The notes under the pieces: generated by a model
Databases searched by the model: none
What the model was told of the DNA's origin: nothing
What the model saw: the letters and a program-made list of their open reading frames with translations, nothing else
Source: Planctomycetota bacterium
GTDB lineage: Bacteria; Planctomycetota; UBA1135; UBA2386
DNA: 64,000 bases
Reading direction: 5' to 3'
Assembly: GCA_965228735.1 (NCBI GenBank)
Contig: OZ245838.1
Coordinates: forward strand, 3,424,001 to 3,488,000
Translations under genes and position numbers: made by a program
Part shown: piece by piece, positions 1 through 64,000 of the stretch
How the letters are laid out: each line of letters starts with the position of its first letter
Numbering within the stretch: position 1 is the first letter of the stretch

Positions 1-2
1 TC

Positions 3-299
3 GAGCTGCGCATCCCCGAACGGCTCGTTCTCGCGGCCCTTGATCAGGTCGCGGTCGAGTTCGCCCCGACCGCGCGCCCGAGCGACGCGCTGGCCGTCAG
101 CGAGCTTCGCATCGCGCCGGCCAGCACGGTGCTCGAAGGCACGAACGTGTTCCTCGGCGAAGGCACGGTCCCCATCGACCTCGGCGCGCTGCCGCCGGGG
201 ATGGAGGGCACCGCCCTGATCGACGCCGGTCCGCGCTCGGCCTGGTGGGTGCTCACCCACCGCGTCACCGACTGGCTGCGGCTCAACTTCTGGCTGTGA
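3..299 (+). CDS. C-terminal end of HlyD-family efflux/membrane-fusion protein (5'-truncated by window)
   Basis: Open frame from base 3 to TGA 297-299. It ends ...PPGMEGTALIDAGPRSAWWVLTHRVTDWLRLNFWL, the PGMxGxAxIxxGxR...W tail typical of HlyD-type adaptors, directly upstream of an M50-HlyD gene. Confidence 0.75.
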   Translation, partial: ELRIPERLVLAALDQVAVEFAPTARPSDALAVSELRIAPASTVLEGTNVFLGEGTVPIDLGALPPGMEGTALIDAGPRSAWWVLTHRVTDWLRLNFWL

Positions 300-314
300 C
301 GCGGAACTCTTGAG

Positions 315-2486
315 ATGACCGGGCAAGCGGCAACGACGACGACGGCCACGGCCGATCGGAACGAGCGCGTGCTCGGGCCGCTCAAGGTCGGCCTGCGCCG
401 CGACCTGCACTTCACGCGCCAGGCCACGCGCGGCGGGCCGCGTTACATCGCGCACGACCCGGTGACGTTCGAGAATCACGCGTTCGGCGCGGCCGACTAC
501 CAGGTGATCACGGCGATCACGCACGAACGCACGCTGTCGGCGACGTTCGAGCAACTCGTCATGCGCGGCCTCGTCGAGGACACCGCGGATGGTCGCGACG
601 GGTTCTATCGCTTCGTCATCTGGCTGCACGGCAAGGGCCTCGTGCACCTGCCGATCGGCAACGGCGACCTGCTCTGGGACCGGCACAACGAACGGCGAGA
701 GCAACATCGCACGGCGTGGTACCGCACGCTGATGTACCACAAGGTGCCGCTCGGCAGTCCGGATGCGTTCTTGCGGCGCACGATGCCGCTGTTCGGCTGG
801 CTCTTCTCGGTGCCGGGCCTCCTGCTCTGGACGGCGCTCATGGGGCTCGTCGCGTGGAAGTGCTTCGGCCGCTTCGACGAGCTGTTCGGCCAGGCCCGGG
901 GTCTGCTCACGATCGCGAACCTGCCGCTGCTCTGGGGCGCGCTCGTCGTGCTCAAGGCCCTGCACGAGTTCGGGCACGCGTACGCGTGCCGGCGTTTCGG
1001 CGCCGCGGTGCCCGAGATGGGCGTCGTGCTGATCATGCTCACCCCGTGCGCCTACGTCGACGCGAGTGCGTCGTGGCGGCTCGATTCACGCCGCCGGCGG
1101 GCCATCGTCGCGCTCGGCGGCATGTACGTGGAATCGATCATCGCGGCCCTCGCCGCGCTCGTCTGGCTCGGCACCCCCCCGGGCTTCGTGCACGACCTCG
1201 CGCTCAACGTCGTCGTGCTCGCGAGCGTCGTCACCGTGCTCTTCAACATCAATCCGTTGATGAAGTACGACGGCTACTACCTGTTCTCGGACGTGGTGGG
1301 CGTGTTCAACCTGCAGCAGCGGTCCGCCGAGTTCTTGAACGCCTGGGTCGCGCACCTCGTGCTCGGCAGCCCACGGCCGCAGCACGACTACGCCCCGAGC
1401 GAACGCTGGCTCTACGCGACGTTCGGACCCGCGACCGTCGTGTATCGCATGTTCCTCGCGTTCGCGATCACCGCGCTCGTGATGGCGCAGTGGCCCGGCG
1501 CCGGTTTGTTCCTCGCCGCGGTGTTCTTCTACGGGCTCGCGATCCAGCCGACGCTGCGGCTCCTGCTGCGCCTGTGGCGGAACGATGCGCCCGCGCAACG
1601 CGTGCGCAGCCGCCTCGTCGCGGTGAGCCTCGTGACGATCCTGCCGATGCTCGCGAGCATGGTGCCGATCTCGTGGCACGTCACCGCTCCCGGCATCCTC
1701 GATCCGCAGTCGCGCGAGACGGTCCGCGCTCCCGCCGCGGGCTTCGTCGTCGAGCTCGACCATGCGATCGGCGATGCGGTCAGCAAGCACGACCGCCTCG
1801 GCCGCCTCGAGAACCCGGATCTCGAGGCTCGCCACCGCAAGATGCGGAACGAGCTGCTCGCCGAGCGCACGAGCCTCGACGCGATCGAGCTCGAGGACCC
1901 GACGCAGGCCGCGATCCACCGCTCCCGCATCGACTTCCTCGAAGCCGGCGTGACGGAGCTGAAGAGTCAGCTCGACGCGATGACGTTGACCGCGGCGACC
2001 ACGGGTCGGATCGCGAACCCCGAACGGCACGACTGGCGCGGGCGGTTCGTCCAACAGGGCGAGGAGCTGCTGCAGGTGCACTCGGAGCACCGCTTCCTGC
2101 GCGTCGTGCTCACCGACGAAGCCGTGTCGCGCACGCGGCTCGAGGTCGGCTCGCAGGCGATCGTGCGCTTCACGTGTGATCCGACGCGCGCGATCCAGGC
2201 CACGGTGCGCGACATCAAGAAGTCGGCGTCGCGCGAACGGATCCCGCTCGCGCTCACGATGCTCGCCGGCGGCGACGTCTACGCGCGCCCGCTCGCGGAA
2301 GGCAGCGCGTACGCGGTCGCCGACGAGCCGTACCTGCACATCCTGCTCGAGGTCGAGGACGTGCCGCTGGTCGATCGCGGCGCGGGGCTGACCGCGCGCG
2401 TGCAGTTCGACGCGCGCATCGAGTTGTTCGGCGCGTGGCTGCATCGCCGCGTGGTCGGGTTCTTCAACTCGTGGCGGATGTCGTAG
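315..2486 (+). CDS. Site-2 protease (peptidase M50) fused to HlyD-like biotinyl/coiled-coil domain
   Basis: HEFGH zinc motif and NPLMKYDG motif of M50, multiple TM segments, then an 'APGILDP...VRAPAAGFV' lipoyl-like half, a coiled coil and a HlyD-like C-terminus. Confidence 0.85.
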   Translation: MTGQAATTTTATADRNERVLGPLKVGLRRDLHFTRQATRGGPRYIAHDPVTFENHAFGAADYQVITAITHERTLSATFEQLVMRGLVEDTADGRDGFYRFVIWLHGKGLVHLPIGNGDLLWDRHNERREQHRTAWYRTLMYHKVPLGSPDAFLRRTMPLFGWLFSVPGLLLWTALMGLVAWKCFGRFDELFGQARGLLTIANLPLLWGALVVLKALHEFGHAYACRRFGAAVPEMGVVLIMLTPCAYVDASASWRLDSRRRRAIVALGGMYVESIIAALAALVWLGTPPGFVHDLALNVVVLASVVTVLFNINPLMKYDGYYLFSDVVGVFNLQQRSAEFLNAWVAHLVLGSPRPQHDYAPSERWLYATFGPATVVYRMFLAFAITALVMAQWPGAGLFLAAVFFYGLAIQPTLRLLLRLWRNDAPAQRVRSRLVAVSLVTILPMLASMVPISWHVTAPGILDPQSRETVRAPAAGFVVELDHAIGDAVSKHDRLGRLENPDLEARHRKMRNELLAERTSLDAIELEDPTQAAIHRSRIDFLEAGVTELKSQLDAMTLTAATTGRIANPERHDWRGRFVQQGEELLQVHSEHRFLRVVLTDEAVSRTRLEVGSQAIVRFTCDPTRAIQATVRDIKKSASRERIPLALTMLAGGDVYARPLAEGSAYAVADEPYLHILLEVEDVPLVDRGAGLTARVQFDARIELFGAWLHRRVVGFFNSWRMS

Positions 2487-2506
2487 CTGCGACGCCATTC
2501 GAAAAA

Positions 2507-2548
2507 TGTCAATCACTGCATTGACAGATCGAGGACATCTGATAGGGT
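2507..2548 (+). promoter_or_regulatory. Sigma70-type promoter with overlapping palindromic operator
   Basis: TTGACA 2521-2526, 16-nt spacer, TGn extended -10 and TAGGGT 2543-2548. Inverted repeat TGTCAAT-N6-ATTGACA (2507-2526) overlaps the -35. This is a locally AT-rich patch in GC-rich DNA. Confidence 0.6.
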
Positions 2549-2693
2549 TCCGCGCCCCAATGAGTCACCTATCAAGACAACCGGCGCGAGCGTACCCCAC
2601 GCCATCCGCCACGCGCGCAGGAATTGCGACGCCCGACTGACGGCTCGACCTCGACATTCGTCGACGAGAGAGTGTTCTCAGTCGCCGCGCCGC

Positions 2694-2735
2694 AGAGCCT
2701 CGCCCGGAAGCCCCGAGCGAGGCTCTCTTGGTTTT
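2694..2735 (+). terminator. Intrinsic terminator/attenuator-like hairpin
   Basis: 10-bp stem AGAGCCTCGC (2694-2703)/GCGAGGCTCT (2717-2726) followed by CTTGGTTTT. Confidence 0.5.
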
Positions 2736-2853
2736 GGCGCGTGATTGCGGCTCGCAGCGCTCGGGTCCCGTGACCCGGAACGCCCGCCCATCATCGAACT
2801 CGAGAACGAGGAGAAGCACGAATGAACGTCCAACACAGCATCCAGAACGGCTG

Positions 2854-3323
2854 ACGTCGTCCGGCGGCGCGAGCCGGCTGCGACCACTCCGGTGGCCGTA
2901 TCGCCGGCCCGTGTTCCGCGACAACGGGTTCTGCCGGCGTCACCGATCCGGAACCGAGCCTGCGGTTGCAGGTGGCAGAGCCATGCTCATGCGGGTTCGA
3001 ATCCCGCACCTGACTTCGGATCAGGCCGCCCAGATCAGGGAACACCTGACGAGGGCTCCCGCGTTCGGCCGGCGCCCCGTCCCTTACAGCCATCCTATGA
3101 CGGTGTGCGAGAGCATACCTGTCCATAGGCACCGCCTGATATCGCCTTGTATGCACGGTACGCGTCGCGGCAGCGACGTGGTCACGCCACCGGTATGCCC
3201 GTTGCGCCCATTCGAAGGGGACGGCGCGCGGCGACCGGACGGGACCGCGAAGCGCCGCGGCGAACCGTCCATCCGCGACGACGGCGGGGCACCGGGGAAC
3301 GGGGCGCCGGCTGGCGCCTTTTT
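2854..3323 (+). ncRNA. Putative structured ncRNA/leader containing a tRNA-like module
   Basis: Perfect T-arm GCGGG-TTCGAAT-CCCGC (2991-3007), adjacent UUCG-containing hairpin (3009-3025), GNRA-capped hairpins (3094-3129 GAGA; 3161-3180 GGCA), 13-bp long-range stem 3068-3080/3299-3311 and terminator-like 3301-3323. No credible ORF covers it. Confidence 0.6.
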
Positions 3324-3434
3324 CGCCTGCGCCGCAGTTCCGACGTCACCCGTTCCACCGAACACCCAGTTCCCGAACCAGAGCAGTCCCCGAACCAGAG
3401 GAAGAACACCCAGAGAAAGCAGAGAGGAAGAACC

Positions 3435-4559
3435 ATGATCCGTGTCACCATCGAGAAGAACCAGATCGGCATCGTGCTGCAGGACGGCGACGTCCGGCGC
3501 GTGCTGTCGGCCGGCCGTCACTACGTCCCGGAGCGCGTGCTGCCGGGCGTGACGGTCGCCCGCCTCAACCAGCGCATCACCCGCCTGGCCCACAGCAAGC
3601 TCGACGCGATCGTCGAGTCGCCCGCGCTGCGCGACCTGCTCACCGTCGTCGACCTCGGCGAGGACGAGCGGGCCATCGTGTGGCGTGACGGCCGGCTCTA
3701 CGACGTCGTCGCGGCGGGCCGATTCGCCTACTGGAACGCGCCGTACGCGCTGAAGGTCGAGACCTTCAGCGCCACGGCGACCCGGTTCACGCACCCCCAG
3801 CTGAACGCGATCCTCGCTCGCGAGGATGCGCGCACCCAGCTGGTCGGCATCGACGTCGAGCCGCACGAGCGCCTGCTCGTGCGGCGCGGCGGCGAGCTGA
3901 TCGGTGTGTTCGGCCCGGGCCGACACGCGTTCTGGCGCCTCGGCGGTGCGGTCACGTGGCAGGACGTCGACATGCGCGAACAGCTCGCGGACATCGGCGG
4001 CCAGGAGATCATGACGGCGGACAACGTCACGCTTCGGCTCAACCTGACCGTGACGTGGCAGATCACCGACCCGGTGGCCGCGACGACCGTCGTCGCTTCT
4101 GCTGGCCAGGCGCTCTACCGCGAAGCGCAGCTCGCGCTGCGGGCCGCCGTCTCGGCCCGCGATCTCGAGCGCGTGCTCACGGACAAGGCCGATCTCAGCA
4201 ACGAGGTCCGCGATGCGATCGCTGGCCGCGTGAACGAGTTCGGCGTCCGCGTCGTGAGCACGGGCATCCGTGACATCGTGCTGCCGGGCGACATGAAGGC
4301 GATCCTCAACCAGGTGATCGAGGCCAGGAAGCAGGCGGAAGCCAACCTGATCCGGCGGCGCGAGGAAACCGCGGCGGCCCGGAGCCAGGCCAACACCGCG
4401 CGCCTCCTGGCGGAGCACCCGGTGCTCATGCGCATGAAGGAGCTCGAGAGCCTGGAGGCGATCCTGCGGGGCACCCGCAGCACGTTCGTCTTCGGGACCG
4501 GCGACCTGACGGCGCAGATGAAGACGCTCGTTGCCAGCCAGAAGGACGGCGACGAGTGA
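3435..4559 (+). CDS. Slipin family (SPFH/band 7) protein
   Basis: ATG 3435 after AGAGAGGAAG RBS. Repeated 'vl.pGrh.fW' N-terminal units, 'GQEIMTADNVTLRLN', 'IRDIVLPGDMKAILNQVIEARKQAEANLIRRREETAA' and 'PVLMRMKELESLE'. Confidence 0.9.
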   Translation: MIRVTIEKNQIGIVLQDGDVRRVLSAGRHYVPERVLPGVTVARLNQRITRLAHSKLDAIVESPALRDLLTVVDLGEDERAIVWRDGRLYDVVAAGRFAYWNAPYALKVETFSATATRFTHPQLNAILAREDARTQLVGIDVEPHERLLVRRGGELIGVFGPGRHAFWRLGGAVTWQDVDMREQLADIGGQEIMTADNVTLRLNLTVTWQITDPVAATTVVASAGQALYREAQLALRAAVSARDLERVLTDKADLSNEVRDAIAGRVNEFGVRVVSTGIRDIVLPGDMKAILNQVIEARKQAEANLIRRREETAAARSQANTARLLAEHPVLMRMKELESLEAILRGTRSTFVFGTGDLTAQMKTLVASQKDGDE

Positions 4560-4564
4560 GGCAC

Positions 4565-4601
4565 TGGCCGGTAGCGACCGTGACGCGGTCGCTACCGGCC
4601 A
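4565..4601 (+). terminator. Perfect 16-bp hairpin after slipin gene
   Basis: TGGCCGGTAGCGACCG-tgacg-CGGTCGCTACCGGCCA, 5 nt after the stop, with no U-tract. Confidence 0.5.
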
Positions 4602-4713
4602 TGGCCATGCGCTGCGGCCGCGGCCGCGATCGCGGCGAGCCGGAGCCCCCGGGCGGTGGATCCGCGCAACCCCTGGCGAGCCGCGGCCGTATCCCGTTTC
4701 ATGGTGCGCCGCC

Positions 4714-7700
4714 ATGCACCGCACCCTGCATCGACTCGCGATCATCCTGCCGGGACTGCTCGGCACGGCCGTTCTCGCGCAGCAGCCAGCCGCCGCGAAC
4801 GCCCCGACCGACTCCGTCTACCGCGACCGGATCCAGCCGCTGCTGAGCAAGCACTGCTTCCGCTGCCACGGTGAGAAGAAGCAGAAGGCCGACGTCCGGC
4901 TCGACAATCTCGACGCGACGATGGGCACGGCCGCGGCGGCCGAGGGCTGGCGGTCGGCGCTCGACATGATCAACTCCGGCGAGATGCCGCCGGAGGACGA
5001 GCCGCAGTTCACCGACGACCAGCGGCGCGAGGTCGTCGACTGGATGACGAGCTCGCTCGACCGGGCCGCCGAGGAGCAGAAGGGCCAACGCCACGTCGTG
5101 CTGCGGCGCCTGACCCGGGCGCAGTACACCAACGCGCTGCAGGACCTGCTCGGAGTCACGATCGACTTCGGCCGCGACCTGCCGGCCGACGGCAAGTCCG
5201 AGATGGGCTTCTCCAACAACGGCGAGGTCCTGCAGGCGAGCTCGCTGCACCTGGACTACTACCGTGACATCGCGCGCCGCGGCATCGAGCAGGCGATCCC
5301 GATCGGCGGCCGCCCGCCCGTCACGCACTACCGCGTCGAGTTCGGCAAGGGCATCGGCAAGGGCCTCGTGGCCGGTCGCACCGGCGGCTACCAGTCCGTG
5401 CCGCTCAACCCCGACGACTTCACCGTCGAGATCCTCGGCGACGGCCCCGCTGACGAGGACGAACGCCATCGCCTGCAGAAGAAGATCAGCGTCGGCCTGC
5501 GCGGCTCGGGCCAGGACCGGTTCCGCGTCACCGACGACGGCATGGTGCTGCTGTCCGCGCTGCCGCACCGCGAGAAGGTGCCGAAATCGTGGCAGGGCCC
5601 GTCACCCAACCTCAAACTCGAGATGCAGCGCTGCTGGCCGCGCACCGGCGACTTCGTGATGCGCGTCACGGCGTCGCGCGGCACGGTCCCGCCGCTGCGC
5701 CGCCAGATCCTCGTCGGGCTCGACGAACCGATCGCGCTCGCGGCGATCGGCGAGGACGGCGCGCCGCGCGGCCCCGAGGGTGCGATCGTGATCGCGGCGA
5801 AGTCGAAGCGCGTCGACCAGAAGAAGAACGTGCGCCTCGAGGGCGACACGCTCGTCGCCGTCGACGTGCCCGAGCCGAGCCGCGTGCGCGTGCGCGCCGA
5901 CCTGCCGCGCGACGGCTTCTGGCAGGTCGACCTCGTGCACCCCTACGTCGCGCCCGACGCGATGCCGTCCGTGCGGCTCTCGGCGGCGGGGCACCACATC
6001 GACCAGCGGCTGACGCTCGAGGAAGCCGGCTCCGAGCTGCGCGTGACGCCGCTCGGCGTGCTCGGCCTGCGCGCCGGTCGCCACCACCTCGTCGTCGGCG
6101 GCCCGTTCTTCGTCGGCTGCAGCCACGTGGTGATCACGCCGCTGCCGGCGGACCACCCGCAGGTCGTCCGGCTCACCGCGCGCGTCGACGAGCAGAACGA
6201 CGCCGTCAAGGATCTCGTGCCGTCGATCCGGGCGCTGGTCGGCACCCGCACCGACGACGGCATGGACTACCTCACGTTCGGCGACGCGCAGGAGGTGCAC
6301 GCGAAAGAAGGCCAGCCCGCGACGTACGAGTTCTTCGGCCGCCTCGAGAACCTGCCGATCCCGGCCCCCGAGTCGGGGGACCTGGAGGTCCTGTCGGGCT
6401 TCCTGCTCCTCGGCATCTGGAACGACCACCTCGTCAAGAGCAAGAACGAGACCGGGCCGCCGCTGCTCGTGAAGGCGATCGAGTTCGAGGCCCCCTACCA
6501 TCCGACGTGGCCGCCGCGGTCGCGGCAGCAGATCTTCGTCGATGGCGACCGCAGCGACCTCGTGGCCTACACGCGCACGGTGCTGCGGACGTTCCTCGAG
6601 CGCGCGTTCCGGCGCGACGTCGAGGCCGCCGAGGTCGAACGCTACCTCGGGTTCTGGCAGGCGATCCGCGGCGATTACGGCTCCTACGAGGAAGGCGTCG
6701 GCGAGGTGCTGATCGCGATCCTGTGCTCGCCGCAGTTCTTGTATCTGGTCGAGTTCGAGGAGCACCAGGAGGAGCTGTCCGAGATGGCGCTCGCTAACCG
6801 GCTCGCGTTCTTCCTGTGGAACTCGCCGCCCGATGCCGAGCTCCGCGCCGTCGCCGAACGCGGTGAACTCCGGTCCGAACTGCTCGCCCAGACGGACCGC
6901 ATACTCGATGACGACAAGGCGTGGCGCTTCGTCCGCGCGTTCGCCTACGAGTGGCTGCGGCTCGATCGCCACGCGGAGATGACGATCAACGTCGACCAGC
7001 ACGGCGACTACACGCGCTTCGTGAAGCGCGACATGGCGGAGGAGACCTACCACTTCGTGCACCGCGTGCTGCACGACGACCTGCCGATCACCGCGCTGAT
7101 CGACTCGGACTTCGCGATGCTCAATCAGAACCTCGCCGAGTTCTATGGCATCGACGGCGTCATGGGGCCGCACTTCCGCCCCGTGCCCGTGACCCCGGAC
7201 CAGCGCCGCGGCGGTCTGCTCTCGCAGGGCGCGTTCCTCGTCGGTCACAGCGACGGCATGGAGCCGCACCCGATCAAGCGCGCGGTGTGGGTGAAGGAGA
7301 AGATCCTCGGCGACCCGCCGCCGCCGCCGCCGCCGAACGTGCCCGACCTCGACCCGGACACGCCGGGCTTCGAGAAGCTCACGCTCAAACAGCAGCTCGA
7401 GGTGCACCGCGACAGCGCATCGTGCCGCGACTGCCATGCGGGCATCGACCCGTTCGGCATCGCGTTCGAGAAGCTCTCGGCGGTCGGCCGCTACGAACCG
7501 AAGCGCAAGGGTCTGACCGTGGACGCGACAACGGTGCTGCCGGACGGCACCGCGATCGACGGGGTGCGGCAGCTGCAGGACTACCTGCTCGGCGAACGCC
7601 GCGACGACTTCGCGCGGGCGCTGATCGAGCACCTGTTCGCCTACGCGCTCGGCCGCAATGTGCACTTCGCGGACGAAAGTGAGATCGACGCGCTGCTGTG

Positions 7701-7779
7701 GCAGGTAAAACTGTCCGGGTATCGGATGCGGGCGGTGATCCGCAGCATCGTCACGAGTCCGTCGTTCACCCACCGGTGA
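4714..7779 (+). CDS. DUF1592-type planctomycete cytochrome c protein (PSCyt/PSD domains)
   Basis: Signal peptide from ATG 4714, CFRCH and CRDCH heme motifs, 'LRRLTRAQYTNAL', 'LANRLAFFLWNSPPD', 'RGGLLSQGAFL', 'HPIKRAVWV' and 'YALGR'. Confidence 0.92.
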   Translation: MHRTLHRLAIILPGLLGTAVLAQQPAAANAPTDSVYRDRIQPLLSKHCFRCHGEKKQKADVRLDNLDATMGTAAAAEGWRSALDMINSGEMPPEDEPQFTDDQRREVVDWMTSSLDRAAEEQKGQRHVVLRRLTRAQYTNALQDLLGVTIDFGRDLPADGKSEMGFSNNGEVLQASSLHLDYYRDIARRGIEQAIPIGGRPPVTHYRVEFGKGIGKGLVAGRTGGYQSVPLNPDDFTVEILGDGPADEDERHRLQKKISVGLRGSGQDRFRVTDDGMVLLSALPHREKVPKSWQGPSPNLKLEMQRCWPRTGDFVMRVTASRGTVPPLRRQILVGLDEPIALAAIGEDGAPRGPEGAIVIAAKSKRVDQKKNVRLEGDTLVAVDVPEPSRVRVRADLPRDGFWQVDLVHPYVAPDAMPSVRLSAAGHHIDQRLTLEEAGSELRVTPLGVLGLRAGRHHLVVGGPFFVGCSHVVITPLPADHPQVVRLTARVDEQNDAVKDLVPSIRALVGTRTDDGMDYLTFGDAQEVHAKEGQPATYEFFGRLENLPIPAPESGDLEVLSGFLLLGIWNDHLVKSKNETGPPLLVKAIEFEAPYHPTWPPRSRQQIFVDGDRSDLVAYTRTVLRTFLERAFRRDVEAAEVERYLGFWQAIRGDYGSYEEGVGEVLIAILCSPQFLYLVEFEEHQEELSEMALANRLAFFLWNSPPDAELRAVAERGELRSELLAQTDRILDDDKAWRFVRAFAYEWLRLDRHAEMTINVDQHGDYTRFVKRDMAEETYHFVHRVLHDDLPITALIDSDFAMLNQNLAEFYGIDGVMGPHFRPVPVTPDQRRGGLLSQGAFLVGHSDGMEPHPIKRAVWVKEKILGDPPPPPPPNVPDLDPDTPGFEKLTLKQQLEVHRDSASCRDCHAGIDPFGIAFEKLSAVGRYEPKRKGLTVDATTVLPDGTAIDGVRQLQDYLLGERRDDFARALIEHLFAYALGRNVHFADESEIDALLWQVKLSGYRMRAVIRSIVTSPSFTHR

Positions 7780-7839
7780 CGTCGGCCGATCCCTCCAGGT
7801 TGCCTGTCCGACACGCCCCGTAAGCCGAAGTCATCCCTC

Positions 7840-9192
7840 ATGACCAAGCTCAGTAGCCTCTTCGACCGCCGCAACTTCCTGCGCGGTGCCGGTGTGACCG
7901 TCACGCTGCCGTGGCTCGAGTCGCTCACGCGCCCGTTGGTTCCTGGCGCCCCGAAGCGCGAGCCCGTCCGCCGGATGTGCTTCGTCTACTTCCCCAACGG
8001 CGCGGCGATGCCGAAGGAGCACGACGAGAAGTGGGGCAAGTGGCGCTGGTTCCCGCACGATCCGGGGCGGGACTACGAGTTCACCGAGGTGCTGAAGTGC
8101 CTCGCGCCGTTCCGCGAGAAGCTCTCGCTGCTCGGCGGCCTGAGTCACCCGCTGAGTCGGGAGCTGCTCGGACACCTCGCGGGCGACACCTGGCTGACCG
8201 CCGGTGACATGCGCGGTGACGTCTACAAGAATCGGGTGTCCGTCGACCAGGTCGCGGCGCGGCAGCTGCAGAAGCACACGCGCTACCCGTCGCTCGTGCT
8301 CAGCACGGACGGTGGCGTCGGCTACAAGTCGCGCGTCTCGACGCTGTCGTTCGACCACAGCGCGCGCCCGATCCCGTCCGAGTGCCGCCAGCGGCTCATC
8401 TTCGAGCGCTACTTCGCGCCGGGCGGCGGTGCGACGACCGACGAACGGCGCCACCAGCTGCAGCGCGGCAAGAAGATCGTCGACCTCGTTCTCGAGGACA
8501 GCAAACGCCTGCAGGGCAAGCTCTCGGCGCGCGATCAGCAGAAGCTCGATGCCTACCTGGCGTCGCTCGACTCGGTCGAGGCCCAGATCCGCCGCAACGA
8601 GGAGTGGCTCGACCGGCCGATCAAGCCGTTCGACGCGAGCAAGATCGATCTCGACGTGGGTGCGGGCGTCGACCCGCAGGGTTACCTGCGATCGATGTTC
8701 GACCTCATGGTCCTGGGCTTCCAGACCGACCTCACGCGCGTCATGACGTTCATGACCGGGCGCGAGGACGGCATGGGCTTCGCCGACAAGTTCCCGGAGC
8801 GCGCGCTCGGCATCAAGCGCGGGCACCACACGATCAGCCACGACCAGCACGAGGGTCACTGGGATCAGTGGGGCCGGTACGATCAGTGGCACGCGCAGCA
8901 GTTCGGCTACTTCCTCGATCGCCTCGACGAGGTCGAGGACGAGCACGGCAAGCTGCTCGACACCACGATGGTGCTCTACGGCAGCTGCTGCAGCACGACG
9001 CACAACGCGCGCAACTACCCGCTCGCGCTCGCCGGCGGCGGCAAGCTCGGGCTGCGACACGGCGGCTACCACAAGTACGACGAGTCGACGCCGTTCAGCA
9101 ACGTGTTCGTCGGCATGCTCAACGCGGTCGGCGTGAAGACCGAGAGCTTCGCCGACAGCACGGGCACGATCGCCGAAGTCTTCCCCGCGTAA
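7840..9192 (+). CDS. DUF1552 family protein
   Basis: Tat-like 'DRRNFLRGAGVTVTLPWLESL', 'FVYFPNG', 'SVDQVAA', 'FQTDLTRVMTF' and 'HHTISH'. Canonical partner of DUF1592. Confidence 0.92.
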   Translation: MTKLSSLFDRRNFLRGAGVTVTLPWLESLTRPLVPGAPKREPVRRMCFVYFPNGAAMPKEHDEKWGKWRWFPHDPGRDYEFTEVLKCLAPFREKLSLLGGLSHPLSRELLGHLAGDTWLTAGDMRGDVYKNRVSVDQVAARQLQKHTRYPSLVLSTDGGVGYKSRVSTLSFDHSARPIPSECRQRLIFERYFAPGGGATTDERRHQLQRGKKIVDLVLEDSKRLQGKLSARDQQKLDAYLASLDSVEAQIRRNEEWLDRPIKPFDASKIDLDVGAGVDPQGYLRSMFDLMVLGFQTDLTRVMTFMTGREDGMGFADKFPERALGIKRGHHTISHDQHEGHWDQWGRYDQWHAQQFGYFLDRLDEVEDEHGKLLDTTMVLYGSCCSTTHNARNYPLALAGGGKLGLRHGGYHKYDESTPFSNVFVGMLNAVGVKTESFADSTGTIAEVFPA

Positions 9193-9217
9193 GCGGACCT
9201 CGCGGAATCCCCGTAGC

Positions 9218-9274
9218 GGGGTTGTGTACGGTGCCAGGCACGCACCACAACCCCCTGGCACGAACCACAACCCC
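9218..9274. repeat. Intergenic nested inverted/direct repeat
   Basis: GGGGTTGTG..GTGCCAGG pairs with CCTGGCAC..CACAACCCC. It also contains direct copies GGCACGCACCACAACCCC and GGCACGAACCACAACCCC. Confidence 0.6.
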
Positions 9275-9326
9275 TGTGGCGATCGCGGCGCGCTACGATG
9301 GACGCGCTTCTCGCCCTACGCTCGCC

Positions 9327-11102
9327 GTGATCCAATCCGCCCTCGTCCCTCTCGCCGCGCTGCTGGCAGCGCTGTTCGCTGCGCTCGCGCTGCCGGGCCA
9401 GAACCCGATCCAGGTGCCGCTGAACTACAACTTCAACGGCATCGCGCACGCCGGCGAAACCGGCCAACCCGACAATCCGAACGGCTTCCGGTCGATCTCG
9501 GATCGCGCGCTCGACTTCACGGGCGGCATCCCGAACGACCCCGTGCTTGCGCGCTACGCGCTCGTCACGATGCCGGGGACCCTCGACATGGTGCACCTCG
9601 GTAACCGCAACACGGTCGACAACGGCAACTGGGCGTTCGATTCTTCGCCCAACAGCAACAGCATCGGCACGCGGCCGAGCTGGCTGCCGAGCGTCAATCA
9701 GAGCGGGCCGCAGGCGACGGTGCTGTCGACGCCGATCCCGCTCGGACTGCAGTCGCAGGCGACGGTGCTGTTCCACGTGAGCAACGGCGGCGGCTCGTGC
9801 GATGTCTTGTTCACGTTCCAGAGCGCCCTGACGGTGACGCGGACGATCACGGCACCGGACTGGTTCAACGGCGGCTACGCCGGCCGCGACAGCGTCGATC
9901 GCGCCAACCCCGGCGGCAACCTCAACCTCGTCGAGGCGACGGTCGATCTCAGCGCGCACGCGGGCGAGACGCTGATCCGCATCGCGTTCTTCAACCGCTC
10001 CAACACCAACGCCGGCTACGGCATCTACGGCGTCAACGTCGTGCCCGCGCCCGAGCCGGCGACGGTCAACGAGATCCCGCTGAACTGCAACTGGAACGGC
10101 ATCGTGCACGCCGGCGAGTCGGGCCAGCCCGATGCCCCGAACGGCTACCGGTCGATCGCGGACAAGGGCCTCGACTTCTCGGGCGGCGTGCCGAACAACG
10201 CGCAGCTCGCCGGCTTCGACCTCGTCGAGTCGCCGGGTGTGCTCGATCTCGTGCTGCTGGGCAACCGCAACACGGTGGGGAACGCCCAGTATCCGTTCGA
10301 TCCGCTGCCCGACGGCGACGACCTCGGCACGCAACCCGCGTGGCTGAGCAATCCCGATCTCACGGGGCCGCAGACGACGACGCTGCCGACGCCGGTCCTG
10401 CTCGACAGCAGTTCGACGGCGAGTTTCCTCTATCAGATGTCACACGGGGGCGGCGCGTTCGACGTGCGGTTCACCTTCACGACGGCGTCGGTGACGTCGA
10501 CCCTGACCGCGAGCGACTGGGCCGCTGGTAGCTATCTCGCGGCCGGGAACGTGGACCGCGGCCAGACGGCGACGACGCTGCGGATCGAGGACGCGACGAT
10601 CGACCTCGGGCCGCTCGCCGGCCTCGTGCTGACCGCGATCACGTTCGAGAACTCGTCCAACAGCAACGGCAGCTGCGCCATCCTCGCGGCGACCGTGACC
10701 GGTTGCCTCGCGTGCAGCAACGTCGGCGGCCCGACCGCGTTCGGCGGCGGCAACGGCCCGACGATGACGACGTCGTCGACGGGCGCGCTCGGCTGCCCGC
10801 TCGACTGGACGGTGCAGGGCGCAACGCCCGGCACCACGTTCGGCCGCTTCGCGCTGTCGTTCGCCACGACGGGCCTGCCGCTCGCGGGCTTCGTCCCGGG
10901 CTGCACCGGCACGATCTTCGTCGACAACCCGGTGACGGCCGTCGCCGTCGTCAATCCGGCCGGCAACGCGACGTTCGCGTTGCCGATCCAGACCGATCCC
11001 GCGTTCTGCGGCCTGCGCATCATCGCGCAGTACGCCGAGCTCGTCCCGACCTCCTGCCCCATCCTGCTCAGCGATGCACTCTCGATCACGATCGGTAACT
11101 GA
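9327..11102 (+). CDS. Secreted protein with two ~205-aa tandem repeats and C-terminal domain
   Basis: Probable GTG start at 9327 gives a signal peptide ending ALPG-Q. Two repeats begin 'PLN(Y/C)N(F/W)NGI.HAGE.GQPD'. Paralog of 13712-15475. Start uncertain. Confidence 0.8.
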   Translation: MIQSALVPLAALLAALFAALALPGQNPIQVPLNYNFNGIAHAGETGQPDNPNGFRSISDRALDFTGGIPNDPVLARYALVTMPGTLDMVHLGNRNTVDNGNWAFDSSPNSNSIGTRPSWLPSVNQSGPQATVLSTPIPLGLQSQATVLFHVSNGGGSCDVLFTFQSALTVTRTITAPDWFNGGYAGRDSVDRANPGGNLNLVEATVDLSAHAGETLIRIAFFNRSNTNAGYGIYGVNVVPAPEPATVNEIPLNCNWNGIVHAGESGQPDAPNGYRSIADKGLDFSGGVPNNAQLAGFDLVESPGVLDLVLLGNRNTVGNAQYPFDPLPDGDDLGTQPAWLSNPDLTGPQTTTLPTPVLLDSSSTASFLYQMSHGGGAFDVRFTFTTASVTSTLTASDWAAGSYLAAGNVDRGQTATTLRIEDATIDLGPLAGLVLTAITFENSSNSNGSCAILAATVTGCLACSNVGGPTAFGGGNGPTMTTSSTGALGCPLDWTVQGATPGTTFGRFALSFATTGLPLAGFVPGCTGTIFVDNPVTAVAVVNPAGNATFALPIQTDPAFCGLRIIAQYAELVPTSCPILLSDALSITIGN

Positions 11103-13659
11103 TCTCGCGTTCGCCACCGCGGCGCTCGCGATCACGCTCGCGGCGCGCGTCACGGCGCAGAACCAGCCGCCGCTGACGCCCGGCTTCACGGAGCCGCCGA
11201 CGAGCAACCTCACGCTCAACCCGAGCGACGTCCACATGGAGACGACGCCGTTCTCCGATCCGGACCCGGGCGATCAGCACGCGGCGTCGGACTTCGAGAT
11301 CTGGACGGTGTCGCCGTCGCAGCGCGTCTGGGCGGGGCTCGGACTCACGGGTTTCGAGAAGGTGCACGCCCATCTCGGCGACGGCGTGTTCGAGAACTCG
11401 CACAGCGGCTGGCACCGACTGTTCGCCAACACGCAGTTCCTGCTGCGCGTGCGGCACAAGGACGACAGCGGCGATCCGGCCACCGAGTGGAGCGGCTGGG
11501 CGTCGGTCCCGTTCGCGACCGGCGACGCCGGAATCAAGCTCCCGATGCTGCTCGAGGACGTCGACAGCACTCCCGCGCCGACGTGGACGGAGGCGAACAA
11601 CCCCACGGTTGCGATCGACCTGCCCGCCGGCCTGCCGAGCCCGATGTTGCGGATCGAGACCGACACCCGCTGGCAGCTGCTCCGCATCGACGGCACGGCG
11701 AACACCATCAACCGGGTCTTCAACCCGCCGGGCCTGCCCGTGCATCGCGCGATCCGCGTCGTCATCGAGGCGGGCAACCCCGGCGGCAACCTACAGCTTC
11801 CCGCCAGCGATCTGCGCGCCTTCGAGCACAGCTGCGAGGGCTTCGTCATCCACCTGCCGGCGGTCGACCTGGCGCCGTTCTCGCGCGCCGAGTTCTGGGT
11901 CAGCGACCACGGCGGCACGTACGATGCGGCCGGCTCACCGTTCGTGCCGACGTTCAACAATCTCGCGCGCCCGGTGCCCGTACCGTGGGAGCCGCTGCAG
12001 GCCGGGTTCGCGCTCGACGTCGTCGCGTCGGGCCTGCGCATGCCGGTGAACATCGCGTTCGTGCCGGGCGCAGGCACGCAACCGCTCGATCCCAAGTTCT
12101 ACGTCACCGAGCTCTACGGCACGATCAAGGTCGTGACCAACGACGGCACGGTCGCGACCTACGCGTCCAACCTGCTCAACTACACGCCATCGGGCGCGTT
12201 CCCGGGCAGCGGCGAACAGGGCCTCGCGGGGATCGCGGTCGACCCCGTCACGGGCGACGTCTTCGTCTCCCATCTGTGGCGCACCGGCGGGCAGAACAAC
12301 CCGCGCATCACGCGGCTCACGAGCCAGAACGGCGGCCTCACGTCGTCGTCGCGGCAGGTGATCCTCGACATGCTCGGGGAACCGCAGGGCCAGTCGCATC
12401 AGGTCTCGTGCCTCGAGATCGTGAACGGCGAGCTCTACTGCCACATGGGTGACGGCTTCGCCTACCAAACGGCGCAGAACCTCGGCTCCTACCGCGGCAA
12501 GATCCTGCGGCTCAACCTCGACGGCACGCCGGTCACGAGCAACCCGTTCTACAACGGCGGCACGATCAACTCGCGCGACTACGTCTACTGCTACGGGGTG
12601 CGCAACCCGTTCGGCGGCGCGTGGCGCGCCGCGGACGGCGTGCGCTACTGCGTCGAGAACGGCCCCAACGTCGACCGCCTGTCGCAGCTCGTGCCGGGCC
12701 GCAACTTCGGCTGGAACAACTCGAACTCGAGCATGTTCAACTTCGCGCTGCACGCGTGGGACCCGTCATCCGGGCCCGTCAGCATCGCGTTCGTGCAGCC
12801 GCAGACATTCGGTGGCAGCGGCTTCCCGGCCGAGCTGCACGACCGCGCGTTCGTCACCGAGTCCGGCGCGACCTACGCGCAGGGCGAACAGTCGATCGGC
12901 AAGCGGATCACGTCGTTCACGTTCGACGCCAGCGGCAACGTCACGAGCGGACCGATCCCGTTCGTCGAGTACACCGGCGACGGCTTCGCGACCGCGGTCG
13001 CGCTCGCGGCCGGCCCCGACGGGCTCTACTTCAGCGAGTTCTACCGCGACGAGATGACGTCGGGGCCGACCGCGACCGGCGCGCGCATCCTGCGCGTGAG
13101 CTACGGCGACCCGCTCGACTGCGACGACAACGGCCTGCCCGACGCGTGCGAGCTGGCGAACGGCGCGGCCGACTGCAACGGCAACGGCGTGCTCGACGTG
13201 TGTGACCTCAGCTCGGGCACGTCCCACGACTTCGACGGCAACGGCGTGCCCGACGAGTGCGATCCGCTGTTCGCGAGTGTCGACACGATCTCGCTGAGCG
13301 CCGGCGGCACGGTCATGTTCGACCTCGACGCGGGTGCGAGCAACGCCGGGCAGCTCTACCGGCTGCTCGGCTCGATGACGGGCACGACCCCCGGCACGCA
13401 GTTCGGCAACGTCACGCTGCCGCTCAACAGCGTGAACGACCCTTGGTATCAGCTCACGTCAACGGTGTTCAACCCGGCGATCCTGCAGGGCACGGTCGGG
13501 CAACTCGACGGCGCCGGCCGCGCGCAGGCCGCGATCGCCGTGCCGCCGCTGCCGCTCAGCCTGCTCGGGCTGACGTTCCACCACGCCTACCTCGTGAGCG
13601 ACCCGAGCATGCTGGCGCTGTTCGCCAGCAACGCGGTCCCGCTCACGATGACGCCCTGA
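11074..13659 (+). CDS. PQQ-dependent sugar dehydrogenase-like (GSDH beta-propeller) secreted protein
   Basis: Signal peptide (VTA-Q), 'GEQGLAGIAVDP', 'AQNLGSYRGKILRLNLDG', 'YGVRNPFG', 'GPDGLYFSE', three DCxxNGxxDxC-type repeats and a shared C-terminal domain. Confidence 0.85.
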   Translation: MHSRSRSVTDLAFATAALAITLAARVTAQNQPPLTPGFTEPPTSNLTLNPSDVHMETTPFSDPDPGDQHAASDFEIWTVSPSQRVWAGLGLTGFEKVHAHLGDGVFENSHSGWHRLFANTQFLLRVRHKDDSGDPATEWSGWASVPFATGDAGIKLPMLLEDVDSTPAPTWTEANNPTVAIDLPAGLPSPMLRIETDTRWQLLRIDGTANTINRVFNPPGLPVHRAIRVVIEAGNPGGNLQLPASDLRAFEHSCEGFVIHLPAVDLAPFSRAEFWVSDHGGTYDAAGSPFVPTFNNLARPVPVPWEPLQAGFALDVVASGLRMPVNIAFVPGAGTQPLDPKFYVTELYGTIKVVTNDGTVATYASNLLNYTPSGAFPGSGEQGLAGIAVDPVTGDVFVSHLWRTGGQNNPRITRLTSQNGGLTSSSRQVILDMLGEPQGQSHQVSCLEIVNGELYCHMGDGFAYQTAQNLGSYRGKILRLNLDGTPVTSNPFYNGGTINSRDYVYCYGVRNPFGGAWRAADGVRYCVENGPNVDRLSQLVPGRNFGWNNSNSSMFNFALHAWDPSSGPVSIAFVQPQTFGGSGFPAELHDRAFVTESGATYAQGEQSIGKRITSFTFDASGNVTSGPIPFVEYTGDGFATAVALAAGPDGLYFSEFYRDEMTSGPTATGARILRVSYGDPLDCDDNGLPDACELANGAADCNGNGVLDVCDLSSGTSHDFDGNGVPDECDPLFASVDTISLSAGGTVMFDLDAGASNAGQLYRLLGSMTGTTPGTQFGNVTLPLNSVNDPWYQLTSTVFNPAILQGTVGQLDGAGRAQAAIAVPPLPLSLLGLTFHHAYLVSDPSMLALFASNAVPLTMTP

Positions 13660-13711
13660 CCTATACACCGCACCGACCCACCTACACCCCACGACTGCTC
13701 GAGGTACTCGC

Positions 13712-15475
13712 ATGACCGTCCGCTTCTTCGTTCTCACTGTTGCCCTCTCCGCGCCGCTCGCCGCCCAGGCGATCCCCGTGCCGCTGAACTACAACTTCAA
13801 CGGCATCGTCCATACCGGTGAAGCCGGGTTCCCCGACGCGCCGAACGGCTTCCGGTCGATCTCCGATCGCGCGCTCGACTTCACGCTCGGCGTGCCGTCC
13901 GACCCGCTGCTCTCGAGCTATCAGCTCGTGACGACCCCGACCACGCTCGACATCGTGCATCTCGGCAACCGCAACACGGTGGACAACAGCAGCAAGCCCT
14001 TCGACCCCACGCCCAACGCCAACAACCTCGGCATCCAGCCGAACTGGCTGGCCAACCCGGACCAGACCGGCCCGCAGACCTCGGTGCTTGCGATGCCGAT
14101 GCCCGTCACGTCGACGACGAGCGCCGCATTCCTCTACCAGGTCAGCAACGGCGGCGGTTCGTTCGACGTGAGGTTCACGTTCCAGAACAGCCCTGACTTC
14201 ACCGCGACGCTGTCGGCCGGCGACTGGTTCGGCGGCACCCTGCCCGGCACGGGCTCGGTCGACGAGGGTTTCCCCGACAACAACCTGTCGCTGACCGAGG
14301 GGCGCATCGATCTGTCCGCGTTCGCCGGCGACAACGTCACGGCGATCACGTTCGAGAACGCGAGCAACGGCAACGCGGGCTACGCGATCGTCGCGTGCAA
14401 CTTCGAGTACCCGCCCGTGCCGTCCGGCGTGATCCGGATCCCGCTGAACTACAACTTCAACGGCATCGTGCACGCGGGTGAACCAGGCCTCCCCGATGAC
14501 CTGAACGGCTACCGCTCGATCTCCGATCGCGGCCTCGACTTCACGGCCGGCGTGCCGACGGACCCGATCCTCGCGCCCTACTCGGTCATCGACACCGCTG
14601 GCACGCTCGACATCGTCCACCTCGGCAACCGCGACACCGTGAACAACAACGGCCAGCCGTTCGACCTCATCCCCGACAACGACGACATCGGCGTCATCCC
14701 CGCGTGGCTCCCGAGCGCCGACCAGACCGGCCCGCAGGTCACCCAGCTGTCGTCGCCGATCCTGCTCGACGGCAGCTCGCGCGCCACCGTGCTGTTCCAG
14801 ATCAGCAACGGCGGCGGCTCGTTCGACGTCGAGTTCGGCTTCCAGGCCGGCCCCCCGGTGATCGCCTCGGTCACGGGCGGCGACTGGTTCGGCGGCACCC
14901 TGCCCGGCACGGCCAACTTCGACAGCGGCCTGCCCGGCGCGAATCTGTCGCTGACCGAAGGCACGATCAACCTCTTCACCGAGGCTGGCCGCACGCTCAC
15001 GAGCATCGCGTTCCAGAACCGGTCGAACACCAACGCCGGCTACGCGATCGTCGCGATGAACGTCATCGGCTGTGGCATCTGCACGAACTCCGCGACGGCC
15101 GCGGTCACCAACCTCGGCGGCGGCACCGGCCCGACGCTGAGCTCGCAGTCGACGGCGCGCCTCGGTTGCGACCTCGACTGGTCGGTTGCGGGCGCGGTTC
15201 CGAGCAGCTTCGGCTTCTTCGTCCTCGGCCTCGGCTCCGCACCGACGCCGCTCAGCTCGTTCGTGCCGACCTGCACGACTGGCACGGTGCACATCGTCAA
15301 CCCGTCGAACCTGTTCGTCGCGACGAGCGCCGCGGGTGGTGCCGGCGTGAACTTCGAAACGCCGAACGCCCAGTTCGTCTGCGGCGTGACGTTCGCGGCG
15401 CAGTACGCGGAGCTCGTCTCCGGCAGCTGCTTCGTGTCGATCAGCAACGCGGTGTCGATCACGGTCGGCAACTGA
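13712..15475 (+). CDS. Secreted protein with two tandem repeats and C-terminal domain
   Basis: GAGG RBS, signal peptide (LAA-Q), two 'IPLNYNFNGIVH.GE.G.PD..NG.RSISDR.LDF' repeats, ending SNAVSITVGN. Confidence 0.88.
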   Translation: MTVRFFVLTVALSAPLAAQAIPVPLNYNFNGIVHTGEAGFPDAPNGFRSISDRALDFTLGVPSDPLLSSYQLVTTPTTLDIVHLGNRNTVDNSSKPFDPTPNANNLGIQPNWLANPDQTGPQTSVLAMPMPVTSTTSAAFLYQVSNGGGSFDVRFTFQNSPDFTATLSAGDWFGGTLPGTGSVDEGFPDNNLSLTEGRIDLSAFAGDNVTAITFENASNGNAGYAIVACNFEYPPVPSGVIRIPLNYNFNGIVHAGEPGLPDDLNGYRSISDRGLDFTAGVPTDPILAPYSVIDTAGTLDIVHLGNRDTVNNNGQPFDLIPDNDDIGVIPAWLPSADQTGPQVTQLSSPILLDGSSRATVLFQISNGGGSFDVEFGFQAGPPVIASVTGGDWFGGTLPGTANFDSGLPGANLSLTEGTINLFTEAGRTLTSIAFQNRSNTNAGYAIVAMNVIGCGICTNSATAAVTNLGGGTGPTLSSQSTARLGCDLDWSVAGAVPSSFGFFVLGLGSAPTPLSSFVPTCTTGTVHIVNPSNLFVATSAAGGAGVNFETPNAQFVCGVTFAAQYAELVSGSCFVSISNAVSITVGN

Positions 15476-15540
15476 TCCGCCGAGACCTGCGGGCGCGCCC
15501 TGCCCCGGACGTATCGGCGCGCCCGCACGCTGCTCACTGC

Positions 15541-15768
15541 ATGGACCACCAGCCCAACAACCCGCTGCACGGCATCACCCTGAAGATGATGCTCGAGTAC
15601 CTGGTCGAGGAGATCGGCTGGGCCGAGATGGCGCGCGCGGTCGACATCAACTGCTTCCACAACAACCCGACCATCAACTCGTCACTGAAGTTCCTGCGAA
15701 CGGTCGGCTGGGCGCGAACCAAGGTCGAGAACCTGTACCTGCGGGTGCGGCACCCGCGCGGGGCATAG
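15541..15768 (+). CDS. VF530 / DUF2132 family small DNA-binding protein
   Basis: MDHQPNNPLHGITLKMMLEYLVEEIGW...INCFHNNPTINSSLKFLRTVGWARTKVENLYL matches the family signature NPLHGxTL...SSLKFLRxTxWARxKVE. Confidence 0.9.
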   Translation: MDHQPNNPLHGITLKMMLEYLVEEIGWAEMARAVDINCFHNNPTINSSLKFLRTVGWARTKVENLYLRVRHPRGA

Positions 15769-15786
15769 CCCGGGGCCCTGCTCCCC

Positions 15787-15840
15787 ATCACTGGCCCCGA
15801 ATCACTGGCCCCGAATCACTGGCCCCAAATCACTGGCCAA
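15787..15840. repeat. 14-bp tandem repeat, about four copies
   Basis: ATCACTGGCCCCGA x2, ATCACTGGCCCCAA, ATCACTGGCCAA. The last copy contains the stop codon of the minus-strand gene. Confidence 0.9.
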
Positions 15841-17953
15841 CGGTCAGCTCGATCCCCTGCGTCGCCTCGAGTCCGCCCGACCGCAGACCGAACGCCTGGG
15901 CGAACACCCGTAGCCCGACGAGCGTAGAGGCCGCCGGGATGGGCAGTGGCCAGCGGCCGTTGCCGAAGCCGTCGGTCGTCGTGAAGAGCGACACCCGCGG
16001 CTGCACGAGCAGCGTGCAGCCGGCGACCGGCGTCGCGGCCTGCTGGAGCCCAACGCCGAGCAGCGCCGGCGCTGCCGCCAAGTGACCGCTGCTCGACAGC
16101 GTCAAGTCAGTGGCCGGCCGCGGCCAGTCGTCGGCGCGCAGTTGCAGCGTCGCCGGGCAACCCGTGCCATAGGAATCCGCGCGCGGCGACTGCAGGGCGA
16201 GCTCGTACAGACTCTCGCCGTCGAACAGCCGCACGCGTCCCGGCGCCGCGCTCACGGACGGCCACAGCGGCAGCGCCACGGCCGGGATCACGAGCTGCCT
16301 CCAATCGACGCCGTCCCAGATCCAGGTGTCGAGTTTGGCGCCGATGACGGCCGGTTCCGCCGACAACACGACGAGGCCCGTGACAGGTTCGAACGCCATG
16401 CTGACGAACGCGTCGGGTGCCGGGGCGTTGGCGGGCGTGAGCTGCTGCCAGCTCGTGCCGTTCCACGACCAGGTATCGGCGCGTGCGCCCACGACCGTGT
16501 CGCTCCCGCCCCACAGGAGCACGTTGCCACGCGCGAGGTCCCCGACCATCGCGGCGCCGCTGCGCGCGGTCGGCGCTACCGGCGTCGCGACCTGATTCCA
16601 GCCCGCAGCGGTCAGCCGCCACGTGTCGCCTAGCGCCGTGCCCGGTCCCGTGCCACCGCCGAACAACAGCGCGCCGCCAGTCGTCGGGTCGAACGCCACG
16701 GCGGGATACTCGCGGCCCGGCGGTCGCTGCGCGGAAGCGACCGGGCTCCAGGTAATGCCATCGAAGCGCCACGTGTCATCGAGGAACTGGGTCGAGCTCA
16801 CCCGCCCGCCGAACAGGAAGACGTCGTTGCCGTCGCTCCACATGCCGTGCTGCGAGCGCCGCGGCGGTGATGTCGGCGGCGCGCGCAGCAACCAGCTCGC
16901 GCCGTCCCACTCCCATGTCCGCGCCGCGTTCGCGCCCGCGACCAGGTCGCCGAACAGCACGAGTCGGTCGCGCGCGATCGAGTAGGCCGTACCCGGCGTG
17001 AAATTCTCGATGGGCAGCATCGTCGCGAATCGCTGGTTCCACGCCACGCCGTCCCACTCCCAAAGGTCCTGAGAGTTCGACGTGACGCCGCCGCCGATCA
17101 ACACCGTCCGGTCGCGATGGCTGTCGTAGACGACGCGGCCGCGACCGTGCGGCCCGGCCTGCGGCCACGGGGTCCAGGTGTTGCCGTCGTACTCCCACGT
17201 ATCCGGGGTCGCACCGCCGCCGTAGAGGACACTCACTCCGCGAGCGGTGTCGAACGTCATGTTCGCGCCGCTGCGCGCGCTCGGCGCGACCGGCGGTGTG
17301 CGCTGCGTCCAGGTGACGCCGTCCCACTCCCACGTGTCGCCGAGCGGCGGGTTCAGGATGAACATCGGATCCGTACCGCCGAACAGCACCGTCCGACCAC
17401 GCGCACGATCGAACGCCATCGCCGCGGCGATGCGCCGCGACGGCCCCACGACGTTGCGCAGCGTCCAGGTCGCGCCATCCCACTCCCAGGTCTGCACGGC
17501 TGGCGTGGTCGATCCCCCGCAGACGAACACCGTGCGATCACGCGCGCTGTCGAACACCGCCTGGCCGTGAAGAAACACCTGCGGCCCCGTCGCGGTCACG
17601 CGCTGCTGCCAGCGGTTGCCGTCGAACTCGTAGACCTCGGTCATGAACAGGTTGGTCCAACGGTCGACGAGCGCGACCACCACGCCGCGCGTGCTGTCGT
17701 ACGCCATGGCCTTGGGTCGCTGCGGCAGCAGGCCGACCGGGCGATGCAACCAGCGGCTGCCGTCCCACTCCCGCGTCTCAGCCGCGGCGCCGACGCCCAC
17801 GAGCCGGCCGCGGACCTCGTCGAACACCGCGACCGTGGCCGCAACGAACGGATCGCCGACCACTCGCCATTCCTGACCACGGACCGACGAAGTCGCCAGC
17901 GCGAGCAGCGCACACAGCGAGGCGGGGAAAGCGGTCGACATCGTGGAGGGCAT
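15830..17953 (-). CDS. Secreted Kelch-like (TWEWDG) beta-propeller protein with C-terminal domain
   Basis: About 12 repeats of 'M.FD..RG..VLFGG....DTWEWDG..W', a signal peptide (VRG-Q) and a YGTGC-initiated C-terminal domain. Start 17953 or 17941. Confidence 0.85.
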   Translation of the reverse strand: MPSTMSTAFPASLCALLALATSSVRGQEWRVVGDPFVAATVAVFDEVRGRLVGVGAAAETREWDGSRWLHRPVGLLPQRPKAMAYDSTRGVVVALVDRWTNLFMTEVYEFDGNRWQQRVTATGPQVFLHGQAVFDSARDRTVFVCGGSTTPAVQTWEWDGATWTLRNVVGPSRRIAAAMAFDRARGRTVLFGGTDPMFILNPPLGDTWEWDGVTWTQRTPPVAPSARSGANMTFDTARGVSVLYGGGATPDTWEYDGNTWTPWPQAGPHGRGRVVYDSHRDRTVLIGGGVTSNSQDLWEWDGVAWNQRFATMLPIENFTPGTAYSIARDRLVLFGDLVAGANAARTWEWDGASWLLRAPPTSPPRRSQHGMWSDGNDVFLFGGRVSSTQFLDDTWRFDGITWSPVASAQRPPGREYPAVAFDPTTGGALLFGGGTGPGTALGDTWRLTAAGWNQVATPVAPTARSGAAMVGDLARGNVLLWGGSDTVVGARADTWSWNGTSWQQLTPANAPAPDAFVSMAFEPVTGLVVLSAEPAVIGAKLDTWIWDGVDWRQLVIPAVALPLWPSVSAAPGRVRLFDGESLYELALQSPRADSYGTGCPATLQLRADDWPRPATDLTLSSSGHLAAAPALLGVGLQQAATPVAGCTLLVQPRVSLFTTTDGFGNGRWPLPIPAASTLVGLRVFAQAFGLRSGGLEATQGIELTVGQ

Positions 17954-18019
17954 GGCGCGAGTCGAGCATACGACCCGGCGGCACTCACGTGGCAATCGCG
18001 ACCGGTGAGACCGCGCGGC

Positions 18020-19192
18020 TCACAGCACGGTGCTGATGCCCGGGTTGCTGGCCTGCAGCGTGTTCGCGTTCGCGTCGTGGCCCACGGCCTGCCAGGCGAA
18101 CTGCGTGCCGACGAACGCCGGGTTGTTGGGCACCGCCACCGAGGCCGTCAGCGGCTGACCGGCCGGTGGCACACCGAACGCAACGAACGCGAAGACGGTC
18201 GGGTCGAGCCACAGTTCGTCGACGACGCCCGCGATCGCGAGCGGTGGACCGCGGAAACCGAGCACCACGATCAATGGGTCGCCGGCGGCAGTCCGGGCCG
18301 CGGCGGTGAAGCTGCCACCGGGTGGCGCGTCGGTCGCCACGAGAGCCGGCAAGCTGCGGGCAAGGGGTGCCGGAGCATTGCCGATGACGTGCACCGCCGG
18401 GTCGAGCCGGAACGCACTCAGCGAATGGACCGCTATGGCCACCGGCGGCCCGATGAGAGGACTGTATACCGCGCCACGCAGGATCCGGACGTTCGAGGTC
18501 GAGCCCACGACGTCGACACCCGGCGAGCCACCGACGAGGACGCCATTGCTGAACGAGCCAAGACCACCCGAGATCATGTTGTCGGCGAGCACGATCGTGC
18601 CGCCGAGGATCGTGACTCCGGGGGTCGAGCTCGACGAGTGGAACGAGATCCCGCGGCCTCGCAGCGCACAGCCGTCGATCGTCGCGGCGCAGACCACGAG
18701 CTCGACGTGACCTTCGACCGAGCAGTCTCGAATCATCAACTGGTCACAGCTGCTGGCACGCAGCGAGCTCTGGAACGCGCACTGCGGCCCCAGACAGCCT
18801 TGCGCCAGGAACTCGAGATCGGCGAGCAGCACGAGGTCCGCGCAGTCGGTCAGCACGAGCTGGGAGAGCACGGTCTGATTGACGTAGAGCGGACTGGCCA
18901 AGGTCAGCCCGCGCAGCTCGACCGGCTGGCCGATCTGCGTCGCGGTGATCGCGATCTGGCCGTCGATCGTCACCCCAGGCTCGCCGCGAATCGCGAACCC
19001 CTTGCCGGCGACCGAGAAGCCGGCGTAGCTGCCAGCGCGCACGACGAGAGTGGCTCCCGACGGAACCGCGGCCACGGCCGCGGTGAGCGTCGTGAAGTGC
19101 GTGCCAGGGCCGCCGGCCGCGTCGACGACGAACGTCTGGCTCGGCACGGCGGCGGCAAGCAGAACGAGCCCGAGGGCGGCGGTGCGCAGCAT
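18020..19192 (-). CDS. Secreted parallel beta-helix-like protein with C-terminal domain
   Basis: Signal peptide, the 'TFVVDAAGGPGTHFTTLTAAVAAVPSGATLVVRAGSY' start typical of beta-helix proteins, and C-terminal 'VPNNPAFVGTQFAWQA...ASNP'. Confidence 0.75.
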   Translation of the reverse strand: MLRTAALGLVLLAAAVPSQTFVVDAAGGPGTHFTTLTAAVAAVPSGATLVVRAGSYAGFSVAGKGFAIRGEPGVTIDGQIAITATQIGQPVELRGLTLASPLYVNQTVLSQLVLTDCADLVLLADLEFLAQGCLGPQCAFQSSLRASSCDQLMIRDCSVEGHVELVVCAATIDGCALRGRGISFHSSSSTPGVTILGGTIVLADNMISGGLGSFSNGVLVGGSPGVDVVGSTSNVRILRGAVYSPLIGPPVAIAVHSLSAFRLDPAVHVIGNAPAPLARSLPALVATDAPPGGSFTAAARTAAGDPLIVVLGFRGPPLAIAGVVDELWLDPTVFAFVAFGVPPAGQPLTASVAVPNNPAFVGTQFAWQAVGHDANANTLQASNPGISTVL

Positions 19193-19276
19193 CGTGACAT
19201 CGTATCGGTATCCCGATGCGCTAGCTGATTCTGGCCGGCGCCGTCGACCTTCTGACCGGCTCCCCTTCGAGCGCGC

Positions 19277-20287
19277 TCACCGCATGCGCGGCGGCCGCAC
19301 GAGCAGGTTGCGCAGCAGGCGGGCGTTGCCCGGGTGTTCTCTCAGCCAGTTCCACCACAACGACACGCCGAGCGTGACGACCTCGCCGCCGCTGCGGGTG
19401 CGGGTGTAAGCGGCGAACGGTCCCGCGATGCTGTCGACCAGTGGTACCCCCCGTTCCTCTTCGATCCGAATCGTGGCCGGCCGCCGCACGACAACGGACT
19501 CGACGCCGACGGTCAGTGGATGTTCGGTCACCGCATCGAAAGTGATCGGACCGATTCCGAGTGGCGCGCGATCGATCATGGTCAACCCGAACGGCTCACA
19601 AACCCGGTTCGCCCCCCTGACCGTGTTCTCGTAGAACGAGTTGGCGCATAGGACGACGCGCCCGCCACCGCAAACGAAGCCCTGCAGCCGAGCCGCGTCG
19701 CCGTCCGTCAATCGCGTGAGTGACGACTCACCGACCAGAACGATGTCGACGCGTGCCAGGTGCTCCGGCGCAAACGGGCTCTCGCTCGGACGGCGAAGGC
19801 GATAGTCGACGTCGAAGCGGCCACGCGCGACGAAGTCACGCCAGGCGTCGAACGCGGCCACCTCGTTCGACGCGTAGGTCTCGAACGGTGATTCCGCGAC
19901 GAGGATGCGGCTGCCGCGCGGCGGGCTCTCACGAACGGTCCACCGGACCTTGATGATGGCGCGTTCCCTCCCGCGGACCACGGGGATCTCGCGTGTGAAC
20001 TCACCTTCGACACTCGTCGGAACAGCGAAACCCAGCTCGGTGACGATCTCATCCTTGCCACGTCGATAGGTTCGTTCGAGCAGCGGCCGAAACCCCGACG
20101 GCAGTTCGGTCTTCGGATCCGGCTGACGCTCCATGTCCGTCCACCAGATCCCGGTCGACGCTTCGCAGACCGAACCGACGCACAGCGTGCCGAGCTCGAG
20201 CACCGGCGGCTGGACCCGGGGTGCCGCATCCTGCGCGAGGACGGATCCGGTCGGGACCATGAGGAGCCACACCGCGAGAGCACGCAT
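19277..20287 (-). CDS. Secreted protein with Ig-like and class-I glutamine amidotransferase-like (DUF4350-like) domain
   Basis: Signal peptide (VLA-Q), 'LTDGDAARLQGFVCGGGRVVL', 'HPLTVGV' and 'NARLLRNLL'. Confidence 0.65.
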   Translation of the reverse strand: MRALAVWLLMVPTGSVLAQDAAPRVQPPVLELGTLCVGSVCEASTGIWWTDMERQPDPKTELPSGFRPLLERTYRRGKDEIVTELGFAVPTSVEGEFTREIPVVRGRERAIIKVRWTVRESPPRGSRILVAESPFETYASNEVAAFDAWRDFVARGRFDVDYRLRRPSESPFAPEHLARVDIVLVGESSLTRLTDGDAARLQGFVCGGGRVVLCANSFYENTVRGANRVCEPFGLTMIDRAPLGIGPITFDAVTEHPLTVGVESVVVRRPATIRIEEERGVPLVDSIAGPFAAYTRTRSGGEVVTLGVSLWWNWLREHPGNARLLRNLLVRPPRMR

Positions 20288-20475
20288 GACGGCGGAACAT
20301 ACCGCGGTCAATCGCGTTCATGTTCGGGCAGATTGCGGCAGCCCCACTCACACCCGGTCCGAGCGCCCGGGTCTGCCATCATGCCGTCGAGCAGCGCCTG
20401 GGCCTCGTCGTCCGCCCGACCCGTTCCCACTCCCACGCCGCGTTCTTCACCCGCGACGGGTTACCTCTGCCGCAC

Positions 20476-20525
20476 CGCACCGGGAGAGCGGCGCACGGGG
20501 AGTGGCGCACGGGGAGTGGCGCACG
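20476..20525. repeat. 14-bp tandem repeat downstream of ileS
   Basis: GGCGCACGGGGAGT x2 plus partial and degenerate flanking copies. Confidence 0.8.
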
Positions 20526-20556
20526 AACTCGGCGCGCGTGACGACGGCCGTTCGGA

Positions 20557-23715
<3,159 letters not shown>

Positions 23716-23781
23716 CGGGGTGAGCAGTGTGACGACTCACCCCCTCGTTGGCAATCGCGAGGGTCCCTCGGGGCCCGTCGG

Positions 23782-26736
23782 TCAGCGCACCCGTCGGAGT
23801 TCGACCACCGCGGCGGCGTGGCGCCGAGCCAACGAACCGACGACGACCTCGCCCCGCCAACCGGCGCCCGACTCGGCCTGGACGTCGAGGTCGAACGTGC
23901 CGACGGGCAAGAACGCCATCACGCTCGGTGGCGCGTCACGCAGCACCGTGAACTCACCGAACACGCGGCCGTCGCGGCGCCGGCGCAGGCCGATGTGCAG
24001 CACCTCGTGGCCGAACGCCTCGTCGGCCTTCAGAGCGAGCGCGCGACGGGTGACGGCTTCGACCTCGAGGTCGAGCTCGGTTGCCTCGCCTTCTTCGACC
24101 TCGAACGGCACGCCGTTGACCCATGCGAAGTCCTCGCCCATCGCGTAGAGCCGGAACGAACCGACGGGCACCCGCAGCTCACCGGTCGCTGATTCGGCCC
24201 GTGCGTAGCGCCGGGGTGCCGGCGCGCTGACGACGGTGACCACGGCGCCCGCGATGGGCCGGCCGTCGCTGCGCCGCAGTCGATACCGGACGAGGCCGCT
24301 CGGACCCGCCCGCAACACCACGTCGGCAGGAACGCCCGCAGCGAGGACGACGTGGTCGTTCCGCACCGCGGGCTGCGTCGGGTCCGTGCTCTCGACGAAC
24401 ACGGAGTAGGAGCCCGGCGCGAGCGCCGGAACGGCGAAGTAACCGCTTCGGTCCGTGCTCGCGCACTCCCAGAACACGTCGGTGTGACAGCGCAGGTAGA
24501 CCCGCCCGAACGGGATCGGCGTATCGCCGACGCCGAGGCAGCGGCCGCGGAGCCCGGCGGTCGGCCGCCACCGCTCCGGCACGGTCACGGCGACACCCGT
24601 GCTCGTCGTGCGGATGCTCCCGGGCTCGACGTCGTGCCACACCGGATCGCCCGCGGCCCGCACGCGCAGCCGCACCGGCCCCTCGCGCTCCCGCAGGTCA
24701 CACCGGCCGTCCTCGTCGGTGACCGCCTCCTCGACGCTCGGGATCAACGCCGAACGCGTGCTGGTCTGACAACGCACGTTCCACCCCGCGGCCGGCGCGC
24801 CATCCGAGAAGGCAACCTCGGCCACGAACCGCGGCTCGATCGGCAACTCGATCACGAGCGGATCCTGCGCGCCGACGCCGCCGTCGAGCACGACGCGGCG
24901 AGCAGCGTGGCCCGGCGCGCGCGCGCACACGACTCCGTGGCCCGCCGGCAGATCGAACCGGAACGTGCCGTCCGCCGCGACCTGCAACCCGACGACCTGA
25001 TCGCGGTCCGGCCCGCGATAGACGACCTCGGCGCTCGCCAGCGCGGCGCCTGCCGAGTCGATTACCCGGCCCCGCAGCGTGCGGGCTTCGCGCATCGTGA
25101 GGGCCAGTTCGACGGTCTCGTCGGTCGCGATCGTGACCGATCTGGCGACCGCCTGCCGCCCCCGGACGCGGGCGTAGATCTCGTGCTCACCCGGCGGCAG
25201 CCAGAGCGGCCCGAACCGGCCGTGAGCATCCGTTCGCACGGTCACCGTCGGCGCCGCCTGCATCTCGACTCCGTCCGGCAATCCCACGGCCGCGAACTCC
25301 GGCGCCGCACCAGCGGTCACGGCGACGTCCGCGCACGGGCGACCGGCCGGATCGCACAGCGTCCCCGAGACCGCGCCGGCCGGCGCGAGGCGCAGCCTGA
25401 GTTCGCCACCATCGCGCGCGCACGGCCGCGGCGGCGCCACGGCGTGCGGAGCCATGGCAGCAACGATCGCGACCCGCGGCATCGCGCCCAGGGCGAATCG
25501 ACCCGCAGCGTCCGTGCGAGTCACCACGCCGCCGCCGAACGCATCGTCGACGGCCGCGAGCCAGACAGCGGCCCCCGCGGCGGGCTCACCATCGCGACCG
25601 ATCACGACGCCGCGCCGGGTGGGCCCGTTCGCGACCAGCTGCACGACGCCGGCGTCGCGCGCGGGGTCGAGCGACCGCTCCTGACCACGGTCGCTGCGCA
25701 GCCGCACGCGTCGCCCGATCAACCCGTCGAACCGAACGCTGCCGTCGATCGCCGTGACACCGCGGCGGCGCGCGGCGAGCGGGTCTTCACCGCTGACCGG
25801 CTCGACCCATACGCCGACCCCGGGAACCGCTTCGCCGTCGCGGTCGCGAACCTGCACGACGAGGCCGTTCCCGGCCGTCTTCGAAGCTGCCGGCATCGGT
25901 ACCGGAAACCGCGAGTCAATCGCGGCATCGGCAGCATGCGGGGTCGCGTCACCCCGCGGGTCGCCCGCCGGGTCACCCCCGGAGTCACGCTGGGCCACGG
26001 CCGCGCCCCGCGGCGCGGGTTCCGAGGCCCCGGAGAAGGGCACGACGGCCAGCGCGACGACGACGAGCGCCGCGACGGCGCCGAACGAGGTCGCCCGAGC
26101 CGGCCCCCGCCCCCACCAACGTCGCGGGCACGCGCTGGTCCGTTGCCCAGGAACGGCGGTCGCGAGCAACAACGCCAACAACGCCGGCGTCAATCCTCGC
26201 GGCAACCGCCGCCGCAGTTCGCGGAGGCCGCGAAACAGGTGAACCCGCGTCGTCGCCTGCAGCCGGCCGAGACGCCTGCTGACCTCGCGCGGCGTCAGGC
26301 CTTCGAGCACGTGGAGCTCGAGCGCGACCCGATAGTGCTCCGGCACGCTCGCGATCGCACGCCGGAGCAGGGCGTGCAGTTCGCTGCCCGCGGCCGCGTC
26401 GACCGGGCTGTCGGTCGACGCCGAGCGATCGAGTGCCCACGCCTGCTGATGGCGATGCCGCCGGGCCTCGCTGCGAACGTGGTTGGCGATCTTGCGCGTG
26501 AGGATGCCCTGCAGCCACGGCAAGAGCGGCTGCGACGCATCGTACGCCGCCGACCGCTGCACCGCCGTCACCATCGTCTCGTGCACGAGCTCCTCGACGA
26601 GGTCCGCGGAGAGGGCGAACCGCATGGCGAAGCTGCGGAGCCGCGGCGAACAACGCCGGACGACCGCGGCCAGCGCGTTCTCGTCGCCGTCGTCGAGGAA
26701 GCGGCGGAACAGGATCTCGTGTGTGTCGACGGCCAC
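23782..26736 (-). CDS. ECF sigma-70 factor fused to TM segment and carboxypeptidase-regulatory-like (Ig) repeats
   Basis: N-terminal sigma regions 2 and 4 ('LVEELVHET...LLPWLQGI', 'LEGLTPREVS...RVHLFRGLRELRRRL'), a hydrophobic segment, then repeated 'GxVxDxxGxP...TDxxGRF' domains. GTG start. Confidence 0.8.
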   Translation of the reverse strand: MAVDTHEILFRRFLDDGDENALAAVVRRCSPRLRSFAMRFALSADLVEELVHETMVTAVQRSAAYDASQPLLPWLQGILTRKIANHVRSEARRHRHQQAWALDRSASTDSPVDAAAGSELHALLRRAIASVPEHYRVALELHVLEGLTPREVSRRLGRLQATTRVHLFRGLRELRRRLPRGLTPALLALLLATAVPGQRTSACPRRWWGRGPARATSFGAVAALVVVALAVVPFSGASEPAPRGAAVAQRDSGGDPAGDPRGDATPHAADAAIDSRFPVPMPAASKTAGNGLVVQVRDRDGEAVPGVGVWVEPVSGEDPLAARRRGVTAIDGSVRFDGLIGRRVRLRSDRGQERSLDPARDAGVVQLVANGPTRRGVVIGRDGEPAAGAAVWLAAVDDAFGGGVVTRTDAAGRFALGAMPRVAIVAAMAPHAVAPPRPCARDGGELRLRLAPAGAVSGTLCDPAGRPCADVAVTAGAAPEFAAVGLPDGVEMQAAPTVTVRTDAHGRFGPLWLPPGEHEIYARVRGRQAVARSVTIATDETVELALTMREARTLRGRVIDSAGAALASAEVVYRGPDRDQVVGLQVAADGTFRFDLPAGHGVVCARAPGHAARRVVLDGGVGAQDPLVIELPIEPRFVAEVAFSDGAPAAGWNVRCQTSTRSALIPSVEEAVTDEDGRCDLREREGPVRLRVRAAGDPVWHDVEPGSIRTTSTGVAVTVPERWRPTAGLRGRCLGVGDTPIPFGRVYLRCHTDVFWECASTDRSGYFAVPALAPGSYSVFVESTDPTQPAVRNDHVVLAAGVPADVVLRAGPSGLVRYRLRRSDGRPIAGAVVTVVSAPAPRRYARAESATGELRVPVGSFRLYAMGEDFAWVNGVPFEVEEGEATELDLEVEAVTRRALALKADEAFGHEVLHIGLRRRRDGRVFGEFTVLRDAPPSVMAFLPVGTFDLDVQAESGAGWRGEVVVGSLARRHAAAVVELRRVR

Positions 26737-26740
26737 CCGG

Positions 26741-27859
26741 CTACTGGATGATGCGGACCGCGGCGGGCTCGGAGGCCGCGACCGTCGGATAGTACGTGAA
26801 CCACGCGAAGTTCACGGTTTGTCCGAGCAAGACCGCCGGCACCGGGACCTGGGTATCGAACGACGCATTCGCCGTACCGTCGGCCGACAACGTGCCGAGG
26901 AATCCCGGCAGCGCCGCGGTGCCGAGGCCGCCCGCAAGCGCGCCGAGGAACCAGTCGGAGTTGAGCGGCAGCGTCACGCCGCCGAGCGGGATGCCGGGCG
27001 TCGTCCCGGAGATCGACCCGAGCAGCGCGTACGCATCGCCGGCGCCCTCGCCGTAGAGCCGCAGCGTGAGCGTCTCGCGGCGGTTGATCCGCAGTTCTTC
27101 GAGATCGACGGAGAGGCTGTTCGGGGCCGTCCGTTCGCGGACCGTGAAGTTGTCGAAGACGAGGCTGTCGTCACCGGCGCCATGGAGCGTGAGCTGCGTG
27201 AAGCCGTGCGCCGGCAGGTTGGTGAGCGTCGCGGTCGGCTGACCCGTCGCGACGAGCTGACCGTCGATGTAGAGCGCGGTCGCGTCGCCGATGATGTCGA
27301 CGACGGTGCGCGTGTGATGCCAGGTGTCACGCGTCACGAAGTAGCCGGTCGGACTCCAGACGCGATTGCTCGTCGACATGAAGTGCACCTCACCGTCGCT
27401 CTGGATGTCCCAGAGGAGCTGCGAGGACCACGGGTGCGGCGCCGGCTGGGTGTAGAACCCCCACGCCGTCGAGGGCTGGCTGCTGCTCGTCAGGTAGAAG
27501 TCGAACTCGACCTCGATCACGCCGGTCGAGAGGTTGAAGAGCGCGTTCCGGCGCAGCTCGCCGGTCGCGCCTGGCGCCATCTGCGACGCGTCCCAGCGAA
27601 CGGCCTGTTCGCCGCTGCGGACGACCGTCGATTGGATCTGCGCGGCGGCCAGATTGGGGATGCCCTGGACGCTGTCGAACAGCATCCAGCCATCCTGCCC
27701 GCTGGTCATCGAGATGCCGGGCAACGCGCCGGGCACGTAGCGCGGCGCCTCGAACGAGCCGGCCGAGAACGACCCGTACTGACTTTGCGCCGAAGCGGCA
27801 TCGAGCGGCAGGAGGAGGAGAACGGAGAGCGGGAGAGATCCCGAGAGCAGGTGTTTCAT
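26741..27859 (-). CDS. Secreted concanavalin/LamG-like protein with C-terminal domain
   Basis: Signal peptide (ASA-Q), 'DTWHHTRTVVD...LYIDGQLV' beta-sandwich motif and a C-terminal 'YALLGSISGTTPG...LPLNSD' domain. Confidence 0.75.
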   Translation of the reverse strand: MKHLLSGSLPLSVLLLLPLDAASAQSQYGSFSAGSFEAPRYVPGALPGISMTSGQDGWMLFDSVQGIPNLAAAQIQSTVVRSGEQAVRWDASQMAPGATGELRRNALFNLSTGVIEVEFDFYLTSSSQPSTAWGFYTQPAPHPWSSQLLWDIQSDGEVHFMSTSNRVWSPTGYFVTRDTWHHTRTVVDIIGDATALYIDGQLVATGQPTATLTNLPAHGFTQLTLHGAGDDSLVFDNFTVRERTAPNSLSVDLEELRINRRETLTLRLYGEGAGDAYALLGSISGTTPGIPLGGVTLPLNSDWFLGALAGGLGTAALPGFLGTLSADGTANASFDTQVPVPAVLLGQTVNFAWFTYYPTVAASEPAAVRIIQ

Positions 27860-27966
27860 CGCGATCGAGAGGCGACCAGGGGAAATGGGGGGTCCCCGGG
27901 TTGGCCCGCGAGCGAACGACCGTTTCAGAATTCCCGATCAGTCGATCGGGTGCGTACCTACCCGCC

Positions 27967-28641
27967 CTACAGCCGCACCGTCATGCCGAAGAGGACGCCG
28001 CTCATGTCGATGTCGACGTCGCCGTTCGTGGCCGTGATGTCGTCGTATTCGCCCTCCCAGTCGTGATAGGCGACGAAGAGGTCGAGCTCCTCGGTGGGCG
28101 TGAACTTCAGGCCGGCCTCGAAGTGGCCGGCGTAGCCGTCGTCGAGCAGGTGCGCCTTGGCCCGCATGTAGGGGCCGATCCACTCGCGCAGGCGGACGCG
28201 GGCTTCGAAGCCGAAGAACGGGCCGTAGTAGTTCTTGCGGACGTCGAACATCGGGTTGTCGTCGAACTCGATCCGGTCGACGCCGAAGCCGAACAGGCCG
28301 AAGGCCTCGACGCGGCGCGCGCGGAAGCCCGGCTTGTAGGCCACGCCGGCGTGCGCGAGCCGGTAGTCGGCGTCGCCGAGGCCGCCGCCGAGGTCGGTGT
28401 CACCGAGTCCGCCCGTGACGTCGAGCTCGAAGTACTGGCGAAATCCGCCGCGGCGCCCGTTCTCCGGGCGCGGGCCCGACATCGGGGCCGACAGATCGAA
28501 GTCGAAGCGCGCCGCCGCGAACACGGCGCCGGTGTCCTCGGCGTCCACATCCGAACTCACGCAGCCGCCGAGGCCCAGGAACACCACGACGGAGAACACC
28601 GTGGCGAGGAGCGGACAGACCATCGTTCGCCGGGTCGTCAT
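27967..28641 (-). CDS. Putative outer-membrane beta-barrel (lipo)protein
   Basis: Lipobox-like LGGC, alternating aromatic/hydrophobic strands and a terminal strand 'GVLFGMTVRL'. Confidence 0.65.
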   Translation of the reverse strand: MTTRRTMVCPLLATVFSVVVFLGLGGCVSSDVDAEDTGAVFAAARFDFDLSAPMSGPRPENGRRGGFRQYFELDVTGGLGDTDLGGGLGDADYRLAHAGVAYKPGFRARRVEAFGLFGFGVDRIEFDDNPMFDVRKNYYGPFFGFEARVRLREWIGPYMRAKAHLLDDGYAGHFEAGLKFTPTEELDLFVAYHDWEGEYDDITATNGDVDIDMSGVLFGMTVRL

Positions 28642-28712
28642 GGCCGCGCAGTGTAGTTGGCGGCGGACCGCGAATCCCCCCTTCGGCCGAGCGGCGTGCT
28701 CCTCCAGACCGT

Positions 28713-29210
28713 TTACCGCTGATCCTCGGGCAACGATCCGTGGTCCATGACCTCGACCGAGTTGCCCCACGGATCGACGACGTAGACCGAGCGGGTGCCG
28801 TCGCGGTGCGCGGTCAGCGGGCCGAACTTCTTGGCATCCTTGCGCACGACGCAGAGATGCGGCGGGTGCTGTTGCGGCACCACGAGCGCGAGGCGCAGGT
28901 TGTCGAACCGCAGCATCGCCCAAGTCGCGTCCTGATACTCGACCTCACAGCCGAACACGGATGCATACCACTCCGCCGCCGCCTTGATGTCCTCGACCTG
29001 GACCGCGACGTGATGCACCGTGCTCGTGCGGCGGTCCTTGACCGAGCTCGCGACGAAGTCGAGGCGCGCATCGGGGTGCGCGAGCAGGCGCCGGACCTCC
29101 GCCGCTGTCGCAGGATCGCTCGCCGCGACCTTTTGCAGCATGCGCTCGCGTTCGGCTTCGGGCAGGTCGAGCGCCAGCTCGAAGTATTGATCGACGTCGG
29201 ACATGTCCAT
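28713..29210 (-). CDS. VOC (glyoxalase-like) protein with extra N-terminal helical domain
   Basis: 'VHHVAVQVEDIKAAAEWY...HRDGTRSVYVVDPWGNSVE' is a VOC signature, preceded by ~65 aa 'DQYFELALDLPEAERERML...AEVRRLL'. Confidence 0.85.
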   Translation of the reverse strand: MDMSDVDQYFELALDLPEAERERMLQKVAASDPATAAEVRRLLAHPDARLDFVASSVKDRRTSTVHHVAVQVEDIKAAAEWYASVFGCEVEYQDATWAMLRFDNLRLALVVPQQHPPHLCVVRKDAKKFGPLTAHRDGTRSVYVVDPWGNSVEVMDHGSLPEDQR

Positions 29211-29315
29211 GGGCGTTCTCTGACTTGCGATTCTCCGAATCGTCTCGGCCGGATGCAATCGGGTGGGCGCTCCCGGGGGGTGTCCACCCTTCGGCGAATC
29301 ACCCATGATGCCGCC

Positions 29316-30923
29316 ATGAAGGAGCCAATTCTCGCCGCGATGGTCGTCACGGTTCTCGCGCCGAACGCGTTCGCCCAGGCCCCCGGCCTGCGCATCTTTC
29401 AATCCATCCCCGCCGGCGAGACGCGGATCGTCGACAACCAGGGCACGATCGTGAAGACCTACCCCGGCACCGGCGCGCTGACCGCGCACGTGATGCCAGA
29501 CGGCACGCTCGTGCGCGCGATCCAGATCGGCGGGCTCACCGTGACGGGCATGACGGGGCGGATCGAGCGGCTCGCGTTCGACGGCACGCTCCTCTGGCAA
29601 TACCAGCTGGCCGGGCCGTTCCGCTACGCGCATCACGACATCGAACCGATGCCGAACGGCAACGTGCTCGTGATCGCGTGGGATCGCCGCACGCGCGACG
29701 ACGCGATCGCGGCCGGGCGCGACCCGGCGTCGGCGACGGCGCCGGACTTCCTGCCCGACTCCATCCTCGAGATCCAGCAGACGGGCCCGACGACGGGGAA
29801 CATCGTCTGGGAGTGGCACATCTGGGATCACCTGATCCAGGACTTCGACCCGACGAAGGCGAACTACGGCGACGTCGCCGCCCACCCCGAACTCGTCGAC
29901 ATCAACTACCCCCCGCTCGTGCTAGGTGACGGTGACTGGAACCACGCCAACGGTCTGGACTACGACCCGGTGAACGACTGGATCATCCTGAGCTCGCGGG
30001 CGCAGGACGAGATCTACCTGATCGATCATTCGACGACGACCGCGGAGGCGGCGGATCACACGGGCGGTCGGCGCGGCAAGGGCGGCGACATCCTCTACCG
30101 CTGGGGCAACCCGGCGGCCTACCGCGCGGGCACGGCAGCGCACCAACAGCTCGACGGGCAACACGACCCGCGGTTCATCCCGCCGGGTTTCCCGGGCGCT
30201 GGCAATCTCACGGTCTTCAACAACGTCTACCAGGCGGGGCAGTCCGCGGTTCACGAGCTCACCCTGCCGCTCGATCCGCAGGGCAACATCGAGCTCGATC
30301 CGACGACCGGGCGATACGGGCCGACCGCGCCGACGTGGACGTTCACCGAGGCCGGCTTCTTCTCGCAGGTGACGTCGAGCGCCGAGCGCCTGCCGACCGG
30401 CAACACGCTGATCTGCAGCGGCACGCAGCGAGAGTTGCGCGAGGTCACGCCGGCCGGTCAGACGGTGTGGCTGTTCGCGGATCCGTCGAACCCGTTCCTG
30501 CTGTTCCAGACCCACTACGTCGAACGCGCGCTCTGGGCCTCGCGCGCGAAGCTGCCGATCGCTGGCGGTCACGTCGCGTTCGATCTGCTGACCGGGTCGG
30601 CGCACGCCGGCGAGACCTATCTGCTGCTCGGTTCGATCTCGGGAACGGGCCCGGGAACGCTGCTCCCCGGGGGTGTCGTCCTGCCACTCAACCTCGACTA
30701 CTTCACCCTGGCCATGGCGACCACGTTCAACAACGCGCTGTTCGTCGACAACGTCGGCGCGCTCGATGCGGTCGGCGGCGGCAGGGCCGCGATCGTCGCG
30801 CCCCCCGGGCTGATCCCCACCGCACTCGTCGGGATCGACATGGACTTCGCCTACGTCACCTGGGACGCGGCGTTCTCGCCGGTGCGCGCCAGCAACCCCG
30901 TGCGGGTCACGATCGTGCGGTAG
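29316..30923 (+). CDS. Aryl-sulfate sulfotransferase-like secreted protein with C-terminal domain
   Basis: Signal peptide (AFA-Q), 'HHDIEPMPNGN', 'IVWEWH.WDH', 'DWNHANGLDY', 'LYRWGNP', 'QHD' and 'SAERLPTGNTLI'. Confidence 0.88.
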   Translation: MKEPILAAMVVTVLAPNAFAQAPGLRIFQSIPAGETRIVDNQGTIVKTYPGTGALTAHVMPDGTLVRAIQIGGLTVTGMTGRIERLAFDGTLLWQYQLAGPFRYAHHDIEPMPNGNVLVIAWDRRTRDDAIAAGRDPASATAPDFLPDSILEIQQTGPTTGNIVWEWHIWDHLIQDFDPTKANYGDVAAHPELVDINYPPLVLGDGDWNHANGLDYDPVNDWIILSSRAQDEIYLIDHSTTTAEAADHTGGRRGKGGDILYRWGNPAAYRAGTAAHQQLDGQHDPRFIPPGFPGAGNLTVFNNVYQAGQSAVHELTLPLDPQGNIELDPTTGRYGPTAPTWTFTEAGFFSQVTSSAERLPTGNTLICSGTQRELREVTPAGQTVWLFADPSNPFLLFQTHYVERALWASRAKLPIAGGHVAFDLLTGSAHAGETYLLLGSISGTGPGTLLPGGVVLPLNLDYFTLAMATTFNNALFVDNVGALDAVGGGRAAIVAPPGLIPTALVGIDMDFAYVTWDAAFSPVRASNPVRVTIVR

Positions 30924-31025
30924 CCTGCTGCTGGCGATTGCGCCGCAGCAGTAACGCGTTCCGCCGCTCGCATCGCTGCATTCCGGTGGGCTTGCGCAAA
31001 CCCGGCGCCCGGCAATGCTGAGCCG

Positions 31026-32693
31026 ATGCCTCCGTGTCTCCCGCCCGCGCCCGCAGCCCAAGGGCAGCCGCTGGGCGCCGCGCTCGCCGCGGCAGCCTGG
31101 CTGATCGTCGGAACCATCGCGACCGGGGCCCGAACGTCGGCCCAGGCGCCGGGACTGCGGGTCTTTCAGGCCATCGGCAGTCTGCCGACGCGCATCGTCG
31201 ACAACCTGGGCAACGTCGTGCACAGCTATCCCGGCGGCGCGGTCCTCTCGGCGCACGTCGCCGAGGACGGCACGCTCGTGCGCTCGCAGCAGATCGGCGG
31301 CATCGCGGTGCCGGGCGCGACCGGTCGGCTGCAGCGGCTCGCGTTCGACGGCACGGTGCTCTGGCAGTTCGACGTCTCGGGTCCGTTCGAGTATGCGCAT
31401 CACGACATCGAGCCGATGCCGAACGGCAACGTGCTCGTGATCGCGTGGGATCGCTACACGACGGCCGACGCGATCGCCGCGGGTCGCGACCCCGGGCTCG
31501 TGTCCGGCACCGACTGGCTGCCCGATGCGATCCTCGAGATCGCGCCGACCGGGCCGACGGCGGGCGCGATTGTCTGGGAGTGGCACATGACGGATCACGT
31601 GATCCAGGACTTCGACCCGACGCGCCCCGACTTCGGCGTCGTCGCCAACCACCCCGAACTGCTCGATCTCAACTACCCGCCCGTGCTCGTCACGGACGGC
31701 GACTGGAATCACTTCAACGGACTCGACTACGACCCCGTCAACGACTGGATCATCGTCAGCTCCCGCGCGCAGAACGAGATCTACCTGATCGACCACTCGA
31801 CGACGACGGCCGAGGCCGCGGGTCACACGGGCGGCGCGCGCGGTCGCGGCGGCGACATCCTGTATCGCTGGGGCAACCCGGAGGCCTACCGCGCCGGCAC
31901 GGCGGCCAACCTGACCCTCAACGGGCAGCACGACCCGCGTTTCGTGCCGCCGGGCTTCCCGGGTGCCGGCAACCTCACGATGTTCAACAACGTGTTCCTG
32001 CCGGGTCAGTCCGCCGTGCACGAGTTCGCGATCCCGCTCGACGCGCAGGGCAACCCGACGATCGACCCGGTCACGGGCCGCTACGGCCCGGCGGCACCGA
32101 CCTGGACGTTCACCGAACCCGGGTTCTTCTCCGCCGTGACATCGAGCGCCGAACGCCTGCCGAACGGCAACACGCTGATCTGCAGCGGCACGCAGCGTGA
32201 ACTGCGGGAGGTCACGCCGGCCGGCCAGACCGTCTGGCAATTCAGCGATCCCGCCAACCCGTCGCTGCTCTTCCAGTGCAACTACGTCGATCGTTCCCTG
32301 TGGCACGACACGACCGAGCTGTCCGCGGGCGTCGGTGGCACGATCGGGCTCGGTCACCTCACGGGCTCGGCGCACGCCGGCGAGCTCTACCAATTGCTCG
32401 GCTCGATCTCGGGCACCGCCCCCGGCACGACGCTGCCCGGCGGCGTGCACCTGCCGCTCAACATCGACTTCCTCACGCAGAACATGGCGACGAACTACAA
32501 CAACGCGCTGTTCGTCGACACGATCGGCGCGCTCGACGGCATGGGCGCCGGAACCTCCGCGATCGTCGTGCAGCCAGGCCTCGTTCCGACCGCCCTCGTC
32601 GGGGTCGAACTCGACTTCGCCCACCTCGTCTGGGACGCGACGTTGTCACCCGTGCGCGCGAGCAATTCGGTGCGAGTGACGATCACGCCGTGA
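31026..32693 (+). CDS. Aryl-sulfate sulfotransferase-like secreted protein (tandem paralog)
   Basis: Same motifs as 29316-30923 and colinear over the whole mature sequence. Confidence 0.88.
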   Translation: MPPCLPPAPAAQGQPLGAALAAAAWLIVGTIATGARTSAQAPGLRVFQAIGSLPTRIVDNLGNVVHSYPGGAVLSAHVAEDGTLVRSQQIGGIAVPGATGRLQRLAFDGTVLWQFDVSGPFEYAHHDIEPMPNGNVLVIAWDRYTTADAIAAGRDPGLVSGTDWLPDAILEIAPTGPTAGAIVWEWHMTDHVIQDFDPTRPDFGVVANHPELLDLNYPPVLVTDGDWNHFNGLDYDPVNDWIIVSSRAQNEIYLIDHSTTTAEAAGHTGGARGRGGDILYRWGNPEAYRAGTAANLTLNGQHDPRFVPPGFPGAGNLTMFNNVFLPGQSAVHEFAIPLDAQGNPTIDPVTGRYGPAAPTWTFTEPGFFSAVTSSAERLPNGNTLICSGTQRELREVTPAGQTVWQFSDPANPSLLFQCNYVDRSLWHDTTELSAGVGGTIGLGHLTGSAHAGELYQLLGSISGTAPGTTLPGGVHLPLNIDFLTQNMATNYNNALFVDTIGALDGMGAGTSAIVVQPGLVPTALVGVELDFAHLVWDATLSPVRASNSVRVTITP

Positions 32694-32800
32694 TGGCGTA
32701 CGGAACCTGGTTCAAACCGCAAGGCTGCTACGCGAGCCGCCTTCGGCGGCTCTCGCGTAGCAGCCTTGCGGTTTGAACCAGGTTCCGTACGCCATCACGG
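32688..32800. repeat. 113-bp palindrome (perfect 49-bp arms), REPIN/MITE-like or bidirectional terminator
   Basis: 32688-32736 is the exact reverse complement of 32752-32800. The centre CCGCC-TTC-GGCGG also pairs. Confidence 0.92.
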
Positions 32801-35800
32801 GGTGCGGTAGGCCAGCGTGAGCTTCGGGCGATCGGCAGCGGTGCCGTTCTGCACGGAGCCGAAGACCTTGGCCGTGCGCGTGCCGCTGATCTCGCTGCCG
32901 CGCACGATCCAGCCGTGGTTGCTCGACGCCGAGTCGAGCCAGCCCTGCGCGTCCGTGACCATCGCCGAGCTGCTCCAGACATAGGCGGCCTCACCGCCGA
33001 CGACGCGCGACGCGGACTGGCCAAGGAAGTCACCACCCGCCGAGCTCCACGCCGACGTGCCAACGATCGCGCTGACCCACGTGGCGTCTCCCGTCGCCGC
33101 GGCGGTGCCACCGCCAATGTTGGAGTTCGACCCCGGAGCACCGGCTTCACCCCACTCCGTCGTCACCTCGGACAACGACACGACGACGTTGCCGATCGCG
33201 TTGCTCGGGGTGTAGACATTGGTGAGCTGCAGCGACGTCGCGAGGATCGTCGAACTCGCCGTCACGTTGCCGGCGACGTCGAACTCGAGCAACGCCCGGC
33301 GTCGACCCTGCTGCGTCCCGTTCATGAGCGCGGCATTGCCGGCCACGAGCCGTGGATGCTGGCCGTTGCTGCGCGTCGTCGCCTCCGAGTAGATGCTCGT
33401 GTCCTTGCTCGGTTCGATCGTCACGACCGTGATGTAGCTGGCCTTGAGCTCGTCGTCGGTGCCGCCTGCACCCGTCGCGGTCAGCCGCACGGAGTAGGTT
33501 CCATCCGCCGGGTAGGTATGCGTCGGGTTCTGCTGCGTCGAGTCGGTCGTACCGTCGTTGTCGAAGTCCCACTGCCACGTCGTCGGGCTCCCGGTCGTGA
33601 GATCGGTGAACTGGATCGATGAACCGTTGTTCGCGCTCGTCGTGAAGTCCGCGACGACCGCGCCCGCGACCGCGACGTAACTGAGCTTGGTCTCGTCGTC
33701 GGTGCCGCCGGGACCCGTCGCCGTCAGCTTGACGGTGTAGTTGCCGGGCGACGTGTAGGTGAAGTTCGGGTTCTGCAGGGTCGAATCGACCGTGCCGTCG
33801 TTCTCGAAGTCCCACTGCCACGCCGTCGGGCTGCCCGTCGACGAATCGGTGAAGTTCACGAGCAGCGGCGCGCCGCCCGCGAGCGGCGTGCCGGAGAAGT
33901 CGGCGACGACCGGCGGGAACACCTGCACCGCGCCCGTCTTGACCTCGGTATCCGAACCGACGGAGTTGGTCGCGACGAGACTGACGTCGTAGGTGCCCAC
34001 CGCGCTGTAGGTGAAGCTCGGGTTCTGTTCCGTCGAGTCGACCGTGCCGTCGTTCTCGAAGTCCCACGCCCAACTCGTCGCCGGACCGGTGGACGTGTCC
34101 GTGAACGTCACGTTGAGCGGCGAGCCGCCGGTCGCCGGCGTGATCGTGAAGTCCGCGGCGACCTGACCGAACGCGCTGATGAAGTCGGTCTCGGTCTTGG
34201 TGCCCTCCGTCACCGAGTTCTGCGCCGTGAGCTTGACCGAGTACGAACCGCCTGTGGTGTAGGTGTGGGTCGGGTTCTGCTCCGTCGAGTCGACGGTGCC
34301 GTCGTTGTCGAAGTCCCACGCCCACGACGTCGGGTTGCCCGACGATTCGTCGGTGAACGTGACCTCCAGGGGCACCTCGCCGGACTGCACCGACGCCGAG
34401 AAATCGACGATCACGCCCGATGTCTCCGCGAGGAACGACAGCATCACGTTCGTCGTATCCGACGTGCCGAGGTTGGTTGCGGCGGTCGAGTAGGCCACGA
34501 AGCCCGTGCCGTAGGTCGCGCTGGCCAGGAACCCACCGAGCACCGGCCCGGTGGACGCGCCGTTGCCGTCCCCGCTCTCGCTCGCCGTCACGTTGGCGCG
34601 GAACGGCAGCACGAGATCGCCGTCGAGCTGGCTGACCTCGAGCAGGTAGATGTCGGTCTCACCGTTGGTATCGTCCCGCAGGACGTCGAGGTTGGTCGAG
34701 TCCGACTCGAACGCGATCGTCGCGCCAGAACCGGAGATCACGGGCGCGCGCGCATCGCCGTCGCCGATCGTCGGCGACGTGCTGTCGGGCGTGATGACCT
34801 GATTGAGCAGCTTGGTGAACCCCGTCGCGCTGTCGAACAGGAAGGCGTTCGTCGTCGCGGTGACCGTCGTGAGATCGGTCTTGTCGGACTGGAACACCGC
34901 GAGGATGCGGCCGCTGCCGTTCTCGTAGACGCTCACCGCGGAGCTCGCGCCGCCGCTGCCCTCGGCCCCGGCCGAGGACACGCTGGCGCGCGACCGGGTG
35001 TACGGCGGCACGGCGCTGACGGGCGTGACGAACACGTCGCGCACGGAGTTGGTATCGCTGCCGACCTGGTCCGTCGCGTCGGACTCGTAACCGACCGCGA
35101 CGCCGTTGCTGCTGACGCTCGGCGCCTCGGACGAACCGTCGCCGCCCGTTGCCTGGTTCGAGACCGAGTGGCTCACGAGATCCGTCGTGTTGGCATCGAC
35201 GTCACGCACGAAGATGTCCGTGCCGCTGCCGTTGTTGTCCGTGAACGAGGTGATGAGATTGGTCGCGGCGGAGGCGAACGCGACGATCTCGCCGTTGCTG
35301 CCGCCGATCGACGGCGCGGTGGACGCCGCGTCGCCCTCGGTCGTCGTGGTGCCGGTGCGCGCGCTCACGAGCACGGGCGTCGACGAATCGACCGCGAGGT
35401 TGAGCCCGCCGGTCTCCGCGCCGCCCGTCGCGTTCTCTTCGGCCCGCAGCTCGACCGCGACGCGGAACACGTCGGTCGCGCTGTTCGTGTCGCCGGCGAC
35501 GAGATTGGTCGCATCGCTCTGGAACGCCACGTAGATCGTGCCGATCGGGTTGGTCGCCGCCGCGTTGGCAGCATCGAACGTCGGGTTGGCCACGTAGACG
35601 ACGGCGGGCGCGTTCGACGCGCCATTGCCCGCGGCCGTCGAACTCTGCACGCGACTGACCAGCGTGACATCCTTCACCGCATCCGCGTTGCCCGTGACCA
35701 TGCCGCCATCGTGCCACGCCTCGATGTCGCGGAAGAACGCCGACGAACCACCCGGCACCGTGCGAATGACACCGTCCGTGTCCTCGGGCTCGAGCACCCC

Positions 35801-36595
35801 ATCGTGATCGTCGTCGGCGATCCCGTTGCGGCCACCGACCTGCGGCAGGATGCCCGAATCGAGCGCCCAGAGGACGCGCTTGTCCGTGACGAAGTGCTCG
35901 AGTTCGTCGGCCGGAACACCCTGCGCCGCGGCCGCGAGCTCGGCGACCGTCCTGTTGCGGAAGTCGAACGACGCGGCCGGCGCCTGCCAGCCTTCGACGG
36001 GGAACGTCGAACTCGTGACGTGGCAGGCAGCGCACTGCTCCGGATCATTGTTCGGAAAACCCGTGCCCGGCGGCGGCCCCGCGTGGGGCAGCGGCGACGA
36101 CACGAATGCCTGGGTGTCCGCAGCCGCCATGCTGTGGCAGGTCGCGCAGCGCGGATGCCGGAACTTGCCGGCCAGCGACTGCGAGAACGCCGACGTATCG
36201 ATGTCCTGCGCCGTGACGATCGCGAGGAAAACGTCCGCGGCCGAATTGCCGTCCGTCGTCGTGTCGCGCGCGAGCTGCGTGCCCGAACCATCGCCGTCGT
36301 CCGCCGCCGCCGTGGTCGTGAACGCCAGGATCATCACCTCGCGCGCCGCCGTCGCCCCGATCGCCGGCACCTCGACGCCCGCGACTGCGAGTTCGCCCAG
36401 CGCCCCCGTCGGCGTCAGCCCGATATCGAATCCGACCGGCAGATTGGCGCTCGCCGTCGACGCCGAGGACGAGCTCCCCGGCAGATTGTTGCCGATTCCG
36501 GGCGAACACGCCGTGACGGTCAGGAACGCGGTGGCGGCGAGCAGGCCGAGGAGAGCGGCGCGGGGGCAGGCGCCCTGGCAGTGGCTGCGATTCAT
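32795..36595 (-). CDS. Large lipoprotein: diheme cytochrome c domain + TolB-like repeats + 4 PKD domains + DNRLRE-like domain
   Basis: Lipobox VTAC, HPRCATCH and CAACH heme motifs, 'AFxSxATNL..DTN...DVF' repeats, four 'WxWDFxNDGT.DSTxQNP.xTY' PKD units and C-terminal 'RRALLEFDV...NHGWIVR...RPKLTLAY'. Confidence 0.85.
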   Translation of the reverse strand: MNRSHCQGACPRAALLGLLAATAFLTVTACSPGIGNNLPGSSSSASTASANLPVGFDIGLTPTGALGELAVAGVEVPAIGATAAREVMILAFTTTAAADDGDGSGTQLARDTTTDGNSAADVFLAIVTAQDIDTSAFSQSLAGKFRHPRCATCHSMAAADTQAFVSSPLPHAGPPPGTGFPNNDPEQCAACHVTSSTFPVEGWQAPAASFDFRNRTVAELAAAAQGVPADELEHFVTDKRVLWALDSGILPQVGGRNGIADDDHDGVLEPEDTDGVIRTVPGGSSAFFRDIEAWHDGGMVTGNADAVKDVTLVSRVQSSTAAGNGASNAPAVVYVANPTFDAANAAATNPIGTIYVAFQSDATNLVAGDTNSATDVFRVAVELRAEENATGGAETGGLNLAVDSSTPVLVSARTGTTTTEGDAASTAPSIGGSNGEIVAFASAATNLITSFTDNNGSGTDIFVRDVDANTTDLVSHSVSNQATGGDGSSEAPSVSSNGVAVGYESDATDQVGSDTNSVRDVFVTPVSAVPPYTRSRASVSSAGAEGSGGASSAVSVYENGSGRILAVFQSDKTDLTTVTATTNAFLFDSATGFTKLLNQVITPDSTSPTIGDGDARAPVISGSGATIAFESDSTNLDVLRDDTNGETDIYLLEVSQLDGDLVLPFRANVTASESGDGNGASTGPVLGGFLASATYGTGFVAYSTAATNLGTSDTTNVMLSFLAETSGVIVDFSASVQSGEVPLEVTFTDESSGNPTSWAWDFDNDGTVDSTEQNPTHTYTTGGSYSVKLTAQNSVTEGTKTETDFISAFGQVAADFTITPATGGSPLNVTFTDTSTGPATSWAWDFENDGTVDSTEQNPSFTYSAVGTYDVSLVATNSVGSDTEVKTGAVQVFPPVVADFSGTPLAGGAPLLVNFTDSSTGSPTAWQWDFENDGTVDSTLQNPNFTYTSPGNYTVKLTATGPGGTDDETKLSYVAVAGAVVADFTTSANNGSSIQFTDLTTGSPTTWQWDFDNDGTTDSTQQNPTHTYPADGTYSVRLTATGAGGTDDELKASYITVVTIEPSKDTSIYSEATTRSNGQHPRLVAGNAALMNGTQQGRRRALLEFDVAGNVTASSTILATSLQLTNVYTPSNAIGNVVVSLSEVTTEWGEAGAPGSNSNIGGGTAAATGDATWVSAIVGTSAWSSAGGDFLGQSASRVVGGEAAYVWSSSAMVTDAQGWLDSASSNHGWIVRGSEISGTRTAKVFGSVQNGTAADRPKLTLAYRTP

Positions 36596-36725
36596 GGAGT
36601 GCTGGTCGAGGCGAACGCTCGTTCGGAGGCGGCCGAGAGGCTATCCGGAACGACCCTATCGGACCATGGCATGGGGTCTTGGTAGCACATTGCGGGTTTC
36701 CTGCCGATACTGCGCATCCGACCAC

Positions 36726-38441
36726 ATGCGACCGACCACCCGACTCGCTCTTCTGCTCGGCGCGCTTCTCGCAACCGCGCCAGCCTGCAAGTTCCTCGCC
36801 CGCAAGATCGCGGTCATGTACCGCGATGCGTGGGACAACGGCCTGACCAAGAAGGAAGGGCCGGTCGAGGACGGCCTGCAGGAAGGCGACTGGACCTACT
36901 ACTACGAGTCCGGTCAGCGCCGCGCCCGCGGCCGCTACCACGAGGACAAGCGGATCGGGCCGTGGACCTATTACTACGAGACCGGCATCGTCGAATGGCA
37001 CGGCGAGTTCGACGCGGACGGCCACCGCACGGGCGAGTGGAGCATGAACTATCCCGACGAGACGCTCCGCGCGCGCGGCACCTACGTCGCGGACGCGGAG
37101 GACGGCGAGTGGGAGTTCTTCTATCCCGATGGGACGCTGCAACGCCGCGGCAGCTTCGACGGCGGGCGCCTCTCTGGACTCTGGCGCTACTACCACGAAG
37201 ACGGCGCGCTCAAGGCCGAGGGCGTCTGCCATCGCGGGCAACGGATCGGCATGTGGCGGTTGTTCGATGCCGAAGGCCGCGAGGGCAGCAAGGAGTTTCG
37301 CACGCGCGCCGGGATCACGGTCGTCGACGAACGCTGGCCGAACGGCAACCGCCGGCGCGTCGGTGTGCAGCAGAACGGCACGCCCGTCGGTTGCTGGGCC
37401 ACGTTCCACGAGAGCGGTGAGCCGCGCCTCATGAGCACGTTCCGCGGCGGCGAACCGGCCGGCCCGTTCCGCGTTCACGACACGGACGGCAACCGGCTCG
37501 CGCAGGGCACGATCGAGGACGGCAAGTTCGCTCCTGGTGGTGAAGAGTACGCGGTCGGCAGCGCGCGCCCGTTGCCGGCCGATCCGCTGCCGCCGATCCG
37601 CCCGCGCGACAGCGGTGATTGGCTCGACGACCAGGCCATGCGCGACCGCAAGCTGCCGGCGACCGTGGCCGCGCTCATCGGCGAGACGATCGCCCCGCCG
37701 GACCCCACGGCCGCGCCGGCCAAACCCGCGGGCGAACCGAGCAACCCGCTGCCGACCGCCGCGACGACGGCCGTGGCCCAGCAGATCGAGACGACACCGC
37801 GGCGCGAGCCCGCGCCGATGCAGCCCGACTGGACCGTGACCGAACAGGAAGAGCTCGACAGCTACGTCATGCGCTACCTCGAAGGGCCGGGCAAGGCGCG
37901 CGCGTCGCGCAAGAAGTACGGCCCGCCCGGATCGAAGCAGAGCCGCGGCCCGGGTCGGCGCAGCGAACTCGAAGGCAAGCAGCTCCCGCAGCAGGTGTTC
38001 GAGAGCGCCTCCGGCAAGCAGCTCGACCTGCAAACGCTGCGCGGCAACAAGCGCGTGCTCATGGTGATCCTGCGCGGCTTCGTCGGCGAGGTGTGCGTCT
38101 ACTGCGTCGCCCAGACCGAGGCGCTCGCGCAGTGCCAGAAGCAGCTCGAGCAGCTCGACATCGAGGTCGTCGTCGTCTACCCCGGCCCGCGCGAGAACCA
38201 GGCGTCGTTCCTGCGCGCCTACGAGATGACGTTCGGCAAGGGCGCGCCGCCCTACCAGGTCTACTACGACGACGATCTCTCGTTCGTCGACAAGCTCGGC
38301 ATCGCGGGTGACCTCGCGTTCCCCACGACGCTCGTGATCGACAAGCAGGGCGTCGTCGAATACGCGTTCGTCGGCGCGCACCGCGCGGACCGGCCCGCGG
38401 CGAAGAAGCTCATCCAGCTGATCGAGGGCATGAAGCAGTGA
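36726..38441 (+). CDS. MORN-variant repeat lipoprotein with C-terminal peroxiredoxin-like (AhpC/TSA) domain
   Basis: Signal ending APAC, repeats of 'GxWxYYYExG', and C-terminal 'ILRGF..EVCVYC', 'FPTTLVIDKQGVVEYAFVG...DRP'. Confidence 0.8.
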   Translation: MRPTTRLALLLGALLATAPACKFLARKIAVMYRDAWDNGLTKKEGPVEDGLQEGDWTYYYESGQRRARGRYHEDKRIGPWTYYYETGIVEWHGEFDADGHRTGEWSMNYPDETLRARGTYVADAEDGEWEFFYPDGTLQRRGSFDGGRLSGLWRYYHEDGALKAEGVCHRGQRIGMWRLFDAEGREGSKEFRTRAGITVVDERWPNGNRRRVGVQQNGTPVGCWATFHESGEPRLMSTFRGGEPAGPFRVHDTDGNRLAQGTIEDGKFAPGGEEYAVGSARPLPADPLPPIRPRDSGDWLDDQAMRDRKLPATVAALIGETIAPPDPTAAPAKPAGEPSNPLPTAATTAVAQQIETTPRREPAPMQPDWTVTEQEELDSYVMRYLEGPGKARASRKKYGPPGSKQSRGPGRRSELEGKQLPQQVFESASGKQLDLQTLRGNKRVLMVILRGFVGEVCVYCVAQTEALAQCQKQLEQLDIEVVVVYPGPRENQASFLRAYEMTFGKGAPPYQVYYDDDLSFVDKLGIAGDLAFPTTLVIDKQGVVEYAFVGAHRADRPAAKKLIQLIEGMKQ

Positions 38442-40912
38442 GCGGCAACCCCCGCAACGACGACGACCGACCGATCGAGGATCGCACGATCCCGATCGGG
38501 ATGCCGAGCGGCCAGGGGCAGCCCGGGCAGCCCGACGCGCAGCCGACCGATGACGGCGGCACCTGCAGCGCGGACGATGTCGAGGGCGCCGGCCCGCCGC
38601 TACCGATGGTGCCCGGCGTGACGCTCAGTCGCGAGCTCGCGCGCGGTGGCATGGGCGTCGTCTACGTCGGGTGCCAGGACTTCCTCGACCGGACCGTCGC
38701 GGTCAAGCTGCTGTCGATCGACCTGCAGAGCGATCAGTTCGCCGCGCGCTTCCACCGCGAGGCCAAGCTGCTCGCGGGCATCAAGCACGCCAACATCGTC
38801 GCGTGTCACGACGCGGGGGTCACCGACGAGGGGCTCTACTACCTCGTGATGGAATACATCGACGGCCCCAACCTCAAGAGCTGGATCGCGCAGAACGGGC
38901 CGTTCCCGGTGCCCGTCGCGCTCGACATGTGCAAGGCCGCGGCGCGCGCGCTCGACCACGCGCACGGTCTCGGCGTGATCCACCGCGACGTCAAGCCGGA
39001 GAACATCCTGCTCGAGACGGCGACGTCGACGCAGCTCAACGCGATGACGCCGTTCATCCCCAAGCTCGTGGACCTCGGCCTCGCGCGCATGCAGACCGAG
39101 AGCGCGGAGCTCGGGCTCACGTCGCCGGGCGCGGTGATGGGCACGCCCACGACGATGTCGCCGGAGCAGTTCGACGACCCGGACTCGGTCGACTTCCGCA
39201 CCGACATCTACGGTCTCGGTTGCGTGCTCTACGAGATGCTCACGGGGCAGCAGGCGTATCCGTCGGGCAAGCTCACGGACCTCGTCGTCAAGAAGCGCGA
39301 ACCGCTCGGCCCCAACCCGTGCGCGACGCTCGACTGGCTGTCGCAGCGGGTCGGCGACCTCGTCGCGCGCATGCTCGCCGCGGATCGCGAGCAGCGGCCC
39401 GCGAGTTATGCGGCGCTGATCGAGGAGATCGACGCGCTCGCGACGGAGTTCACGGGCAGCGTCGACAAGCCGGCGCCGGATTCGGCCGGCAGCGGCGCCG
39501 CCGCGACCGGTTCGGGCCCCGCCGACGGCGGCGCCGGCCCCGGCGATCCGGGTTTCGATCCGAACGTCACCCGCGGCATCCTGCGGTCCACGGAGCTGAA
39601 CTTCCTGGCCCAGGAACTCGGCGGCGGCGGCGAGAGCCCGGCCGGCGAACCGTCGTCTCCGTTCCGCGACGGCAGCGAGTCGAGCCCGTTCCAGGAAACG
39701 CCGGCGGCGAACGCGGGCACGGGTCAGACGGTGGCGATGGCGCCCGGCCAGGCGGCGCCCGAGCCGGCCTCGAAGTCCGGCAACAAGACGCCGATGCTCG
39801 TCGGCCTCGGCGTCGTGCTTGCCGGCCTGATCGGGGTCGGGATCTGGCAGGCGACGACGGGTGCCGACGATCCCGGCGGCGGCGATGGCGATCGCGTGGC
39901 GAACCGGAACGACAACGGCAACGACGGCAGCGACTCGGGCAACGCAACCGACCCTGGCCAAGCCTCTGGGTCGACCGGCGGCCAGAACACCTCACCGCCA
40001 CAGCCACAGCCCACGAACCGCCCGCCGACGCCGCCGGAGATCAGCGGCGCCGACGAGTTCGCGCTGCTGCAACCGCAGACGTTGCGCGCGACGGCGAGCG
40101 ACCCCGACGGCGACGAGCTGACCTACGAATGGAGCTCGCCACAGAACGACTGGACGCCCGGCAAGCCGGCCGTGGTGTTCACGGCGCAGGGCAACGCGGC
40201 GACCCCGGTGATGCTCGTCGAGGGCCTGCCCGGCGAACGCTTCACGGTGCAGGTCCGGGTCGCGGACGAACGCGGCAACTCGGTGTCCGGCACGCGGCAG
40301 ATCACGGTCGCGGACTACGACCCGAAACCGTTCCTCGCGGGCGCCGTGCTCGACGGCACCGCGTGGACGATCGACGACGCGTCGGCGTGGACGCAGAACA
40401 TCGAGACCGGCGCGGTGACCTGTCGCGTGCGTGACGACGCGCGCCGCATGTCGAAGAGCCTCGGCACCGACGGTTACTGGCACGTGATCGGCTTCCTCGA
40501 AGGCACCCCCTACCGCGTCGCCGACACGTTCGGCAACCCGGGTGTCCGACTCGAGGTCGGCGACCGCGCGTGGCACGTGCAGAGCAACCGCTCGCGCGAA
40601 GCCGGCAGTGAGACCGACCTGTGGTCCGCCGAGCTCACCGAACTCGAGCGCCCGAACGCCGACGCCGCGTGGCAACCCGCCGGCTCACCGCCCGTGAGAC
40701 TCGACTGGCGCGACGACACCGGCGAATGCCGCGGCGCGCTCGTCTCGCTGAAGCGCCGCCGCGACAGCATCACGGTGCAGTTCGGCTGCGCCGAGCACCG
40801 CGAGTTCCGCGAACTCACGATCGCCGACGCCGTCCCCGCCGACACCGAGGTCCGCCTGACGCTCTGCGTCGACCAGGCCCGCGGCGTCTTCAAGGACTTC
40901 TCGATCTACTGA
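38438..40912 (+). CDS. Membrane Ser/Thr protein kinase
   Basis: 'ARGGMGVVY', VAVK, HRDVKPEN, DLG, MSPEQ, a TM segment and an extracellular Ig-like domain. GTG start overlaps the upstream TGA (GTGA). Confidence 0.93.
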   Translation: MSGNPRNDDDRPIEDRTIPIGMPSGQGQPGQPDAQPTDDGGTCSADDVEGAGPPLPMVPGVTLSRELARGGMGVVYVGCQDFLDRTVAVKLLSIDLQSDQFAARFHREAKLLAGIKHANIVACHDAGVTDEGLYYLVMEYIDGPNLKSWIAQNGPFPVPVALDMCKAAARALDHAHGLGVIHRDVKPENILLETATSTQLNAMTPFIPKLVDLGLARMQTESAELGLTSPGAVMGTPTTMSPEQFDDPDSVDFRTDIYGLGCVLYEMLTGQQAYPSGKLTDLVVKKREPLGPNPCATLDWLSQRVGDLVARMLAADREQRPASYAALIEEIDALATEFTGSVDKPAPDSAGSGAAATGSGPADGGAGPGDPGFDPNVTRGILRSTELNFLAQELGGGGESPAGEPSSPFRDGSESSPFQETPAANAGTGQTVAMAPGQAAPEPASKSGNKTPMLVGLGVVLAGLIGVGIWQATTGADDPGGGDGDRVANRNDNGNDGSDSGNATDPGQASGSTGGQNTSPPQPQPTNRPPTPPEISGADEFALLQPQTLRATASDPDGDELTYEWSSPQNDWTPGKPAVVFTAQGNAATPVMLVEGLPGERFTVQVRVADERGNSVSGTRQITVADYDPKPFLAGAVLDGTAWTIDDASAWTQNIETGAVTCRVRDDARRMSKSLGTDGYWHVIGFLEGTPYRVADTFGNPGVRLEVGDRAWHVQSNRSREAGSETDLWSAELTELERPNADAAWQPAGSPPVRLDWRDDTGECRGALVSLKRRRDSITVQFGCAEHREFRELTIADAVPADTEVRLTLCVDQARGVFKDFSIY

Positions 40913-40947
40913 CGCAGTGGCGAGGCGCGGCCGCGGGCACCCTCACG

Positions 40948-40987
40948 AGCCCCCCCGTACGGTACCCAGCCCCCCCGTACGGTACCC
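40948..40987. repeat. 20-bp direct repeat x2 between convergent genes
   Basis: AGCCCCCCCGTACGGTACCC twice in tandem. Confidence 0.9.
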
Positions 40988-41031
40988 GGTTCAGACTGCC
41001 GGAACCTGCACGGGCCCCGGGAACAGCCGAG

Positions 41032-41838
41032 CTAGAACGACCAGTTCACGCCGACCGTGAGCCACCACGGGTCGTCGTCGATGCCGAGCTGGCTGAACCA
41101 GTCGTCGAGCGTGCTGTCCATGATCGCGGAGCCGTGCAGGCCGCCGCTGATCGTCGTGCGTTCGTCGTAGGCGTAGGCGACGGTGAGCGACGCCTGCAGG
41201 TTGGTGAAGCTCGACTCGTCCAGCCCGTAGAGCCACGCCGCCTGGCTGCTGCCCGCGTACGACAGGTTGCCGTCCGCCGTGAGCGTCCAGCCTTCCGCGA
41301 GTTCGAAGTCCTCCTGCATGCCGGCCGTGAAGTACGACGACCGCACCTCGTCGAAGTCGTAGCGGTAGGACACGTATGGCACCGCGCCGAGCAGCTCGGT
41401 GCTCGCGTTGACGAAGACCTCCGTCGTGCCGCCGCGCTCGCCGTTGGGGAACTCGAGGCCGTTGGGCAGGTTGTAGCTGTGGATGCCGCCGCTCACGGAG
41501 AACTCGCCGAGCTGCTGCGTCCAGTCGGCGATGTACTCCATCTGCGTGAACCGCCCGGCGTGACCGTCGGGGAACCACGCCGCGCCGACGTTGTTCGTCA
41601 GGTCCATGCTGGCTTCGGCCCGCACGCCGAGCTGCCCGCCTTCGACCGTCGTCGGGAACACGACGTCGAGGTGCGGCTGCAGCACGGGGCGATTGACCTG
41701 CGTCATGCCGCGGTGGATGAACCGATCCGCGAGCCGCGCGCCGATGCCGACGGTCGGCGCCTGATCCGGCGGAACGAAGCACCCGGATGCCAGGGCGCAG
41801 ACGAGAAGCAACGGAACGAGACGGAGTGAGCGTGGCAA
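41032..41838 (-). CDS. Putative outer-membrane beta-barrel protein (TorF-like)
   Basis: Lipobox-like LASGC, 'DRFIHRGMTQ...PVLQP' N-terminal motif and terminal 'TVGVNWSF'. Start uncertain (TTG 41838, or ATG 41940/41946). Confidence 0.7.
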   Translation of the reverse strand: MPRSLRLVPLLLVCALASGCFVPPDQAPTVGIGARLADRFIHRGMTQVNRPVLQPHLDVVFPTTVEGGQLGVRAEASMDLTNNVGAAWFPDGHAGRFTQMEYIADWTQQLGEFSVSGGIHSYNLPNGLEFPNGERGGTTEVFVNASTELLGAVPYVSYRYDFDEVRSSYFTAGMQEDFELAEGWTLTADGNLSYAGSSQAAWLYGLDESSFTNLQASLTVAYAYDERTTISGGLHGSAIMDSTLDDWFSQLGIDDDPWWLTVGVNWSF

Positions 41839-41954
41839 GCGGATCCTCGGGCGCGGGTTTGCCTCGGCAGAGGCGGGCCGCGGCAGTGTCGAGAACCAGC
41901 AGCCGCAATGCAACGCGGAAGCCGGTTCGTCGCCGGGCATCCGCATCCAACGGT

Positions 41955-43334
41955 TCAGAAGTCGAAGCGCAGCGCGACGAGGACGTTCGAGTTGTTGGGG
42001 AACAAGGCGAAGAAGCCCGGCTCGCTGCGGTCGATCTCGAACCAGCGCAGCCCGACCTCGAGCTGGAGGTCGCGGTGGATCATGCGCAGCTGTCGCTCGA
42101 AGATTCCCTCCGCGAACCACTCCTCGCCGCTGGCATCGACGACCGCGCGCAGTTCGAAGCTCGTCCGGTCGAAGTCGTTCGCCTCCCAGAACGCGCGCAC
42201 CACGAGGTCGTCGGAGAACGGCCGGAACCGCGACGTCGGGTCGTTCGCGCCCGTCTCCCCCACCCACTCGACCGTCGCCGTGATCTGGTCCTTGTCGGTG
42301 AAGACGTTGGGGAACAGCCGGTCGAACCCGAACGCGTACTGCAGGTACTCGTCGGCGAGCATCGCGGGCCGGCCGTCGAACCGGTACGGGATCTTGTAGA
42401 CGACCTCGGCCTTGAGCGTGTACTCGGCCAGCGACTCGAGGTTGGGCACCGCGCGGAAGCCGCCGCCGACGGTCCAGACGCCGTAGTAGACCGGCGTGAG
42501 ATCGACGCCGCCGCCCGCGTTCGGCGTGACCCCGAAGTCGGGGAAGCGCTCGGGGCCGCGCGCGACGACGAACTGCAGATCGGCGTTGGCCGGCGTCGTC
42601 GTCAGCGTGTTCTGCGTGCGCAGCGCGAAGAACCAGCGATCGAGCCCACCGGGTCGCAGGCCGTCCTCGTCGCGCAGCTCGTTCGGCGGCGTCGCGAGCG
42701 AGAAGCGGTTCTCGTCGGTCGGGAAGCGCGCCGTCTGCAGCACGGGGATCGCGTAGAGCGAGACGATCGGCTCGCCGACGACGTCGCCACCGGGCAGTCG
42801 CCAGCGCCACCGAACGCCGAGCTCGCCGAGCCGCGCCGGATCGAGCGGGTCCTCCGCGAGGTCGCGCCGATTGAGCACGTCGACGGGATTGAACGTGTCC
42901 GCGATGCCCCAGTTCTCGACGAACTGCCCGACGCGCAGGTCCGTGGTCTCGCCCGTCCACGTCGCGTAGGCCTCGAGCGGCAGCGTGCGGACGAGGTCGT
43001 CGTCGAGCGCGTCGATGAGGAAGCGCGGGCGGAAGTAGGCGCCGATCGAACGGGTGATCTCGAGGTCGAACTCCACCTCGAGCTCCTGCACCCATTGCGC
43101 GTCCCGGCGACCGTCGCCGCTGCGGCGATCCTTCACGAACAGCCGCGCGCGCGACTCGAGGAAGCCGCGGATGCCGGTGACGCGCAGGCCGCCGGATTCC
43201 TGGCCCGTGGCCGCGGGATCGTCGAGTCCCTCGAGGTCGTCGAAGCCCTCGAGCCCCTCCAGCGGGTCCTGGGCGATCGCGGCGCCCAGGCTCGCCGCGA
43301 CCAGCCCGGCAACCACGCGCGCGCCGACGGTCAT
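41955..43334 (-). CDS. Putative outer-membrane beta-barrel (DUF1302-like) protein
   Basis: Signal peptide (AIA-Q), 'DLRVGQFVENWGIADTFNPVDVLN' and terminal 'LRFDF'. ATGA overlap with the upstream gene. Confidence 0.78.
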   Translation of the reverse strand: MTVGARVVAGLVAASLGAAIAQDPLEGLEGFDDLEGLDDPAATGQESGGLRVTGIRGFLESRARLFVKDRRSGDGRRDAQWVQELEVEFDLEITRSIGAYFRPRFLIDALDDDLVRTLPLEAYATWTGETTDLRVGQFVENWGIADTFNPVDVLNRRDLAEDPLDPARLGELGVRWRWRLPGGDVVGEPIVSLYAIPVLQTARFPTDENRFSLATPPNELRDEDGLRPGGLDRWFFALRTQNTLTTTPANADLQFVVARGPERFPDFGVTPNAGGGVDLTPVYYGVWTVGGGFRAVPNLESLAEYTLKAEVVYKIPYRFDGRPAMLADEYLQYAFGFDRLFPNVFTDKDQITATVEWVGETGANDPTSRFRPFSDDLVVRAFWEANDFDRTSFELRAVVDASGEEWFAEGIFERQLRMIHRDLQLEVGLRWFEIDRSEPGFFALFPNNSNVLVALRFDF

Positions 43335-44242
43335 CGGCCGCCCGAGATCGCGTCCGTCGTGAACTGCGCGTCGCTGAGGTTGGGGCGCGGCTTGCCGGTG
43401 CGCGGGTTCTCGTAGAGCGCCATGTTCAGCAGCTGGTTGGTCGACTGGATCACCGTGCGCTTCTTGGTCTGCTCGTTGCGCATCTCGAGCTTCATCGGCC
43501 GCCAGAACCGACCATGACGGTGCTTCCACTCGTCGTTCTCGAGCACTTTCAGCAGCCGGTCCGCCTTGTCGAAGAACTCGATGCGTTCCTGCCGCCACAG
43601 CTCGCGATGCAGGTAGATCACGAGGCGCGAGTAACCCGTGTCGGCGTAGCGCGGCCGGGCCTCGAGCGCATACACCGGCGCCTCGCCGGCGGCCGCGTCG
43701 ATCGTCTTCTCCTCGAGGAAGCGCCAGTCGTACTTCGACACGATGCGGTTGCTGAGGTCCTCGTAGGTGAACTCGGTGCCCTGGAAGCTCGCGGTCTTGT
43801 TCGCGCCGGAGATGCGGCGCGTGCGCTTCGTCGCGGGCAGGTAGAGCCAGTTGTCGTCGGTCGCGTCGGGGTGCTCGTGGGTGAGCGCCGCGACGCCCTT
43901 GATCTCGGCGGGCGACAGGAAGCGAACGATCGACTTGTCGCCGTCCGGCTTCTCGAGCACGAGCTGCACCGTCCGGCGCTGGACGGAGTCGCCGCTGCTG
44001 TCGAACAACGTCATGTTCGACACCGCGTACGAGTCCTTCCAACCGGAGTCGAAGAGATCGGCGTAATCGGCGAGCTGGCGGCCGTAGACCGCCGGGTCGC
44101 TCTTGTCGAAGTCGGGCAATGCGGGCACGGGCACGCCGGCGGTGTTCTTCACGTCCTGCGCGGACAGGAACGTGGCGGGCACGGCCGCCATCGCCGCGAC
44201 CGCGACGAAACCGGCGAGAACGGAGCGATTCGAGGGGATCAT
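43331..44242 (-). CDS. Outer-membrane lipoprotein-sorting (LolA-like) protein
   Basis: 'KSIVRFLSPAEIKGVAAL', 'DDNWLYLPATKRTRRISGANKTASFQGTEFTYED' and 'IEFFDK..RLLK'. Confidence 0.9.
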   Translation of the reverse strand: MIPSNRSVLAGFVAVAAMAAVPATFLSAQDVKNTAGVPVPALPDFDKSDPAVYGRQLADYADLFDSGWKDSYAVSNMTLFDSSGDSVQRRTVQLVLEKPDGDKSIVRFLSPAEIKGVAALTHEHPDATDDNWLYLPATKRTRRISGANKTASFQGTEFTYEDLSNRIVSKYDWRFLEEKTIDAAAGEAPVYALEARPRYADTGYSRLVIYLHRELWRQERIEFFDKADRLLKVLENDEWKHRHGRFWRPMKLEMRNEQTKKRTVIQSTNQLLNMALYENPRTGKPRPNLSDAQFTTDAISGGR

Positions 44243-44252
44243 GATCGTTTCT

Positions 44253-47213
44253 CTAGGTCAGCGCGGCGCTCTGCGAGCCGCTCGTCGCGGAGTCGGTTGC
44301 AGCCGTGCGGGCCGCACGGTTGGGGTCAGGCAGCAGCGCGAGCACGGCCGGCGTCACGACGAAGTCCGCGACCCAGGCGAGGCCGATCATCACGGCCGCG
44401 AGCTTGCCCATCATGGAGTTCGGCGCGAACTCACTGAAGATCAGAACAGCGAATCCGAGCACGAGCGTCAGCGTCGTGAACGTGAGCGCGTTGCCGATCG
44501 TGTAGAGCGCCTCGCGCACGGCCGCGATCGTGTCGGCCCCCTTCCGACGCGCGCGGGTGAACTTCGTCAGCAGGTGGATCGTGTCGTCGACCGCCACGCC
44601 GAGCGCAACGGACGAGACGAACACCGCGGGCCCGTCGACGGGGACGCCGAAGAGTCCGAACATGCCGATCGGCACGAAGATCGGCAGCACGTTGGGGATG
44701 ATGCTGACGAGCCCGAGCACGACCGAACGGAAGATCACCATGATGACGAGCACGATCAGGACGAGCGCGATCGACATCGACAGGATGAAGGAGTAGGAGA
44801 ACTTCTCCGTCATGCCGGCGTAGAGCAGCGCCTTGCCCGACAGGGTCATCGACGCGAGCGCCTCGCCGTTCTCCACCTGCGCCGGCGTGCCGGTGAGGAG
44901 CGGAAACTCCGTCTCCGCGATCGTCCGGATGCGATCGAACGCCGCCTGCTGCGACTTGCTCGCCCCCTGGCGCACGCGGCCCTGGTAGCGCACCGTGCGC
45001 CGATCCGGACTCACGAGCGTCGACAGGTTCTCCGCCGGCTTGGCGCCGTTCTCGTATTGCAGGAAGTACTGCGCCGCGAGCGTCGAGGCGTTCTGACCCG
45101 GGATCCACTCGAGGTCCCCGAGCACTTCGTCGACGTAGAGGCGGGGCTGCTGCGCGTCCGCCGGCACGTCGGCCTGCACCGGCGGCCGGTAGAACGCGGC
45201 GTCGCTCTGATTCTGCACCTGGTTCATCTTGCGCAGCACGTCGAGCGCGCCGTCGAGCCGGGTGATCATCCGCAGGTCCGATTCGGGCTCCGCCATCTCG
45301 TCCCGCAGCCGGTCGGTGAAGCGTTCGAGCTCCGTGAGGAACCCCGCGGACACGGCGATACGGCGGCGCTGGAAGTCGGCTTCGGCGCTCGCGAGCTCGG
45401 CCAGTTCGCTCCGCTCCGCAGCCGTCAACGGCGTGGCGAGATCGCGCTCGGCACCGAGCTGGCGCGCCCGGAGCTCGCCGATGCGCTGCTGGCGTGCGAG
45501 CTGGACCGCGTCACTCTCCGGGCGAGCGGGCGCCTCGAACACGATCTCGAGGTCGCCCGATCCGCCGAGCCGCGACTCGATCCAGGTCATGTCGACCATC
45601 GTCACGTTGTCGTCGGGGAACATCGTCCGGAAGTCGGAGTCGAGCTCGATGCGCAGGACGCCGATCACGGCGAGCACGACGACGAGCGCGCTGACCGCGG
45701 TCACGGTGACGCGGCGGCGGATCACGACGTCGACGAAGCGCGTCGCCCAGTTCCGGGAGGGCATCGGCTCGGCAGACGGAGACCCGGAATCTGCCGGGTC
45801 CGCCGCGACGTTCGCCGCCACCTTCGGCAACGGCACGAGCGACAGCAACGCCGGCACGAGCGTCATCGAGGTGAGCCACGCGAAGATCGCACCGACCCCC
45901 GCCGTGTAGCCGAGCATCTGCAGCGGAATGATGTTGCCCGCCGTCAGCGAGTAGAAGCCGATCGCGGTCGTGAGCGTCGTGAGGAACACGGGCAGCGCGT
46001 TGATCCGGATCACGTCCGTGATCAGGGCCCGCTTGTCGGTGTAGCTGCCGCGCAGCATGAAGTAGGAGGCCACGAGGTGGATCGCATCGGCGATCGACAC
46101 GGCCGTGATCATGTTCGGCGCGCCCGCGGTGATGTTGTTGAGCAGGTCACCCCAGAGGAACACCGTCGCCACCATCCCGAAGATCGACGAGAACACGACG
46201 ATCATCGGCGCCGTCACGCCGACCACGCGGCGGAACAGCAGGGCCATCACGAGCACGATCGCGAGGAACATCCAGGCGACCATGCCCATGTCCTCCTCGC
46301 CGGTGACCATGAAGTTGCGTTCGATCGTCGGCATGCCGGCGATGTGGAACTCGCGGCCGTCGCCCGCCTCCGCGAGCGCGGTCTCGATCCCCGACAGGGC
46401 CGACCACTGCGCGTGGTTGCCGTGCATCGCGCCGCCGACGATCTGCGCGTTCTCGTCGTCGCCGAACGCCGCGAGCAGCTCGTCCTCGTCGATGCGCGGC
46501 CGCAGCACCTGCACCTGCAGAGCGGTCGTGCGGCCGTCCTCGCTGATCACGTTGCCGATCAGCCGTGGCTCGCCGATGTGATCCGCGAGCGCGCCGTCGC
46601 TCCCGACGATGTCACGAACGCGCGCCTCGCCGACGACGGCCGCCGCGCGTTCGCCGCCGAGCACCGCGATCATCCGCCGCACGATCTCGCGTTCGTCGTA
46701 GCTCGCAACGTCGCCGGCGAACAGGTCGGTGATGATCAGCCCTTCCTCGGCGGCCGCGCCGCCGACATCCTCGATCGTGCCCCAGCGGATCCACGGGTTG
46801 CTCGTGAGACTGCGCACGTGGCGCACGAACGGCACCTGCTCGATCCGCTCCGTCAGCCGCGCGATCGTCTGCAGCGCCGCGGGCGAGAACGCGCCGAGCT
46901 CGTGGTCGGGGACCTCGAACGCGACGAGCACGAAGTCCTCCGCCGCGAACTTGTCCTCGATCTCCTGGTAGAGCTGCAGCCCCGGATCCTCGGGGTCGAA
47001 CCAGATGTCGTAGCGCGCGTCGAAGACCTTGGGCTGCACGACCTCGGGCGGGTCGACCCGGAGCTGGTCGACCTGGGCCGAGAACTCACCGATCCGGCCG
47101 AAACCCGCGAACACCAGTGCAGCGATCGCGGCGAGCACGGCGAGCGTGGCCGGCCATCGCCAGCGGTAGAGCAGGTCCGCTGCGGCGGACGATTCGGTCT
47201 CGGGAGGGGTCAT
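44253..47213 (-). CDS. MMPL/RND family transporter
   Basis: Two TM halves with 'AVSIADAIHL...LTTLTTAIGF' and 'LGVAVDDTIHL', plus large periplasmic loops. ATG 47213. Confidence 0.93.
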   Translation of the reverse strand: MTPPETESSAAADLLYRWRWPATLAVLAAIAALVFAGFGRIGEFSAQVDQLRVDPPEVVQPKVFDARYDIWFDPEDPGLQLYQEIEDKFAAEDFVLVAFEVPDHELGAFSPAALQTIARLTERIEQVPFVRHVRSLTSNPWIRWGTIEDVGGAAAEEGLIITDLFAGDVASYDEREIVRRMIAVLGGERAAAVVGEARVRDIVGSDGALADHIGEPRLIGNVISEDGRTTALQVQVLRPRIDEDELLAAFGDDENAQIVGGAMHGNHAQWSALSGIETALAEAGDGREFHIAGMPTIERNFMVTGEEDMGMVAWMFLAIVLVMALLFRRVVGVTAPMIVVFSSIFGMVATVFLWGDLLNNITAGAPNMITAVSIADAIHLVASYFMLRGSYTDKRALITDVIRINALPVFLTTLTTAIGFYSLTAGNIIPLQMLGYTAGVGAIFAWLTSMTLVPALLSLVPLPKVAANVAADPADSGSPSAEPMPSRNWATRFVDVVIRRRVTVTAVSALVVVLAVIGVLRIELDSDFRTMFPDDNVTMVDMTWIESRLGGSGDLEIVFEAPARPESDAVQLARQQRIGELRARQLGAERDLATPLTAAERSELAELASAEADFQRRRIAVSAGFLTELERFTDRLRDEMAEPESDLRMITRLDGALDVLRKMNQVQNQSDAAFYRPPVQADVPADAQQPRLYVDEVLGDLEWIPGQNASTLAAQYFLQYENGAKPAENLSTLVSPDRRTVRYQGRVRQGASKSQQAAFDRIRTIAETEFPLLTGTPAQVENGEALASMTLSGKALLYAGMTEKFSYSFILSMSIALVLIVLVIMVIFRSVVLGLVSIIPNVLPIFVPIGMFGLFGVPVDGPAVFVSSVALGVAVDDTIHLLTKFTRARRKGADTIAAVREALYTIGNALTFTTLTLVLGFAVLIFSEFAPNSMMGKLAAVMIGLAWVADFVVTPAVLALLPDPNRAARTAATDSATSGSQSAALT

Positions 47214-47217
47214 CGAG

Positions 47218-47235
47218 CTACCTATCAGTAGGAAG
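47218..47235. promoter_or_regulatory. Putative TetR operator upstream of MMPL gene
   Basis: CTACCTATCAGTAGGAAG with palindromic core CCTA-N4-TAGG. A near copy lies at 47877-47894. Confidence 0.7.
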
Positions 47236-47298
47236 GCTGGGTGAGGAGCGCGGTTCGGTCGTTCGGAGGGTAGAGGCGTGGATCGCAGGCCAATCCGG

Positions 47299-47865
47299 TC
47301 AGAGGCCGAGCGTGCGGCGCAGCTGGCGCACCACGCCACGGAAGAACTCGCGACCGAGCACGGGCTCGGCCTGGCGGGCCCCCTGCAGCGCGGCCATGAG
47401 CATCGCGGCCTGCTCCTGGGCCGCGCCGCGGAACGTGACCTCGCCCGCGGCGCGCGCCGCCTGCAGCAGCTCCGCGAGCTGGTCGCGGAACGCGGTCTTC
47501 TCGGCGGCAAGGGCGGTTCGGACCCGTTCGGACAGGTGCTCGACGTCGACCTCGAACGCGCCCGCCGGGCAGATCTGGTTGCCGAGGTCGAGCAGCACGT
47601 GCTCGGCGAGCTCGAGAATCCGGTCCAGGCCGTGCCCAGGACTCTGGGCCGAGCCGATCACGTCCTGCAGCATCGTATCGCTGCGCTCCCGCCAGAACTC
47701 CAGCAGGGCGACCCCGAGGTCGTCCTTGGTTGCGAAGTGATGGTGGATACTCGCTTTACGAATCTCTAGTTCGTTGGCCAAATCCTGATAGCTGAAGGCA
47801 GCAAAGCTCTTGTGGGAAAGGAGCTCGGCCGCGGTCTCGAGGATCTGGCGCTTGCGGTCGGTCAC
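47299..47865 (-). CDS. TetR/AcrR family transcriptional regulator
   Basis: 'RKRQILETAAELLSHKSFAAFSYQDLANELEIRKASIHHHFATKDDL' HTH and an 'ICP' motif. GTG start. Confidence 0.93.
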   Translation of the reverse strand: MTDRKRQILETAAELLSHKSFAAFSYQDLANELEIRKASIHHHFATKDDLGVALLEFWRERSDTMLQDVIGSAQSPGHGLDRILELAEHVLLDLGNQICPAGAFEVDVEHLSERVRTALAAEKTAFRDQLAELLQAARAAGEVTFRGAAQEQAAMLMAALQGARQAEPVLGREFFRGVVRQLRRTLGL

Positions 47866-47876
47866 GAGCGGTCAAC

Positions 47877-47894
47877 CTACCTACTGGTAGGGAG
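47877..47894. promoter_or_regulatory. Putative TetR autoregulatory operator
   Basis: CTACCTACTGGTAGGGAG, 11 nt upstream of the tetR start, matching 47218-47235. Confidence 0.7.
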
Positions 47895-47967
47895 GCGCAC
47901 AACCCCGCGGCCATGAAATCTCGCGGAAGCCGGATGCAATCGGCCGAATCCGGTCTACTCCCCCGCC

Positions 47968-48750
47968 ATGAAGACCGGACTGCCCGCTCGCCCGTTCTGC
48001 ACCGTGGCAAGAGCCGCGCTCCTCGGCCTGACGTTCGGCATCGCGAGTGGCTGCGCCTACCTCCGCAGTCCCGTCGTGCCGATGCCAACCATGACGTTCG
48101 CGAGCCCGAATGGCGCCGCGGACACGCTGATCGTGCTGCTGCCGGGACTCGGCGACGTGCCGCAGACGTTCGTCGATCGCGGGCTCGTCGACCTCGTGCG
48201 CCAGGCCGTCCCCGACGCCGACATCGTCGCCGCCGATGCGCACATCAACTACTACCGCGAACGCTCGGTGCTCGACCGGCTCCATCACGACGTGATCACA
48301 CCGCGGTCCGCGCGATACGAGAACGTGTGGCTCGTCGGCATCTCGCTCGGCGGCCTCGGCGCGACGCTCTACGCGACCGCGCATCCCGACACCGTCGCCG
48401 GCATCATCCTGCTCGCGCCGTTCCTGGGCGAAGGCGAAGCCCTCACGGAGATCACGGCGGCCGGCGGGTTGGCGGACTGGACACCGCCCGAGGCAACGGC
48501 GATCGCAGCCATGCCCGAGACGCTCGAACGCCGCACGTACGAACTCTGGAGCGGACTGCAGCGCTGGACGGCAAGGGAACGCGACCCCCAGGTCTACGTC
48601 GGCTGGGGCACGGCCGACGACTTCGCGGCCACGAACGCACTGCTCGCCGACGCGCTGCCGAAGGGCCACCACACTTCCCAACCGGGCGGCCACACGTGGG
48701 GCGTATGGCGACCGCTGCTGTCACGACTGCTCGAGACCGCCCAACCCTGA
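47968..48750 (+). CDS. Alpha/beta hydrolase lipoprotein
   Basis: Lipobox IASGC, 'LLPGLGD', nucleophile elbow GISLGG, 'GTADD' and 'GGHTW'. Confidence 0.88.
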   Translation: MKTGLPARPFCTVARAALLGLTFGIASGCAYLRSPVVPMPTMTFASPNGAADTLIVLLPGLGDVPQTFVDRGLVDLVRQAVPDADIVAADAHINYYRERSVLDRLHHDVITPRSARYENVWLVGISLGGLGATLYATAHPDTVAGIILLAPFLGEGEALTEITAAGGLADWTPPEATAIAAMPETLERRTYELWSGLQRWTARERDPQVYVGWGTADDFAATNALLADALPKGHHTSQPGGHTWGVWRPLLSRLLETAQP

Positions 48751-48813
48751 ACGTTACGAACGGCCTGAACAGACGAACCCCCTGAACAGACGAACCCCCT
48801 GAACAACGAACCC
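48745..48813. repeat. ~17-bp tandem repeat x4 starting at a stop codon
   Basis: CCTGAACGTTACGAAC, CCTGAACAGACGAACCC x2, CCTGAACAACGAACCC. Confidence 0.85.
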
Positions 48814-48826
48814 TGGGAGCGGGCGA

Positions 48827-51607
48827 TCAGCGGCTGAGTTCCGACCAGCGCTCGTGCTCTCGGAGCAGCGTGTAGGTGCGCGACTCGGGATCGAACTCGG
48901 CACCTGCTGCCTGCGCGGCCAGCGCGTATTCCATCGCGAGGTCGAGCACGCCCGGGGCGCGTTCGGCCGTGACATTGGGCAGGCAGCGCAGCAGTTCGCG
49001 CGCGACGCGGAGCCTCGTCGCGGCGTCGAGTTGCAAACTGCCGAACTCGCGCGCGGCGAGCTCGAGCGCGGACCACTGCACCGTGCGCCGCAGCAACCAG
49101 CACAGCGACTTGTACTGCGACACGAGGAAGCGGTGCGCCCGCGCATCGGTCGGCGACTTCTCGAGGCGCAGCTGCAGGTGGTGGATCGCCGCGCGCAGTT
49201 CGACCTCGGCCTCCGCAAGGCGATCGAGCCCGATCAGCACGAGCGCGAGATTGCCCGACACCGCGCCACGGCGCCGGCGCAGATCCGCGGCATCGGGATA
49301 GATCCGCAGCAGACGGTCGTAGGCGTCCTTGACGCCCGCGCTCAGTTCGAGCGCACCCGCCCGATCCTTCTCGTAGTAGCGACAGAGAAAGCGCTCCTCG
49401 AGCGCCTTGGCGTACATCACGCTCGGCGTCGGCCAACCGATCTCCTCGGGCGGCATCCGGCTCGCTCCGGCGATCACGTCCTCGGCGATGACCCTCGCCT
49501 CGTCGAACCGCCCGCGCCGGCGAAGCTGCTGCGCGAGGTTGAGCTGCATGAGGTGCTTGAGCACGGCCCGCTCGGGCCCGAGTCCACCGCTCTCGAGCAG
49601 CTGGGTGAGCTCGTCGATGCCGCGCCGCAGCGCGCCCTCGGCGGCCTGAGGATCGTCCTCGGCCTGGTGCACCATCGCCTCCTGCGTGCCGAGCAGCGCG
49701 ATCTCCTTCGCCGCCGAGATGCGCCACCCGCTCGGCTCCTCGAGCAATCCACGGAACGTGGCGCGGGCCTCCGCGATGCGGCTCCGAGCGACCTCGAGCT
49801 CGCCGTCATCGACCGCCTGGTTGGCCTGCGCCGCGAGCGACTGACCACAGAGGAACACCACGAACGGGTCGCGGCCGGCTCGGAGGAACGCGCGCCCGAG
49901 GTCGAGGATCAGCTGGCCCGACTCGCGCGCCGCGGCGTCCTGACCGAGGCTCGTCTGCAGCTCGGCGATCTGTGACCATGCGCGCAACCGCAGCAGCTCG
50001 GCGCGCCGCGCGAACTTCTCGTCCAACACGAGCTGGTCGAACAGGGAGGTCGCGTCGTACAGGATTTGCAACGCGACCTCCTGCGTCGCCGGCGAGTTGC
50101 GCAGCCGTTTCTGCGCGACCCGGCTCAGCAACGACTCGACCGCGTCGATGCTGATCTGCACGCTGCGATCGGATCGCCCGATCTGGTCCACGAGCTCCTT
50201 GTTGGCCACATCGGCGCGCTCGACCTCTTCCGCGAGCCGCGCGTTCGCGACCTTCTGCTGCCAGAGCAGCAGCACGGGCAGCAGCACGAGGAACCCGGCA
50301 GCGACGCCGAGCCCGACGGCCAACGGGCGATGCCGCTGCAAGAACCGGCGCACGCGCACGCCGACCGGCAACCGGCGCGCGGTGATCGGCGTGCCGTCGA
50401 GCACGGCCTGCAGGTCGTCCGCGAACAGTCGCGCCGACGAATACCGGCGGGCGCGTTCGACGTCGAGCGCGCAGTCGACGACGATCGCGAGCTCGGGCGG
50501 GATGCCGGCGCGGTCCGGCAGTTCCTGCCTGGAGCCAGCGAGGATCTCATGCCGCAGCAGCTCGGCGTTCTTGGCGACGAACGGCGGCCGCAACGCGAGC
50601 AGCGACGCGAGCAACGCGCCGAGCCCGTAAACGTCGGTGCGTTCGTCGCTCGGCTCGCCGCGGACCTGCTCGGGCGCCATGTATGCCGGCGAACCGGCCG
50701 CCGTGCCGCTGCGCGTCAGCTCCGGGTGCTCGCGCACCTCGGCGAGCCCGAAGTCGAGGACCACGGCGCGCCCGTCCGAGCTGAGCATCACGTTGGACGG
50801 CTTGAGATCGCGATGCAGGATGCCGCGCGTGTGCGCGTGCTCGATACCGAGCGCCACGAAACGAACGAGCCGGACGACCGCCTGCCACCACGAGCCGTGG
50901 AACGTGTGATCGACGTTCGACGCGGTGTCGTCCTCCTGCCCGCCGAGCACGGTCCGCAGGTCGTCGCCCGTGAGTGTCGCAGGATCGCGATCGGAGCACT
51001 GCTTGATCAGGGCCTCGCCGCTGCAGCCGCGCAGCCGCGGCATCGCGTAGAACGGCACGCCATCGGCGTTGCCGGTCGCGAGGATCGGCACGATGGCCGG
51101 GTGCTCGAGCCGCGCAACCGCGTCGATCTCGCGGCGGAAGCGTTCGCGCGCGCCCTCGAACACCAGCAGTTCGGGCCGCACGACCTTGAGCGCGACCTCG
51201 CGCCCGAGCGAGGACTGCTCGGCGAGGTAGACGACCCCCATGCCGCCGGCGCCGAGCTCGCGCTTGATGCGGAAGTCTCCGAGGACCGTGGGCGCGACGG
51301 GCGCGACCGGCGCCTGCTGGGTCAGCAGGTCGACGCTGCGGAGCCCCGCGAGCGCCTCGCGCAGGTCGGGCGGCAGCCGTTCGGGGTCACCGAGGTGCTG
51401 TTCGAGGGCGTCGACCCCGTCGCGGTCGGCGATCTCGAGGGCCTCGGCGAGGCGGGTCTCGAGTTCGGCCGGGGTCGGCTCATGCGGCACCGGGTCGCTC
51501 ATCGGGTCAGCCGCATCGGCGCCGTTCTCGTGATCGGGAGCAGGCGACGCCGTCGGCTCGACAGGATCGGGTGGATCGGATTCGGAATTGTCGGAGGCGT
51601 GACTCAA
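48827..51607 (-). CDS. Ser/Thr protein kinase with TM and TPR-like helical C-terminus
   Basis: 'LGAGGMGVVY', [21 protein letters not shown]. Start uncertain (TTG 51607 or ATG 51502). Confidence 0.92.
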   Translation of the reverse strand: MSHASDNSESDPPDPVEPTASPAPDHENGADAADPMSDPVPHEPTPAELETRLAEALEIADRDGVDALEQHLGDPERLPPDLREALAGLRSVDLLTQQAPVAPVAPTVLGDFRIKRELGAGGMGVVYLAEQSSLGREVALKVVRPELLVFEGARERFRREIDAVARLEHPAIVPILATGNADGVPFYAMPRLRGCSGEALIKQCSDRDPATLTGDDLRTVLGGQEDDTASNVDHTFHGSWWQAVVRLVRFVALGIEHAHTRGILHRDLKPSNVMLSSDGRAVVLDFGLAEVREHPELTRSGTAAGSPAYMAPEQVRGEPSDERTDVYGLGALLASLLALRPPFVAKNAELLRHEILAGSRQELPDRAGIPPELAIVVDCALDVERARRYSSARLFADDLQAVLDGTPITARRLPVGVRVRRFLQRHRPLAVGLGVAAGFLVLLPVLLLWQQKVANARLAEEVERADVANKELVDQIGRSDRSVQISIDAVESLLSRVAQKRLRNSPATQEVALQILYDATSLFDQLVLDEKFARRAELLRLRAWSQIAELQTSLGQDAAARESGQLILDLGRAFLRAGRDPFVVFLCGQSLAAQANQAVDDGELEVARSRIAEARATFRGLLEEPSGWRISAAKEIALLGTQEAMVHQAEDDPQAAEGALRRGIDELTQLLESGGLGPERAVLKHLMQLNLAQQLRRRGRFDEARVIAEDVIAGASRMPPEEIGWPTPSVMYAKALEERFLCRYYEKDRAGALELSAGVKDAYDRLLRIYPDAADLRRRRGAVSGNLALVLIGLDRLAEAEVELRAAIHHLQLRLEKSPTDARAHRFLVSQYKSLCWLLRRTVQWSALELAAREFGSLQLDAATRLRVARELLRCLPNVTAERAPGVLDLAMEYALAAQAAGAEFDPESRTYTLLREHERWSELSR

Positions 51608-51640
51608 CGTCGGGACCGCAATGAGGATACCCTACGGCAC

Positions 51641-52270
51641 ATGGACGGCTCACCGCCCGACCACATGAGCGAATCCAGCCTGCCGCTCGTCTCACTCGCC
51701 CGGGACAATGATCGCGCCGCGGTCGAGAAGCTGCTCGTCCGCCACCTCCCCGGTCTGCAGGGCTGGCTGCGCCTGCGCATGGGCGCGCAACTGCGCCGTC
51801 GCGAGACCGAAGAGGACCTCGTGCAGTCGATCGCGCGCGAGGTGCTCGGCGATCTGACGGACTTCGAGTGGCGCGGCGAGGCCGCGTTCCGCCACTGGCT
51901 CTACATCAAGGCCCAGCGCAAGCTCGTCGACAAGGCACGCCATACGGGTGCGGCGCGACGCAACCCGGCGCGCGAAGAGCCGATGCACGATCGTTCGGCG
52001 GAGCACGCGATCGTCGGTGACCTGCTGTCGCCGAGCGCCGCGGCGATCGGTCAGGAAGAAGCCGAACGCATCGAAGCCGCGTTCCGCGAACTGCCGACCG
52101 ATTACCAGGACGCGATCAGCATGCAGCGCCTCTGCGGCCTCGACTTCCACGAGATCGGCGAACGCATGGGCCGCACACCGAGCGCGGTGCGCAACCTCGT
52201 CTATCGTGGGTTGTCACGACTGGCGCTGCGCATCGCGGCGCTCAAGCGCGAGTCCGAGTCGACGCAGTAG
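51641..52270 (+). CDS. ECF sigma factor (kinase-associated)
   Basis: 'LRLRMGAQLRRRETEEDLVQS...FEWRGEAAFRHWL' and region 4 'EIGERMGRTPSAVRNLVYRGL'. Start 51641 or 51665. Confidence 0.9.
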   Translation: MDGSPPDHMSESSLPLVSLARDNDRAAVEKLLVRHLPGLQGWLRLRMGAQLRRRETEEDLVQSIAREVLGDLTDFEWRGEAAFRHWLYIKAQRKLVDKARHTGAARRNPAREEPMHDRSAEHAIVGDLLSPSAAAIGQEEAERIEAAFRELPTDYQDAISMQRLCGLDFHEIGERMGRTPSAVRNLVYRGLSRLALRIAALKRESESTQ

Positions 52271-52304
52271 GTGGCGAAGAAGCAGGCCCGGCCGCAGCCT
52301 GGCG

Positions 52305-52495
52305 TCACGCCGACCGGAAGAGGCGACGGGCCGTCAACAAGACCAGCAGGAACAGCCCGCTGCTGACCAGGAACAAGCCGCCGCCGACGATCGGATACAG
52401 CAATCCGCCGATCGACAGGCCGAGGATCGACACGAGCGACCCCGCGCTCGACATGCTGCCTTGCACCGCGCCCTGCGCCGCCGCCGGCGGGGCGG
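52305..52495 (-). pseudogene. Remnant of an MFS transporter C-terminus
   Basis: Frame reads 'AQGAVQGSMSSAGSLVSILGLSIGGLLYPIVGGGLFLVSSGLFLLVLL', resembling TM11-12 of Tet/DHA1-type MFS. There is no room for the rest of the gene. Confidence 0.5.
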
Positions 52496-52595
52496 CTCCC
52501 GCGAACTCGGAAAAGTCGTGCGAGGAAGCGAGGACTTCGGCGCGCGCTGGCACTGCTGACGGACAGACGCAGTCCCGTTTCCCCGATCTCGAACG

Positions 52596-55016
52596 ATGCT
52601 CCGCACCTTCCTCACATTCACTCTCTCCGCGACCGCTCTGCTGGCTCAGCGGCCGCCATCCGAGGCCGCCGCACCGCTGCCGTCGTCGCCCGCCATCGGC
52701 CAGGACGTCGCAGCCCGGCACGCGGCGCTCACCCAGCAGGATGGAACCGGTCCGATCGCCGGCGAATCGGGCTGGACGCCGCCGCCCGTCGGTGTCGAGA
52801 TCCACACGGCCGACGCCGATCCGGTCGGCGGTGAGTACGGCATCTGGGCCGCGGGTCAGGACTACAAGGTCTCGTTCCACGACGGCGCGACGTACGTCCC
52901 GTATCTCGGGCGGGACTACCCGCACAACCAGCCGTTCCGGTGGTCCACGACCTCGGTCACGGTCGGCGAGCACGAACTCGTGACCCGGGCAGCACCGCGG
53001 CAACGCCGCATGAGCGCGACGCGCTACGAGTACGACCACGGCGGCGTCGTCGAAGCCTACGACGTGCTGCTCGAGGGCCTCGAGCAGACGTTCGTCATCG
53101 CCGAACGGCCGACGACCACCGGCGATCTCGTCGTCCGCGGCACCGTCGGCACCCAGCTCACGGCCCAGCTAGTCGAGAACGCACACACGGATGTCCGCTT
53201 CTTCGATCACAACGGGGACCCGATCCTGACCTACGGCAAGGCCACGGCGCTCGATGCGGCCGGCAGCTCGATGCCGATGACGACGACGTTCCATGACGGT
53301 GCGTTCGAGCTGCGGCTCGACGGACAGTGGCTGCAGAGCGCGACGTATCCGGTCGTCGTCGATCCGCTGATGTTCAGCAACGTGCTGCTCAACACCTGGG
53401 GTCAGCCGTTCGGCTACTCGATCGCACTCGACGTCCTGCGGGAAGAAGAACGCAGCACGGACAACGTCTGGATCTGCTACACGCGCCAGGTCTCCGCGAC
53501 CGACGAGGACGTCTGGGTCATGCGGACCAACGACGATCTCCCGAGCTCGCTGTTCGTCGTCGCGTTCACGGACATCACGACGAGCTGGGGCAACGAGTCG
53601 TGCGCCCTCGCCACCGCCGACTCGCGCGTCGTCTGCGCGTTCGTCCGCAACATGGGCAACTTCCGCCACGTGCGCTGGCACACCCATCAGGTGAACGATC
53701 TCAACTTCCGTTCCGGCGTCGGCTACTTCAACACGTCGAACAAGGCGTGGCGGGTCGACGTCGGCGGCAACCGCGGCAACACGCCGGGGCAGCGCGTGCT
53801 CGTGGTCTACCAGCACGAGCAGGACACCGGCGGCGCGTTCGCGAACACGAGCGAGAGCGAGAGCCGCGGCTTCTACATCGACCTCGCCGGCATCAGCGGG
53901 CAACTCGGCCAGGGCAATGACGTCGACCCGTTCACGATCCTCGCCGCTTCGAACAACGACTGCGAACGCCCCCGCGTGAACCAGGTCGCCGACGGCTACG
54001 GCGGCAACCACTGGTGCGTGACGCATCAGTACGTCGAATCCAACGATCCGACCGACGACTGGGACGCCTACATCGACATCTGGGGCGAATCCGGCAACCT
54101 GCTCGCCTACGCCGACCTCGCGCCGAACAACGGCAAGCACAAGCTCGGGCCGATCCCGGCCGGCAGTCGCGGCCGCTACCTCGTCGTCTACGGCGGCGCC
54201 GACGCGACGCTCGGACCGCAGACCACGATCGTCGGGTTCGAGATCAACACCCAGCGCATCGACTTCTCCACGACCGCCGGCATCACGTTCCCGCACCCCG
54301 AGCATCGCCTCCTGACGAGCTCGAGCCGACGCCTCGAGACCAAGGCGATCGCGTTCGACCACAACTCGCGCAGCCACTGGCTCGTGGTCAACCGCTCGAG
54401 CAACATCCTGTTCGCCGACCAACTCGGATACCGCGGCGCCTACGAGGAGTTCGACAACTTCATCCAAGGGCCGAGCAACGTCACCACCGTCCGTCAGGCC
54501 GCGATCGGGTTCAACGACGACGACGACACCTACATCCTCGTCGGCTCCGAGTTCGCGACCGGCAGCCACCCGATCCGCGGCAACATCTGGAGCAACCCGA
54601 CGATCCCCGGGCCGACGACCGCGGGCATCGCGTGCAGCTCCGCGAGCCCGATGTGGGAGCCGACCGGGTTCAACCCCAACCTGCAGCGCATCGGCTACGA
54701 GTTCGGCGGCGTCACGGTCTACGGGGTTCCGAGCAACGGCCTCGTCGTGCTCGGAGCCTCGCTCAACACGGCGAACATCTCGATCGGCAACATTCCCGGC
54801 GTCGGGTCGGGTTGCACCCAGCTGATCTCCAACACCGCGGGCTTCCTCGGCTTCCTGCCGATCCGCATCGCCGGCCCGCTCAATGCCGTGCGCTGGAACC
54901 TGCCGCTCGCCGAGAACTTCTTCCCGACGACGCTGCACTTCCAGGCGTTCCATCTCGACGCGTCGTCCTCCGTGTTCCTCAGCACGAAGCGCCTGTCGGT
55001 TCCCATCAACTACTGA
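52596..55016 (+). CDS. Secreted protein with N-terminal 'YPxxxDP' domain and C-terminal domain
   Basis: Signal peptide (LLA-Q), N-terminal domain '...EAYDV..EGLEQTF...ATYPVVVDP', beta-rich middle and C-terminal 'GSGC...LHFQAFH...STKRLSV'. Confidence 0.8.
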   Translation: MLRTFLTFTLSATALLAQRPPSEAAAPLPSSPAIGQDVAARHAALTQQDGTGPIAGESGWTPPPVGVEIHTADADPVGGEYGIWAAGQDYKVSFHDGATYVPYLGRDYPHNQPFRWSTTSVTVGEHELVTRAAPRQRRMSATRYEYDHGGVVEAYDVLLEGLEQTFVIAERPTTTGDLVVRGTVGTQLTAQLVENAHTDVRFFDHNGDPILTYGKATALDAAGSSMPMTTTFHDGAFELRLDGQWLQSATYPVVVDPLMFSNVLLNTWGQPFGYSIALDVLREEERSTDNVWICYTRQVSATDEDVWVMRTNDDLPSSLFVVAFTDITTSWGNESCALATADSRVVCAFVRNMGNFRHVRWHTHQVNDLNFRSGVGYFNTSNKAWRVDVGGNRGNTPGQRVLVVYQHEQDTGGAFANTSESESRGFYIDLAGISGQLGQGNDVDPFTILAASNNDCERPRVNQVADGYGGNHWCVTHQYVESNDPTDDWDAYIDIWGESGNLLAYADLAPNNGKHKLGPIPAGSRGRYLVVYGGADATLGPQTTIVGFEINTQRIDFSTTAGITFPHPEHRLLTSSSRRLETKAIAFDHNSRSHWLVVNRSSNILFADQLGYRGAYEEFDNFIQGPSNVTTVRQAAIGFNDDDDTYILVGSEFATGSHPIRGNIWSNPTIPGPTTAGIACSSASPMWEPTGFNPNLQRIGYEFGGVTVYGVPSNGLVVLGASLNTANISIGNIPGVGSGCTQLISNTAGFLGFLPIRIAGPLNAVRWNLPLAENFFPTTLHFQAFHLDASSSVFLSTKRLSVPINY

Positions 55017-55030
55017 TCGGCGCTGCGGCC

Positions 55031-55606
55031 CTACGCGTCGGGCGGCGGGTTCATCAGCAGGCCGAGCTTGGTGATGGCCCGCCCGAGCACGTTGCGCACG
55101 GCCGAGACCGTGCGCCCGAGGTGCTCGGCGATGTCGCTGTGCGGCATCCCGACGATGCGCGCGAGGACGACGATCTCGCGATAGTCCTCCGGCAGTTCGG
55201 CGAGCGCCGCCTCCAGCCTCTCGACCTCCTCCTGCCCCATGACCTCACGACTCGGTGACAGCCCCTCGTACAGCGCGCCCGACGGCAGCTCGGCCTCGCG
55301 CCGGACGTCGCGCTTCTCGCGGCCGAAGAAGCGGGCGCGCTCGCGCAGCTTGTTCATCGCCGCGGTGAGCAGCCAGCTCAGGAACGGGCCTTCGCCGCGG
55401 AACTCGAACCGGTCGCGTTCTTCGAGGACCTCGCGACACACCGACTGCACGACGTCGACGGAGGCTTCGCGCCGGCGCAAACCCGGCCCCATGTTGACCC
55501 GCACGTACGCGTGCAGCCGCGGCAGGAAGCGCGCGACCATCCGGTCGACGGCGTCCTCGTCACCCGCCGTCGCGCTGCGTTGCAGATCCTCGAACTCCTC
55601 GGCCAC
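55031..55606 (-). CDS. ECF sigma factor (kinase-associated)
   Basis: GTG 55606, '[22 protein letters not shown]...[13 protein letters not shown]' and '[20 protein letters not shown]'. Paralog of 51641-52270. Confidence 0.9.
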
Positions 55607-55657
55607 GCTATCAGCGTAGCTCGATACGATCGTGCGGGAACCGGAATCGGCGCCGCG

Positions 55658-58873
<3,216 letters not shown>

Positions 58874-58932
58874 GTCGCGAACCGCGATCGCCAGTGACCC
58901 CCGATCGCCCATGAACCGCGATCGAGGGGCGC

Positions 58933-60414
58933 TCAGCGCCGCGGCCGTTGCTGCAGCAGGTAGAACAGCAGGTTGTTGGTGAACAGCGGATTGCTCGTCA
59001 GGCCGATGTGGTCGTCGGCGAGGAACGTCACGCTGTCCCAGTCGACCGGCGAATCGATGAAGCCCTGGCCCATGATCTTCATGTTGGCGAGCGCGCTGAA
59101 CCGCGGCACGGTGCCGTCGCCGAACTCGTAGACGTCGCCGGAGAAAAGCGGCCGCAGGCGGTCGCCGTCGCGCGCCATCCGAACCCGAGCGAGCGTCGGA
59201 ATCGTGTCCGAGGCGAACAACCGCATCTCGACCGGGCTCGGCGTCGGCGGCACGACGTCCAACGCGCGATGGAACCGCGCGGCGACGTCGAGGTTGCGCG
59301 CCAGCAGCCCGCGCGCGCGGTCTCGGCGCGCGGCCGGATCCGGCTCGTCCGGCATGAGCCACTCGAGGTATCGCGCGGAATCGGGATCGAGCAGCCCCCA
59401 CCCGTTGTCGTCCCAGGTCGCGACGTCGAAGAGATCCAGCGCGAGCGGCGCGCCGTTCTCGTCGACCACGAGCCCCATGCCGTTGCGCGGCAGCAACTCG
59501 TAGATCGAGGTCATCGTGCCGAGCAACGCGCGGTCGTAGTGCGGCAACAGTGTCGCGGGCTGGAACCCGTTCAACAGGTTGGCCAGCGACTCCATCGAAC
59601 CGAGGTTGGGCGTGCCGACCATCACGAGCCGGTCGACCTGTTCGGCGCCGGCCCAGGTCACCTCGGGTGCTGCGCCGGCGGCGGGCAGCGGCGCGTCGCC
59701 GTAGCGCAGGTAGTAGCGCGCGACGAGCCCGCCCATCGAGTGCGCGACGAGATCGAACTTCCAGTCGCTCGCGAGCCACGCCTCGATCTCGGCGGCCTCC
59801 TGCAGCGCCGCGGCGTCACCACGTTCGCGCAGCGTATCGACCCGCCCCTGCGCGGACTGGTTGATCTTCGCGCGCGTCGCCGTGAGGTAGTCGTGCAGCG
59901 CGAGCGCGTTGTCCGCGCAGTCACGCCGCCAGTCGTAGAAGAACGTCCAGCACGTGTAGTGGTCCTCGTTGTAGGCCGGAGTCCCCGGATCGAGGAGCAC
60001 CTTGTCGGTGAAGCCGCCGACGCCGAGCGAGCGCAGGATGTTGGCGTAGACGCTGACGTTGATGACGGTGAAGAACAGATCGAGCTCGATCGCGCCGAGC
60101 GGCCCGGACGGATAGACGTCGTAGTCGAGCTCGTCGAGCGCCGGCGTCATCGGCAGCGCGAGAGCGCGTGCGCCCGCCGGTGTCGCCGGGTCGATCGATT
60201 CGCCCGTGAACGCGCCCCAGACCGTCTTGCCCGTCGACCGCTGCTCGAGCCTGGAGCCGAGGATGCCGTGCATCACGATCACCGGGTTGCGAACGTAGGT
60301 GTGCGCCGCGGATTCGTAGATCTCCTGGATCGCTGGCTCGGCGTCGCGGAACGAGCTGCAGCCGCCGGCGACGACCAGCGGAACGAACGACAGGGACAGG
60401 ACGAGGCGCTTCAT
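58933..60414 (-). CDS. Lipase/acyltransferase-like alpha/beta hydrolase lipoprotein
   Basis: Lipobox AGGC, 'HGILGSRL', 'FFYDWRRD', AHSMGG, 'GTPNLGS' and 'GDGTVP'. Confidence 0.88.
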   Translation of the reverse strand: MKRLVLSLSFVPLVVAGGCSSFRDAEPAIQEIYESAAHTYVRNPVIVMHGILGSRLEQRSTGKTVWGAFTGESIDPATPAGARALALPMTPALDELDYDVYPSGPLGAIELDLFFTVINVSVYANILRSLGVGGFTDKVLLDPGTPAYNEDHYTCWTFFYDWRRDCADNALALHDYLTATRAKINQSAQGRVDTLRERGDAAALQEAAEIEAWLASDWKFDLVAHSMGGLVARYYLRYGDAPLPAAGAAPEVTWAGAEQVDRLVMVGTPNLGSMESLANLLNGFQPATLLPHYDRALLGTMTSIYELLPRNGMGLVVDENGAPLALDLFDVATWDDNGWGLLDPDSARYLEWLMPDEPDPAARRDRARGLLARNLDVAARFHRALDVVPPTPSPVEMRLFASDTIPTLARVRMARDGDRLRPLFSGDVYEFGDGTVPRFSALANMKIMGQGFIDSPVDWDSVTFLADDHIGLTSNPLFTNNLLFYLLQQRPRR

Positions 60415-60440
60415 CGGGCTGGAATGTAGCATTACGACCG

Positions 60441-61697
60441 ATGCTGACCGTGGTGCCCATTCTCCTGACTTCGGCCCTCGCGGTGCCCACGCCGCAGGGA
60501 CCGTCACAGGGACCGTCGCAGGCGAGCCCGGATCCACAGTTCGTCGCCTGGCGGGATCACATCGTGCCAACGGTCGCGGAGTGGCGCTGGCAGCAGATCG
60601 ACTGGCGGCCGACGCTCGGGGCCGGCCTGCGCGCCGCCGCGGCAGCCAGGAAGCCGCTGTTGCTCTGGCTCATGAACGGCCACCCGCTCGGCTGCACTTG
60701 AGGCAACGGAGTCCGGGACCGGCGGGTCTGGTCCGACGAACGACTGCAGGAGCTGGCCACGAACTTCGTGCCCGCGGCCGACGAGGTGTGGCGGCTGCAG
60801 CGCGACGACGAACCGGAGTGCCGCTGGTTCCGCGAAGCCGTGCGCGGTGACCGCTTGCCGAGCCGCGGCTCGATGCAGGGCACCTACGTGCTCACGCCGG
60901 GCGGCGAATGCCTCGGCCGGATCAACTCGGGTGATCCGGAGAAGGTCGCCAGCATGCTCACGGCGGCGCTGACGAAGTGGCGCGCGCGACCGGCGCCCGA
61001 CGATGCCGACGCTGCGGCACCACCGCCGGCCCCGGGTCATCGCTGGGAGCAGAGCTACCCCTCGGACGGTCTCGTGCTCGAACGCTTCGCGCGCGACGTC
61101 GGCGCGGCCCCCACCGAGGAACCGCGTCGCCCGGTGAATCGCGACGCCGTGTGGTTCAGTGCCGAGGAAGCGACCGGCTGGCTGCCCGGCGAGCCCGAGG
61201 TCGGGCAGAAGGGCAAGGTCGCGCCGATCGTCGTCCTGCGTCTCGCACGCACCGCGTTCGTCGACAACGTGCGCGGCCAGACGCTACCGTTCGCCGCCGC
61301 CGAGATCGATCGCGCCGATCTGCTCTACACGGTGCGCGCGGTGGACGACGAGCACGTCGCGTTCGAACTGCGCGGCACCACCCGGGCGGAGGCCGGGGGT
61401 CCGTGGCTCGGCGGCGAGTCCTACTGGCGACCCAAGCGCGAGTGGCCACGATCGCTCGCCACGGGCATGCGCGGTCACGCCATCTGGGATCGCACCGCGC
61501 GCCGGTTCGTCGCGTTCGAGCTCGTCGCGCTCGGCACGCGCCGCGGCCGCACGGCGTTCAACGGTCGCGCGCGCGAAGAGGCCGCGAGCATGCACCGCAT
61601 CGGGTTCGCGCTCCGACTCGCGCCGGCAGAGTTCCGCGTCGCACCGACGTTCGTGAACGTCTACGACGCGGACTGGGTCACGCACCCGGCGAAGTAG
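60441..61697 (+). CDS. Putative selenoprotein, SelN-like thioredoxin fold (CxU), UGA 60699-60701 read as Sec
   Basis: ORFs 60441-60701 and 60768-61697 are in the same frame, separated only by TGA. Readthrough gives 'KPLLLWLMNGHPLGCT-U-GNGVRDRRVWSD'. Downstream hairpin and signal peptide present. Confidence 0.8.
60711..60737 (+). promoter_or_regulatory. Bacterial SECIS-like hairpin
   Basis: GGACCGG-(CGGGT)-CTGGTCC with outer GTC/GAC pair. The loop starts 21 nt after the UGA, with G at loop position 2. Confidence 0.65.
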
Positions 61698-61734
61698 TCC
61701 AACGCCGGGTGGCACCCGCCAGGCATCGACCGCC

Positions 61735-62151
61735 TCAGCGGCCGAGCACCTGTTGGATCGCCTTGGTCACACCAGCCTCGGTCTGGTTGTGACCCGACTC
61801 CTTCCACAGCAACTTCCCCTCGGCGTCGGTAATCACCATCCCGTGGATGTTGAGCTCGTGCTTGGCGATCAACGCCTGCGACTCGTCGGTGTAGTGCTCG
61901 AGCACCTGGAACTTCATGGCATCACCGAACTGCGTTTCGAGCCCATTCACGATGGGCACCACTGCACCGCAGCGCGGTCAATTCTCCATGTTGATGTAGG
62001 TGAGGATCGGCATCGCGCCGGCCTTCGGCTTCTCGCCGGCCTCCGCGATGTTGGAACCGGCATCCGCCGGGTCGGACTTCGGCGTCTCGCTCGTGCAGCC
62101 GAATGTCACGGCACAGAGCGCGGTCAACGCCAGGATGAGGATGAGTCGCAT
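61735..62151 (-). CDS. Putative selenoprotein, thioredoxin-like lipoprotein (UxxC), UGA 61980-61978 read as Sec
   Basis: ORFs 61978-62253 and 61735-61962 are in frame. Readthrough gives 'ILTYINMEN-U-PRC-GAVVPIVNGLE', 138 aa from ATG 62151, with lipobox TFGC. Confidence 0.85.
61941..61957 (-). promoter_or_regulatory. Bacterial SECIS-like hairpin
   Basis: The mRNA reads GCCCAU-(CGUGA)-AUGGGC. The loop starts 26 nt after the UGA, with G at loop position 2. Confidence 0.6.
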
Positions 62152-62340
62152 GGGAGAGACGATAGGTGGCGACGCGGGCGAACGCCAACCGTGGTCACCC
62201 TGCGACCGTCGAGCAATTCGACGATTCCGCGTTCGGACCGAGGGTTTGCTCAAGTGACTCCGGTTCCCTCCCGATAGTGCCAGGTGGCGGCGACAGCTGC
62301 CGGCGATCGGCGACGATCGTCAACACAGGGAGGGACCGTC

Positions 62341-63741
62341 ATGGTCGTTGAAGCAACCTGGGCGCGAACAGCGCATGGTGTGCTGTTCATCTTCGTGACC
62401 ACGCCCCTGCTCGCGCAGGGCACGTGGAGCTCGGACCCCACGGCCGGCGCGCCGCAGTCGCTCGCGCGACATGCGGCGGCGTATGACCTGCAGCGCCAGA
62501 TGATGGTGCTGTTCGGCGGCCACGACCAGCAATACCAGGTGCTGGCCTCGACGTGGGAGTTCGATGGCGTGACCTGGACGCCGCGCTTCTCGTTCGTCAC
62601 ACCCCCGGCCCGACAGGCCGCCGCGATGGTCTATGACGCGATCCGCGGCCGAATGCTCTTGTTCGGCGGCGCACCGACGACGCAGGTCAACGGTCCGCTC
62701 GACGACACGTGGGAGTACGACGGCAACACGTGGACGCAGCTCGCACCGGCGACCACCCCACCACCGCGATACTCGCACGCCATGTGCTATGACCTCGCGC
62801 AGGGCGTGACCGTCATGTTCGGCGGCCGCATGGCGAGCAACATGATCAGTGGTGACACGTGGTTGTGGGACGGTTCGAACTGGCAGCAGCAAGCCGGTCC
62901 GGGACCGTCCCCACGAACGCGGCACGCGATCGCCTACGATCTCAATCGCAACCGCAGCGTGCTCTTCGGCGGCTACGACGGCGGGACGACACTCGGGGAC
63001 ACCTGGGAGTGGAACGGCGCGAGCTGGAGCCAGCACGCGACGACCGCAGTCGTGGCACCACCCGCGCGCTCGGGACACGGCATGGCCGCCGACCTGTCAC
63101 GTTCGGTGATCGTCATGCACGGCGGCATGCCGGGCGGCACCGACACCTGGGAGTGGGATGGCACGACGTGGAGCCAGCACGGCTCGACGGCGACGCCCAA
63201 GACGGACCACTCGATCATCTACGACGCCCGACTGCAGCGCACGACGCTGTACGGCGGCATGCATCCGCTGCCGCCGATGGCGCTCGCATCGGAGACCGCG
63301 ACCTACGGGCAGCCAGTGCCCGGCACGTTCACGCCGCGCGGCGGCAGCTGCCCGGCGTCCTTTGGCACACCGCAGCTCGCCGCACCGACGACCGGGGTGA
63401 CGGGCCCCGTCATGGGCCAGTCCGCGAACGTGTTCGTCACGAGCACGTGGCTGCACACGTGGTTCGTGCTCGGCTGGTCCGAATCGTTCGACGGCACGAC
63501 CCCGCTGCCACTCAACCTCGCGGGCCACGGCATGCCGGGTTGCGAGCTGCAGGTCAGTCAGGACTCGATCACGAGCGTGCCGCCGCAGAACGGCGTCAGC
63601 ACGCTGACGATCCACGTGCCGTCGAACCCGTTCCTGGTGGGGCTGCGGTTCTACGTCCAGGGGTTCGTCCTCGACCCCGCGGCCAATCCGCGGGGCTTCG
63701 CGACGACGAATCGCCTCGCGGCATTCATCGGCCGCAACTGA
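62341..63741 (+). CDS. Secreted Kelch-like (TWEWDG) propeller protein with C-terminal domain
   Basis: AGGGAGG RBS, signal ending LLA-Q, about six 'YD..R...VLFGG...DTWEWDG..W' repeats and C-terminal 'MPGCELQVS...VGLRFYVQGF...TTN'. Confidence 0.85.
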   Translation: MVVEATWARTAHGVLFIFVTTPLLAQGTWSSDPTAGAPQSLARHAAAYDLQRQMMVLFGGHDQQYQVLASTWEFDGVTWTPRFSFVTPPARQAAAMVYDAIRGRMLLFGGAPTTQVNGPLDDTWEYDGNTWTQLAPATTPPPRYSHAMCYDLAQGVTVMFGGRMASNMISGDTWLWDGSNWQQQAGPGPSPRTRHAIAYDLNRNRSVLFGGYDGGTTLGDTWEWNGASWSQHATTAVVAPPARSGHGMAADLSRSVIVMHGGMPGGTDTWEWDGTTWSQHGSTATPKTDHSIIYDARLQRTTLYGGMHPLPPMALASETATYGQPVPGTFTPRGGSCPASFGTPQLAAPTTGVTGPVMGQSANVFVTSTWLHTWFVLGWSESFDGTTPLPLNLAGHGMPGCELQVSQDSITSVPPQNGVSTLTIHVPSNPFLVGLRFYVQGFVLDPAANPRGFATTNRLAAFIGRN

Positions 63742-63784
63742 GAACGCGGTTGTCGCATGCGCCGCCGCCTTGTTGGATGCGGCC

Positions 63785-64000
63785 ATGCGCTTCCTGACCC
63801 ACCTCGAGGCGACGAGCGACGGCACGCGCCTGCCGCCCGACACGCTGCAGACCAACCACGACGGGCAGCCGATCGCCGCCCGCTACGACCTCGCGGCGAT
63901 CCGTGACCGCGTCGACCGCGACGCGCTCGCGCGGCGGCCGGCGACGATGTGGCGCTATCGCGAGTTGTTGCCGTACGCGAGCGAGGACGACATCGTCTCG
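63785..64000 (+). CDS. thrC: Threonine synthase N-terminus (3'-truncated by window)
   Basis: MRFLTHLE...ARYDLAAI...RRPATMWRYRELLP...DIVS matches the N-terminal threonine synthase motif preceding 'LGEG.TP'. Confidence 0.75.
   Translation, partial: MRFLTHLEATSDGTRLPPDTLQTNHDGQPIAARYDLAAIRDRVDRDALARRPATMWRYRELLPYASEDDIVS

Follow-up and report, generated by a model that had tools for sequence, protein, structure and literature searches.

A reduced tRNA mimic very probably lies within a conserved leader RNA upstream of a slipin gene in a planctomycete genome

A tRNA-like RNA named b7a-tRNA is said to have been predicted by Burroughs and Aravind in 2016. As far as the available part of a later account goes, it is a predicted ncRNA found beside a Band-7 protein and RtcB, and it was experimentally unvalidated as of 2018 (10.1101/312249). 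Y RNAs of the YrlA type, as described in the accessible portions of two sources, are permuted, with the layout V-T-AS-D, carry a GNCGAA Ro-binding motif and lie no more than 4 kb from Ro (PMC4201824), and their tRNA-like domain has been proposed to be a nuclease decoy (PMC7790460). Slipin has a published connection with translation stress: according to the available parts of the reports concerned, the slipin of Anabaena is 42-fold up together with rtcB and the trn operon on loss of the repressor TrcR (PMC10272220), and that of P. aeruginosa is located inside the rtc locus (PMC13086221, PMC8619066). A literature search returned no experimental test of b7a-tRNA after 2018, and no description of the elbow-only module, the 5' RNA domain (D1) or the ORF layout presented below; the 2016 b7a supplements fall outside the scope of that search and may include some of these. 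In the tRNA-like domain of tmRNA, a GG loop lacking a D-stem docks on the T-arm, and there is no anticodon.

The window analysed here is a stretch of 64,000 nucleotides from a planctomycete genome that consists of one 7.19-Mb contig and is 93% complete. An earlier note on this DNA had proposed that a tRNA mimic resembling the YrlA type of Y RNA lies at 2965..3056, upstream of a slipin gene. The perfect T-arm that it described, GCGGG-TTCGAAT-CCCGC at 2991-3007, could be read directly from the sequence, 444 nt upstream of the PF01145 gene and on the same strand, and the closed hairpin at 3009-3025 and the second hairpin at 3035-3049 were likewise found in place. The anticodon arm and CCA are absent from the module, as had been claimed, and ARAGORN called no tRNA (0) at the locus, where a canonical cloverleaf with an anticodon loop and an acceptor stem was not found. 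The T-arm core occurs once in the 64 kb, compared with 0.07 copies expected and with 7 of 100 shuffles that reach one copy, and none of 2000 dinucleotide shuffles of the intergenic region (948 nt, 2487-3434) produced a perfect T-arm. Contigs from 4/4 sequencing runs (four studies, any of which may be the source of the assembly) are identical over 2480-3700, and since they match letter for letter, an assembly error is excluded as the source of the module. Folded by itself, the 92-nt stretch is only a little more stable than its shuffles (z -1.38). The limits 2965..3056 enclose just the middle part of a longer predicted RNA, a leader RNA that probably extends over about 2855-3380 with the module inside it. 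Judged by comparison with related sequences, the module is very probably a reduced tRNA mimic of normal order, situated in a conserved leader RNA before the slipin gene. The features of leader and gene are as follows.

2521..2548, + strand: possible sigma-70-type promoter with a perfect -35 hexamer and a weak -10 (low confidence; no call by the consensus scanner)
2560..2640, + strand: uORF1, 26 codons, a candidate attenuator leader peptide (from its sequence and family comparison)
2694..2734, + strand: terminator-like hairpin with a T-rich tail (inverted repeat I8; no call by the strict scanner)
2808..2854, + strand: Shine-Dalgarno site and uORF2 (2822-2854, 10 codons), the TGA of which abuts the first RNA helix
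2851..2950, + strand: D1, a conserved 5' RNA domain, a long and irregular hairpin with a closing helix of 5-6 bp (model R1)
2958..2973, + strand: 6-bp hairpin in place of the acceptor 5' strand and D-stem 5' strand of the relatives (folding, strain variants)
2973..2990, + strand: 5' half of the mini module, with a D-loop-like GG at 2974-2975, a 4-bp hairpin at 2978-2988, and 2 nt (strict mini pattern)
2991..3007, + strand: canonical T-arm (sequence; conserved in relatives and unchanged in strain variants)
3009..3025, + strand: hairpin A, the 'closed acceptor' of the earlier note (counterpart hairpin in relatives, by eye)
3028..3056, + strand: hairpin B, extended (variable in relatives; conserved D-loop letters absent)
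3058..3073, + strand: conserved motif 3' of hairpin B (alignment of family members)
3087..3380, + strand: distal part of the leader, folded and with conserved motifs in islands; probably belongs to this RNA as its 3' portion (folding z)
3435..4559, + strand: slipin, a 374-aa SPFH/Band-7 protein (PF01145, E 2.3e-34)

In an alignment with 13 family members, the window copy keeps the GG of the D-loop and the T-arm, and is without the 5' strand of the D-stem, the anticodon arm and the 3' strand of the acceptor. The consensus fold of the aligned relatives is a normal cloverleaf, with the D-arm before the T-arm. In several relatives (L006, L041, L043 and L044) a hairpin of the CCTG/CAGG type, recognised by eye, lies 3' of the acceptor 3' strand and is the counterpart of hairpin A; because this counterpart follows the acceptor strand, the hairpin at 3009-3025 is not the closed acceptor stem that it had been taken for. 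An alternative pairing of 2969-2973 with 3008-3012 around a mini D-arm, also offered at that time, is possible on paper, but its pair probability was 0.00-0.05 in three folding contexts. A 5-bp acceptor closure can likewise be drawn in the window, yet its folding probability is 0.00-0.02, separate hairpins being favoured. Pair probabilities for the 6-bp hairpin (2958-2973) were 0.76, 0.28 and 0.0 in three contexts, and those for the 4-bp hairpin (2978-2988) ranged from 0.31 to 0.95; when 2855-3086 was folded as a single sequence, the T-arm had a probability of just 0.38 and the first D1 helix of 0.0.

Slipin loci were gathered by class, family, order and phylum searches and by one genome-collection scan, the phylum part being the best 30 of 57 matches. 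Where 600 nt or more of sequence upstream of slipin was available, a T-arm was located 200-750 nt upstream of the gene in 40 of the 44 loci of a first set and in 30 of the 33 of a second, in which the phylum part is again the best 30 of 57. These 77 rows take in the window and two duplicate loci, and the seven loci without a T-arm at that distance are L038, L039, L040, L050, L187, L191 and L196. A module census covering 79 loci (duplicate loci removed; 300 nt or more of upstream DNA; phylum part the best 30 of 57 matches) gave 100 modules, 68 of which parse into D-arm, anticodon arm and T-arm in the normal order. The GG is kept in the D-loop of 65 of these 68 full modules and CCA is present in 9; a seven-base anticodon loop is found in 45, with 26 different triplets among those 45, and ARAGORN assigns many different identities to orthologous copies. 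On these sequences, the modules of the relatives are best described as pseudo-tRNAs with an anticodon that appears free to drift. Within the family of the window's host, 14 of 17 relatives have a full module, one module is cut by a contig end, and two are reduced.

A strict mini pattern (GG-H-A, a hairpin of 3-6 bp, then the T-arm) was defined after the sequences had been viewed. It fits 19 of 35 non-cloverleaf T-arms, the window included, and 0 of 65 cloverleaf T-arms, with a mean of 0.9 and a maximum of 5 in 1000 shuffles; elsewhere in the genome it fits 16 of 741 further T-arm-like sites that are not tRNAs. Because the pattern was drawn from these same sequences, the enrichment is post hoc, and the relatives that carry it are not independent, L028 and L030 being near-identical. 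The mini module stands alone at L033, L200, L202, L203 and the window, where no other module was found. It is otherwise usually placed 3' of a full module (15 loci on a looser count), and occurs also in RtcB-holding loci (L028, L030, L031 and L184). It often stands directly after a CCA, as though starting at the 3' end of the preceding unit (L172, L173, L178, L188, L200, L201). Further arrays of tRNA or tRNA-like genes were seen directly upstream of the slipin leader at L172, L174, L178, L190, L199, L201, L203 and L204, and recall stress-induced tRNA operons such as the trn operon of Anabaena.

The 5' part of the leader RNA is D1, which begins directly 3' of the uORF2 stop and is single-copy in the genome. 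Model R1, built from 19 sequences, matched 45 times across 78 sources; 18 of these matches are rows on which it was trained, and one is probably spurious. In D1, pairing holds in 92.8% of cells and both sides change in 18 of 23 pairs, with slid controls at or below 53.8%; the alignment behind these counts was fitted to the model, and most of the covariation is in a variable hairpin. D1 was found in 16 of 91 family genomes, all of them within the 20 that have slipin, and in 0 of the 71 that do not, the relatives not being independent of each other. The comparison of regions upstream of slipin relatives that had been proposed earlier bears out the module, the T-arm being conserved and the 5' domain D1 covarying. 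D1 has two competing local folds, and a long-range pairing between D1 and 3058-3073 was noticed by eye, although RNAalifold does not choose it. The region 2855-3380 as a whole folds with z -6.05 (100 shuffles), and the distal leader (3087-3380) alone with z -2.5, its consensus fold being poor (15 pairs in 12 sequences).

Some further observations concern this RNA. D1 contains a near-invariant GGGTTC bulge (window 2925-2934), which is T-loop-like in several relatives (GGGTTCGAC) and could be a second elbow-type contact. At L022, an RtcA/RtcB locus, a D1-like domain and a full module come after a sigma-54-type site that was recognised by eye about 560 nt upstream of slipin, and the leader RNA there can stand under different control. 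A 252-nt contig covers 2855-3086 with 9-nt loose ends on each side, its matched start being the first base past the uORF2 stop; its library is only guessed to be RNA, and the contig does not count as expression evidence. A metagenome scan with a D1 motif, which gave at least 120 loci, was discarded: among the 120 listed, none had a slipin and none a T-arm at 20-250 nt downstream. These are chance coding matches, of use as a rough background.

The RNA is preceded by a control region. Ribosome-controlled attenuators of antibiotic-inducible genes have a short ORF just before a terminator, with a possible anti-terminator in the last codons. A terminator-like hairpin is present at 14 of 17 family loci and at 9 of 27 others, versus 7 of 600 random positions, and at 11 of 15 family loci, including the window, the terminator arm lies 23-59 nt past the end of an ORF that begins with ATG. 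By analogy, uORF1 and the terminator may form a ribosome-position attenuator. As in the antibiotic-inducible attenuators, uORF1 ends near the terminator hairpin; unlike them, it would gate a structured RNA and an SPFH gene, and anti-terminator support is partial, a match to the 5' arm of the terminator having p <= 0.05 in 6 of 15 family loci (window p 0.21). A Shine-Dalgarno-led ORF of 9-14 codons with its stop at the RNA edge is found at 14 of the 17 family loci and at 0 of the 27 others, the background for a stop at the RNA edge, given a TGA, being 132/3000 (4.4%). The peptide encoded by this type of ORF, to which uORF2 belongs, is not conserved in sequence among family loci. A sigma-54 site near 3190 was rejected, having no positional counterpart in most relatives, and a search for an RtcR/sigma-54 regulon did not find PF06956 (RtcR) in the genome.

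The slipin has stomatin as its best match by both sequence and fold. Its AlphaFold2 model (mean pLDDT 90.6) has three N-terminal beta repeats, an SPFH core and a long helix, and no membrane helix was seen in this model. A vault-type repeat fold was considered for the N-terminal repeats; the full model also matches the major vault protein (MVP) at E 8e-13, below stomatin. The N-terminal part best matches SPFH1 domains (prohibitin, Z 5.5, rmsd 2.4, 44 aligned; erlin, Z 5.2, rmsd 1.7, 43 aligned), with Z 3.5, rmsd 2.2 and 39 aligned for MVP repeats, and a Foldseek search with this part gave no match at E 0.001. The gene upstream of the leader (window 315-2486) encodes an intramembrane peptidase of the M50 type (HExxH) joined to an HlyD-like adaptor, a fusion of the kind present in peptide-export clusters, and no link between it and the leader RNA was seen.

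The earlier note was right that no Ro or RtcB gene is located here. Of the two genes that it wished to place genome-wide, RtcB was located about 1.0 Mb from the slipin locus, but TROVE (PF05731) was not found in the host genome (93% complete; the control matched in 2 of 14). Its link between a conserved tRNA mimic and slipin also held, and the connection to RNA repair is present in other lineages, with RtcB inside nine slipin loci of the first set and inside L184 of the second (phylum part the best 30 of 57). RtcB was present in none of the seven planctomycete-titled loci L016-L021 and L024, and RtcA, RlaP and RtcR were among the neighbours at some slipin loci (5 of 30 proteins scanned). One genome (L051/L041) has two slipin paralogues; one is stand-alone with D1 and an attenuator-like leader, and the other, more distant, has tandem full modules beside RtcB. 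Isolated tRNA 3' halves ending in CCA were also observed outside called tRNA genes on the host contig (for example at 71019, 489200, 541765, 564841, 1297771, 1905896, 5222892 and 6942585); three are near-identical, and they resemble integration-site duplications.

We consider it fairly probable that the reduced mimic in the slipin leader likely displays a tRNA elbow, which would act as decoy or tether in a complex of the RNA with slipin, a soluble SPFH assembly, formed when translation stalls. The mechanism taken by itself, in which an elbow decoy or tether is made with slipin when translation stalls, is put forward tentatively. Position, normal order, reduction and co-occurrence with slipin come from comparison; expression, folding, binding and induction we infer. 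When translation stalls, a ribosome on uORF1 would let transcription pass the terminator, giving the folded RNA and the slipin mRNA. The GG would then dock on the T-loop through contacts like the G18-U55 and G19-C56 pairs of tRNA, and the leader RNA would bind slipin oligomers, most likely through the 5' domain D1. An elbow with neither anticodon nor acceptor end could engage tRNA-recognising enzymes as a decoy or tether, as proposed for YrlA, candidate targets being RtcB, the repair ligase, which would be made in trans, or else anticodon nucleases, to which it would offer no anticodon that can be cut. It is doubtful whether the reading can be carried as far as a minimal tRNA mimic of about 35 nt that is the core of the slipin RNA, is switched on by the attenuator, is delivered next to a ribosome that terminates on uORF2, and travels in an SPFH cage without a membrane, forming a bacterial stress RNP that depends on neither Ro nor RtcR. 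Natural copies with only GG and T-arm point to the elbow as the part of tRNA required by the system, and would be ready-made minimal constructs. A stand-alone unit of RNA and slipin, with no Ro, RtcR or adjacent RtcB, would let the part played by the SPFH protein and its RNA be studied separately from that of the ligase, and the leader layout predicts induction through stalled ribosomes.

An alternative, which we judge unlikely, is that the leader works in cis only. The tRNA-like part would then be a sensor or a site of processing, recognised for example by RNase P or a different enzyme that binds elbows, and would control the stability or translation of the slipin mRNA, with no lasting complex between RNA and slipin. 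This alternative would fit the constant position of the RNA, always directly upstream of slipin on the same strand and preceded by a terminator and two short ORFs. In 11 of the 12 leaders aligned (L041-L049, L003, L005-L008), a 5-bp CCTCC/GGAGG hairpin sequesters the Shine-Dalgarno site of slipin, which also agrees with control in cis; this hairpin is, however, absent from the window, where there is instead an A-rich, internally duplicated stretch (3360-3433). Similarly, full modules retain an acceptor helix (mean 4.73 bp versus 3.05 bp shuffled, n=51), but in mini modules it is at chance level (2.67 bp versus 2.56 bp shuffled, n=18), and because mini modules have no acceptor helix beyond chance, enzymes that cut at the acceptor would be without their usual substrate. 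Tandem and triple modules are moreover common in slipin loci, which exceeds the needs of a single cut site.

It is improbable, in our estimation, that the window module is a decaying pseudo-tRNA of the b7a type, with the flanking domains alone of importance and the mini match arising by chance. The closest relatives have full cloverleaves, and because one of them from the same genus (L004) keeps this form, the window form is a recent loss and could be decay. GAGC is also the 3' strand of the D-stem in the full form, so the resemblance to a mini module could be chance, the strict mini pattern being present at 2.2% of the chance T-arm-like sites. The strain variants, known from two contigs, cluster in 2965-2977 (two insertions and two substitutions), with bases added at 2965 and 2977, a change at 2976 and, in one contig, a change at 2973. 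They insert a base in the loop of the 2958-2973 hairpin, convert its end G-U to G-C in one contig, and shift the linker after the GG towards the form of L200/L202. Against decay stand a T-arm that is perfect and free of variants, and the GG, which is intact in both variant contigs along with the 4-bp hairpin and hairpins A and B. The segment 2978-3119 is unchanged in the strain variants, compared with about 3 changes expected (20 changes in 847 nt), which, like the shift in the linker, favours the reduced-mimic reading. Also counting against decay, distant loci show this reduced form again, with stems that are unrelated in sequence.

That the module is a Y RNA permuted like YrlA (V, T, closed acceptor, D), or a small tmRNA-like domain with a 5-bp acceptor, is very improbable and largely refuted. 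The order of short hairpin, T-arm, hairpin and hairpin mirrors the V-T-AS-D of YrlA as given in the accessible portion of PMC4201824, hairpin B starts GCCC-AG and ends A-GGGC, and three minis of the host's own family could close 5, 5 and 4 bp versus 3.5-4.2 bp expected, but hairpin B is without U8, a Levitt pair and a free GG and is variable in relatives, which have their D-arm upstream, while the end pair of the 5-bp acceptor is broken in one variant contig. The hallmarks of YrlA are also missing, with no GNCGAA(N)G in 2487-3434, no GNCGAA in 2855-3086, no match to RF02553 at the locus up to E 1 (two sub-threshold matches lie elsewhere in the genome) and no TROVE gene. The Rfam search that had been suggested for YrlA and tRNA gave 0 matches at the gathering score in the whole 64-kb window, and 5 weak unrelated matches, none of them YrlA, to E 10 over 2500-3400.

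A reduced mimic of normal order is the reading that we retain, and it can be set beside the known systems. Like the tRNA-like domain of tmRNA, the mini module has a GG loop, a T-arm, no D-stem and no anticodon; unlike tmRNA, mini modules are without a conserved acceptor stem or CCA, and the genome has its own tmRNA elsewhere. With YrlA it shares the character of a non-decoding tRNA mimic that retains T-loop and D-loop letters and is linked to RNA-repair systems, whereas YrlA has T before D, GNCGAA and Ro within 4 kb, none of which the window has. As with b7a-tRNA, a tRNA-like ncRNA lies beside a Band-7 gene in the orthologous position, most of the relatives are full cloverleaves, and RtcB is adjacent in some. 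The window copy differs in having no cloverleaf, in the absence of RtcR and Ro as well as RtcB at the locus, and in forming part of a longer RNA, which has a 5' domain that covaries and is preceded by a terminator and a pair of short ORFs. The suggestion of an orphan or new class of RNA was not upheld, the pairing with slipin having already been predicted as b7a-tRNA in the available part of 10.1101/312249. Of the b7a-tRNA features, the window has the Band-7 neighbour and lacks the adjacent RtcB, and resemblance to authentic tRNA, seen in 68 of 100 slipin-locus modules, is not seen in the window copy (ARAGORN 0). Because it is not tRNA-like enough for ARAGORN and RtcB is not adjacent, the window copy is classed as a derived variant and not as a member of b7a-tRNA; on the letters of the DNA, it is best regarded as a descendant of b7a-tRNA rather than as a Y RNA.

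Follow-up and report, generated by a model that had tools for sequence, protein, structure and literature searches.

The question raised by this locus is whether two neighbouring open reading frames are separate small genes or the halves of one hidden selenoprotein gene. They lie in a window of 64,000 nucleotides, the whole stretch of planctomycete DNA that was analysed, to which coordinates refer unless a genome contig is named. Translation table 11 yields an ORF of 86 aa (60441-60701) and another of 309 aa (60768-61697). Both belong to a single frame of 418 codons on the forward strand (60441-61697, +), which starts with ATG at 60441, ends with TAG at 61695-61697 and contains TGA only once, at 60699-60701, codon 87. 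Readthrough gives a protein of 418 aa with the peptide of the original prediction at the flanks of the TGA; coordinates and translation agree with the two ORFs in one frame that had been described. Judged from sequence and models together, the TGA is very likely decoded as selenocysteine (Sec87), and it is reasonably likely that the predicted selenoprotein gene (60441..61697, +) encodes an exported selenol-dependent reductase, a thioredoxin domain followed by a beta-rich C-terminal domain, forming a permuted selenoprotein N (SelN) core.

The start of the gene lies 26 bp (60415-60440) from the start of a divergent alpha/beta-hydrolase lipoprotein gene (60414-58933; Pfam LCAT, E 1e-7). A -10-like box of the type TANNNT, TAGCAT (60427..60432, +), read from the sequence, precedes the ATG by 8 nt and could give a leaderless start. 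A mirror TANNNT box is located 8 nt before ATG 60414 of the hydrolase gene. A box at this distance from each divergent start suggests back-to-back leaderless promoters.

An assembly error, which the original prediction had named as a possible origin of the TGA, was rejected. Positions 60200-61900 show 0 differences in contigs of three runs from three studies, any of which may itself be the source of the window DNA. A fourth run (X12) covers the region in pieces, without spanning the TGA. The window DNA occurs in runs of 10 studies, and the named habitats include coral and macroalgae metagenomes; no RNA dataset was listed among its carriers. An alternative code was also rejected. The host genome, one contig of 7.19 Mb with 69.4% GC, has a standard code because its tRNA-Trp carries the anticodon CCA and because TGA, a codon common here by chance, terminates 1553 of 2356 long ORFs. 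The machinery for selenocysteine is present: selA (E 1e-109), selB, seen as the SelB winged-helix (wing) domain, selD, which adjoins selA and has its own in-frame TGA, and the tRNA-Sec gene selC. Among relatives of the host, selA was found in 60 of 61.

Four copies of the family are encoded in the host genome, the window gene and three paralogs, all with TGA at the same position. They share G-H-P-L-G-[CQ]-T, TGA, [GN]-N-G; the paralog L004 (G000:C1:6929273-6930499) has Q-T-U in place of C-T-U. The family was detected in 31 of 61 relatives; of the 52 rows obtained there, 51 contain one TGA, the position of which was checked for the fetched loci. In the phylum, 122 of 301 genomes have matches at E<=0.001, weak rows including related families. 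At the fetched loci, all 68 family sites with a stop at position 87 use TGA; one spurious regex row was dropped from this count, kin are not independent, and the site pattern accepts any codon at position 87 while missing divergent non-stop forms. The terminal stops of the same 68 genes are mixed (37 TAG, 24 TGA, 7 TAA). Among the best 150 of 1401 representative database proteins, 136 begin no earlier than residue 89, as expected of split products, and 14 are full length. The expected splitting by annotation is borne out by these post-TGA fragments, which make the family a large annotation blind spot. Position 87 of the 14 full-length non-TGA homologs is occupied by Cys in seven, by Ser, Ala, Asp or Arg in the other seven and by Trp in none. 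P0055 represents a natural Cys homolog with C-T-C. Homologs ending at the TGA or carrying Trp there had been set beforehand as contrary outcomes and did not appear; the 68 sites, the Cys homologs and the selABCD genes all speak for the predicted recoding.

A true stop would leave two small genes or a pseudogene, or the codon would be recoded as Trp or Gly. This reading is extremely improbable, although TGA is the commonest stop of the host genome and gene callers split the frame. The break would fall inside a thioredoxin fold at the nucleophile, the 68 sites never hold TAA or TAG, and Cys homologs occur as fused proteins. Across the family, the fourth codon behind the TGA takes several forms (GTC, GTG, GTT, GTA, ATC, CAG), hence no conserved restart codon follows. 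Trp or Gly recoding is further opposed by the ordinary host genes, most of which end in TGA, and by the CCA anticodon of tRNA-Trp.

Selenocysteine insertion requires attention to the RNA following the TGA. A bacterial SECIS-like hairpin (60716..60734, +) comprises a 7-bp stem (60716-60722 / 60728-60734) and the loop CGGGT (60723-60727). It has a spacing of 21 nt from the UGA and a folding energy of -9.5 kcal/mol, as described in the original prediction with its CG-initiated loop. A published bSECIS rule asks for a loop of 3-9 nt, a stem of 4-16 bp, a spacing of 16-37 nt, an energy of at most -7.5 and a G within the first two loop positions (PMC13188914, accessible text). With a loop of 5 nt starting C-G, a stem of 7 bp, a distance of 21 nt and -9.5 kcal/mol, the window hairpin conforms to this rule, which was applied by an in-house no-bulge scan rather than bSECISearch and which 15% of control positions pass. 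The rule is satisfied at 37 of 68 family sites and, within these genes, at 185 of 1221 control positions; in this no-bulge scan, 31 of the 68 sites fail the -7.5 kcal/mol limit. Taken alone, the window hairpin is no better than dinucleotide shuffles in this DNA of 69% GC (z +1.07, +0.44, +1.35, -0.38), and relative to synonymous recodings it is a borderline case (z -2.07, p 0.05). The mean synonymous-recoding z was -1.27 at 35 family sites versus -0.18 at 280 controls. Support for the window hairpin comes from the family.

A proximal stem register covaries in the family, with 21 two-sided changes and 0 of 500 shuffles, while the distal register (columns 18-25 with 31-38) shows no clear covariation. 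A single family-wide SECIS register was rejected. The window gene is one codon short in the proximal-register region and uses its own register. The loop G is confounded, since an invariant Arg codon constrains it as well. Other TGAs of the host genome are followed by similar pentaloops: CGGGC in selD, CGGGT and CGTGA in other candidates. Rfam gave no match in L003. Insertion of Sec87 would almost certainly be the work of SelB and Sec-tRNA, bound as a complex to the in-frame hairpin of the window gene.

The N-terminus, residues 1-14 (60441..60482, +), is hydrophobic and signal-peptide-like, ends with A-L-A and is without a basic n-region. Hydropathy is ~2.0 over residues 1-17, and no later segment of membrane length is present (maximum 19-residue mean 1.0). 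Hydrophobic N-termini are found in homologs, too. Very probably this segment exports the protein to the periplasm.

A thioredoxin-fold domain of the AGR2/DsbH/DsbD-gamma/UAS subtype spans residues ~30-185 (60528..60995, +). The AlphaFold model of the 418-aa protein (pLDDT 93) assigns the predicted Sec87 (60699..60701, +) the place of the thioredoxin nucleophile; the residue stands behind strand 73-78, where helix 88-97 begins. Structure matches likewise locate residue 87 at the N-terminal end of the helix that follows the central strand, and Sec87 aligns with the active Cys of AGR2 (E 0.14). The best structural matches are thioredoxins of the AGR/DsbH/DsbD type, not peroxiredoxin or GPx folds. 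Sequence searches of Pfam, NCBIfam and PDB with the family gave nothing above cut-off; Thioredoxin_7 (PF13899) scored 14.2 bits versus a cut-off of 27. NCBIfam had no match for the 418-aa protein at E<=10, and the best NCBIfam matches of family members reached E 0.02-0.2, each for one of 16 members. Motifs of the type CxxC or UxxC are absent, with Gly at +3 from Sec87. The C of the CxU motif, Cys85 (60693..60695, +), is a candidate resolving cysteine. Invariant in 69 TGA-type sequences are W55, G80, the Sec site, N89, G90, R94, Q146, D275 and G279. Cys85 is retained in 63 of the 69; Q, in the paralog mentioned, and H, N or V in other members take its place, which marks it as a nonessential residue on alignment evidence. 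The loss of Cys at position 87 in 7 of 14 non-TGA homologs suggests that the fold also serves non-redox roles. Tandem paralogs occur in G273:C37 (L109), where a TGA copy stands beside a Cys-less copy, and in G164:C42 (L111) with two TGA copies. P0014 and P0073 have other C-terminal extensions.

The original prediction had likened the active site to that of SelN. A language-model atlas returned the eukaryotic 'Selenoprotein N' cluster as top match of the Cys homolog P0055 at 0.89, a lead below the tool's threshold of 0.9; two planctomycete clusters follow at 0.88. SELENON has the motif SCUG with adjacent Cys and Sec (PMC12839072, accessible text). A planctomycete SCUG family, in most rows D-D-E-S-C, TGA, G-S-G, possesses a 200-residue middle domain preceding the thioredoxin domain (L070, L113-L121; relatives P0270-P0389); its database entries are truncated at the TGA. 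Of 401 phylum genomes, about 10 are strong carriers; in the host genome, neither the L070 query nor a middle-domain profile detected the family. It is taken here as the bacterial SelN type on the basis of the JGI name 'selenoprotein N' on 2 of 120 relatives listed and of the motif.

Profile comparison of the thioredoxin domains of the window and SCUG families gave an HH probability of 96% (E 1e-9), with Sec on Sec. The SCUG family reached 96.7% versus 97.4% and 98.2% for two other planctomycete Sec-thioredoxin groups. The match of this domain alone is not SelN-specific on these profiles; the specific evidence is the second domain. In a thioredoxin tree, calculated with 14 of 69 family rows, the window family forms a separate clade on its own long branch; its deep branches are unresolved and support no statement on a donor or on the order of events. 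At the presumed cis-Pro site, occupied by Pro in the SCUG family, the window protein has Met145 (family consensus Arg), according to a gapless extension of the profile alignment. The adjoining Gln146 (60876..60878, +) lies next to the position of this invariant Pro in SelN-type proteins.

The beta-rich C-terminal domain, residues ~200-418 (61038..61694, +), is a probable homolog of the SelN-type middle domain. The profiles of both match with a probability of 63% (E 7e-5) and a score of 36.7 over 116 collinear columns. Control scores were 14.6 for the reversed profile; 30 column shuffles did not exceed 20.3, and the best of 47 natural decoy profiles reached 20.6. By subfamily, the probability is 72% for the 57-member group and 2%, no match, for the 12-member subfamily B alone. 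The match lies in the twilight zone; with single sequences, HMM scores do not exceed 8.7 bits. A separate AlphaFold model of a SCUG protein (pLDDT 95.6) was compared with that of the window protein by element order. The SCUG middle domain and the C-terminal domain run through 10 elements in the same sequence: two strands, a helix, a strand, a helix and five strands or strand pairs, with one extra short helix in each domain. Secondary structure is shared at 76 of 116 aligned positions with 2 helix/strand clashes, versus 38-71 shared positions and 5-12 clashes in shifted alignments. Three helices before the thioredoxin core correspond in both models. No Pfam or PDB match was obtained for the C-terminal domain, and the structure lists, with the full protein as query, were filled by thioredoxin domain matches, which says nothing on the novelty of the fold. 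The atlas, queried with the C-terminal part of P0002 among named clusters, gave no usable match.

It is doubtful that the protein is a real Sec-thioredoxin with a C-terminal domain unrelated to SelN, its likeness reflecting shared AGR2/Thioredoxin_7 ancestry. Such an origin would accord with thioredoxin profiles that do not single out the SCUG family, with the weak single-sequence scores and with the missing match of subfamily B. Against it stand the collinear profile match well above natural decoys and shuffles and the common element order of two models, and a chance likeness to one and the same protein would be needed for two domains. From sequence profiles and models, the C-terminal domain is probably the SelN middle domain placed after the thioredoxin domain, so that the protein would be a circularly permuted SelN core; this reading is based on a comparison with bacterial SCUG proteins.

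The window protein is not SelN itself: it has the motif CxU, a different domain order and no EF-hand that was found. Among Pfam matches of 16 members at E<=1 no EF-hand family occurred, and the model has no room for an EF-hand before the thioredoxin domain. No SelN entry appeared in the PDB searches. SELENON (SEPN1) of animals and some algae resembles the window protein, for which Sec and export are predicted, in the extracytoplasmic Sec-containing thioredoxin domain (accessible text of PMC12839072 and PMC7474598), in U-x-x-G without Cys at +3 and in a probable shared second domain, deduced through the bacterial SCUG family. In contrast, the window protein has C-T-U-G-N-G instead of adjacent C-U, places the thioredoxin domain first and carries a short signal-like N-terminus, which may be cleaved or serve as an anchor, where SELENON has a type II single-pass anchor. 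Its gene has a bacterial in-frame SECIS, unlike SELENON. The bacterial SCUG proteins share the thioredoxin domain with Sec on Sec, the related second domain and the split at TGA in databases; they differ in the opposite domain order, the CU motif, an invariant Y-P at the presumed cis-Pro site and their separate clade. The Thioredoxin_7 folds of AGR2/AGR3/ERp18, DsbH, the DsbD-gamma-like 3f9u, DUF255 and UAS use CxxC or CxxS, whereas the window protein has Sec in CxU and adds a beta domain of 220 residues. Sec in a thioredoxin fold is also known from the catalogued Trx7/PDZ NF041199, VPGUxxT NF041382 and 'Sec.1' (PMC13188914 Table 1, accessible part). 'Sec.1' is listed there as CxU, the same motif, a likeness by description only; none of the thioredoxin-like selenoproteins in this part of Table 1 is listed with the window architecture. 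The resemblance to the SelN active site therefore stands in part. It is favoured by the P0055 match and the profile match and probably extends to the whole C-terminal domain; the motif is CxU and not an adjacent CU, and the thioredoxin domain is not specific to SelN-type proteins.

We infer both 'periplasmic' and 'enzyme'. In the reductase mechanism, Sec87 would attack an oxidised thiol substrate and Cys85 at -2, proposed because position +3 is Gly and not Cys, would resolve the adduct as a selenenyl-sulfide; on the model, this chemistry is slightly favoured. The C-terminal beta domain may select the substrate. A classical disulfide-exchange mechanism is weakened by the loss of Cys85 in 6 of 69 members and by the absence of Pro where a cis-Pro is presumed. 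For animal SEPN1, a reductase gated by calcium has been described, with Sec as the residue that traps SERCA2 (PMC7474598, accessible text).

The same selenoprotein might instead be a small-molecule redox enzyme, peroxidase- or deiodinase-like, and not a protein-disulfide reductase. Asn89, Arg94 and Gln146 would then hold the substrate, a peroxide or a halogenated compound, for reaction with Sec87. All 69 TGA members have these three residues, which are kept by 5, 9 and 5 of 14 non-TGA members, respectively. Gln and Asn helpers stand beside Sec in glutathione peroxidases. The absence of Cys at +3, the dispensable Cys85 and the lack of the presumed cis-Pro fit this function as well. It is nevertheless unlikely, given structural matches of the AGR/DsbH/DsbD type and no Pfam match to peroxiredoxin or GPx families.

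An extracytoplasmic redox sensor or scaffold, in which the state of Sec decides whether the beta domain binds a signalling partner, is quite improbable. Consistent with such a role, P0318 fuses a SelN-type module in its Cys form via a hydrophobic segment to an ECF sigma factor (P0390 is similar and cut at the Sec position), and the Ser/Thr kinase-kelch protein P0037 ends in a Cys-less module of the window family. Half of the non-TGA members are without Cys at position 87, and animal SEPN1 has been termed a sensor-reductase (PMC7474598, accessible text). The fusions, however, are single rows, and no conserved gene neighbour was found beyond the same genus among the loci compared, with flanks of mostly 1.5 kb. 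Neighbours provide no pathway for the family. The reading as a reductase with a permuted SelN core is retained.

A doctoral thesis on a Poribacteria SelN ortholog is said to exist, and bacterial SelN as such may not be new. The literature contained no description of the present family or of a permuted SelN, subscription journals and theses being thinly covered. The family is absent from Pfam, NCBIfam and the accessible part of a 2026 catalogue of 119 families, whose Table 1, as far as accessible, has no SelN-like entry (PMC13188914). The accessible text of PMC12013277 makes no mention of SELENON or planctomycetes, and that of PMC7539508 places SELENON in animals and a few algae. Other planctomycete candidates, one of them a 'hypothetical' selenoprotein, are given in the accessible part of PMC4807772, including Table S9; an overlap with the window family is possible. 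The family is real and uncatalogued; its predicted selenoproteins would act as thioredoxin-type selenoenzymes and are probably permuted relatives of SelN. There is an even chance that planctomycetes harbor an uncatalogued SelN-like superfamily of hidden selenoproteins, consisting of canonical-order orthologs, a widespread permuted form, to which the window gene belongs, and several thioredoxin-only offshoots. If true, the SelN core of two domains would go back to an ancient redox module that worked outside the cytoplasm of bacteria and that eukaryotes inherited or acquired. The interest lies in congenital myopathy, the disease associated with selenoprotein N, whose reductase role rests on indirect trapping experiments. 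No SelN structure had been solved as of 2020 (PMC7474598, accessible text). If the superfamily exists, its soluble members could stand in for the human myopathy protein in studies of structure and chemistry; a bacterial protein of this kind, with its domains swapped, would show the functional core and allow in vitro chemistry.

Further hidden selenoprotein candidates were observed. A gene for a 138-aa lipoprotein-like protein with U-P-R-C (62151-61735, -; TGA 61980-61978) is arranged tail-to-tail with the window selenoprotein gene across a 37-bp gap. It has a hairpin with the loop CGTGA at a spacing of 26 nt (-7.7), and its ortholog in the same genus (L013) retains TGA and loop. Pfam gave no match for it at E<=0.1. 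A scan of the host genome yielded 39 TGA sites with a two-sided coding signal and a SECIS-like hairpin versus 18 TAG controls; the crude scan is incomplete and missed the window gene itself. About 20 of the 39 sites look by eye like redox motifs (UxxC, CxxU, UxxT). These counts suggest a large hidden selenoproteome in the host genome. Six more TGA-split thioredoxin-like genes are located at G000:C1 2546238(+), 5497385(+), 3235945(+), 6694255(-), 4985410(-) and 7165651(-). Those at 2546238 and 5497385 fall into additional SelN-like U-x-x-[AG] groups, which are spread over the phylum and in some cases include Cys forms. The frame at 6694255 is directly ended by a second TGA (G000:C1:6693895, -), followed by a hairpin and an open continuation, which we take to be MsrA-like. 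A double-Sec fusion of this frame with its continuation is possible.

Follow-up and report, generated by a model that had tools for sequence, protein, structure and literature searches.

What is encoded by a short minus-strand gene that is interrupted, in frame, by a TGA codon, close to one end of the 64,000-nucleotide stretch of Planctomycetota DNA analysed here (the window)? An earlier note on this DNA had proposed that the codon is read as selenocysteine (Sec) and that the product is a membrane-anchored thioredoxin-like oxidoreductase. The reading frame runs from an ATG at 62151 to a TGA stop at 61737-61735 on the minus strand, and a single internal TGA, at 61980-61978, is followed by CCG CGC TGC, which gives U58-P-R-C61 and confirms the U-P-R-C motif of the earlier note. 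A standard ORF finder breaks the gene into one piece that stops at this TGA and a 75-residue piece that begins at a GTG start. Third-position GC content is of the coding type on both sides of the codon (GC3 0.89 and 0.86), and homologs can be aligned over both halves of the gene. An error in sequencing or assembly was ruled out as the origin of the TGA, as contigs from all four public runs that cover it (4/4) agree with zero differences; one of these runs represents a strain that differs at nine other sites and has the TGA unchanged, and two are near-identical and possibly the source. A scan of the locus for sigma-70 promoters and terminators gave zero matches. Among the sequencing runs listed as containing the stretch there is no RNA run, a result that does not bear on expression.

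Table 1. Features of the gene, in coordinates of the window
Feature	Residues	Position	Strand	Remarks
Whole gene		61735..62151	(-)	138 codons plus stop if the internal TGA is Sec
Predicted lipoprotein signal peptide	1-19	62095..62151	(-)	Ends at Cys19
Low-complexity linker	20-46	62014..62094	(-)	Length and sequence vary among homologs
Thioredoxin-fold domain	47-138	61738..62013	(-)	Minimal fold, no insertions; 92 residues
TGA of Sec58, first position of UxxC	58	61978..61980	(-)	TGA in 79/81 homologs, TGC/TGT in 2
Cys61, second position of UxxC	61	61969..61971	(-)	Invariant, 81/81
Bacterial SECIS hairpin		61941..61957	(-)	6-bp stem, 5-nt loop, G-U at loop positions 2-3
His103, cis-proline position	103	61843..61845	(-)	His in 79/81; Pro in 5/5 outgroup thioredoxins
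His121, after last strand	121	61789..61791	(-)	His in 81/81; Phe/Met in 5/5 outgroup sequences

Comparison with relatives supports the proposed readthrough. Among 81 non-redundant Planctomycetota homologs (the sequences of at least 45 bits among all loci fetched, with the lower-scoring L130 and L122 excluded), the U58 column holds TGA in 79 and a Cys codon in two, and exactly one TGA is present in every class-level match (71/71). The earlier note had suggested a search for Cys homologs that span both halves, and these were found, both here (2/81) and as 53 full-length CxxC domains in the best 150 hits of a wider profile search. Loss of the Sec machinery as the route from Sec to Cys was ruled out, since the Cys-form genomes tested (G028 and G104) both retain SelA and SelB. 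In a quick tree (98 columns, with long branches and many open forks, and so indicative), five Cys rows scatter over three places.

The alternative that the TGA is a true stop, either between two small genes or in a pseudogene, or that it is read as Trp through an alternative code, is very improbable and has been largely refuted. In its favour, databases hold the downstream half separately (78 C-terminal fragments in the best 150 hits), five entries have W at the Sec position, and a GTG lies ten codons past the TGA in 58 of the 79 TGA genes. However, the database fragments begin at differing, scattered positions, and the GTG is the SECIS loop, with GTC or ATC in its place in 9 of 46 genes. The downstream 75 residues therefore do not stand as an independent protein, which the earlier note had named as the outcome that would overturn its reading; the database copies are fragments made by gene callers. 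Furthermore, in 79 genes the TGA takes the very position of the catalytic Cys, where it alternates with Cys codons, and the two halves jointly form one domain. As TGA also serves as the terminal stop in 38 of the 81 members, this gene among them, a code in which TGA means Trp is excluded. The five W entries (P0022, P0028, P0036, P0071 and P0077), all on short contigs, are best read as cases where gene callers apparently translated TGA as Trp, because one of them clusters with a 44-residue N-terminal half that ends at the Sec position and because of the terminal TGA stops just mentioned.

The SECIS-like hairpin claimed by the earlier note (6 bp, 20 nt 3' of the TGA) is indeed there. Its stem begins 21 nt past the TGA (a 20-nt spacer) and its loop, CGUGA, begins 27 nt past the UGA (26 nt spacing), with an energy of -11.0 kcal/mol. 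The published bacterial SECIS consensus comprises a 3-9 nt loop, a 4-16 bp stem, a G in the first two loop positions, a distance of 16-37 nt from the UGA and a minimum free energy of at most -7.5 kcal/mol (PMC13188914), and the hairpin agrees with it in loop, stem, G, spacing and energy. Taken by itself the hairpin is marginal (z -2.28; 4/200 shuffles as good; 5.9% of 1000 synonymous recodings fold equally well). At the level of the family, the SECIS is real, far beyond chance. In fixed register the hairpin is the local minimum-energy structure in 45 of 46 TGA genes, whereas 300 synonymous recodings gave on average 3.7 such genes and never more than 9; this answers the check at synonymous sites that the earlier note had proposed. 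The loop reads G then U in 45 of the 46, and the two Cys genes tested are without the hairpin. Over the larger set, the three inner pairs and the loop are kept in 74 of 79 TGA genes and absent in five, and the outer three stem pairs are frequently broken. The covariation score is 0.574 against 0.233 for shuffled and at most 0.132 for slid alignments (27 sequences), and two inner pairs show 11 double changes each, these and the hairpin counts being inflated by relatedness, as kin are not independent. The double changes exchange Ile/Met-Val-Asn/His/Asp for Ala-Val-Ser/Gly/Arg; such paired amino-acid changes keep the RNA pairs, and they illustrate clearly how the structure of an RNA can constrain a helix of the protein.

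The machinery for Sec insertion is present in the host, whose genome (one contig, 93% complete) encodes tRNA-SeC together with SelA, SelB and SelD, all above curated cut-offs, SelD carrying one in-frame TGA of its own. SelA occurs in 41 of the 42 phylum genomes that have a TGA member, the exception (G246) being 84% complete, and in 288 of 401 sampled Planctomycetota genomes; Sec use therefore looks widespread in the phylum, for the most part in lineages not yet cultured. With codon, SECIS and machinery in agreement, we regard it as almost certain that the internal TGA is decoded as Sec.

The fold of the protein was addressed by structure prediction, as the earlier note had recommended, and the AlphaFold model of the domain (pLDDT 97.1, pTM 0.88) is a thioredoxin fold. 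Its elements run strand, helix, strand, helix, strand, strand, helix, and the position of the TGA codon lies past a strand, where a helix begins, which bears out the earlier assignment to the thioredoxin CxxC site. A four-stranded sheet, three helices and a CxxC at the start of helix 1 are all present. The best matches by Foldseek and VIA-align are thioredoxins (TM ~0.8, Z 12-14, rmsd 1.6-2.1, 88-90 residues; for example 2e0q, with Z 12.8, rmsd 1.9 and 89 aligned), and a profile search of solved sequences also put thioredoxins at the top. TrxA shares the fold with the family (TM ~0.8, rmsd ~2 Å over 88-90 residues) at 10-22% identity; the family is without WCGPC, the cis-proline and the N-terminal strand and helix of TrxA, which is cytoplasmic, whereas the family is predicted to be exported.

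The leader consists of M-R and a hydrophobic stretch with T-F-G-C at its end. The lipobox at Cys19 held up, in that this Cys is at least 90% conserved in an alignment of 21 homologs (A1), with a lipobox that is loose in the query; by a crude pattern, 70 of the 81 homologs have a lipobox-like leader. The protein is thus predicted, from its sequence, to be exported, membrane-anchored and periplasmic, and a Sec-containing thioredoxin-fold lipoprotein, predicted to be exported and tethered, is very likely. By established knowledge of such proteins, SelB on the hairpin would deliver Sec-tRNA to the UGA, the leader would be cleaved and Cys19 lipidated, and the domain would hang on a flexible linker outside the cytoplasm.

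What would such a protein do? The earlier note had seen that the usual cis-proline appeared to be replaced, and this is the case, the residue there being His103 (79/81, with one Lys and one Ser as exceptions and Pro in none of the 81). In the AlphaFold model a strand begins at Gly104, which fits His103 at the cis-proline position; one HMM alignment sets Gly104, not His103, opposite the proline. His103 and His121 are as conserved as the cysteines, and 12 of the 53 CxxC domains in the best 150 hits are without one or both. Judged from the fold, His121 probably sits on the third of the loops turned towards the thioredoxin active site, and by known thioredoxin architecture the loops of His103 and His121 should both border that site. 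A conserved His at the cis-proline site, together with a second invariant His, points as much to metal binding as to an oxidoreductase.

In human thioredoxin, a Pro-to-His change reportedly raises copper binding, and the His of Sco is said to occupy the cis-proline place, both points being attributed to Su et al. 2007. The family offers a natural experiment on whether the thioredoxin cis-proline is there to keep metal off the active site. The cis-proline is described as part of the polypeptide- or substrate-binding site, as more conserved than CxxC among Trx-fold groups (PMC2757866), and as a residue that may stop metals from binding to CxxC (PMC2757866, PMC3616962). The reading we favour, at a little less than an even chance, is that Sec58, Cys61, His103 and His121 together form a redox-switchable site for a soft metal such as copper; codon, SECIS, machinery, fold and residues were themselves established from the sequence and by comparison. 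Loss of the cis-proline would free the selenolate/thiolate pair for metal, and the two histidines would complete the site. The protein might then be a small Sco-type chaperone or a metal-site reductase, in which metal would be captured in the reduced state and later released, or the metal-binding cysteines of a partner would be reduced. More tentatively, and as something possible rather than probable, the family could be an uncatalogued group of exported Sec/Cys/His/His metallochaperones that carry copper, or a different soft metal, within the envelope of Planctomycetota, as a selenium-based equivalent of Sco. If so, it would provide a natural cis-Pro-to-His thioredoxin as a metal carrier.

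Genomic context bears on this proposal in two ways. First, the Planctomycetota genes are mostly solitary, usually one per genome, in surroundings that are housekeeping and variable. Among the 132 ORFs that flank the 81 Planctomycetota genes, a Pfam search (E 1e-8) found no metal chaperone or transporter family, no oxidase-assembly family and no DsbD/CcdA-type electron donor; two DsbA-like neighbours, convergent, occur in two close relatives. A function based on an operon was rejected, as no functional neighbour is common to the members. Second, one Cys clade from outside the Planctomycetota set, homologous over the whole domain and with both His kept, includes fusions to HMA/CopZ domains (P0075, P0181 and P0182) and to DUF6370 (P0096, P0119, P0179 and P0180). 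At the one locus recovered for this clade, which is the whole of the genomic context for the metal-domain fusions, a MerR-family regulator and a cupredoxin-like gene lie directly downstream, both scoring below model cut-offs. The HMA/CopZ fusions and the MerR locus lend real but limited support to a metal role; the fusions are confined to one Cys clade and therefore represent one or two events. A plasmid search with an HMA fusion gave matches through the HMA part only. One further member has a His-rich tail and another an N-terminal Cys/His domain.

The DUF6370-like Cys-rich domain also occurs by itself on a lipoprotein as well as fused to the family domain (L132:179-682 and 839-1516), upstream of the MerR-family regulator and cupredoxin-like gene; a literature search for DUF6370 found no paper using the term. 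In P0141, the C-terminal half of the family domain is fused to an HbpS-like haem-binding domain.

An oxidoreductase role is also plausible. The protein could be a metal-free, extracytoplasmic Sec oxidoreductase (a disulfide reductase/isomerase, or a peroxide/sulfenic-acid reductase) in which the histidines would provide general acid/base catalysis or adjust the selenolate, much like the Arg of peroxiredoxins; we consider this a serious contender that stays somewhat below an even chance. The UxxC motif is intact in a canonical thioredoxin fold, the nearest named families of the domain are thioredoxins and glutaredoxins, and the fact that Sec has been retained in 79/81 members is in keeping with a gain in catalysis. 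The lack of metal genes among the 132 neighbours agrees with this reading too. Furthermore, the commonest form of the motif, U-P-F-C (28/81 members), is a glutaredoxin-like redox motif and, with the fact that most Trx-fold selenoproteins are taken as redox enzymes (PMC13188914), it argues against a metal site. Arg at the cis-proline position activates the peroxiredoxin Cys (PMC2757866). However, the same paper ranks the lost cis-proline as the more conserved element, dithiol exchange has no need of two invariant histidines, the DsbD/CcdA-type donor is absent from the neighbours, and the Cys clade has its HMA fusions. With its matched Sec and Cys forms, the family allows one to ask which of the two, catalysis or metal binding, is the reason for keeping selenium.

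It is unlikely that the protein is instead an enzyme for a small selenium-reactive or a metalloid/organometallic substrate (an organomercurial, arsenical, halogenated or sulfur compound), with histidines that bind the substrate in a deiodinase-like or MerB-like manner. Selenoproteins of this kind are catalogued (PMC13188914), the MerR-type neighbour scores best with a mercury regulator model, and for the fused HMA domains the top-scoring model is NF041115, that of a metal-binding (seleno)protein, both below cut-off. However, models for deiodinase, ArsC, MerB/SaoL or similar are unmatched, the 132 neighbours include no detoxification genes, and the gene is usually single copy in a stable chromosomal setting.

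Returning to the proposed metal site, Sco itself binds copper through two Cys and a His on a thioredoxin core that is membrane-tethered and extracytoplasmic (PMC5668878). Sco1/SenC (PF02630) is a works-like analogy only: it has in common with the family a tethered thioredoxin core, a Cys pair and a conserved His, but its motif is CxxxC, whereas the family has UxxC/CxxC throughout, two His and no Sco insertion, and does not lie beside oxidase genes. A search of the host with PF02630 found only its own Sco, elsewhere in the genome, HHalign of the family against this protein gave 0.2% with no sequence similarity, and Sco is absent among the best 50 structural matches listed. The host Sco has a His in the same loop, two residues earlier when counted from the hairpin Gly. 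We also observed that in the host (L131:1339-3315) the Sco-like gene immediately precedes a gene resembling cytochrome c oxidase subunit II. HMA/CopZ/MerP metallochaperones and metal-binding selenoproteins (NF041115, NF045683) are related to the family as fusion partners of the Cys clade and as a case of Sec in metal sites; their fold is different, and they are absent from the query protein and from the Sec members examined.

Known bacterial UxxC selenoproteins of the thioredoxin fold include Trx (PF00085), Grx (PF00462), thiol:disulfide interchange proteins (PF13098), SaoT (NF040730), TsoX (NF045809) and HUIPC (NF047660) (PMC13188914). With this group, the family shares Sec at the first CxxC position, a thioredoxin fold, a SECIS just downstream and Cys homologs elsewhere. 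Unlike the group, it has a lipoprotein leader, His for cis-proline and a second invariant His, its NCBIfam scores are far below cut-off, and its branch is separate from Pro-bearing thioredoxins: in the quick tree, the family forms one side of a branch against nine of these (SH-aLRT 99 over 98 columns, indicative). It is a real and widespread family of selenoproteins; the class is well known, the active site unusual.

Searches with the single sequence brought little: a Pfam search returned zero families, a word-indexed protein search one fragment only, and an exact-pattern scan of 185,579 genomes confirmed none of 56 candidates. A stop-tolerant genome search revealed the family, with matches in 57 of 401 phylum genomes. 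The domain profile used for the class and phylum searches (A2, 21 sequences) picked up 71 matches, spread over 69 of the 301 genomes of the host class, and 46 full-length matches (E <=1.5e-12) in 45 of 401 phylum genomes. Of these 46, 43 have one TGA and three have none; below them comes a gap in score, and then ordinary thioredoxins. Against 1.84 billion representatives, a profile search yielded 690 hits at E 0.001 and 116 at 1e-10; the best 150 include 59 full-length domains (the 53 with CxxC, the five with W and one AxxS), the C-terminal fragments already described and 47 short matches to unrelated multi-CxxC proteins. Named relatives of the CxxC and W types come from Verrucomicrobiales and Eisenbacteria, most being nameless; for the gene itself, the relatives that bear a name are in Planctomycetota records, the other titles being unclassified, 'Brocadiaceae' or one Luminiphilus bin. 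A protein atlas queried with a natural Cys homolog returned an unnamed cluster and thioredoxins.

Some members depart from the common pattern. L122 (G019), which is divergent, keeps the lipoprotein leader and the first His and has lost CxxC and the second His, and in L130 (G220), also divergent, CPYC and the two His are present and helix 1 is followed by an insertion. Two genomes carry two family copies each (G174:C10 and G540); those of G174 are ~3 kb apart among cobalamin genes, and one has Ser for the first His.

Is the family already catalogued? All members stay below the NCBIfam cut-offs (the best score is 25.7 bits, where NF047697 requires 140), 21 members all score far below those of the SaoT, TsoX and UXX-star models, and NF047660 and NF045500 have zero matches in the host. 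The query is without a Pfam match, and weak matches to Glutaredoxin or Thioredoxin models occur in a few members. Thus, no Pfam or NCBIfam selenoprotein model claims the family, and databases hold it as split halves. A 2026 catalogue of 119 families has several generic UxxC Trx-like rows; in the sections covered, no row is described with these features and Planctomycetota are absent (PMC13188914). No mention of the family was found in passages of deep-Sep, BSepDB and SelCysML, the BSepDB supplement including Planctomycetota genomes, and a literature search, with Haft and Tolstoy 2025 outside its reach, found no description of it. The family is apparently uncatalogued, though some of its members could already sit in a generic thioredoxin row; the generic rows that have no NCBIfam model include the PF13098 and cd02966 UxxC entries and BSepDB. 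In practice, annotation pipelines split or mistranslate its members.

Other genes in the window and in the genomes compared with it also have features of selenoproteins. The convergent neighbour (60441-61697, plus strand, 418 residues) has an in-frame TGA at 60699-60701 in a C-T-U motif and a hairpin with G second in the loop. Its TGA is common to a same-genus genome (L129) and to three host paralogs (C1 near 4855734, 6929375 and 7088096), and no Pfam or NCBIfam match was found; it is possibly another uncatalogued selenoprotein family. Elsewhere, this CTU selenoprotein gene adjoins the family gene in one same-genus genome only. Between the two selenoprotein genes of the window, a 9-bp inverted repeat (61683-61711) spans the stop codon of the convergent neighbour and may be a terminator common to the two genes, though none came up in the scan for terminators. 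Two Pro-bearing thioredoxin-like genes, L028:1519-1791 (+) and L034:1465-1902 (-), have an in-frame TGA at CxxC and a similar hairpin, and are of a known selenoprotein type. Finally, L014, L017 and L021 encode exported CIPC thioredoxins with a long Cys/His-rich C-terminal region of repeated motifs.
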